Assembly: GCF_009914755.1 (NCBI RefSeq)
Contig: NC_060943.1
Strand: one strand, 5' to 3'
Length of the DNA: 64,000 bases
Source of the DNA: the human T2T-CHM13v2.0 reference genome, Homo sapiens
In this document: positions 1-64,000 of the stretch, one piece after another
Layout: the number at the start of each line of letters is the position of its first letter
Position numbering within the stretch: position 1 is the stretch's first letter
The notes under the pieces: generated by a model
What the model saw: only the letters and a program-made list of their open reading frames with translations
What the model was told of the DNA's origin: nothing
Databases searched by the model: none
Made by a program: the position numbers and the translations under genes

Positions 1-2598
<2,598 letters not shown>

Positions 2599-2708
2599 TT
2601 ACTCCACTCACCTAGACTCACATGAATATAGTTTAAAAATCTTACCTACAAAATTATACAAACTACATAAACAATATGGCACTGCAAAATACCACAGGCC
2701 CTAATTCT

Positions 2709-2831
2709 ATTTTTGTTTTTTTGTTTGTTTGTTTTTGAGACGGAGTCTCGCTCTGTCACCCAGGCTGGAGTGCAGTGGTGCAATCTTGGCTCACAGCAAG
2801 CCCTGCCTCCTGGGTTCACGCCATTACCCTG
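2709..2831 (-). mobile_element. 5'-truncated AluY-like element just upstream of the exon 4 acceptor
   Basis: Alu right-arm 3' end; 16-bp TSD cacaggccctaattct at 2693-2708 and 2832-2847. Confidence 0.85.
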
Positions 2832-5419
2832 CACAGGCCCTAATTCTTTCATAGACATATATATGTAACAAAAACATACAGATCAAATTACATCTATGGA
2901 AAATTTATGAATGAGTTAAGTGTGTGCAGTGTCTCAGGGGAGCACAATGCAAAAAACCACACAGAAAAAAAAGAAAAGTCTGTTAAATTTACTTGACACA
3001 GCTTTTCCTGCTTCCCATTATAACAGAGTGCCTTTAGAAGTAAATTGCCAACTCCTGGTTTATGTTTTAAAAGAAAGGTAAAATAGTAGCCCATTCATTT
3101 TTATTTACAGCTTTTAGGGGCTTTTCCTGACACTGATTTCCCTCTCTCATGACATAAGTGTTGAAAGAAACCGTGGCATAATTTGGAATGAAAGTTTGAG
3201 TCTGCTGAGACCAAAGAAAAATGTTACAGCAGCAGAGAGACTGCAGTACCACAGAAAGGAAACAGGCATAGCAAGTGATTACTGACTCCTACAAAGTAAC
3301 ATAAGTAAACACTCTTAATTAAGACATAAACACAAAATTTCAGACAACACATATCCTAAGAACATATTTGAGAAATTCCCATAATCATTAGACAAGACAG
3401 TTGTTTTCAAACTATGCCAGGACAAAACTACATTATAAAGACTTTGACAGTTAGCTTTTTTAAATGTCCAAATCTCAATCAAAGATTATAATGTATACAA
3501 AATAGGGCAATATGATGCCACCAAAATATTATAAAATTTTCTGAAAGAAACCATAAAAGAGATGTATACATTAATTTTATGAATTGGTAATGAATAATAC
3601 TCACTGATTAAAATAGGAACAGAGACAACTATGGAAAATCGGAAAAATGAGGATGAGAACAAAAATATTTAAGATTTCAAAAAAGCAGAAATTGTGGAGG
3701 TAAAAATATAAAAACTGATAGATCCTAAAAGTAAGAAAAAATGATGTAAAAATAAAGAAGCTCAACAAACTAGGATCACAGAAAGATATTTATAACAAAC
3801 ACATATATAAGCACAATTTCAAAAGTCACAGACAAAAAAAAAATCTTTGAAGCTGCAAAATAAAAGTGATGTGCCAGGCCAGGCCAGGCATGGTGGCTCA
3901 CACCTGTATTTTAGGCACTTTGGGAGGCCAAGGAGGACAGATCACCTAAGGTCAGGAGTTCAAGGCCAGCCTGGCCAACATGGTGAAACCCCGTCTCTAC
4001 TAAAACTACAAAAATTAGCCAGGTGTGGTGACACATGCCTGTAATCCCAGCTACTTGGGAGGCTAAGGCAGATTATGAGGTCAGGAGTTTGAGATCAGCC
4101 TGACCAACATGGAGAAAACCCCTCTCTACTAAAAATACAAAATTAGCTGTGCATGGTGGCACATGCCTGTAATCCCAGCTACTCAAAGACTGAGGCAGGA
4201 GAATCACTTGAACCCGGAGGCAGTGGTTGTGGTGAGCCGAGATCGCGCCATTGCACTCCAGCCTGGGCAACAAGAGCAAAATTCCATCTCAAGAAAAAAA
4301 AAATGGTAGTTGTTTAATATGTATTAAGATTTAGCTTGCAAGGTAAAAACATTTTAGCAATATGTTGCATGAAAATTTCAAGATGATTAATATGACTAAA
4401 TTAAATATTTATTTTCTGGTAAATTTTGTTTTTTTTTTGACAAGTAAAAATAATAATAACTAAAAGTACAGAGTTATGATAGTTTTAAATTATATTCACA
4501 TTTAAAAGTGTTTCTCCCATAAAAAAATATAGATTCAGAAATAAATAGGATGTTGAAATTATAAGAATTTTATGACTACTCAGCTACACAGGATTAGAAA
4601 ATCACTCACAACAAACCCACACAACAAATATACAAGTTATAAAAAATACAACGATAATATTTATACAGGCAAACAAACATAGAGATAATTCTATTGGAAA
4701 AAGACATATGGCTCAATCATATTTGATGTTGCTCCAGACTGTCTTAAATTGCATAAAGTTAAATATTGACATGCACAATTATTATACTAAAATATCAAAG
4801 CACAATTAACAGATGTGTAGTGGCATACCCTAAAATATATAACACAAAAATATACAATTGCAAAACCAAATTAAAACATGGAATGTAAACTTTATTAGGC
4901 ACCATCAACTAGATTAACATATTCATTAAAAAATCTTAGAAGAAGAATATGGGAAAAAATAATACAGAGATTACTTGAAAATAAAAAAAGGTGAGAAATT
5001 CCCAAATTTTGATGTAATAAAAGAAAAAAAATTCTAACTAAGAATACTTGATTTAAATTTATTTCACTTTAAAAAGAAGATGAAAATAAAAAATTTCCAA
5101 AATAAAAAGTGAGCGTGTTCATCACCACTAGCACAGTTCTACAAAAAAAAAAAAAAATGCTACATGGTGTCCAGGCACCGTGGGCTGATGCCTGTAATCC
5201 TACAGTTTTAGGAGGCAAGCCTGTCAGAACACTAGAAACCAGGAGTTTCAGATCAGCCTGAGTAATGTGAGACTCTGTAAATAACAATAAGAAATGCTGA
5301 AATGAGTCAGTAAAATGAGTCAGTTTTGTTTTAAAAAAATACTGGACAGTATCATAAAACCATATATAAAATAAAGCTCTCTATTAAATGTAAATACACA
5401 GACAAATATAGAAGTCTTT

Positions 5420-6145
5420 TTTTTTTTTTTTAATTGATCATTCTTGGGTGTTTCTCGCAGAGAGGGATTTGGCAGGGTCATAGGACAATAGTGAAGGGAA
5501 GGTCAGCAGATAAACAAGTGAACAAAGGTCTCTGGTTTTCCTAGGCAGAGGACCCTGCGGCCTTCCGCAGTGTTTGTGTCCCTGGGTACTTGAGATTAGG
5601 GAGTAGTGATGACTCTTAACGAGCATGCTGCCTTCAAGCATCTGTTTAACAAAGCACATCTTGCACCGCCCTTAATCCATTTAACCCTGAGTGGACACAG
5701 CACATGTTTCAGAGAGCACAGGGTTGGGGGTAAGGTCATAGATCAACAGCATCCCAAGGCAGAAGAATTTTTCTTAGTACAGAACAAAGTGAAAAGTCTC
5801 CCATGTCTACTTCTTTCTACACAGACACAGCAACCATCCGATTTCTCAATCTTTTCCCCACCTTTCCCCCTCCTCTATTCCACAAAACCACCACTGTCAT
5901 CATGGCCCGTTCTCAATGAGCCGTTGGGTACACCTCCCAGACGGGGTGGTGGCCGGGCAGAGGGGCTCCTCGCTTCCCAGTAGGGGCGGCCGGGCAGAGG
6001 CGCCCCTCACCTCCCGGATGGGGTGGCTGGCCCGGCGGGGGCTGACCCCCCCACCTCCCTCCCAGATGGGGCGGCTGGCCGGGCGGGGGGCTGACCCCCA
6101 TACCTCCCTCCCAGACGGGGCGGCTGGCCTGGCGGGGGGCTGACC
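5420..6145 (-). mobile_element. 5'-truncated SVA (partial VNTR, SINE-R, polyA), younger SVA_D-F-like, sense to ZNF91
   Basis: Poly-T 5417-5431, SINE-R, VNTR units GGGGTCAGCCCCCCGCC. TSD agaagtcttt at 5410-5419 and 6146-6155. GATTGAGAAATCGGATGG variant typical of younger subfamilies as I recall. Confidence 0.95.
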
Positions 6146-6993
6146 AGAAGTCTTTACTATCATAATGATGATGCTTAAAATCCTTAAAGATCTTCTATAG
6201 AATATTTAAAACAGAATAAAAATGGTAATTGTAGACACCAAAATCCCATTTTCGATAAATAGAAGATTCATATAAAAATGAATAAGAAAACAGAAAACCT
6301 AGACAACATTATACACTGATTTATCATTCTGCATATAGAGGAATACCTGAGAATGGATAATTTATTAAAAAACCAAGTTTATTTGGCTCACAATTCAGCA
6401 GACTGTATAAAAAGTCTGTGCCAGCATCTGCTTCTGGTGAGAGTGTCAGCAAGCTTACAATCACGGTTGAAGGCGAAGATTAACTGTACACACCACAAGA
6501 TAACAGACAGAGCAAGTACGAGGTGAAGGAGCCAGGTTCTTCTAACAAACCAGCTTTCATTTGAATTAATAAAGTGCACACATTTTGATTACCAAGAGGA
6601 TGGTGCCAAACTATTCATAAGGACTCTGCCCCATGACCCAAACACCTCCTACCAGGTCCGACATCTAACATCAAGAATTACATTGCAGCATAAGGTTTGA
6701 GTAACATCAACATCAATACCATATTATAGACCAACTAGGTTTAACAGACATGTACAAAACTTTTCAGTCAAAAGCAAGGGAATATGCAATATTTTTATTT
6801 GCACCTGGTGTATTCTGTTACGACACATACTAAGTTTTATTAAATTTAAGAATGCCAGGTGGGTGGTGTAGCTCATGCCTATAATCCCAACACATAGAGA
6901 GACCAAGGTGTGAGGATCACTTACAGCTAAAAGTTTCAGGCCAGCCTGGGCAACATAGTGAGACCCTATCCCTACAAAATAATCAAATAATTA

Positions 6994-7176
<183 letters not shown>

Positions 7177-7730
7177 TTAAGAATATCAATATTATCCACT
7201 TTGTGTTTTCTGACCAAAACTCAAACTGGAGATTAAAACTGAAAAATCCAAAAATACATGAAAATAAAAAACTCTTCAACATATTTTTGCACAGGAATAA
7301 AAAAATTAATTTTTCAAAGATGTCAATACAACCAACAGTGGTACACAAATTCAATAGAATCTTTATAAAAATCCCAACAGTAGTTTTTTAAAGAAATACT
7401 GTTTGAGATGTTAAAATTTTGTTACGAACTATAGCCAAACACCCATGGAAAAAAAACAAAGGCATTATAACTTCTGATTTTGAAACGTACTAAAAGCAAC
7501 AATAACAAAAACAATGAGGTACTCACACAGATAAACAGATGAAAGAACAGAGTAGAGAGGCCAGAAATGAACCCTTCTGTATATGGCCAAATAATCTCCC
7601 ACAAAATTGACATGAGCACACAATGGAAGATAACCTTTTCAAAAAATTCTGTTAGAAACTGAATATCCATTCTGATAAAATAAAGATTATTTCCTTAAAC
7701 CATATGTGAAAATCTTTTAATTAGACATAA

Positions 7731-7990
<260 letters not shown>

Positions 7991-8351
7991 TGATCCACCC
8001 ACCTCAGCCTCCCAAAGCGCTGGGCGACGAGGCCCAGCCGCATAAATTTTTAATCTCTTAAACACATAGAGGGGAGGCAGGGCACTGTGGCTCATGCCTG
8101 TAATCCCAGCACTTTGGGAGGCTGAGATAGGTGGATCACAAGGTGAGGAGTTCAAGACCAGACCAGCCTGAACAAGATGGTGAAAACCTGTCTCTACTAA
8201 AAATACAAAAATTAGCCAGGCGGGGCGGCACGTGCCTGTAGTCTCAGCTACTCAGGAGGCTGAGGCAGAAGAATTGCTTGAACCCAGGAGGTGGGGGTTG
8301 CAGTGAGCCAAGATCACACCATTACACTCCAGCCTGGGTGACAGAGCGAAA

Positions 8352-8357
<6 letters not shown>

Positions 8358-8413
<56 letters not shown>
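8358..8413. repeat. Compound (CT)n(AT)n microsatellite at an Alu tail
   Basis: Direct reading. Confidence 0.9.
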
Positions 8414-8948
8414 GAAACACATGACATTAGTCTTGGTGCCAAATTCTTAGATACAACATTAAATGCATGAGCAACAAAGAAAAAAACCAGAATAATTTAA
8501 CTACACTACACTTCAAAATTTCTGCATACTTAAGTAAACATTTAATAGAGAAATAATGCCTCCTATAAAATGGATGAAAATATTTACAAATTACATGTGA
8601 TAAGTGTGAATATCCAAAAAATATAAACAACTTTTAAAACGGAACAATAAAGTTAAATAACTTTATTTAGAAATAAATAATTAAAATAAATTTTCATAAA
8701 AAAACACAAATAAAAAAACATTTGAAAGGACACACAAAATTACTAATTTGTAGAGAAATGCATTAAAATCACAATGAGAAACAAAATCCCCTCACACCCA
8801 CTTAAATGGTCACTATCCATTTTTTAAAAGCACCAAATCTCTTGATAATGCAATCAAAATGAAACCCTTGGCTGGGCACAGTGGTTCACACCTTTAATCC
8901 CAGCACTTTGGGAGGCCGTGGCAGGCAGATCACAAGGTCAGGAGTTCA

Positions 8949-9860
<912 letters not shown>

Positions 9861-12800
9861 AAAAAACAAACAAACAAACAAAAAAAACTTATATTGATTG
9901 TTGGTGGAAAGCAGGATGCACCCATTATTTTATAATGTTATAAATGTACTTTAAATAAAATTATTATCAAATACAGCAATTCCATTTATGAATCTATATC
10001 TAAAATATGCATCATAAGACCCTGAAGACATATTTGATACAACGGAGTATTATTCAACCTTAAAAAAAAACACAAAAAACTTGTCACATTTAAAGATACA
10101 CTTTGAGATTATGTCAACTGAAATAAACTAGTAACGAAACGATAAATGTTATGATTTCACTAAGATATATAAAATAGTCACACTCATAAAAACAGAAAGT
10201 GGAAGGGTGTTTGTCAAGGGCTAGAGAGAGCATAAAATGGTCAAATGTTATTTAATGGGCATTTCATTTTAATTTTGCAAGATGTAAAATTTCTAGAAGT
10301 CTTTTGCATAACAATGTTAATATTAACAGGCCTGAAATATACAGTTTTGTTTAGTTTTTTGAGACAGGGTCTCAATCTGTCACACAAGCTTGAGTAGAGT
10401 GGCACATTATGGCTCACTGCAGCCTTACACTCCCAGGCTCAAATAATCCTGCCCCTCAATCTCTCAAGTAGCTGGGACCACAGGTACACACCATCATGCC
10501 TGGATATTTCTTACATAAAAATGTTTGTAGAGAGGGTGTCTCCATATTTTGCCCAGGCTGGTCTCAAACTTTTGGGCTCAAGCAATCCTCCTGTCCTGGC
10601 CTCTCAAAATCCTGGTCTTACAGAAGTGAGCCACCACCATGCCTGGCCCTGACATGTACATTGAAATAGATTTAAGAAGGTAAATTATATGTTATGTGTT
10701 TTTACAACAATTATTTTAGGAAAAAAGACAGAAAAAATAAAGAATTATAAATTTTCTTGAAAATTACCTTCAAATCACAAAAACTTTTTTTCACACAAAG
10801 GAAATACATATTCATCATTAAACACATGGTGAAAATAATGCTATTTCAAAGGCTACTCACTTACACAAGACAAAACCAACATTGAAAGTGAACTAAGAGG
10901 CTGGGCAAGGTGGCTGACACCTGTAATCCCAGCACTTTGGGAGGCCACGGCAGGCAGATCACCTGAGGTCAGGAGCTCAAGACCAGCCTAACCAACATGA
11001 GAGAAACCCTGTCTCTACTAAAAGAAAAATACAAAATTAGCCGGGCATGGTGGTACATGCCTGATATCCCAGGTACATTAGAGGCTGAGGCAAGAGAATC
11101 GCTTGAATCTGGGAGGTGGAGGTTGCAGTGAGCCAAGATCATGCATTGCACTCCAGCCTCAGCAACAAGAGCAAAACTCCATCTCAAAAACAAAAAAGAA
11201 AAAAAAATGAGATAAGAAAGAATATATACAAGATAAGCTATAACCAAAACTGGGGTCATATTTGTAGACATAAAAACACACATATATAATCTGATTGTGA
11301 TAGACATATGGCTCATTTATCTTTTAATTAAATCCCACACTGACTTAAAGTATACAAACAGAATTGCAAATTGTCTAAAATTATAATACATAAGTAAAAC
11401 CAAAAAACAATAAACTCATATTAAGGAACTTACACTAAAAAACACACTAATGTAGAACTGCAAGAAAATAATGAAAGAAATGTTTACTCATAAAATCTAG
11501 TTGGCAACATTAATGTACGTTAACAAATAATTTGTCTAGAAAACGGCAATGTTTGACTAACTGTGCAGTCATGGAAGGCAGGCACTTTAAATTACTGGTA
11601 TCTATTGTATGGCAATAAAATCCCAGAGAAAATGTAGTACAATCATAAATAGGAGATGCTAATGAGAAACTTAATAGATAAGCATTTAAAAGAAACTAGT
11701 GTCAATTTTTATGTTTTAAATATGTGCTATTTTTACACAAAATAAAATTACTGTAATTCAAGTTTAGAACCAACTATAGCCTTAAATTGCTAAATTATGT
11801 ATATATTTAGCAAAATATGGTTAGAGCTTCATGTATAAAACAAATATTTGAGGAATACATTATGTTATTATTTAGTTACAGGCTGACAAAAGTGGCTGAA
11901 AATTCTGTAATTCCTATTTGCCTGCCTGTATACTAATTACCTAACTCACACACAACATGTACATTCTAGTATATTGTCCTAAATGTCTGAATCCAAAACT
12001 ACAGACAAATTTGAAGTAGAAAATAAAAATAAAAATTTATATGGAGAGTGACATTAATAAGATAAAAAAAAAAAGATGCCCTATTTGCTTATCTCCTGAC
12101 AGCAAGAAAATTTGGCAGCCATTCCTGACAAAAATGCGTTTGTGAGAGAACCAGGCATCATGGTTCACACCTGTAATGACAGCTACATGGCACATTAAAG
12201 TTGGAGAACTGCTTCCGGTCAAAATATTAAGACCTGCCTGGGTTATGTTGCAAGACCCCATCTCAAAAATAAGTGCCTTTAAGAGAGCTCTGAGATCCAG
12301 GATGGGAGTTATGAAACTCTGCTGAAGCCCAAGATCGAAGGTAATCCTTTTTAGAAGGCAAGCCTCATTCAGGCAGCAAACTACAGGACTACTGTTTTTG
12401 GCTACAGACAAGAAAATATTCCACTTAACTTGGTTCCACTGAGAATTTTGAACTGTACTCTGTAACCATCCCAAACTCTTCCCAGCTACAGACTTGGGGA
12501 GGTTCTGCCCTTCCAGAGGCCTGGAGGAAGACACCCATTTATAGCCATGCAGCAGGCCTGCAGACTTTGGCCTTTACTGTGGTCCCTGAAGCAGGTCCAT
12601 GATTCAGTTCCAGCTCTCTGAGCCACAGTTCATGGCCGGTTCTGCCTATGTAGAAACCCAAAGTAACGTGGGAAAATCCTCTCTTGTACTAGATGAAAGC
12701 CATGCTCATCCACATCCTCATATAAAGCCCACCATATGCAGACCTGACTGCAGAAACCTGCCCTTGGGTCTGCCCTGCAGAGCAAAGTCCTGAAGGATAT

Positions 12801-13184
12801 TCACTCTGTCCAAAAATTAAATGAGAATTATAACTATCCAAGCCCCTTTTAACAACACAACTAAAGGTGGACCCTTGTGCAAACCCAGCAGACTTAAGAC
12901 CAAGCTACAACCCTTCTTCACTACAAACCCAGATGACATTCTATCACTCTGAGGACCCAATAAAAATAGATTTTTACTTTCTGAAACCAGTCTATAAATA
13001 CTTGAACAAGTGTTTGCTCCTTCTTTACAGTCACCGATGCAAAACTATTGTTTCTTATTGTCAATGCTTCTATTTTAACATAGCACTCAAAGTATGTGGA
13101 AGACAAAACAGTCAAAAGAAAAATTTAAAGTCATTGAAATTGAAGACCAGTAAGTAAAATGTTGCTTTTTGTAGATCATGTAAT

Positions 13185-13186
<2 letters not shown>

Positions 13187-13226
<40 letters not shown>
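13187..13226. repeat. (TA)n microsatellite
   Basis: Direct reading. Confidence 0.9.
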
Positions 13227-13229
<3 letters not shown>

Positions 13230-13572
13230 AGTACTTTAAAACCTGTTTAAACTAATGAATACACTCAGTTAATTAGCAAAATGTAAAATGCAAAAAATTA
13301 GCAAAATGTAAAATTAGCAAAATGCACTCTTTTCTATGCCATGAACAGTACTCTGGCTGTCACTGTAAACTTGAAGAAAGATCATTGAAGGGAAAGTAGA
13401 ATTCTTAGAGATTTTATAAGCATTAACAGAAGTGATAGCATAATTTAAAAAAAAAATTCAGGCTTCCCAGAAACTATTTCCTTTGGAACACAGCTTCTCA
13501 GATCACTTTAAAGACCTGCTTTCTTCTTGACTTTGGGCCTCTCATCCTTGTCGTCTGTTGTATTCACTCTCA

Positions 13573-13707
<135 letters not shown>

Positions 13708-14117
13708 TCATATTCTCCACCTGCCAACTTAGTAATGTGCTCAGTAAAGAGCATATAATAGAATATTCTAATAAATTGTCCCAATATACTAATTTGTAAC
13801 AGAAATGTTTAAATATTTAGAAGATATTTTAATTTTATAGGTTCTTAATTTTACTGCTTGGTACTACTGTATCAAAAACTGGTGATGGCAATTAGATTTT
13901 AAGGTGTGAGTAACAGTATTTTATGCCACAAAACTTCTGAAATTACCACTAATCTAAAGTGAAGGACACAGATCAGCTCAGGAATGTGGAAAGTTCAGGT
14001 CAAGATGAAACATCTTGAGGAAATTCTTTTCTAAACAAACAAATCCCCAGGATTTTCTTGAAAACAGAAATCTGAAAGCATAAATTTCCAGAAAACATTC
14101 TACAAAACAGAAATGAA

Positions 14118-14433
<316 letters not shown>

Positions 14434-14441
14434 TTAGTTTA

Positions 14442-14627
<186 letters not shown>

Positions 14628-14999
14628 TTACAAAGTGGCTATGGGCAGAATTTTTCATTTGACTCAAGGTAAAATCAGAAAGTGACTAGAACTGGTTCTG
14701 ACTTATAAGAGTGGCTGAAATTATCCAATAAAATAATTGTCAACACACAAACGTTTTGTAATGTATTCTCTAACTCTGAGAAAAGAGAGTGGCATAATAC
14801 CCACAATATCAGTGTATATATGATACTTGTCTAGATGATAAAGTGTAAAATTGAGGGCATAAATATTAACAAGTACATTTTTGAGTGTTATATTTACATA
14901 ATACAGAATGACTTGTGTATTTTTTTCAGGTGAAAAAGGCATAGTTGTTATATATTTCAGACACAATAGACACGTTGAGTTAGAAGGTACCACTCAAAA

Positions 15000-15295
15000 T
15001 TTTTTTTTTTTTTTGAGACAGAGTCTCACTCTGTTGCCCAGGCTGGAGCACAGTGGCGCAATCTCAGCTCACTGCAAGCTCCGCCTCCCGGGTTCCGTGA
15101 TTCTCCTGCCTCAGCCTCCCGAGTAGCAGGGACTACAGGTGCCCACCACCACGCCCGGCTAATTTTTTGTATTTTTAGTAGAGACAGGGTTTCACTGTGT
15201 TAGCCAGGATGGTCTCGATCTCCTGACCTCGTGATCCTCCCGCCTCGGCCTCCCAAAGTGCTGGGATTACAGGCATGAGCCACCATGCCTGGCCA
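15000..15295 (-). mobile_element. AluY-like element in intron 1
   Basis: GTTAGCCAGGATGGTCTCGATCTCC; TSD gtaccactcaaa on both sides. Confidence 0.85.
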
Positions 15296-16215
15296 GTACC
15301 ACTCAAATTTTAATGTGTATGATAAACTAGACATCTTGTTAATGCAGATTATTTTTTCAGGAGATCTGAAATAAAGTCTGAATTACTGAATTTCTAAAAA
15401 GTTCACTAGTAATGCCAATGTTTTGACCCCAAAAGACTATTCTGTCAAACATCCAGTAAGTGGAACAGCCTGTGTTTTTTTCAGTTTTTCTGGCCTGTAA
15501 ACAAAGATGAGAGCTTTCATTTACCAAAAAAAGATCAATGCAAAGAAAACCTAAAAAAAAAAGGGCAGCTGCCAGATTAAATGTGATGTTTTATGCACAT
15601 CACCTGCATAAAGATACTTAATGATGAAGAGAAAAATAACTCTGTAGTGAAAAAATCTGTAAGAGAGCTTATTAAGCAAGTGAGTTATTAATACCAATTG
15701 CACTAGGACAAGTTTCTATAGTATGCTGATGCACCATATTGCCCCCACTAAAGTAAATTACAGTCTCAATTTAACCATAAGAAAATATCAGTTGCATGGA
15801 AAGTTCAAGGTACAGGTATCTTCCGTGTTCTACAATTTTTAATAGTGATTTTAAGTACTTTCTTTAACACCCTAATAAGCAGCTATATCCTGATAATTTT
15901 TTCCAAACTTTCTGGGTAATAAATGCCATCCTGTTTAAATGAGCACTTTCTTAATCCTGTAATGCACAGAGATAATAAAAAAACAGAACCTCAACATTAT
16001 ATGTTCTCCATCTTCACTAAGAATCCCAGGTTTTCTCCATAGAAATAGATTATCCACACCTTTCCATGTTCAACAGCCACAAAGAGAACATTTTTAATAT
16101 TGCAGATCACAAATTCATGGTGAGAATTCTGCATGGCATATAAGAAGCCATCATGCAGAGAAGGCTCTGGTAGATAGAAAAGAAATATTTTCAGAGATCC
16201 TTGACTATCATAAGC

Positions 16216-21594
<5,379 letters not shown>

Positions 21595-22199
21595 CATAAA
21601 CTGAACTCTTTTTTCTTTTGTAGTATAAATACTTTAGCCTGCAAATAATCATCATGGATAATCAGGTTTCTGTCAAACAACTTACTCAGTATCTTTTAGT
21701 CTTTATAATTCTTTATTGCTAAATTTAATCCTATTTTTATGCTCAACTTTTGTGTGCTTTTAGAATGAGCAAGACTGAACAAATCTGTGTCAACTTTAAA
21801 AGACTAAAAATTGTAAGAACAATCTTTTGCCAAAGCAAAAACGAAGCAATTAATCTCGGGTCCCAGATAAAGACAATCCTGAGACAAAAAAAAAAAAAAA
21901 AAAAATGACAAAAGGTTTATTCAGCTGTTATTTGATTTATATATATTTCAAAAAAAGGGAGATAAAATATATACGTAATCTAAATGTTATAAGAAAAGAG
22001 ATTTTAGTAAGATATTTTCTTACTTTTATGTAGACTAATTAAGCCTCTTATTTCTAATTTATATTTTCTTTTACAACAGCCAGGTCTCTAAACATGTTCT
22101 TGAACTCCTGGACATCTAAATTTTGCACACTGTGTGCACATGAAAGAATGTTTATGGAAGAAAAAACAGAAGAGAGAAAGGTGTTACATAAAATTCATA

Positions 22200-29005
<6,806 letters not shown>

Positions 29006-29544
29006 CTCCCTGGGTAGGGAAGAGTACACTCCAGGTAGAAAGACTGGTTTGTGCTACAGATAGTGGCCCAGGTGGGGCTGTACTCTGATTTATTTCTGGG
29101 TCCATGCAGGCAGATGAGTTTATAAACAGGTGGTCCAGAACCCCAGGCTGGTGGACAAAACAGCCTGCTGCTGCAGATTCAGTGTCTGGAGGTGGGAATA
29201 TGCCAGAAGACTTGGAGATACTTCTGTAAGTTTTTGGCAAAAAAAAAAAAAAAACACTAGGATCAAAAATGCTGTAGTAAAATTCCTGAGTGTGGTTCCC
29301 TGTCCTGGGAGAGGTGTGGACACATTAATGTCTAGTGGGTATGTTAGTGAGTGGGTGAAAATCTTGTGGTGGTGGCTGTGGCAAAAGGGGATCTGCCATC
29401 AGAGCTCCTTTCCTCTAAGTTTTAGGTCCTCTGTCACCCTGGAAGGGGAGCTGGAATCACAGAACAAGGGACAGTGTGACAGCCTGTGTAGAGTGCACAG
29501 CCTCTCATTCCTGGACACCCAGAGGTTTATACTAATCCAGGAGT

Positions 29545-29870
29545 CTGTGGTATCTTTCTTCTGGCACCAAATCTGTAGAGTTTGCTAAACACCAAGCAAT
29601 TCTCCAACACCAACTTATTATCTAAAACTTCAATTCTGACACCACCCAGAGTCAGCACAGACCTTGATTCAGGGCTCAGTCTCACAACATTGTCCTCACT
29701 GCAGATGCCAGTCACAAACTCTATAAGCCCATCTATGCTTCTGAGATACTGTTTAGAAACTGGGGACTCCCATAATGTTACTGAAATTTACTAATTTGTT
29801 AGAGCTACTCACAGAACTCAGCGGAACACTGTAGTCATATTTACCATTTTCACATAAAAGATACAACCCG
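29545..29870. mobile_element. MER21-like LTR fragment
   Basis: caccaagcaattctcc...gtcagcacagacc...gatgccagtcacaa...ctcacagaactcag resembles the recalled MER21 consensus. Confidence 0.55.
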
Positions 29871-29988
29871 GGACAGGCGCGCCAGCTCACTTCTGTAATT
29901 CCACCACTTCGGGAGGCTGAGACAGGCGAATCACCTGAGATCAGGAGTTCAAGACCAGCCTGACCAACATGGAGAAACTCTGTCTCTA

Positions 29989-30132
<144 letters not shown>

Positions 30133-30257
30133 TTAGAGTAAAACTCCGTCTCAGAAAAGAAAAAGGTACAACCCCAACAAAGTCATGTGAAAAAAATGTA
30201 TAAGACCAAGAATAAAGGTGGAAAAAGATGAAGCACATAGATGATAAACAGCTGTGA

Positions 30258-31011
<754 letters not shown>

Positions 31012-31924
31012 CTCTCTTTTCTTACCTATCACACAGCCAGAAAAACGCTTTGTGCATTTTCTCCTCTTCCTCATTAAAAATCAGCTGACTTTGTCTTCAG
31101 TGGTAAACATAAAATACTTCTTAATCTAACTGAACTTAAGTTTATTTTCTTCCCACAGGCTCCTGAACTTTGAGCTACCCTCAGTCTGAGCCACCATACA
31201 ACCCCATTTTATGTTTATCCTAAGAACATGCTGACTTCAGGGTAAAACATTCTCAAAATCTGATTTTATTACCCTCTGTTTAAACATTCCCCTCCTACCT
31301 CCTTACTAATCTTGTTTGCTTTTCCCTAGGAAAAAAAGCCACTGTCTGCCTCATCTTTGCAATCTTTAAAAATCTTATAGTCACTACTTCCTCCTGTTGC
31401 AATACTCCTTTGAAATTCAAGTTTTTACATACATCTAACTTTTATTTTAAAAAGTCTAGAAACTGCCTCAAAACAATAACTTCATCTTCAGTAAGACCCT
31501 CCCAATACCCTTTTATATTAATCTTAACTGCATCTGCGTGTGGGTTGCCAGCTTTCCAGGGCTCTGTAGATTGTCTCAGTATAGGGGCTTCTTCCATAGC
31601 TGAGGTGAGCAAGCTGGGACATCTGCAGGGGAGGCTCCCCAGAAGGAACTAAGTGGGTCTTTAAAAACCTCCTTTTGCAGGCTCAAGCCTGCAAAAGGCT
31701 TAGCTTGGAGTCACTGGGTTTAAGCTTTAATTTCTATGTCAGAGTTATTAACTTGGCTTTTGAAACTATAACTAGGTGGTAGAATAATTCAGCAAAATTA
31801 TGCAAACACAGTGTTCATACAAGGGAAGAAAAGTTTAAGGTGTTTACATCTTATACCTCAGTAAGAAAAGCAAAAGTATTTATTCCTTTCAGACAATAAA
31901 TATATTATGTTATTATTTGTATCA

Positions 31925-32230
<306 letters not shown>

Positions 32231-34084
32231 TCAAAAAAAAAAAAAAAAAGAAAAAAAAATAGTCACATGGGAACACTTCTAGGAGGTATCAAGTTTCATC
32301 ACATAAAATTTAGCATTAAACTCAAAAATCAAAATACCAGGATATAGAACCAGGCACGACAGCTCACATCTGTAATCCCAGCACTTTGGGAAGCTAAGGT
32401 GGAAAAATCATGAGGGCAGGAATTTGAGAGCATCCTGGGCCACATGGTGAAACCCCATCTCTACTAAAAATACAAAAATTAGCTGGGAGTGGTGGTGCAC
32501 GTCTGTAATCCCAGCTACTGGGGAGCTGAGACAGGAGAATTCCTTGAATGTTTGAATCCAGGAGGCAGAGGTTGCAGTGAGCTGAGATCACACCATTGCA
32601 TACCAGCCTGGGCGACAGAGCAAGATTTCGACTCATAAATAAGACAAAAAAAAACCCTTAGGTCAAAATAAGTGAACAAAGCTTTTCAAGATACAGATAT
32701 GTCTTCCTCATGTGTCAAGTCAGGCCATTCAATTACTTGAGAGATTGTCCCATCCCATCCTGCTCACTTAAGTGCTCAATAACCCCCTCTCAGGAGACTC
32801 TGAACTATGCCCCAGTGAGTGCCTCAGGCACATTATACTCTGCAAGTTCTTACGCCATCTAACTGGGGTCAGTTTTTTGGTTTTTTGGGTTTTTTTTTGT
32901 TTTTTGTCTTTTGGAGTGCTGGGTATTTTTTTTCTAGAAATTTTTTTACTATTTTTCTTGCACTATTTTTCTGCCCCCTAAAGGAATCCAGGAGGCAGAA
33001 ATTATTTGTTTTCTCCTCAATACTAGTATCTGATTGGCTGGCCAGCAATGTGTCTCCAAGAAATGAAAGCTGAATTGGGTGAAGGCAATATTAATGTCTC
33101 AAGGAATTAACTTTAAAAAAAAGTGCACCAGGAAATGCCTCTCAGCCTCAGGGCATCCACGTCCACACTTGAGAAGCTAAACTCAATACCTCAGGTTGTC
33201 CTATGAGAGAATATGACCCAGAAGCTGATATTCACTAGACACTCTAGCACACATAGCCATGGTGGGTATCTTGGTTTATCCCCATACAGTACTGAAATCT
33301 AGGTCCAAGAAAAAACTGAAGGGTGACTGAAGACACATCACCCTATACAGTTTCCAAAAGGAAAACCTGACCCAAAAACATTCTGGTAAGATAGCTGCGT
33401 CTAGGGAAAATAGACGAAAAAAACGCACAGAGATATTTTACCATACAGTGTCAGGAGATTATTCTTTGCTTTCTTCTCACAGGGAGTATTTACCAAAAAA
33501 AACAAATCTTTTTAAATGTGCCATCAAATGCTTTGTCAAAAAAAAAATTAATTGGCCAGATGCGGTGGCTCACGTCTGTAATCCCAGCTCTTTGGGAGGC
33601 CGAAGTGGGCAGACCAGCTGAGGCCAGGAGTTCGAGACCAGCCTGGCCAACATAGTGAAACCCTGTCTGTACTAAAAATACAAAAATTAGCCAGACGTGG
33701 TCGTGGGCACCTGTAAGTCCAGCTACTTGGGAGACTGAGAGAGGAGAATCATTTGAGCCCAGTAGGCGGAGGTTGTAGTGAGCCTAGTGCGTCACTGCAC
33801 TCCAGCCTGGGTGACAGAGCAAGGCTCTGTCTCAAAAATTAAAAATAAAAATGATTAAAATCGGTATCAAAATGTACACTACAGGACAAATAGTTGATAA
33901 AGTGAATTAGGGAGGGGAAATTGGCATTTGGGAATGTCAGACGAAACTGGAAATTTAGTATTTTACTGCAAGCCAGAGTTAGGCTGGAGGAACAGGGGAT
34001 GAGGGGTGGACTTGAGGCCCTGCTTGAGACACATGTAAAAAATTCAGGGAAAAATCGTCCCCTTTTGAGTGTGAGAAAAATTAA

Positions 34085-34739
<655 letters not shown>

Positions 34740-34740
<1 letters not shown>

Positions 34741-35530
34741 CTTTTCGCGGTGACGCCCATAAATTTTTAATAGAAAAAAAGAGGCCCTGGGAACCCCACG
34801 GACTAAAGTGCTTCCTATTCATGAGCCAGCACCTCCAGTCAGGATTCTCCCCTGACGACCCTCCCGTGATCCCTGCACAATCTGGGAGAGACGCGGCGCT
34901 GCGGGAGCAGAGCTGCCCAGAGAGGGCTCCAGGCCAGGACACAGTCACTGGGCAGGGAAGAGACAGGACGCCCGGAGCCCGCCTGTCAACGCAGCCGCCA
35001 TCTTATCGCTGAAGGGGACTGAGGCCGAGCTGGGCAAGGAGAACCCGGGCACGGATTGTGGAGCTGACTGAAGGAAGGCCTGAGGCTCGCCACAGCCGCA
35101 TCCCACCGGTTTCAACGAGCCCCGTTCCCTCTCTCGGGACGTCGCACCTGGCAGTCTCACCATTTCTAGGCTTCCAGGGGTTCCTGGCATCTTAGCTGTG
35201 GCTCTCCAATACCTGCAGGTCACAGGGCCACACAGGCTGGGCCTCCTGGAGCAGAGGACACAGAGCAGTGAAGTCGAGACCTGGAAACTCCGGCGGCAGC
35301 GAGAGACAAAGGCCCAGCCACATCCCGGAAGCCGCCCTGTCCGCTCCAGCTTTGTGCCTGATTGGACAGTTCCCAGCCCAGCGTCCCTGATTAGATAACG
35401 TTTAAGGCCCCGCCTTCTCAGGCCCTGAGTGACAGAAGATGTGATCAGACACTGGGCTGAATGAAGAAAGAGTGACAGCGTAGGCTGCAGCCTTTTCAGG
35501 CAGGGCTTCCTCAGCTCAGCCAGGCCCACC
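34740..35530 (-). promoter_or_regulatory. ZNF91: ZNF91 CpG-rich promoter, 5'UTR and start of intron 1
   Basis: CpG-rich relative to flanks. ETS-like CCGGAAG 35325-35331, CCAAT on minus strand 35361-35365, GC box ~35408, YY1 consensus AAGATGGCGGC on minus strand 34994-35004. TSS probably ~35300-35345 (not determinable exactly). Confidence 0.85.
35161..35190 (-). CDS. ZNF91: ZNF91 exon 1 coding part (MPGTPGSLEM), 30 nt, phase 0
   Basis: acagctaag ATG CCA GGA ACC CCT GGA AGC CTA GAA ATG|gtgaga; joins KRAB-A in frame. Confidence 0.95.
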
Positions 35531-35908
35531 TCAGAGCATGGGAAAATCCTCTCTCTTCTTTGCTCTCTTTCAATGTATTCAAAATGTGAACAAAAATATT
35601 TGATGTATATTAATAATACATAAAATTTTTGTTCCAGAGAAAATCAACTTTTACTTTATTGTGTATTATCAATAATAAAGCTAATTTGATAAAACATTGT
35701 AAGTCTCTCAGCCGGGCGCCGTGGCTCACACCTGTAATCCCAACACTTTGGGAGGCCGAGGCAGGTGGATCTCCTGAGGTCAGGAGTCCGAGACCAGTCT
35801 GGCTAACATGGTGAAACCCCATCTCTACTAAAAATACAAAATTATTGAGCATGGTGGTGCGTGCCTGTAATCCCAACTACTCGGGAGGCTGAGGCAGGAG
35901 AATTGCTA

Positions 35909-36189
<281 letters not shown>

Positions 36190-36216
36190 TTATACATATT
36201 TTATGATCTCTTATAA

Positions 36217-36572
<356 letters not shown>

Positions 36573-36591
36573 TGAAGGAACCTTTAAGTAA

Positions 36592-36898
<307 letters not shown>

Positions 36899-37120
36899 TG
36901 ATCTGCCTATCTCGGCCTCCTAAAGTGTTGGGATTACAAGGCGTGAGCCACAACACCTGGCCTTAAACATTCTCTTTGAAGAATTAGTTTTTTTACATCT
37001 AGTGGTCTTTTATTAATTACATTAACCCTTAACAAACTAATTTTTAGTGAAATCCCTAGGAAGTAATTTTGAACTGTTTTATATTAATATTTGTAGATAA
37101 AAAACATTTATATATTTTAA

Positions 37121-37667
37121 TGTTAAATACAGTGAGTTCTAAATTGCTCTTCAAAGAATCAGTATGTCAGTATATTCAGCTCCCTGTTCTTCATTCTCCA
37201 TTTTAAAGTTTAACTTCTTTGTTGTTTTTGTCTCCAGTTTTAGTAAACAACCTTCCCGCCAGTTCTAATCAGTAGTTTACATCTGTACCCCTGGTCACCT
37301 GCTCCATCCTGAGTCACCCCTGGTCACCTGCTCTGACCTGAGTCACCTTGGTCACCTGTTCCATAACAGTAGTTCCCACCCAAACTGCTCACCCCACCAC
37401 TCTGGCTTGTACTCCTCCTCTCTTTAAAATAGCCAATGGGAATTAGCTTAGACTGTGCAGTCCAACCCTAGCCAATAGGGGAATGACACAGCAGTAGGGG
37501 CTACCTGCATCAGGGCTAAGAACTCCTTTCCCTCCCTTGTTCAGGTGTGCTCTTGCCATTGCTCCATTCGCAAGATGCACCCTTCTATAAAAGTAAATAT
37601 TGTCTTGCTGAGAAAATTTACATTCAAGTACTATTTCCTTTGCGGCATCAAAAATTTGCTTCTAACA
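37121..37667 (+). mobile_element. LTR10-family (HERV-I/IP10) solo LTR
   Basis: TGTTA...TAACA termini, 5-bp TSD tttaa, internal ~29-bp repeats GGTCACCTGCTC...TGAGTCACC, CCAAT boxes 37431/37471, TATA-like ctataaaa ~37586. Confidence 0.8.
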
Positions 37668-37923
37668 TTTAATAAAAGATTTTTTTTTTAATTTTCTGTA
37701 AACGAATCTAAATATAGTTAGCTTTTTTATAACATATTAAAGATTCTGGGCTGGGTGCAGTGGCTCACGCCTGTAATCCCAGCACTTTGGGAGACTGAGG
37801 TGGGTGGATCATGAGGTCAGGAATTCAAGACCAGCCTGGCAAATATGGTGAAACCCTGTCTCTGCTAAAAAATACAAAAATTAGACAGGCATGGTGGCGT
37901 GCTCCTGTAGTCTGAGCTACTCA

Positions 37924-38079
<156 letters not shown>

Positions 38080-38419
38080 TCATGCTTATAATCCCAGCAC
38101 TTTGGGGGAGCAAGTAATGAAGACTGTTTAAGCCCAGGAATTTGAGACCAGCCTGGGCAACATGGCAAAAACACATGTCTAAAAAAAATTTAAAAATTAA
38201 CTGAGCATGGTAGCCTGCACATTTAGTACCAGCTATTCAGGAGGCTGAGGGAGGAAAATTGCATGAGCCCAGAAGTCGAGGCTGCAGTGAGCCCTCATTG
38301 AGCCACTTCACTCTATTCTGGGTGACAGAGACCTTTTCTAAACAAAACAAAACAAAACAGCCAAAACATAGAAAGTTAAACTTACGGGGTTTTGTGTTTT
38401 TTTGTTTTTGTTTGTAATT

Positions 38420-39100
38420 ATTATTACTTCCAAAGTTTTTAAGGTACAGGTGATGTTTGGTCACATGGATAAGTTCTTTTGTAATCATTTCTAAGATTTA
38501 GGTGCACCCATCTCCCAAGCAGTGTGCACTGTACCCAATATGTAGTCTTTTATCCCTCACCCCTCTCTCCCGCCCTTTCTGCTGAGTACCCAGAGTCCAT
38601 TACATAATTCTTATGCCTTCGCATTCTCATAGCTTAGTTCCCACTTATAAGTGAGAACATACAATGCTTGGTTTTTTATTGCTGAGTTACTTAGAATAAT
38701 GGTCTCCAACTAAATCGAGATTGCTGCAAATGCTATTATTTTATTCCTCGTTAGGGCTGAGTAGTATGCATTGGTATATATATGCCACATTTTCTTTTTC
38801 CACTCATTAGCTGATGGGCATTAGGCTGCTTCCATATTTTTGCAATTGCAAATTGTGCTGCTATAAACATGTGTGTGCAAGTGTCTTACACATATAATTT
38901 CTTTTTCTTCATGTAGATACACAGTAGTAGAATTGCTTAATCAAATGGTAGCTTTACTTTTATTTAATGAATCTCCATACTGTTTTTCATAGTGGTTGTA
39001 CTAGTTTACATACCCACCAGCAGTGAAAAAGTATTCTTTTTTCACCACAGCCACGCCAACATGTATTATTTTTTGATGTTTTAATCATGGCCGGTTTTGC
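38420..39100 (-). mobile_element. L1 3' end fragment
   Basis: Reverse L1 3'UTR (cccacttataagtgagaacat...tatatgccacatttt). Confidence 0.8.
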
Positions 39101-39107
39101 AGGAATA

Positions 39108-39415
39108 TATTGGTTTGGTTCAGAAAGGCGGGACAACTCAAAGCGGGCGGCTTCCAGGTAAATTTAAATATTTTGTGGTTGACAAGTGGTGGAATCTGAA
39201 GACCTGGGATCAATGAAAGGGAAGGTTTAGGTTAAGGTAAAGGATTGTGGAGACCAAGTTTTATTGTACAGAGGAATCTCTCAGATAGGTGAATTAAAAG
39301 AGAGAGCAGTTTGTAAAATGTTTATTAGACCTAAACGGGTGCCTGGCTCTTAGTTGATTATCTCCTGGATCTGCAAAGAAAAAAAGGAAAACAAAAGGGG
39401 AAGGGGATTCTCTAC
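39108..39415 (-). mobile_element. MER4-family LTR fragment
   Basis: ggttcagaaaggcgggacaactc...ggggattctctaca resembles recalled MER4A reverse strand. Confidence 0.55.
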
Positions 39416-39417
39416 AA

Positions 39418-48190
<8,773 letters not shown>

Positions 48191-48328
48191 ACCAGGCCGG
48201 GCACAGTGGCTCCCGCCTGTAATCCCAGCACTTTGGGAGGCCGAGGCGGGCGGATCACCGGAGGTCGGGAGTTTAGACCAGCCTGACCAACATGGAAAAA
48301 CCCCGTCTCTGCTAAAAATACAAAATTA

Positions 48329-48472
<144 letters not shown>

Positions 48473-50104
48473 TCAAAAAAAAAAAAAAAAAAAAAAAAAA
48501 ATGACCAGACCAGGCACAGTGGCTCATGCCTGTAATCCCAGCAGTTTGGGAGGCCAAGGCGGGAGAATATCTGGAGCCTAGGATTTTGAGACTATCCTGG
48601 GGGCCACATGGTGAGACAACACCTATATTAAAAAATAATAATTACAGTTAAAAAAAAATATATATATATATGACCAGCGCCTGAAAAACATAGCAAGAAC
48701 ACATCTCTACTGAAAAAAAAAAAAAAACATAGATGATTGATTGGTAGACAGAGAGACACACAGATAGACAGATAGATAGATATAGATAGAACCAGTCATG
48801 GTGGCTCACGCCTGTAAGCTCAGTAATTTGAGAGGTCTAGGCCAGCACATCGTCTGGCTGCAGGAGTTTGAGATCAGCCTGGAAAACATGATGGGACCCT
48901 ATCTCTACAAAAATAAAAAGTAAAATATACAAAATAAAGCGCCAGTGTGGTGGCGCATGCCTTTAGTCCCAGCTACTGGGAAGTGGGGTGTCTGAGACGG
49001 GAGGATCACCTGAGCCCAGGGAGGTCGAGGCTGCAGTGAGCTGTGATCATGCACCTGCACTTTAGCCTGGGTGAAAGAAATCTAAAACAACAGCAACTTC
49101 AGTGTACGGGAAGGAGCAAGAGAGACAAAGAGAAAAAAAGAAAAAAACAACAGAACTCAATGTACTGTGAAAACAAACTCAAAGTGGTGCTAAAAAAAAA
49201 AAAGGAAAAGAAAAAGAAACAGAAAGATCCTGAGAGCCCCAGCTATTTGGGAGGCCAAAATAAGAGGATCAACTGGATGAGCCTAGGAAGGTAAAGAGTG
49301 CAGTGAGCCATCATTGAACTCCTCTGCTGGACCGAAGCTGTACTGTCCCGGTGAGAGCCATCTGGTCCACCGTAAACATTTCCAGCTGGCAACCAAGTCC
49401 TACGCTCGTGGCCCACATCCTGTACACCTGGCAGCCAGAAAGAGAAGCCAGCTGGTGGTGGAGGCAGAAGCAGAAGCCCACTGTGTCTACCGTACAGGCC
49501 ACATGTGGCACTCGCGGCCTGAAGCTGTCCCTGTTGGAACCTTATTTCCCCCAAGGCGGCCCACCTCCGCAGCCAGCCTCTAAGTCTGCCGACCTTCCTT
49601 CCTAAGCTTTGAATCCCTGGTCCACCCAAACGAGAGGCCAGCAGCCACAACTACTGGCCACAGCTCGCCACCCACATCTGGTCACCCGGTGGCCAGACCG
49701 AGAAGCCAACGTGTCCACCCTGCAGGCCATGTGTGGCGCTCGCCCCTGAAAACGTCCCTCTGGCGTCTAAGTCTGTGAGCTTCCCATCACTCCCTGGGTG
49801 ACAGAGTGAGACTCCATCTCGGAAAAAAAAAAAAAAAAAAAAAAAGATGATGGGGAAGAAGGGAGGGAGGGAGGGAGGGAGGAAGAGAGGAAAAGGAAGA
49901 ATGAAAAGGAAAAACAAGAAGAAAATAAAAGAGGACAGAGCATGGTGGCTCAAACCTGTAATCTCAACACTTTGGGAAGCTGAAATGGGAGAATTGCTTG
50001 AGCACAGAATTTTGACACCAGCCCTGGGAACACAAAGCAGAAGGAAAGGAGGAAGGAGAGAAGAAAGAAAGGTAGGAAGGAAGGAAAAATAAAACCAAAA
50101 AAGT

Positions 50105-50284
50105 TCAGGGAACATCACTCGCACTGATGATCAAAGGTCAGTTCCTGGTCAATAAAAGTAAACAAGCCTGTTTAAGATAAATTCCCCTATACTCTGTTGT
50201 ACCTACTCCTTGCCCTCTGCCTCAGGGTTATAAAGCAGCTGCCTTCAGCTATTCTCCCAGGAGGCTTTGCAAAACCTTCTGACT
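50105..50284 (-). mobile_element. Second LTR22-like fragment, inverted, fused to an Alu right arm
   Basis: Reverse complement of ~43405-43590. Confidence 0.75.
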
Positions 50285-51267
50285 AGAAATACAAAAATTA
50301 GGTGGGTGTTGATGAGCCTGCTTGTAGTCCCAACTACTAGGGAGGCTGTGGCAGGAGAATGGCTTGAATCTGAGAGACTGAGGTTGCAGTGAGCCGAGAT
50401 CATGCCACTGTACTACAGTGTGAGTAACAGAATGAGACCCTGGCTCAAAAAAAAAAAAAAATAAAATAAAAATAAATAAATAAATAACTTCTTACCTAAA
50501 TCTAGATTCATCATATTTTACAAAATCTAGAAACAACCTCAGAACAATAACAACTCCATTCCCAGAAAGAGCCTCCCAACCCCACCTTTGTGCCAATCCC
50601 AACTGCATCTGCCTGTGGATTTCAAGGTTTTCAAGGCTCTGTGGCTTCTCTAAGTATAAAGGCTCTGTCCATGGCTATTGTGAGCAGGCCAGGACATCTG
50701 CAGGGGAGGCTCCTCAGGCAGAAGAGCTGCTTTTTCAATGATCTCCCTTTGCAGGCAAAACTATCCTTAGCTTGCAGTCACTGAGTTCAGGCTTCTACTT
50801 CCCAGTCAGGATTATTCACTTAGTTTGAAATAAGAAAATGACCAATGTATGGCCAGACATGATGGCTCACGCCTGTAATTGCAGCACTTTGGAAGGCTGA
50901 GGCAGGTGGATCACTTGAGGTCAGGAGTTCGAGACCAGCCTGGCAAACATGGTGAAACCCTATCTCTACTAAAAACACAAAAATTAGCCGGGCGTGGTGG
51001 CATGCGCCTGTAATCCCAGCTATTCAGAAGGCTGAGGCACGAGATTCCCTTAAACCTGGGAGGCTCCCTTAAACCTGGGAGGCGCAGGTTGCAGTGAGCC
51101 AAGATCGTGCCACTGCACTCCAGCCTGGGTAACAGAGTGAGACTCAGTCTCAAAAATAAATAAATAATAATAATTAAAAAAATGACCAATGTTTCAAAAA
51201 AGTGCAAAATCACTCCAACACACTGTTTATAGAATAGTGTAAGGAAATTGTAAGACTTAAATTTTCA

Positions 51268-51620
<353 letters not shown>

Positions 51621-52819
51621 TTAACTATTTCCATGATAGATAATTTAATAAACAATCATATGTGAACATTTCTAGAAGATGTCAAGTTCCATCTCATAAA
51701 ATTTAGCATTAAACTTGGACATCTAGACAACAGAATACAGAACAGAGATTATCCACTGTTACAAATTCTAGACACCACAAAAAAGAGGAGCTGATGGTTT
51801 GAGAAATATATACAATGCACCAATTAATCTATCACATTTGCTTGTGGAAATATATTCACTTTGTATAGCCATAATGAAAAAAAGATTTTTCCTATTTCTT
51901 TTCTCTGGTAGCATTCCCAAAGCAAAGCCTGGGGTTCTATTTAAAATCATGCAACCAGGAAAAGCAGACATGAGAAACTTACTACACTCACTCTGGAGAA
52001 GATAAAGGTAAATAAGAATCTTTAATACATAAAATATATGAGTAGATTTTTCTGAAATATACCTTTCATAGTCTGACTTTTTAAACATCTTTTAAACTCT
52101 TCTGATAAAATATAAGTTACAGTTATTAAAAAACTGAAATAGAAATGTGAAAAAATCTTTCCAAGGTAAAAAACTCAGGAAGAGGCACATGCCACAATGC
52201 CTGACTAATGTTTTTGTATTTTTAGTAGAGACGGGGTTTCACCATGTTGGCCAAGCTGGAAATAATTTTTTACTCTGCGGCCAGGTGTGGTGGCTCATGC
52301 CTGTAATTCCAGCTACTTGGGAGGCTGAGGTGAGAGAATCGCTTAAAGGCGGAGGGAGGCTGAGGTGAGAGAATCGCTGGGAGGCAGAGGTTGCAGTGAG
52401 CCGAGACTGCACCACTGCACTTTAGCCTGGGCAACAGAGAAAGACTGTCTCAAAAAAAAAGCATACTCTGCACTAGCAGCATTAACACAAAAAGTTCTAG
52501 TAAACCCTGACACCCACTCAAATGTCACATCCTCTATAAAGCCCTCCTTGATTTTCCCAGTGCTATGTCACTGGCAGAATTGATCACTATTACCATTTAG
52601 CTCCTCAATACTTTATAAGTCTTTTTATGTACAAGGGTTATTCTCTCCAGAATAAATTAATCATTTACACACCTATCCATGCTAATGAACTATAAACTCC
52701 TATGGGGCAGGTATGTTGAACCCTGTTCATCTGTGTAATCCAAATGTCTGATACTTAATAGGTGTCATATACACATAAAATCAAAATGCTGTCAGGGAAT
52801 TATTGGAAAAGCTACCAAA

Positions 52820-53760
<941 letters not shown>

Positions 53761-55379
53761 GAAAAAATAATTTTAATTTTCTAAAAGGTTAGCTTTCTAA
53801 GACAAATGGTATGCGAGGAAATTTCCACAGGCCTAAGCCATCCAGCTGCTCTTCTGAGAGGCTACACTCTTCCTCCTCAGGCTGTCCTCTAAGAGATGAC
53901 CCAGGGGATGATATTCATTAGACACTCCAAGAGATATGGCCACTGTGGGCATCTTGGGTTATCCCTGACGGTTCTGAAAATCATGAACAAGAAAAGACCG
54001 GAGGGCTGCCACAAAGGGCCCTGGAATTTCTCCAAAGCAAAACTTCAACCGAAAGACCTACTAACAAGGTGTATGCACCAGGGAAGATAAAAGGACAGTC
54101 ACAGAGATTTTTTTTCTTTTTAACAGTGGAGTTCCAGAGGATTATTTTCTCACGTAACATGTTTACAGACTTCGGAGGTTGAGGCGGGTGGATCACCTGA
54201 GGTCAAGAATTCAAGAGCAGCCTGGCCAACATGAGGAAACCCTGTCTCTCCTAAAAATACAAAAATTAGCCGGGCATGGTGGTGGGAGCCTGTAATCCCA
54301 GCTACTTGGGAGGCTGAGGCATGAGAATCGCTTGAATCTGGGAGGCGGGGATTGCACTGCACTCCAGCCTGGGCAACAAGAGTGAAACTCCATCTCCAAA
54401 AAAAAAAAGAAAAAAAAAATTGTATACAGACAACAATTATTTTAAAACCTGCCATCCACTGCTGTGTAAGAACATGATTAATAATAAAAACACTGTGTTT
54501 GAAATGTAAAATAAAGGACAAATAGTTGATAGTGTTGTAAATTGGAGAGAGGAAGTTGTTCTCATTTCCACTTTTGAGAATGTAGGAACAAAGGTGGAAA
54601 TTTATAATTTTACTACAAGCCTGAGTTAAGCTAGGGTAAAAGGGTAGTGGATTAGAAGTCCTGCTTGCCATACATTAGGAAGTCACAGAGGAAAACCAGT
54701 CCTCCTGTGGAGTGTTATTTAAAAAGCAGGAAATTAGACTGAAGGGGCTCTAGTGCCCTGTGTTCATAAGTAAAAAATGTAAAACCTATCTCGGATTCAC
54801 TTCTTATAAATTATTTTAGGCAGAAACAAAATTCAGGCTTAACCTGCAATTAACCTCTGATTACATAACCAGGAAATTTCCACCCGAATCATACAAATAA
54901 GGTGACTACATAAACTGTAACCAATTCTTGAATTTGGTTTGCCTTCTCACACGCCCTTTTCAAAACCCTTCCCTTTTTGCCTTTCAGGTGGCCCACATAT
55001 TATGGCTGGGTGCTTTCCATTTCACTAATCACTGCTCAGATAAACTCGTTAACGTTTTAACGTTGACTCCCTTTACTTTGCAAGAGAAGAAGCTGGGCGC
55101 GGTGGCTCATGCTTGTAATCTTAGCACTTTGGGAGGCCGCGGCGGTGGGGGGATCACTTGAGTCCAGGGGTTCCAGACCAGCTTCCACCATGGCGAAACC
55201 ACTTCTCTACTAGAAATACAAAAATCAGCCAGGCGTGGTGGTGCAGGTCTTTAATCCCAGCTTTTCGGGGGGCTTAGGCACGAGAATCGCTTGAACCTGG
55301 GAGGCGGAGGTTGCAGTGATCACGCCATTGCACTCCAGCCTCGGCGACAGAGCAAGACTTTGTCTCAAACAAACCAACA

Positions 55380-55990
55380 AAATGTTTAACAAAAGAGACT
55401 GGGAGCCCCACCGGCCACAGCTCCTCCTACGCACACACGAGTCGGGATTCTGCCCTGATGACCCGCCTGGCATCCCTGAACAATCTGGGAAACACTCGGG
55501 GCTGCGTGCAGAGCTGCCCAGGGAGCTCCAGATAGGGCGCCGCAGGGACTGGGCGGGACGCGCGGGTCATTGCTGCGGGCCCAGCCACCATCTTGCGGCC
55601 AGAGGGACCTGGGACGGAGCTGCGCCAGCAGGGACTCAGGTCGGCAACCCAGGAGCGGTGAGGAGGCCAGTCCCGTCGGTTTCTCAGCCAGCTCTCCCCT
55701 CTCGGGATGCTCAACCCCTCACACTCACCCTTTCCCACCTTCTGGAATGTCCTGGCATCTTAGCTGTCTGTGCACGTCCCAGGACCTGCAGATCACAGGG
55801 CAACAGCCTGTCACCGGCTGGGGCGAGAGGGGGGCAGAGGTGGAGGACGTTGAATAGCAGAAAGCGATCCCAAGCTCTGGCTGCAGCGAGAGACAAAAGC
55901 CCCGCCAAATGCCGGATGCCACGCCCTCCTCTCCAACTGTGCCACTGATTCGATAAAGCACCAGCACTCGCCCAGTACCACTCCCTCCAC
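55380..55990 (-). promoter_or_regulatory. Orphan KZNF-type CpG promoter paralogous to the ZNF91 promoter
   Basis: Collinear homology to 34780-35400, e.g. gcagcgagagacaaa, gacctgcag.tcacaggg, gagctgcccag.gag and a YY1-like GCCACCATCTT. Confidence 0.85.
55729..55900 (-). ncRNA. LINC01224: First exon of a KZNF-promoter-derived transcript, probably lncRNA LINC01224 (downstream exons not resolved)
   Basis: acagctaagATG CCA GGA CAT TCC AGA AGG TGG GAA AGG|gtgagt (55758-55729). I found no KRAB or finger exons between here and ZNF91. Position and strand ~20 kb upstream of ZNF91 fit my recollection of LINC01224. Confidence 0.6.
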
Positions 55991-56175
55991 CCCCAGGAAA
56001 ACAGGCTAAAGCAGGGAGTGTCAACCATAGGGAATTACAGCCAATTAAGAAGTAAGCTGAGACTTGAAATGAACTTGCTCTTTCCCTTACCTGGGTCTGC
56101 TTGTATAATGCATCTTATTTGCTACTTAAGGGTAAGAAAAGAACATTTGGATTATTTTTGTTTGTTTGAGACTGA

Positions 56176-56475
<300 letters not shown>

Positions 56476-56944
56476 TTAATGATTTTGATAATGCAGGAAA
56501 GACCCTCATCCCATCCCTGAGTACCTCTCTCATCATGCTATACCACGCTGTTGACCACATCGTGGGATGGCCATTAGGAATGGGGCAGGGGTGGGGGAAA
56601 GCGGTGGCTGAGAATGGTTAAGCAAAAATTATGTTACCCAAATTTGTTTATTTTAGAAAGACTTCTCAATCATTCTGTGTGAAGTGTGTATTCCAGGGTA
56701 ATTGTGCCCTGACTGCACTGCATCTCAATCTGACTTCTCTTTTTTAAAATCACTGGATTACTGTCACTAATGGGGTATTTTATTTTCTATTTTATTTCTA
56801 TTTGAAAATGGCCAACTGTCCTTTGTGGGTGTCCTGATTTGATTTGCTGGGTTAGACCATGGAGGTAAGAGTGAGGAAATATTGGGTCACATCAGAATAA
56901 CTTATTCTCATTTAGAGAATATATAGGAATTTTTTCTTTTTTGA

Positions 56945-57669
<725 letters not shown>

Positions 57670-58438
57670 TGACACAACCTTAGAATTTTAATTTGGTCGT
57701 AAGTTTTTTTGTTTTGTTTTGTTTTTGGAGACAAGGTCTCACTCTGGTACCTAGGCTGGAGTACAGTGGCACAACCATAGCTAATAACTTGGTTGTAACA
57801 GTTCCTTAAAAAATATTTTTGGCAGAGTTTGATGGCTAACACCTGTAATCCAAACACTTTGGAAGACCATGGTGGAATGATTGCTTAAACCTAGGAGTTC
57901 AAGACCAGTCTGGGCAATGTAGTGAGATTCAGTCTCAACAAAAACGTTAAAAATTGGCCTCATGTGGTGTTGCATGCCTGTAGTCCCAGCTACTTGAAAG
58001 GCTGAGGTGGAACCATCACTGGAGGTTGAGGCTGCAGTGACCAGTGACCCATCATTCAGCTACTACACTCCAGCCTGGGTGACAGAGTGTATACACACAC
58101 ACACACACACACAGAGACACATACATATATATATACACACATATATATGTACCCTATGTATATAATCAAAATAATATGTATGTTGAAAGAAATTCAAGCA
58201 CAGAAGAAAAGTGAAAGACCCTGGTTGGGAATGTGGTAAAAGATGAGCATGGCTCTTACGGCTCAGTGAGATTTGTTTTTCCATCTTGAGGAACTGCTCT
58301 CCCACACTGAAACCACAACCCAGCACATGCCAGTTCTCACACTATTTATACTTTGCTCAAAGGCAGCAGAAATAGGCCAACATCATGGTTTCTGACATGG
58401 AAGTCTATTCCCCACTGAGACATTTTAAAAATGTTATT

Positions 58439-60079
58439 CTCCCTCTCCCTCTCCCCCTCCCCCTCCCCCTCCCCCCCATCCCTCTCCCCACGGTCTCCCT
58501 CTCCCTCTCTTTCCACGGTCTCCCTCTGATGCCGAGCCGAAGCTGGACTGTACTGCCGCCATCTCTGCTCACTGCAACCTCCCTGCCTGATTCTCCTGCC
58601 TCAGCCTGCCGACTGCCTGCGATTGCAGGTGCGCGCTGCCACACCTGACTGGTTTTCGTATTTTTTTGGTGGAGACGGAGTTTCACTGTGTTGGCCGGGC
58701 TGGTCTCCAGCTCCTAATCAGGAGTGATCCGCCAGCCTCGGCCTCCCGAGGTGCCGGGATTGTAGACGGAGTCTCGTTCACTCAGTGCTCAATGTTGCCC
58801 AGGCTGGAGTGCAGTGGCGTGATCTCGGCTGGCTACAACCTCCACCTCCCAGCCGCCTGCCTTGGCCTCCCAAAATGCCGAGATTGCAGCCTCTGCCCGG
58901 CCGCCACCCCGTCTGGGAAGTGAGGAGCATCTCTGCCTGGCTGCCCATGGTCTGGGATGTGAGGAGCCCCTCTGCCCGGCTACCCAGTCTGGGAAGTGAG
59001 GAGCACCTCTTCCCGGCACCATCCCATCTAGGAAGTGAGGAGCGTCTCTTCCCGGGCGCCGATCGTCTGAGATGTGGGGAGCGCCTCTGCCCCGCCGCCC
59101 CGTCTGGGATGTGAGGAGCGCCTCTGCCCGGCCGCGACCCCGTCTGGGAGGTGAGGAGCGTTTCTGCCCGGCCGCCCCGTCTGAGAAGTGAGGAGCCCCT
59201 CTGCCTGGCAGCCACCCCGTCTGAGAAGTGAGGAGCCCCTCCGCCCGGCAGCCGCCCCATCTGGGAAGTGAGGATCGTCTCCGCCCGGCAGCTGCCCCGT
59301 CCAGGAGGTGGGGGGCAGCCCCCGCCCGGCCAGCCGCCCCGTCCCGGAGGGAGGTGGGGGCCAGCCCCCGCCCGGCCAGCCGCCCCGACCCGGAGGGAGG
59401 TGGGGGCCAGCCCCTGCCCGGCCAGCCGCCCCGTCCGGGAGGGAGGTGGGGGGCTCCTCTGCCCGGCCGCCGCCCCGTCCAGGAGGTGGGGGGCGCCTCT
59501 GCCCGGCCACCCCTTCTGGGAAGTGAGGAGCCCCTCTGCCCGGCCGCCACCCCATCTGGGGAGGTGTACCCAACAGCTCATTGAGAACGGGCCATGATGA
59601 CGACGGCAGTTGTGTTGAATAGAAAAGGGAGAAAAGGGGGAAATGTGGGGAAAAGATAGAGAAATCAGATTGTTGCTGTGTCTGTGTAGAAAGAAGTACA
59701 CATAGGAGACTCCATTTTGTTCTGTACTAAGAAAAATTCTTCTGCCTTGGGATGCTGTTGACCTTACCCCCAACCTGGTGCTCTCTGAAACATGTGCTGT
59801 GTCCACTCAGGGTTAAATGGATTAAGGGCGGTGCAAGATGCGCTTTGTTAAACAGATGCTTGAAGGCAGCATGCTCGTTAAGAGTCATCACCATTCCCTA
59901 ATCTCAAGTACCCAGGGACACAAACACTGTGGAAGGCCCCAGGGTCCTCTGCCTAGGAAATCCAGAGACCTTTGCTCACTTGTTTATCTGCTGACCTTCC
60001 CTCCACTATTGTCCTATGACCCTGCCAAATCCCCCTCTGTGAGAAACACCCAAGAATGATCAATAACAAAAAAAAGAAA
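58439..60079 (+). mobile_element. Full-length SVA (SVA_B/C-like)
   Basis: (CCCTCT)n-like hexamer head, antisense Alu-like domain, VNTR ~58890-59560, SINE-R, A-tail; 12-bp TSD aaaaatgttatt at 58427-58438 and 60080-60091. Confidence 0.97.
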
Positions 60080-63000
60080 AAAAATGTTATTATATTAAGC
60101 CCTCTTCCTTCTAATAAAGTCTATACAAATACACACATACAAGCCTGAAACTACTCTAAATAAAATATCAGGTTTTTAAAATCCCATAAAGAAACAAGCA
60201 AACACAAAATCAGCCACTTTGATTGAGGAGAGAGTGGGATGGAGGGGGTTAGGAGGCTGCCCGTATCACCTCCGGGCGGCATGTGGAGGAGCAGATGGAG
60301 TCTAGGAAGACCCTGGGGAGTCACTTGTTCTGACTGGGCTTTCTCCTAGCTCGACACTTTGCTAACCATTTCCTGGGAAGAGCTTAGGAAACTCCTGTGC
60401 TCTAGTGAGGCAGAGCCTCCCCTCACAGGGTATTGGCAAGGAGGCATTCTGAGACTGTGATTGAGAAGCTAGCACAGTGCTTGACAAGTACCTGTGGGAA
60501 CTGTCATCCTCTGTAACTATCATGTGGCCTTGGAGTGTTCAGATGGCCTGGCCTGGCCTGGGGCTTGGTGGAGATGTTTGAGGGTCAGCTGCTTTAGGCT
60601 CCCACTTTCTCCTCAATCAAAGTGGCTGTTTTTGTGTCTCTTTATTTATGGAATTTAAAAACCTGATATATAAATAGAAAGTGCAGCTGGAGGTGCCGAG
60701 GCTCAGTGTCTAGAACTGTGCTGCTTGGGCTTGCTTGCTGGCCTGTGGCCAGGTGAACTCTGGGTGTGAGGTGCTTCCCACCCTGGATCTACGATCCCCA
60801 CTACCTCTCCCAGGCCCTGAGTAACCAACACAAGGCGGTGCTAAAGAGCCGGTGAGTGACAGCCATGAAGCCCATCAAGGAAGATTTGAATGCTATCTGG
60901 GCTAGGGCTGTCAGGGGTAGGAACTATGGTGGCCTTGTCTTATCATGGCCCCACCCACAGATGTGACTGCCTGTGCTGCTTCTCCAGCAGCCAGCTGTCT
61001 GTGGCCCTGAGCCTGTCGTACCATGCCTGCTTCCTCATGCTGTTCATGTTTAAAAAAAAAAAAATCTGAGATGGCGCTGCTGGATGTGAGTGCTGGAAAT
61101 GGGGCGCCACCTTTGTCCTAGGGAATTAGGAGCTGACCAGATACCTCCTGAGTGCCCCCTATAACAAGTGGGGAGTGGTGTTGCACTAAATGATGTCCCC
61201 CCTCCTCCCACCACCGAAGATGTGTTTGTATTGGTTCAATGAATATACAATGCAGAGACCTAAATGAAGACACATGAATGGGTGTATGTGGACATCAGCT
61301 TGCAGCTGGGAAACAGGTGCCTCTCATTCTCCCCAGCAAGTGTGGAAGGTGTCCATGCCCATGAGTGTATAGATCTGGCCTTTTTCTTAATTTGTTCACA
61401 ACCCCAGGTCTGTTCTGAGTGAATGATGTGCAGATGAGATTTCTCAGGTCATTGGTATGTTTGACCTTGTGGCTGCTGCTTTTGCTGCCACTACCCCCAA
61501 GCCCAACCTGGCTTAAAGTCCAGGCTTTAGGTCAAAAAGACGGAGGGCTTCCTGTGTTCTGGGATGGGAAGTTCTCGATCTGTGGTAGGACTGGGTGTTG
61601 GGGTACACTTTAGTTTCGTGTAGGATGTGAGCTGCAGTGGTTTTATTAATTGTGATTGCCCTGGCCTGGTTGTAGCTCCGGGTGGGGAGAAGGAATCAAC
61701 AGTGGTGTTTCCCCAGATATCCATGTGCCCAGCCCTGGCCTTCCTGCCCTCAGACCCAGAAGTAAGCACCACCACAGACTCTGACTTGCCTCCCTACTCC
61801 CCATACCCCAGATGGGAATACCTTGAAGGCTACAATCTGGAAGTATTATTCTCCTCATTTTAACCAGACCCACATAAACACACAGTGTGGGAGTGAGGGT
61901 AGGATGGGTTGGGGACCTGGGGAGAACCAGAGTGGAATCATAAATCCTTGGGAAAAGTTAAAGATACAGAAGTGGTGGTAACCTCTCCATGAAGCCCAGC
62001 TCCCTACCTGATTTTTGCCACACAGTCCCTCCTACAGACACTGTAGGGTGGCTCTGGGGGTTGTTGGGGATCCCTATAGGCCTGGGCTGCTCTCTGTCCC
62101 CACCTGCCTGTGCTCCTTCTCTCTTTTGTTGTTGTTGTTGTTGTTTGTTTGTTTTGTTTTGTTTTTCAGATGGCAGTTTCATTCTTGTTGCCCAGGCTGG
62201 AGTGCAATGGCACGATTTTGACTCACTGCAACTTCTACCTCCTCGGTTCAAATGATTCTCCTGCCTCAGCCTCCTGAGTAGCTGGGATTACAGGTGCACA
62301 CCACCACACATGGCTAATTTTTGTATTTTTAGTAGAGAAGGGTTTTCGCCATGTTGACCAGCCTCATCTCAAACTCCTGACTTCAGGTGATCCGCCTGCC
62401 TCAGCTTCCCAAAATGCTGAGATTACAGCTGTGAGCCACCACACCCGGCCCCTGTGCTCCTTCTCTTTGCCTGCTGTCAGGGCCCTAACGTGGAGAAGGA
62501 GGCAGGTCCTCAGCCTCAGGTATAGCTGAATGTCTTTTGGAGTGTTTGAAGCATGCTTTATGTCTTAGAAATTCTAAAAAGTAAAACGAATTCCAATTGT
62601 AATGTCTGTTAGTTTTCCTGAGCCAACTGGAAGAAAAGGATTTTTCACCTGAAATTTTTAAATGACACCCAAGGATAGCCACCAGTGTCTTGGCCATGGA
62701 AACCTCCTATGTGCTTCCCACCCCTGGTTTGATTTGCAACCTCATGATTGTGTTGCCCTGAACATACTTTCCTCTGGTGAATATGGTTCACATGGTTAAC
62801 ACCACTTCATGAGAGGGGGGCATCATGTAGAGATGAGAATGGATTGTCTTTAGTTACCATTGTGCCTCTTTGTCACCTGAGAGGCTCACTTTTCCTGGCT
62901 GATTCCATAAGTGTGTTAGTGTTGTCAGACACCTCTGGACAACTCAAATGACAAGGGGCTGTTGTTTTATAAAGGAAACAAAGGCTTTGGATGTGAAATC

Positions 63001-64000
63001 CTTCTTTTCTTTTTCCCTTCTTTTAGGTGAAATACTTCAGTTTTTTTCTTAAGGGTAAACAGTGGTATCTTAGCAGGTTTAGCGTAAGAATTGGCATGTG
63101 CTAGGTTGTGGTTTCAGTGTGGATGGGCAGTTCCCAAGATGGAGAACCAGGTCTCACTGAATTGCAGGAGCCACACTTTCTCTTTTTCATATCCCCCACC
63201 ATGTGCACGTGTGTGTGTGTGTGTGTGTGTTTACACATACAGGTCTCACTCTGTAACCCAAGCTGGAGTGCAGTGGCTGAATGATGGGTCACTGCAGCTT
63301 CAAACTTTCAGTCTTAAGTGATCCTCCTGCCTCAGCCTCCCCAGTAGCTGGGACCACCGGCATGCACCAGCCTGCCTGGTTCTTTTTTTTTTTTTTTGGT
63401 ATTTTTTTAAAGTAGAGACAGAGCCTTGCCATGTTGGGTAGGCTGGTCTTGAACTCCCGAGCTCAAGCAATCCACCCGCATTGGCTTCCCAATGTACTGA
63501 ACTACAGACATAAGCCACTGTGCCCGGCCTAGTTTTATTATCTGATTACACAAGTATATTTCTTCATAACAATTCACTGAGCTTTACTTGAATGAAGAAT
63601 TTCTTCATGTATTTCTCTATGCATGTTACATATCAATAAAAAATTACATAGTACATATTTGCACAAAATGCTAACTCACTATCTCAAAATAACAGCAGTA
63701 ATTTTTTTTTGCTTGTTTCATGGTGAGACACACTCAGAACATGATCATACTTCTCTGCTATCATGACACACTTATTTCACAGTTTTTTATGGCTCTACAA
63801 ACAATAGAAATAAAGAAGGGGTCTCTTGTGTGCACTTATGGGGTATACTTAAATGTAGAGAATTTTGCAGCCAACATTATATATGAAAAAACTTACACCT
63901 TGATAGGTAAAAGATGAAGGGCCAGCCTGTGTGAGAAATTTTTATGGGATATTTGTTCCCTCACAATATCAGAAACAGAATATTGGTCCACTGCTCTTAA

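What the first reader, a model, noticed from the sequence alone, without database searches (positions are those of the whole stretch)
55729..55758. Orphan upstream first exon is splice-compatible with ZNF91: hidden alternative promoter?
Seen: a second KZNF exon 1 with the same start context (acagctaagATG), the same 30-nt phase-0 coding length (MPGHSRRWER vs MPGTPGSLEM) and a strong AGG|gtgagt donor. It lies on the same strand 20.5 kb upstream and has no KRAB/finger exons of its own that I could find. Inference: splicing 55729 to 14600 would give full-length ZNF91 with a new N-terminus, so the presumed lncRNA promoter may double as a second ZNF91 promoter. Its transcription could also interfere with the main promoter.
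Basis: partly seen in the sequence, partly recalled or inferred. Interest (0 to 1): 0.8.

Follow-up and report, generated by a model that had tools for sequence, protein, structure and literature searches.

The report
Relic zinc-finger first exon drives LINC01224
The first exon of the non-coding RNA gene LINC01224 is the surviving promoter and start exon of a dead zinc-finger gene next to ZNF91, so it could in principle splice into ZNF91, but nothing seen here shows that it does.

Summary
Window 55758-55729 (minus strand) reads ATG plus 9 codons (MPGHSRRWER), followed by a GTGAGT donor. It shares the acagctaagATGccagga context and the 30-nt phase-0 length with ZNF91 exon 1. Joining it in silico to ZNF91 exon 2 leaves the frame open.

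It is not a chance match and not a close copy of ZNF91 exon 1. It belongs to a second, older first-exon type ("M-type", usual leader MPGHPGSWEM).
- All 8 M-type copies found on chr19 lie 16-58 kb upstream, on the same strand, of a ZNF91-type first exon.
- Old retrocopies show M-type exon 1 spliced to a different KRAB-A subtype (KLLTF...). Decayed genomic KRAB exons of that subtype survive behind the M exon at 24.18 Mb, upstream of the unit I take to be ZNF254.

The exon is therefore a fossil of a dead neighbouring zinc-finger gene, copied along with its live neighbour and now serving as the LINC01224 start site. Its splice compatibility is inherited.

Use as a ZNF91 promoter is unshown: none of 14 RefSeq ZNF91 transcripts starts there, and the leader shows no constraint. 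Published data argue for positive coupling, not interference. Ordinary origin, open regulatory question.

The parts
55910..56060 (-). M-type KZNF core promoter, now the LINC01224 promoter. It has a CCAAT-like box changed to CGAAT (55952..55948) and an ETS-like TTCCGG changed to ATCCGG (55918..55912). It lies inside the RefSeq 'enhancer' 55534-56189.
   Evidence: Aligned with 11 paralogous copies and ZNF91. Eight of the 11 paralogues (and ZNF91) show CCAATCA; 6 of the 11 (and ZNF91) show TTCCGG. The motif names are recalled, not tested. Mean pairwise identity among the 7 chr19 copies is 73%. CpG observed/expected is 0.50 at 61% GC, against 0.52 at 61% for the ZNF91 promoter.
55729..55909 (-). 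LINC01224 exon 1 (NR_126448.1), an M-type KZNF first exon: 151 nt of 5' UTR plus a 30-nt relic coding leader.
   Evidence: Coordinates come from the hub annotation; sequence. It is 81% identical over 243 nt to the copy at C19:23408.6k.
55729..55758 (-). Relic start codon and leader (MPGHSRRWER). This is the only ATG in exon 1, with A at -3.
   Evidence: The usual leader in the family is MPGHPGSWEM. The last codon is AGG here, where the copies at 21.99 Mb and 23.71 Mb (L005, L007), the non-chr19 genomic copies and ZNF91 have ATG.
55723..55728 (-). 5' splice site GTGAGT, preceded by AGG.
   Evidence: Six of the 7 chr19 copies keep GTGAGT.
53374..56466 (.). Duplication block holding the M exon and its flanks.
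   Evidence: 85.0% identity over 3217 aligned columns with C19:23406498-23409672, which lies upstream of the next KZNF unit. It is part of one collinear chain that runs from the finger exon to beyond the M exon.
45094..45171 (-). LINC01224 exon 2, the annotated acceptor for the relic donor. The ORF that opens at the relic ATG stops at this exon's last codon (TAG|gt), giving 35 codons.
   Evidence: The acceptor and donor are kept at 95% and 91% local identity in the paralogous unit I take to be ZNF254.
39069..40883 (-). LINC01224 last exon, with an ATTAAA signal at 39085..39080, 16 nt before the annotated end. The target of the published shRNA is at 39109-39129.
35161..35307 (-). ZNF91 exon 1 (Z-type first exon, leader MPGTPGSLEM). 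It is the distant paralogue of the M exon.
   Evidence: Z-type copies: 40 scored hits at 80-87% identity, 34 on chr19 and 6 on chr7.
14474..14600 (-). ZNF91 exon 2 (KRAB-A), the hypothetical acceptor of the 55729 donor. The implied intron is 14601-55728, or 41,128 nt.
   Evidence: The acceptor reads tgtgtgtttttcag|GGA.

Best explanation
LINC01224 exon 1 and its promoter are what survives of the 5' end of a dead KRAB zinc-finger (KZNF) gene of a type I call M-type.

How it arose (inferred from the calls cited under evidence):
1. An ancestral M-type gene lay just upstream of a ZNF91-type (Z-type) gene.
2. The M-type gene had this first exon, with the leader MPGHPGSWEM, spliced in phase 0 to a KRAB-A exon of the 'KLLTFRD...EEWKYL' subtype.
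3. Its coding body decayed, but its CpG-rich promoter and first exon survived.
4. The whole M-plus-Z unit was then copied repeatedly across 19p12.

What it does now in the ZNF91 unit. The relic promoter still fires. Its consensus donor is captured by local non-coding acceptors, which gives the spliced lncRNA LINC01224. The relic ATG opens only a 35-codon ORF.

Why it is splice-compatible. The phase and 30-nt length match ZNF91 exon 2 because both first-exon types descend from one ancestral KZNF first exon. The match is not a sign of selection for a second ZNF91 promoter.

From the literature only, not tested here: the element behaves as a promoter with enhancer-like positive coupling to ZNF91.
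For: Shown here:
1. The exon's closest relatives are not ZNF91 exon 1. Seven fuller copies and one partial copy on chr19 are 78-83% identical, whereas ZNF91's own exon 1 region gives only two short hits of 81% and 77% over fewer than 100 nt.
2. All 8 of 8 chr19 M-type copies have a Z-type first-exon hit 16-58 kb downstream on the same strand. A KRAB-A hit follows 6-24 kb further on in all 8. Three intervals were fetched whole and one more (the ZNF254-like unit) as far as the Z exon; three rest on hit lists alone.
3. The ZNF91 unit is collinear with the neighbouring unit (Z exon at 23.385 Mb) from the finger exon to beyond the M exon. The M block is 85.0% identical and the Z promoter block 84.7%. 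It is likewise collinear with the units I take to be ZNF254 and ZNF730. So M and Z were copied together, while M against Z is only about 65-77% identical.
4. Three retrocopies carry an M-type exon 1 that ends exactly at the donor. In L040 it joins KRAB-A directly. In L039 it joins after 270 nt. In L041 it joins a non-KRAB exon instead.
5. The KRAB-A in L040 and L039 is of the KLLTF subtype. A genomic pseudo-KRAB-A (with a stop codon) and pseudo-KRAB-B of that subtype lie 11-12 kb behind the M exon of the ZNF254-like unit. That pseudo-KRAB-A is 79.5-80.2% identical to the retrocopy KRAB-A, against 72-76% to the Z-type KRAB-A exons. It carries intron flanks, so it is genomic and not a retrocopy.
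6. The window has no KRAB or finger remnant behind its M exon.
7. LINC01224 splice sites (exon 2 acceptor and donor, exon 3 and 5 donors, exon 6 acceptor) are conserved at 86-95% local identity in the ZNF254-like unit.
8. CpG content equals that of the active ZNF91 promoter.

From the supplied annotation: a curated LINC01224 transcript starts at 55909, and RefSeq places enhancers at 54876-56189.

From papers (passages read): LINC01224 knock-down lowers ZNF91 and a 3C contact (PMC8286114). Shared eQTL and Hi-C links are reported at the locus (PMC13579776).
Against: - Pairwise identity of the 30-nt leader among the 7 chr19 copies (85%) and of the donor (95%) is somewhat above the flanking intron (81%). 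This could hint at constraint on a coding or splicing use. The sample is tiny, and high identity continues past the donor into the intron.
- The pseudo-KRAB exons exist in only one of the four units whose M-to-Z interval I fetched. They could be a later insertion there rather than an ancestral remnant.
- Names of the paralogous genes (ZNF724, ZNF730, ZNF254), wherever they appear in this report, rest on recall plus position. ZNF725P is the exception: it is in the annotation table.
- I had no annotation outside the window, so I could not see whether M exons are annotated first exons of the downstream genes in other units.
- Present-day promoter activity and enhancer coupling come from the annotation and two papers, not from any test here.
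Confidence: 0.78

Rival explanations
1. One reading: the LINC01224 promoter doubles as a distal alternative promoter of ZNF91. Pol II reads through the LINC01224 poly(A) site and the ZNF91 promoter. The 55729 donor then joins ZNF91 exon 2 at 14600, giving full-length ZNF91 that starts MPGHSRRWER.
For: - The frame is open and the donor is consensus.
- The LINC01224 poly(A) signal is the weaker ATTAAA variant, and the gap to the ZNF91 start site is only 3.7 kb.
- M-type first exons did splice to KRAB-A exons in real mRNAs.
- The M-upstream-of-Z layout is kept in 8 of 8 chr19 copies, and 6 of 7 keep GTGAGT.
- Variants in LINC01224 intron 1 are ZNF91 eQTLs in cortex, and risk alleles raise expression of the locus genes (PMC13579776, passages).
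Against: - None of the 14 RefSeq ZNF91 transcripts in the supplied table starts upstream of 35334.
- Five annotated acceptors lie nearer, and 13 poly(A) hexamers lie on the strand between 39100 and 35335.
- The leader is diverged: 5 of 30 nt against the consensus read by eye, four changes altering the residue, with the terminal ATG lost. There is no excess conservation.
- The CCAAT-like and ETS-like boxes are altered.
- The retrocopy of a ZNF91-like mRNA carries the Z-type exon 1 (L042).
- The retrocopied M-type mRNAs carry the M gene's own KLLTF KRAB, not a Z-type KRAB.
- The shRNA that lowers ZNF91 targets LINC01224's last exon, which would be intronic in such a chimera.
- No paper reporting the junction was found.
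Confidence: 0.12
2. Transcriptional interference: LINC01224 transcription running into the ZNF91 promoter lowers ZNF91 output.
For: The two genes are tandem on the same strand, 3.7 kb separates the LINC01224 3' end from the ZNF91 start site, and the poly(A) signal is weak.
Against: The published effects go the other way. LINC01224 and ZNF91 rise together, and LINC01224 knock-down lowers ZNF91 mRNA and protein (PMC8286114, passages). Risk alleles are associated with increased expression of the locus genes rather than opposite effects (PMC13579776, passage).
Confidence: 0.05
3. The relic ATG is still translated. LINC01224 then yields a 35-residue peptide (MPGHSRRWER plus 25 residues), or translation makes the RNA a target of nonsense-mediated decay, which would tune its level.
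For: It is the first and only ATG in exon 1, with A at -3. The ORF ends at the last codon of exon 2, with four exon junctions downstream.
Against: The ORF continues into non-homologous sequence, and no family member shares its downstream part. No ribosome-profiling or peptide evidence was seen: one search was mis-specified and found nothing relevant. PMC8286114 reports the RNA as mainly nuclear (passage).
Confidence: 0.1
4. Chance resemblance: a GC-rich stretch that happens to contain an ATG and a GT 30 nt apart.
For: An open run of 10 codons is by itself uninformative; about two thirds of random 9-codon runs lack a stop (my arithmetic).
Against: Homology is collinear over about 1.5 kb with E values down to 2e-19 inside the window and down to 6e-170 in the genome.
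Confidence: 0.01

Closest known systems
lncRNAs that are fossils of protein-coding genes (Hezroni et al., Genome Biol 2017, PMC5577775; search listing and start of the abstract seen)
   Same: A transcribed lncRNA locus keeps recognisable pieces of a former coding gene, here the promoter, 5' UTR, start codon and first donor, while the coding body is gone.
   Different: That study concerns conserved lncRNAs derived from genes lost in mammals. This case is a young, primate-type tandem paralogue in a KZNF cluster. The fossil was re-copied at least 8 times together with its live neighbour.
Canonical four-exon KZNF gene layout of the ZNF91 family: exon 1 with 5' UTR and start, then KRAB-A, KRAB-B and a finger exon (layout seen directly for ZNF91 in the window; family history recalled)
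   Same: The first-exon anatomy is identical: a shared TSS-proximal motif (TTTGTCTCTCGCT), the cagctaagATG context, a 30-nt phase-0 leader and a GTGAG donor.
   Different: No KRAB or finger exons follow within the unit. The donor is used by non-coding exons.
Conjoined or read-through genes and distal alternative promoters (general concept, recalled)
   Same: Tandem same-strand neighbours with a frame-compatible upstream donor and downstream acceptor.
   Different: No read-through transcript is annotated in the supplied table, and none was found in print.
lncRNA promoters acting as enhancers of neighbouring genes; LINC01224 described as an 'eRNA' of ZNF91 (PMC8286114, passages read)
   Same: Same element, 21 kb upstream of ZNF91, with positive coupling and a 3C contact reported. 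RefSeq marks it as an enhancer.
   Different: The paper does not note that the 'enhancer' is a paralogous KZNF promoter and first exon. Its evidence comes from one shRNA in one cell model, and I could not test it.

Membership tests
KZNF first exon (ZNF91-family type) | Sequence homology of promoter, 5' UTR and proximal intron 1 to first exons of KZNF genes | tested here: met
   Collinear homology to ZNF91 exon 1. Identity of 78-83% to seven other chr19 copies.
KZNF first exon (ZNF91-family type) | Start codon in the shared context, 30-nt leader, phase-0 GT donor | tested here: met
KZNF first exon (ZNF91-family type) | Spliced to a KRAB-A exon of the same gene | tested here: not met
   No KRAB or finger remnant lies between 36 kb and 55.7 kb. 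The annotated splice partner is a non-coding exon at 45171. For the exon type in general the feature is met in retrocopies.
Alternative promoter / first exon of ZNF91 | Upstream, same strand, active start site | tested here: inconclusive
   Position and strand are confirmed. Start-site activity rests on the supplied annotation (NR_126448.1) and on CpG retention, not on expression data.
Alternative promoter / first exon of ZNF91 | Reading-frame compatibility with ZNF91 exon 2 | tested here: met
Alternative promoter / first exon of ZNF91 | Observed transcripts joining 55729 to 14600 | not testable with these tools
   No RNA data were available. None of the 14 RefSeq ZNF91 transcripts in the supplied table does so. 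No report was found in print; supplementary tables were not searched.
lncRNA derived from a pseudogenised coding gene | Homology to coding-gene exons plus loss of the coding body, with the transcript annotated as non-coding | tested here: met
   together with the hub annotation of LINC01224.
Enhancer-like promoter (eRNA locus) of ZNF91 | Physical contact with the target promoter and a positive effect on it | not testable with these tools
   Literature only: PMC8286114 (3C and shRNA) and PMC13579776 (Hi-C and eQTL). I showed only that the shRNA maps to the last exon.

The most novel reading that the evidence does not exclude
The M-upstream-of-Z layout kept at all 8 chr19 copies is a working two-promoter architecture, not a passenger. 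In particular tissues (germline, hESC, cerebellum), the relic M promoters would feed transcripts into the downstream KZNF genes. LINC01224 exon 1 joined to ZNF91 exon 2 would then give a ZNF91 with the MPGHSRRWER N-terminus. The vertigo and bilateral-vestibulopathy risk variants that act as LINC01224 eQTLs would change ZNF91 dosage through this route.
Probability: 0.1. Interest if true: 0.6.

Novelty: new member of a known kind. Interest (0 to 1): 0.35.

Why it matters
ZNF91 represses SVA and L1 retrotransposons (recalled, and stated in PMC13579776). The ZNF91/LINC01224 locus is a replicated association signal for vertigo and bilateral vestibulopathy, and most linked variants there are LINC01224 eQTLs (PMC13579776 passages; PMC11341872 and PMC8497462 from the search listing only).

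Knowing that the so-called enhancer and lncRNA start site is a fossil KZNF promoter gives a concrete set of mechanisms to separate: DNA element, lncRNA, or read-through chimera. It also names a specific junction to look for.

It further shows that several 19p12 KZNF genes carry the same upstream relic, so any mechanism found at ZNF91 may apply to them as well. If the junction is never used, the finding is an ordinary by-product of tandem duplication.

Tried and rejected
- Own KRAB or finger exons behind the orphan exon: none found by tblastn or blastn.
- LINC01224 exons 2-3 as decayed KRAB exons: rejected. The three-frame translations show nothing KRAB-like, and the only tblastn trace is a 6-residue match with E 8.4.
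- The unit at 21.99 Mb as a gene that uses the M exon as its only first exon: rejected. A Z-type exon 1 lies between that M exon and its KRAB-A.
- Selection test on the leader: inconclusive. It covers 30 nt and 7 copies, and high identity extends into the intron.
- Protein database search with the retrocopy reading frame, to find real proteins with the M leader: it returned only the retrocopy's own ORF (1 hit among 2 candidates). That database does not seem to hold annotated primate proteins, so this is not evidence of absence.
As a result, the intervals behind the M copies at 23.90, 23.71 and 21.61 Mb were never fetched. Their Z-type and KRAB-A partners rest on hit lists, which score only 40 of 165 and 40 of 176 candidates.
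- Literature: one search was mis-specified and useless. Searches for LINC01224 with ZNF91, for ZNF91 with 'alternative promoter', for KRAB/pseudogene/lncRNA/19p12, and for LINC01224 with 'exon' found no paper on the exon's origin or on a chimeric transcript. Supplementary tables were not examined and could hold junction lists.

Full report
**What is at the site.** On the minus strand, window 55758-55729 reads ATGCCAGGACATTCCAGAAGGTGGGAAAGG (MPGHSRRWER), and gtgagt follows it. ZNF91 exon 1 ends with ATG...ATG (MPGTPGSLEM), followed by gtgaga. Both leaders are 30 nt and phase 0, and both share acagctaagATGccagga. The supplied annotation makes 55729-55909 the first exon of LINC01224 (NR_126448.1). 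Joining 55729 to ZNF91 exon 2 at 14600 in a script keeps the frame open: [23 protein letters not shown].... tblastn with ZNF91's KRAB-A, KRAB-B and finger peptides finds no credible match outside ZNF91's own exons.

**It is homology, not chance.** The two first-exon regions align collinearly over about 1.5 kb:
- 54502-54884 with 33870-34260, 68%
- 55440-55531 with 34837-34932, 81%, E 2e-19
- 55872-55953 with 35285-35366, 77%

GC content and CpG observed/expected are the same at both promoters: 61% and 0.50 against 61% and 0.52. CpG retention is what one expects of a promoter that stays unmethylated in the germline. This is an inference.

**The exon belongs to a different first-exon type from ZNF91's.** The window's assembly is held, so I searched it.
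- The LINC01224 exon 1 region has seven fuller relatives and one partial relative on chr19 at 78-83% identity. There are weaker copies on the acrocentric chromosomes, chr7 and chr12 at 71-73%. ZNF91's own exon 1 appears only as two short fragments.
- I call these copies M-type. Their usual leader is ATGCCAGGACATCCTGGAAGCTGGGAAATG|GTGAGT, or MPGHPGSWEM.
- ZNF91's exon 1 type (Z-type) gave 40 scored hits at 80-87% identity, 34 on chr19 and 6 on chr7, out of 165 candidates.
- LINC01224's leader differs from the M consensus, which I read by eye from the copies aligned, at 5 of 30 positions. Four of these change the residue. They include the terminal ATG, which is AGG here.

**A recurrent two-exon layout.** I combined the M hits, the Z hits, the KRAB-A hits and the fetched DNA. 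Every one of the 8 chr19 M copies has a Z-type first exon 16-58 kb downstream on the same strand, followed by a KRAB-A exon. Gene names below are recalled from position and leader sequence, except ZNF725P, which is in the supplied table.

| M copy (T2T chr19, strand) | M-to-Z distance | Probable downstream gene |
|---|---|---|
| 23,553.4k (-) | 20.6 kb | ZNF91 |
| 23,408.6k (-) | 23.9 kb | ZNF724 |
| 23,903.4k (+) | 27.9 kb | not named |
| 21,613.3k (+), partial copy | 30.7 kb | not named |
| 23,210.4k (+) | 41.7 kb | ZNF730 |
| 24,181.0k (+) | 56.2 kb | ZNF254 |
| 23,709.2k (-) | 57.5 kb | ZNF725P |
| 21,990.1k (-) | 15.9 kb | not named |

- For the copies at 23.90, 23.71 and 21.61 Mb the interval was not fetched, so the partner is simply the nearest listed hit.
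- The ZNF91 unit is collinear with the unit whose Z exon is at 23.385 Mb, all the way from the finger exon past the M exon. The M block is 85.0% identical over 3.2 kb and the Z promoter block 84.7%.
- The ZNF91 unit is also collinear with the ZNF254-like and ZNF730-like units.
- M and Z were therefore duplicated together. The M/Z split is older, at about 65-77% identity.

**What the M exon originally belonged to.** Hits that stop exactly at the donor turned out to be processed retrocopies.
- L040 (chr15:25.64 Mb) has an M-type exon 1 joined directly to KRAB-A and KRAB-B. It reads MPGHPESWEMKLFTFRNVAIEFSLDEWKY....
- L039 (chr4:10.24 Mb) has an M-type exon 1, then 270 nt, then KRAB-A and KRAB-B.
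- L041 (chr15:69.86 Mb) has an M-type exon 1 joined to an exon that matches, at 91%, sequence 3.2 kb behind the M exon of the ZNF254-like unit.
- The KRAB-A in L040 and L039 is a distinct 'KLLTFRD...EEWKYL' subtype.
- In the ZNF254-like unit, a genomic pseudo-KRAB-A with an in-frame stop and a pseudo-KRAB-B lie 11-12 kb behind the M exon. They are of that same subtype: 79.5-80.2% identical to the retrocopy KRAB-A, against 72-76% to the Z-type KRAB-A exons. They have homologous intron flanks.
- No counterpart exists behind the M exon in the ZNF91 unit or in the ZNF724-like and ZNF730-like units.
- A retrocopy of a ZNF91-like mRNA (L042, chr9:35.17 Mb) carries the Z-type exon 1.

The simplest reading is that the M exon was the first exon of a separate KZNF gene that has since died. 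Its 5' end has been carried along with each copy of the neighbouring live gene.

**What the relic does now.**
- Its AGG|GTGAGT donor is annotated as splicing to 45171.
- The relic ATG is the only ATG in exon 1. It opens a 35-codon ORF that stops at the last codon of exon 2, with four junctions downstream.
- The LINC01224 exon 2 acceptor and donor, the exon 3 and 5 donors and the exon 6 acceptor are conserved at 86-95% local identity in the ZNF254-like unit. The lncRNA splicing pattern is therefore older than the split between those two units.
- The poly(A) signal is ATTAAA. Thirteen poly(A) hexamers lie on the strand in the 3.7 kb before the ZNF91 start site.

**Is it a hidden ZNF91 promoter?**

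Points for:
- inherited frame compatibility;
- a consensus donor;
- a weak terminator;
- the conserved M-before-Z layout;
- 6 of 7 copies keeping GTGAGT;
- pairwise identity of 85% in the leader against 81% in the adjoining intron;
- ZNF91 eQTLs that lie in LINC01224 intron 1 (PMC13579776, passages).

Points against:
- None of the 14 RefSeq ZNF91 transcripts starts beyond 35334 (supplied table).
- Five nearer acceptors compete for the donor.
- LINC01224's own leader is among the most diverged: 79% identity to the other copies, no better than its flanks.
- Its CCAAT-like and ETS-like boxes are altered (motif names recalled).
- The retrocopied M-type mRNAs carry the M gene's own KRAB subtype.
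- The shRNA that lowers ZNF91 in PMC8286114 maps to 39109-39129, in LINC01224's last exon. That position would be intronic in the proposed chimera.

I found no paper that reports the junction or the exon's origin. Supplements were not searched. I could not query RNA-seq junctions, and that remains the decisive test.

**Interference.** Both papers point to positive coupling. LINC01224 knock-down lowers ZNF91 mRNA, protein and a 3C contact (PMC8286114). Risk alleles go with increased expression of the locus genes (PMC13579776). This argues against promoter occlusion as the main effect.

**Verdict.** The best-supported account is a fossil KZNF promoter and first exon that now serves as the LINC01224 start site and, according to the literature, as an enhancer-like element for ZNF91 (confidence about 0.78). 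I put meaningful use as a second ZNF91 promoter at about 0.1-0.12. Occasional read-through junction reads would not surprise me. The kind of thing, a lncRNA born from a dead coding gene in a tandemly duplicated cluster, is already known. What is new here is the specific identification for LINC01224 and the 8-of-8 recurrent layout. Interest is moderate, because the locus carries replicated vertigo and vestibulopathy associations.

Noticed in passing
L027-L032, i.e. C19:24192461-24192568 and 24193808-24193891 (+): Genomic pseudo-KRAB-A (in-frame stop) and pseudo-KRAB-B of a 'KLLTF' subtype, 11-12 kb behind the M-type exon upstream of the probable ZNF254. No finger exon was found in the 60 kb fetched.
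   Followed up: yes
L042, C9:35167800-35168900 (-): Processed pseudogene of a ZNF91-family mRNA. Z-type exon 1, KRAB-A (97% to ZNF91 exon 2), KRAB-B and the start of the finger exon are joined without introns.
   Followed up: partly
One search hit list: C13, C14, C15, C21 and C22 short-arm regions; C4:193420044-193420221; C10:134602661-134602838: Ten M-type first-exon copies at 72-73% identity lie on the five acrocentric chromosomes, two on each. Two 71% promoter and 5' UTR fragments lie near the ends of chr4q and chr10q.
   Followed up: no
window 45094-55758 (-): The relic ATG opens a 35-codon ORF in spliced LINC01224. Its stop is the last codon of exon 2 (TAG|gt), and four exon junctions lie downstream, so the RNA would be a nonsense-mediated-decay substrate if translated.
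   Followed up: partly
window 5417-6138, 9166-9858, 59365-60081: Three copies of a roughly 700-bp element at 89-93% identity. Two form an inverted pair 3 kb apart inside ZNF91 intron 3. A 93% copy also sits just after KRAB-A of the unit at 23.27 Mb.
   Followed up: no
window 40659-42189 and 42615-44891: Internal direct duplication (66-68% identity) inside the LINC01224 gene body. Also, 43410-43588 is an inverted 90% copy of 50104-50282 and supplies the 28-nt exon 4.
   Followed up: no
window 26146-26297 and 28211-28362: A 152-bp direct repeat at 95% identity in ZNF91 intron 1.
   Followed up: no
window 29064-29185 (-) and C19:24184626-24184742 (+): A sequence used as a second exon in the retrocopy L041 has homologues both in ZNF91 intron 1 (75%) and 3.2 kb behind the M exon of the ZNF254-like unit (91%). 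This suggests an old alternative 5' exon shared by both first-exon types.
   Followed up: partly

What the first reader, a model, noticed from the sequence alone, without database searches (positions are those of the whole stretch)
55729..55758. Orphan upstream first exon is splice-compatible with ZNF91: hidden alternative promoter?
Seen: a second KZNF exon 1 with the same start context (acagctaagATG), the same 30-nt phase-0 coding length (MPGHSRRWER vs MPGTPGSLEM) and a strong AGG|gtgagt donor. It lies on the same strand 20.5 kb upstream and has no KRAB/finger exons of its own that I could find. Inference: splicing 55729 to 14600 would give full-length ZNF91 with a new N-terminus, so the presumed lncRNA promoter may double as a second ZNF91 promoter. 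Its transcription could also interfere with the main promoter.
Basis: partly seen in the sequence, partly recalled or inferred. Interest (0 to 1): 0.8.

Follow-up and report, generated by a model that had tools for sequence, protein, structure and literature searches.

The report
Conserved distal first exon upstream of ZNF91
The exon is the known first exon of the non-coding RNA LINC01224, and it matches an upstream alternative first exon that several sister zinc-finger genes use, so it might also feed ZNF91, though no annotated transcript shows that.

Summary
On the minus strand an ATG at 55758 opens a 30-nt frame that ends at 55729 before AGG|gtgagt, in the same acagctaagATG context as ZNF91 exon 1. 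No KRAB or finger remnants lie upstream of ZNF91.

The exon is not a lone orphan. It belongs to a small "distal" (D) clade of KZNF first exons, separate from the "proximal" (P) clade that holds ZNF91 exon 1 (13 v 26 rows, support 100/100). Seven of eight chr19 D copies lie 16-58 kb upstream of a same-strand P copy: ZNF43, ZNF730, ZNF724, ZNF91, ZNF725P, the RPSA2 locus and ZNF254.

RefSeq uses D as an alternative first exon of ZNF43, ZNF730, ZNF254 and RPSA2. Direct D-to-KRAB-A junctions are annotated in ZNF43 (curated), ZNF730 (model) and RPSA2, with a 30-nt start in the first two.

For ZNF91, none of 14 RefSeq models starts at D. D drives LINC01224, which splices into a satellite-like array and ends 3.7 kb before the ZNF91 start site.

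The proposed 55729-to-14600 junction is therefore plausible by homology but unshown, and probably minor. The shared context and 30-nt length are inherited family traits, not independent evidence. Interest is moderate, because the locus is a vertigo GWAS hit.

The parts
55910..55990 (-). Core promoter of the distal (D-type) first exon
   Evidence: It aligns with the promoter block shared by all family copies. In this copy the first CCAAT reads CGAAT, a 29-bp block holding the second CCAAT is missing, and CTTCCGG reads CATCCGG. RefSeq marks 55534-56189 as a NANOG-H3K27ac hESC enhancer. The motif names are recalled, not tested.
55729..55909 (-). D-type first exon, which is LINC01224 exon 1
   Evidence: RefSeq NR_126448.1 and NR_126449.1. 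It falls in the D clade with support 100/100. CpG observed/expected is 0.47 at 62% GC, against 0.53 for ZNF91 exon 1.
55729..55758 (-). 30-nt open frame MPGHSRRWER, the first ATG of the exon
   Evidence: The frame runs on into LINC01224 exon 2 for 35 residues in all. Four substitutions in the 30 nt are private to this copy, similar to its overall private rate of 10.9%.
55720..55728 (-). 5' splice site, AGG|GTGAGTGT
   Evidence: It is used by both LINC01224 transcripts.
50495..55075 (-). Unique sequence downstream of D, collinear with the ZNF724/IPO5P1 module
   Evidence: Seven collinear blocks at 85-94% identity to chr19:23402492-23408236. A weaker collinear match (68-81%) exists to ZNF91 intron 1 at 31.4-35.4 kb.
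40150..48150 (.). Diverged tandem array, period about 71-74 bp where TRF can see it; presumed beta-satellite
   Evidence: TRF on 47639-48072. Many matches to the D-P intervals of ZNF43 and ZNF724. The chunk 47456-48132 is 84-87% identical to places inside the D-P intervals of ZNF254, ZNF730 and the 23.71 Mb module, and about 72-74% identical to chr19, chr7 and acrocentric arrays. The name rests on the literature, not on a test.
43042..45171 (-). Four internal LINC01224 exons (45094-45171, 44787-44944, 43556-43583, 43042-43345) inside the array
   Evidence: RefSeq. All have AG acceptors and GT donors. The qPCR reverse primer of PMC8286114 maps to 43561-43580.
39069..40883 (-). LINC01224 terminal exon, ending 3.7 kb upstream of the ZNF91 start site
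   Evidence: RefSeq. ATTAAA at 39085-39080, with a genomic A-rich run at the end. The shRNA target of PMC8286114 lies at 39109-39129. The stretch 38375-39413 has no counterpart in the ZNF43 or ZNF724 modules.
35148..35334 (-). ZNF91 canonical (P-type) first exon and promoter
   Evidence: RefSeq. It has at least 40 P-type relatives at 80-87% identity and falls in the P clade.
14474..14600 (-). ZNF91 KRAB-A exon, the acceptor of the proposed junction
   Evidence: RefSeq. The acceptor has a pyrimidine-rich tract before CAG|GGA. The frame stays open after a 55729-to-14600 join.

Best explanation
The exon at 55729-55909 is the distal (D-type) first exon of a two-first-exon module. The module runs: D, then about 5 kb of unique sequence, then a satellite-like array, then the proximal (P-type) first exon, then an intron with a BNIP3 pseudogene, then KRAB-A, KRAB-B and the fingers. 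This module was copied as a unit when ZNF91 and its neighbours arose.

D is an old paralogue of the ordinary KZNF promoter and first exon. That explains why it keeps the same start context, the same 30-nt block and a GT donor.

In the ZNF91 copy D is a live promoter. Its exon splices from AGG|GT into cryptic exons inside the array and ends at an ATTAAA site 3.7 kb before the ZNF91 start site, giving LINC01224.

In ZNF43, ZNF730, ZNF254 and the RPSA2 locus, D-initiated transcripts run past P and splice to KRAB-A. A minor ZNF91 isoform made by 55729 to 14600, or by 43042 to 14600, is therefore a reasonable expectation. The main ZNF91 output comes from P.

Shown here: the homology, the module layout, the usage in paralogues and the frame compatibility. 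Inferred: that any D transcript reaches ZNF91 exons.
For: - Family membership: a tree of 39 first-exon units splits D (13 rows) from P (26 rows) at 100/100 support, with the LINC01224 exon inside D. Its nearest relatives are IPO5P1 exon 1 (81% over 745 nt), ZNF254-D (78%) and ZNF730-D (80%, partial).
- Module layout: for 7 of 8 chr19 D copies, the next P copy downstream is on the same strand, 16-58 kb away.
- Shared interval: 50.5-55.1 kb is collinear with the ZNF724 module at 85-94%. An array chunk has its best matches, 84-87%, inside the D-P intervals of ZNF254, ZNF730 and the 23.71 Mb module.
- Shared intron content: BNIP3 pseudogenes sit between P and KRAB-A in ZNF91, ZNF724, ZNF730, the RPSA2 locus and ZNF254.
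- Usage as a start exon: D is the first exon of 14 of 17 ZNF43, 24 of 32 ZNF254, 10 of 19 ZNF730, 13 RPSA2, 2 IPO5P1 and 2 LINC01224 RefSeq transcripts.
- Direct D-to-KRAB-A junctions: ZNF43 NM_001256653.2 and ZNF730 XM_054319432.1, each with a 30-nt coding start in D, plus 9 of 13 D-initiated RPSA2 transcripts. The RPSA2 second exon is 82% identical to ZNF91 KRAB-A.
- Frame stays open after the join.
- Promoter state: CpG content is like that of active family promoters, 0.47 against 0.29 for the unannotated 23.71 Mb copy. RefSeq lists hESC H3K27ac and NANOG elements on D.
- Published qPCR primers span D to the 28-nt exon.
Against: - No RefSeq ZNF91 model (0 of 14: 2 curated mRNAs, 1 model mRNA, 11 model non-coding RNAs) starts at D, and no read-through gene is listed. 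Gnomon did model such junctions for ZNF730 and ZNF254.
- In the sister module (ZNF724), D transcripts are also annotated as a separate non-coding gene, IPO5P1, ending 4.6 kb before P.
- This D copy has lost both CCAAT boxes and changed the CTTCCGG motif. It has the longest end branch in the D clade, 0.19 against 0.077-0.13 for the other non-acrocentric D copies.
- Its tenth codon is AGG, so the ATG that most family genes start from is absent.
- CRISPRi next to the canonical start site silenced ZNF91 efficiently (PMC11479940).
- The rows of the tree were fetched with D or P queries. The labels therefore follow the searches, although the branch between the clades is long (0.13 + 0.18).
- The genome search scores only the best candidates (40 of 103 and 40 of 53), so further D copies may exist.
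Confidence: 0.72

Rival explanations
1. One reading: the upstream exon is a hidden second ZNF91 promoter that makes full-length ZNF91 with the N-terminus MPGHSRRWER in amounts that matter.
For: Frame compatibility. A good donor. The same junction type is annotated in ZNF43, ZNF730 and RPSA2. The promoter is active. LINC01224 and ZNF91 share eQTL variants, and expression goes the same way (PMC11341872; PMC13579776).
Against: 0 of 14 RefSeq ZNF91 models. Strong nearer acceptors and a poly(A) site capture D transcripts. CRISPRi at the canonical start site silences ZNF91. The 30-nt frame shows no sign of constraint: 4 private changes in 30 nt against 10.9% overall. The published LINC01224 shRNA targets the last exon at 39109-39129, so its effect on ZNF91 cannot come from cutting a direct D-to-KRAB-A mRNA.
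Confidence: 0.2
2. The D region acts on ZNF91 as an enhancer, with LINC01224 as its RNA product. Coupling works through chromatin looping, not through shared transcripts. This is the published model.
For: PMC8286114 (passages read): LINC01224 is nuclear, knockdown lowers ZNF91 RNA and protein, and 3C contacts between the 'enhancer' and the ZNF91 promoter fall after knockdown. RefSeq lists hESC enhancer elements on D. Hi-C loops between LINC01224 and ZNF91 are reported in PMC13579776.
Against: LINC01224 is a spliced RNA of 5 or 6 exons, 2.4-2.6 kb, starting from a promoter homologous to KZNF promoters. It is not a short unspliced bidirectional enhancer transcript. The published evidence is one paper in one cell system with one shRNA. 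This model does not exclude the best explanation.
Confidence: 0.4
3. Transcription from D reads through and interferes with the ZNF91 promoter (negative coupling).
For: Same strand. The annotated end lies only 3.7 kb upstream of the ZNF91 start site. The end sits at a variant ATTAAA signal beside a genomic A-run, so it could be weak or an internal-priming artefact.
Against: The published coupling is positive: knockdown lowers ZNF91, and risk alleles are concordant with increased expression of the locus genes. In ZNF43, ZNF730 and ZNF254, D transcripts cross P, yet P remains the reference promoter.
Confidence: 0.1
4. The exon is the last remnant of a KZNF gene that died in place between LINC01224 and ZNF91.
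For: D is a paralogue of KZNF first exons, so in deep time it must derive from a KZNF 5' end.
Against: No KRAB or finger remnants in 35335-64000. The same D-array-P layout recurs in six other modules, so any loss of a gene body predates the duplications and did not happen at this locus.
Confidence: 0.05

Closest known systems
ZNF43 distal first exon (chr19:21990373-21990533; RefSeq NM_001256653.2 and 13 other transcripts)
   Same: A D-clade paralogue, 75-78% identical depending on the query span. It lies 16 kb upstream of the P-type reference first exon on the same strand, with a satellite-like array between them. It has the same ATG, 30-nt frame and GTGAGT donor.
   Different: In ZNF43 the direct junction to KRAB-A with a 30-nt coding start is a curated RefSeq mRNA. 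For ZNF91 no such transcript is annotated. ZNF43-D keeps both CCAAT boxes and the tenth-codon ATG.
IPO5P1 exon 1 upstream of ZNF724 (chr19:23408898-23409073)
   Same: The nearest relative, 81%, and the sister module: 85-94% collinear identity over about 5 kb downstream of D. D transcripts are annotated as a separate non-coding gene that ends a few kb before P.
   Different: There the terminal exons come from an importin-5 processed pseudogene lying between D and P. Here they come from the array and from a stretch with no counterpart in the sister module.
RPSA2 first exon (chr19:23903473-23903603)
   Same: A D-clade member. It splices directly over a P copy into a KRAB-A exon.
   Different: The start ATG is deleted in that copy. 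The KRAB exons are pseudo-exons carrying stops, and the coding part is a downstream RPSA retrocopy.
Enhancer-derived lncRNA model of LINC01224 (PMC8286114)
   Same: Same locus and same claim of cis coupling to ZNF91.
   Different: That paper treats the region as an enhancer. In the passages I read it does not mention that the start exon is a KZNF first-exon paralogue, or that sister genes use the equivalent exon as an alternative first exon.

Membership tests
D-type distal first exon of the chr19p12 KZNF two-first-exon module | Sequence homology to the distal first exons of ZNF43, ZNF254 and ZNF730, separate from P-type first exons | tested here: met
   74-81% identity over up to 745 nt. The D/P split has 100/100 support in a 39-row tree.
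D-type distal first exon of the chr19p12 KZNF two-first-exon module | Lies upstream of, and on the same strand as, a P-type first exon followed by KRAB exons | tested here: met
   20.6 kb upstream of ZNF91 exon 1. The pattern holds in 7 of 8 chr19 D copies.
D-type distal first exon of the chr19p12 KZNF two-first-exon module | Satellite-like array between D and P that is shared with sister modules | tested here: met
   The name beta-satellite itself was not tested.
D-type distal first exon of the chr19p12 KZNF two-first-exon module | Used as a transcription start exon | tested here: met
   RefSeq LINC01224 exon 1. 6 of 8 chr19 D copies are annotated start exons.
Alternative promoter / first exon of ZNF91 | Transcripts that start here contain ZNF91 coding exons | tested here: inconclusive
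   0 of 14 RefSeq ZNF91 models and no read-through gene.
Alternative promoter / first exon of ZNF91 | Reading-frame compatibility with the first shared coding exon | tested here: met
   The join 55729 to 14600 stays open through all coding sequence in the window.
Alternative promoter / first exon of ZNF91 | Translation of the new N-terminus | not testable with these tools
   No ribosome-profiling or proteomic data. The protein word search listed no human ZNF91 entry, and none of 120 listed proteins had a D- or P-type N-terminus.
Enhancer RNA | Short, mostly unspliced, unstable transcript from an enhancer rather than from a promoter-type element | tested here: not met
   A spliced RNA of 5 or 6 exons, 2390-2564 nt, with an ATTAAA signal, from a CpG-rich promoter homologous to KZNF promoters.
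KZNF pseudogene decayed in place | Remnants of KRAB or zinc-finger exons downstream of the first exon | tested here: not met
   tblastn with E up to 10 against 35335-64000 found none.

The most novel reading that the evidence does not exclude
The D promoter is a genuine, tissue-restricted second promoter of ZNF91, for example in cerebellum or early embryo. Its transcripts either encode ZNF91 with the MPGHSRRWER start or, when they pass through array exons, carry an upstream open frame and yield KRAB-truncated protein, as RefSeq annotates for ZNF254. The vertigo and vestibulopathy GWAS signal, whose variants are the strongest LINC01224 eQTLs, would then act by shifting D usage and so ZNF91 dose or isoform. 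More broadly, the D-array-P module would be a conserved regulatory design of the ZNF91 subfamily.
Probability: 0.15. Interest if true: 0.6.

Novelty: new member of a known kind. Interest (0 to 1): 0.4.

Why it matters
ZNF91 represses SVA and L1 elements. The ZNF91/LINC01224 locus is a replicated GWAS hit for vertigo and bilateral vestibulopathy, and the associated variants are strong LINC01224 eQTLs in brain (PMC8497462, PMC11341872, PMC13579776; passages read).

The LINC01224 start exon is the positional counterpart of an alternative first exon that ZNF43, ZNF730, ZNF254 and RPSA2 really use. That gives a concrete, cheap test of how LINC01224 promoter variants could touch ZNF91: shared transcripts, enhancer action or read-through.

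It also explains why several non-coding or pseudogene transcripts in the cluster (LINC01224, IPO5P1, RPSA2 5' exons) start from look-alike exons.

In my searches of the paper library no listed title or abstract start, and none of the passages I read in eight of the papers, described this homology or a ZNF91 upstream promoter. Supplements were closed and subscription papers are not held.

Tried and rejected
- A recent tandem duplication of the ZNF91 5' end was rejected. Repeat-masked self-comparison shows only 68-81% collinear similarity between 50.5-56 kb and 31.4-35.4 kb, and ZNF91's own exon 1 is not among the closest relatives of the upstream exon.
- Strong CpG decay of this D copy was considered after the long tree branch. 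It is only weakly supported: CpG observed/expected is 0.47, and 8 of 25 majority-CpG positions are lost, against 15 of 30 in the unannotated 23.71 Mb copy.
- The protein word search with ZNF91 exon 4 listed 120 of 5789 hits, mostly reptile and other mammalian poly-zinc-finger proteins. It listed no human ZNF91, and none of the 120 had a D- or P-type N-terminus. It says nothing on the question, and I ran no further protein searches.
- Eichler et al. 1998 on 19p12 beta-satellite could not be opened by PubMed id. I saw it only as a citation in PMC2443715 and PMC2671837. Calling the array beta-satellite is therefore an inference from the period, the acrocentric matches and those citations.
- The searches 'ZNF91' + 'alternative promoter' (54 papers, 12 listed) and 'ZNF43' + 'alternative first exon' (3 papers) showed nothing relevant in the listings.
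- eQTL tables and Hi-C figures of the GWAS papers are in supplements that were closed. They may bear on isoform-level effects.
Full report
**1. The observation**

On the minus strand the sequence reads acagctaag ATG CCA GGA CAT TCC AGA AGG TGG GAA AGG | gtgagt. The ATG is at 55758 and the last exon base is 55729. ZNF91 exon 1 reads acagctaag ATG ... GAA ATG | gtgaga at 35190-35161.

The exon and its donor are RefSeq LINC01224 exon 1 (55729-55909). Both LINC01224 transcripts splice from 55729 to 45171.

A scripted join of 55729 to 14600 stays open through all ZNF91 coding sequence in the window.

tblastn of ZNF91 KRAB-A, KRAB-B and the first 300 residues of exon 4 against 35335-64000 found nothing credible at E up to 10.

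**2. What the exon is**

*Two clades of first exon.* A search of the whole reference genome with 55396-56140 did not return ZNF91 exon 1 among its best matches. It returned these:
- IPO5P1 exon 1, 81% over the whole 745 nt
- the far-upstream first exon of ZNF254, 78%
- the far-upstream first exon of ZNF730, 80% (partial)
- RPSA2 exon 1, 75%
- the far-upstream first exon of ZNF43, 75%
- an unannotated copy at 23.71 Mb, 74%
- copies on chr7, chr12 and the acrocentric short arms

The same search with ZNF91 exon 1 returned at least 40 copies at 80-87%. These are the ordinary first exons of ZNF431, ZNF254, ZNF714, ZNF208, ZNF98, ZNF85, ZNF724 and so on.

I call the two sets D (distal) and P (proximal).

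*The tree.* A maximum-likelihood tree of 39 units separates D from P with 100/100 support, and the LINC01224 exon lies inside D. The rows were:
- the window's two exons
- 12 of the 30 loci; I left out the partial 21.61 Mb copy, six near-identical acrocentric copies and nine loci that matched only an upstream repeat
- 24 of the 30 loci; I left out the window's own copy (L031) and L048, L050, L052, L054 and L059
- the ZNF43 P exon

The labels follow the searches that fetched the rows. However, the branch between the clades is long (0.13 + 0.18 changes per site).

**3. The module**

*D sits upstream of P.* For 7 of 8 chr19 D copies, the next P copy downstream is on the same strand, 16-58 kb away:

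| Gene or locus | D-to-P distance |
|---|---|
| ZNF43 | 16 kb |
| ZNF91 | 21 kb |
| ZNF724 | 24 kb |
| RPSA2 locus | 28 kb |
| ZNF730 | 41 kb |
| ZNF254 | 56 kb |
| copy upstream of ZNF725P | 58 kb |

The exception is the partial copy at 21.61 Mb.

*The interval is shared.*
- 50.5-55.1 kb of the window is collinear with the ZNF724 module at 85-94% identity.
- 40-48 kb is a diverged tandem array with a period of 71-74 bp where TRF detects it. It matches the D-P intervals of ZNF43 and ZNF724 many times over.
- The chunk 47456-48132 has its best matches, 84-87%, inside the D-P intervals of ZNF254, ZNF730 and the 23.71 Mb module. Weaker matches (about 72-74%) lie on chr19, chr7 and acrocentric arms.

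I take the array for the beta-satellite reported in the 19p12 zinc-finger cluster. I saw Eichler 1998 only as a citation in PMC2443715 and PMC2671837, and I did not test the name.

*Downstream of P.* BNIP3 pseudogenes lie in the first intron of ZNF91, ZNF724, ZNF730, the RPSA2 locus and ZNF254.

The unit that was duplicated therefore ran from D through P to the fingers. The exon is not a stray orphan of a gene that died here. Any loss of a gene body behind D predates these duplications.

**4. How D is used in the sister modules (RefSeq)**

D is the start exon of 14 of 17 ZNF43 transcripts, 24 of 32 ZNF254, 10 of 19 ZNF730, 13 RPSA2, 2 IPO5P1 and 2 LINC01224 transcripts.

- ZNF43 NM_001256653.2 (curated) joins D directly to KRAB-A, with a coding start of exactly 30 nt in D.
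- ZNF730 XM_054319432.1 (model) does the same.
- 9 of the 13 D-initiated RPSA2 transcripts join D to an exon that is 82% identical to ZNF91 KRAB-A, followed by one 92% identical to KRAB-B. These transcripts pass over a P copy.
- ZNF254 D transcripts reach KRAB-A through a 96-nt exon and further array exons. They are annotated to start translation inside KRAB-A.

**5. What the shared features mean**

In the 39-row alignment the block acagctaag / ATG or ACG / 30 nt / GT is present throughout.
- The 30-nt spacing holds in 32 of 39 rows.
- An intact ATG + 30 nt + GT is found in 13 of 39 rows (8 of 13 D, 5 of 26 P).
- Most P copies have ACG in place of the first ATG, and start at the ATG that forms the tenth codon.

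The same context and the same length are thus inherited traits.

Within D, the 30-nt block and the first 60 nt of the intron are the best-kept parts. Mean pairwise identity among the seven other non-acrocentric D copies is 0.87 and 0.84, against 0.57-0.73 elsewhere. The LINC01224 copy is the most diverged in the 30-nt block, at 0.79. It has 4 private changes in 30 nt, against a private rate of 10.9% overall. Its tenth codon is AGG.

Its promoter has lost a 29-bp block with one CCAAT box. The other CCAAT reads CGAAT, and CTTCCGG reads CATCCGG. The motif names are recalled, not tested.

Even so, CpG observed/expected is 0.47. That resembles ZNF91 exon 1 (0.53) and differs from the unannotated 23.71 Mb copy (0.29). 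RefSeq lists hESC H3K27ac and NANOG elements on it.

**6. What D does at ZNF91**

Both LINC01224 transcripts pass through exons inside the array, and all of these exons have AG/GT sites. They end at 39069. An ATTAAA lies 16 nt upstream of that end and a genomic A-run sits at the end itself, so the annotated end could be a weak site or an internal-priming artefact.

The ATG opens a frame of only 35 residues in these RNAs.

None of the 14 RefSeq ZNF91 models starts upstream of 35334, and no read-through gene is listed.

The stretch that holds the end, 38375-39413, has no counterpart in the ZNF43 or ZNF724 modules.

**7. Published evidence (passages read, not whole papers)**

- PMC8286114 calls LINC01224 an enhancer RNA of ZNF91. 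It reports that knockdown lowers ZNF91 and lowers 3C contacts. I mapped its reagents. The shRNA target is 39109-39129 in the last exon, and the qPCR primers are 55758-55777 in D and 43561-43580 in the 28-nt exon.
- PMC11479940 reports efficient silencing of ZNF91, and near-complete loss of H3K9me3 at SVAs, with two guides next to the canonical start site. This argues that P carries most of the output in NPCs, although dCas9-KRAB at P could also block transcripts coming from D.
- PMC8497462, PMC11341872 and PMC13579776 report the locus as a vertigo and vestibulopathy GWAS hit. The lead variants are LINC01224 eQTLs in brain. ZNF91 eQTL effects are weaker and confined to cortex. Risk alleles are concordant with increased expression. 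This positive coupling speaks against simple promoter interference.

**8. Verdict**

The exon is an already annotated lncRNA first exon. The new point is that it is the ZNF91-module copy of a distal first exon that sister genes use as an alternative promoter. In my five paper searches no listed title or abstract start, and none of the passages I read in eight of the papers, described this.

The annotation, the nearer splice and poly(A) sites, the decayed promoter motifs and the CRISPRi result all suggest that, if it exists, it is minor.

My estimates:
- about 0.45 that the junction is detectable somewhere
- about 0.2 that it matters for ZNF91 protein output
- about 0.15 for the boldest reading, which links it to the GWAS signal

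Noticed in passing
window 40150-48150; also chr19:24197059-24197739 and chr19:23230256-23230920: A diverged tandem array with a period of about 71-74 bp fills the D-P interval and supplies the internal LINC01224 exons. The matching parts of the ZNF254 and ZNF730 intervals overlap annotated 5'UTR exons of those genes. Satellite-derived exons therefore seem a common feature of D-initiated transcripts.
   Followed up: partly
L010-L019 (acrocentric short arms of chr13, 14, 15, 21, 22); chr12:38049154; chrY:19197058 and 18521622: D-type first-exon copies (about 68-74% identical) also lie outside the zinc-finger clusters, near satellite-like arrays on acrocentric arms. One is the start of lncRNA LOC124908463. 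Three of the four acrocentric copies aligned have GTG in place of the ATG.
   Followed up: partly
window 55994-56140: The 147 nt just upstream of the D promoter match many other places on their own, at 77-88% identity: 4q and 10q ends, chr3:75.69 Mb, chr16:32.26 Mb, chrY and acrocentric arms. This is probably a separate repeated element that the supplied repeat table does not mask.
   Followed up: no
L067 (chr19:23948201-23949320) and chr19:23903473-23903603: The protein-coding retrogene RPSA2 is transcribed from a D-type exon and passes through KRAB-A and KRAB-B pseudo-exons, 82% and 92% identical to those of ZNF91 and carrying stops, before reaching its own coding exon.
   Followed up: yes
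window 39069-39130: The annotated LINC01224 3' end sits at ATTAAA plus a genomic A-rich run. The sequence just beyond it looked to me like a LINE-1 ORF2 fragment; that is recalled resemblance, not tested. The stretch 38375-39413 has no counterpart in the two sister modules compared.
   Followed up: partly
window 35148-35161: One ZNF91 model (XR_008485188.1) uses a donor 13 nt downstream of the usual one, CAG|GTGCGA at 35148. In an mRNA this would shift the frame.
   Followed up: no
window 20154-20710 and five sister genes: BNIP3 pseudogenes (P8, P36-P40) lie antisense in the first intron, between P and KRAB-A, of ZNF91, ZNF728, ZNF730, ZNF724, the RPSA2 locus and ZNF254. They mark the extent of the duplicated unit. 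ZNF728 has the pseudogene, but no D copy was found for it.
   Followed up: partly
39 first-exon copies aligned: In 15 of 26 P-type copies the position of the upstream ATG reads ACG. A single C-to-T change at that CpG would create the extended 10-residue start seen in ZNF91, ZNF254, ZNF98, ZNF486 and ZNF493, so this start may have been gained or lost repeatedly.
   Followed up: no
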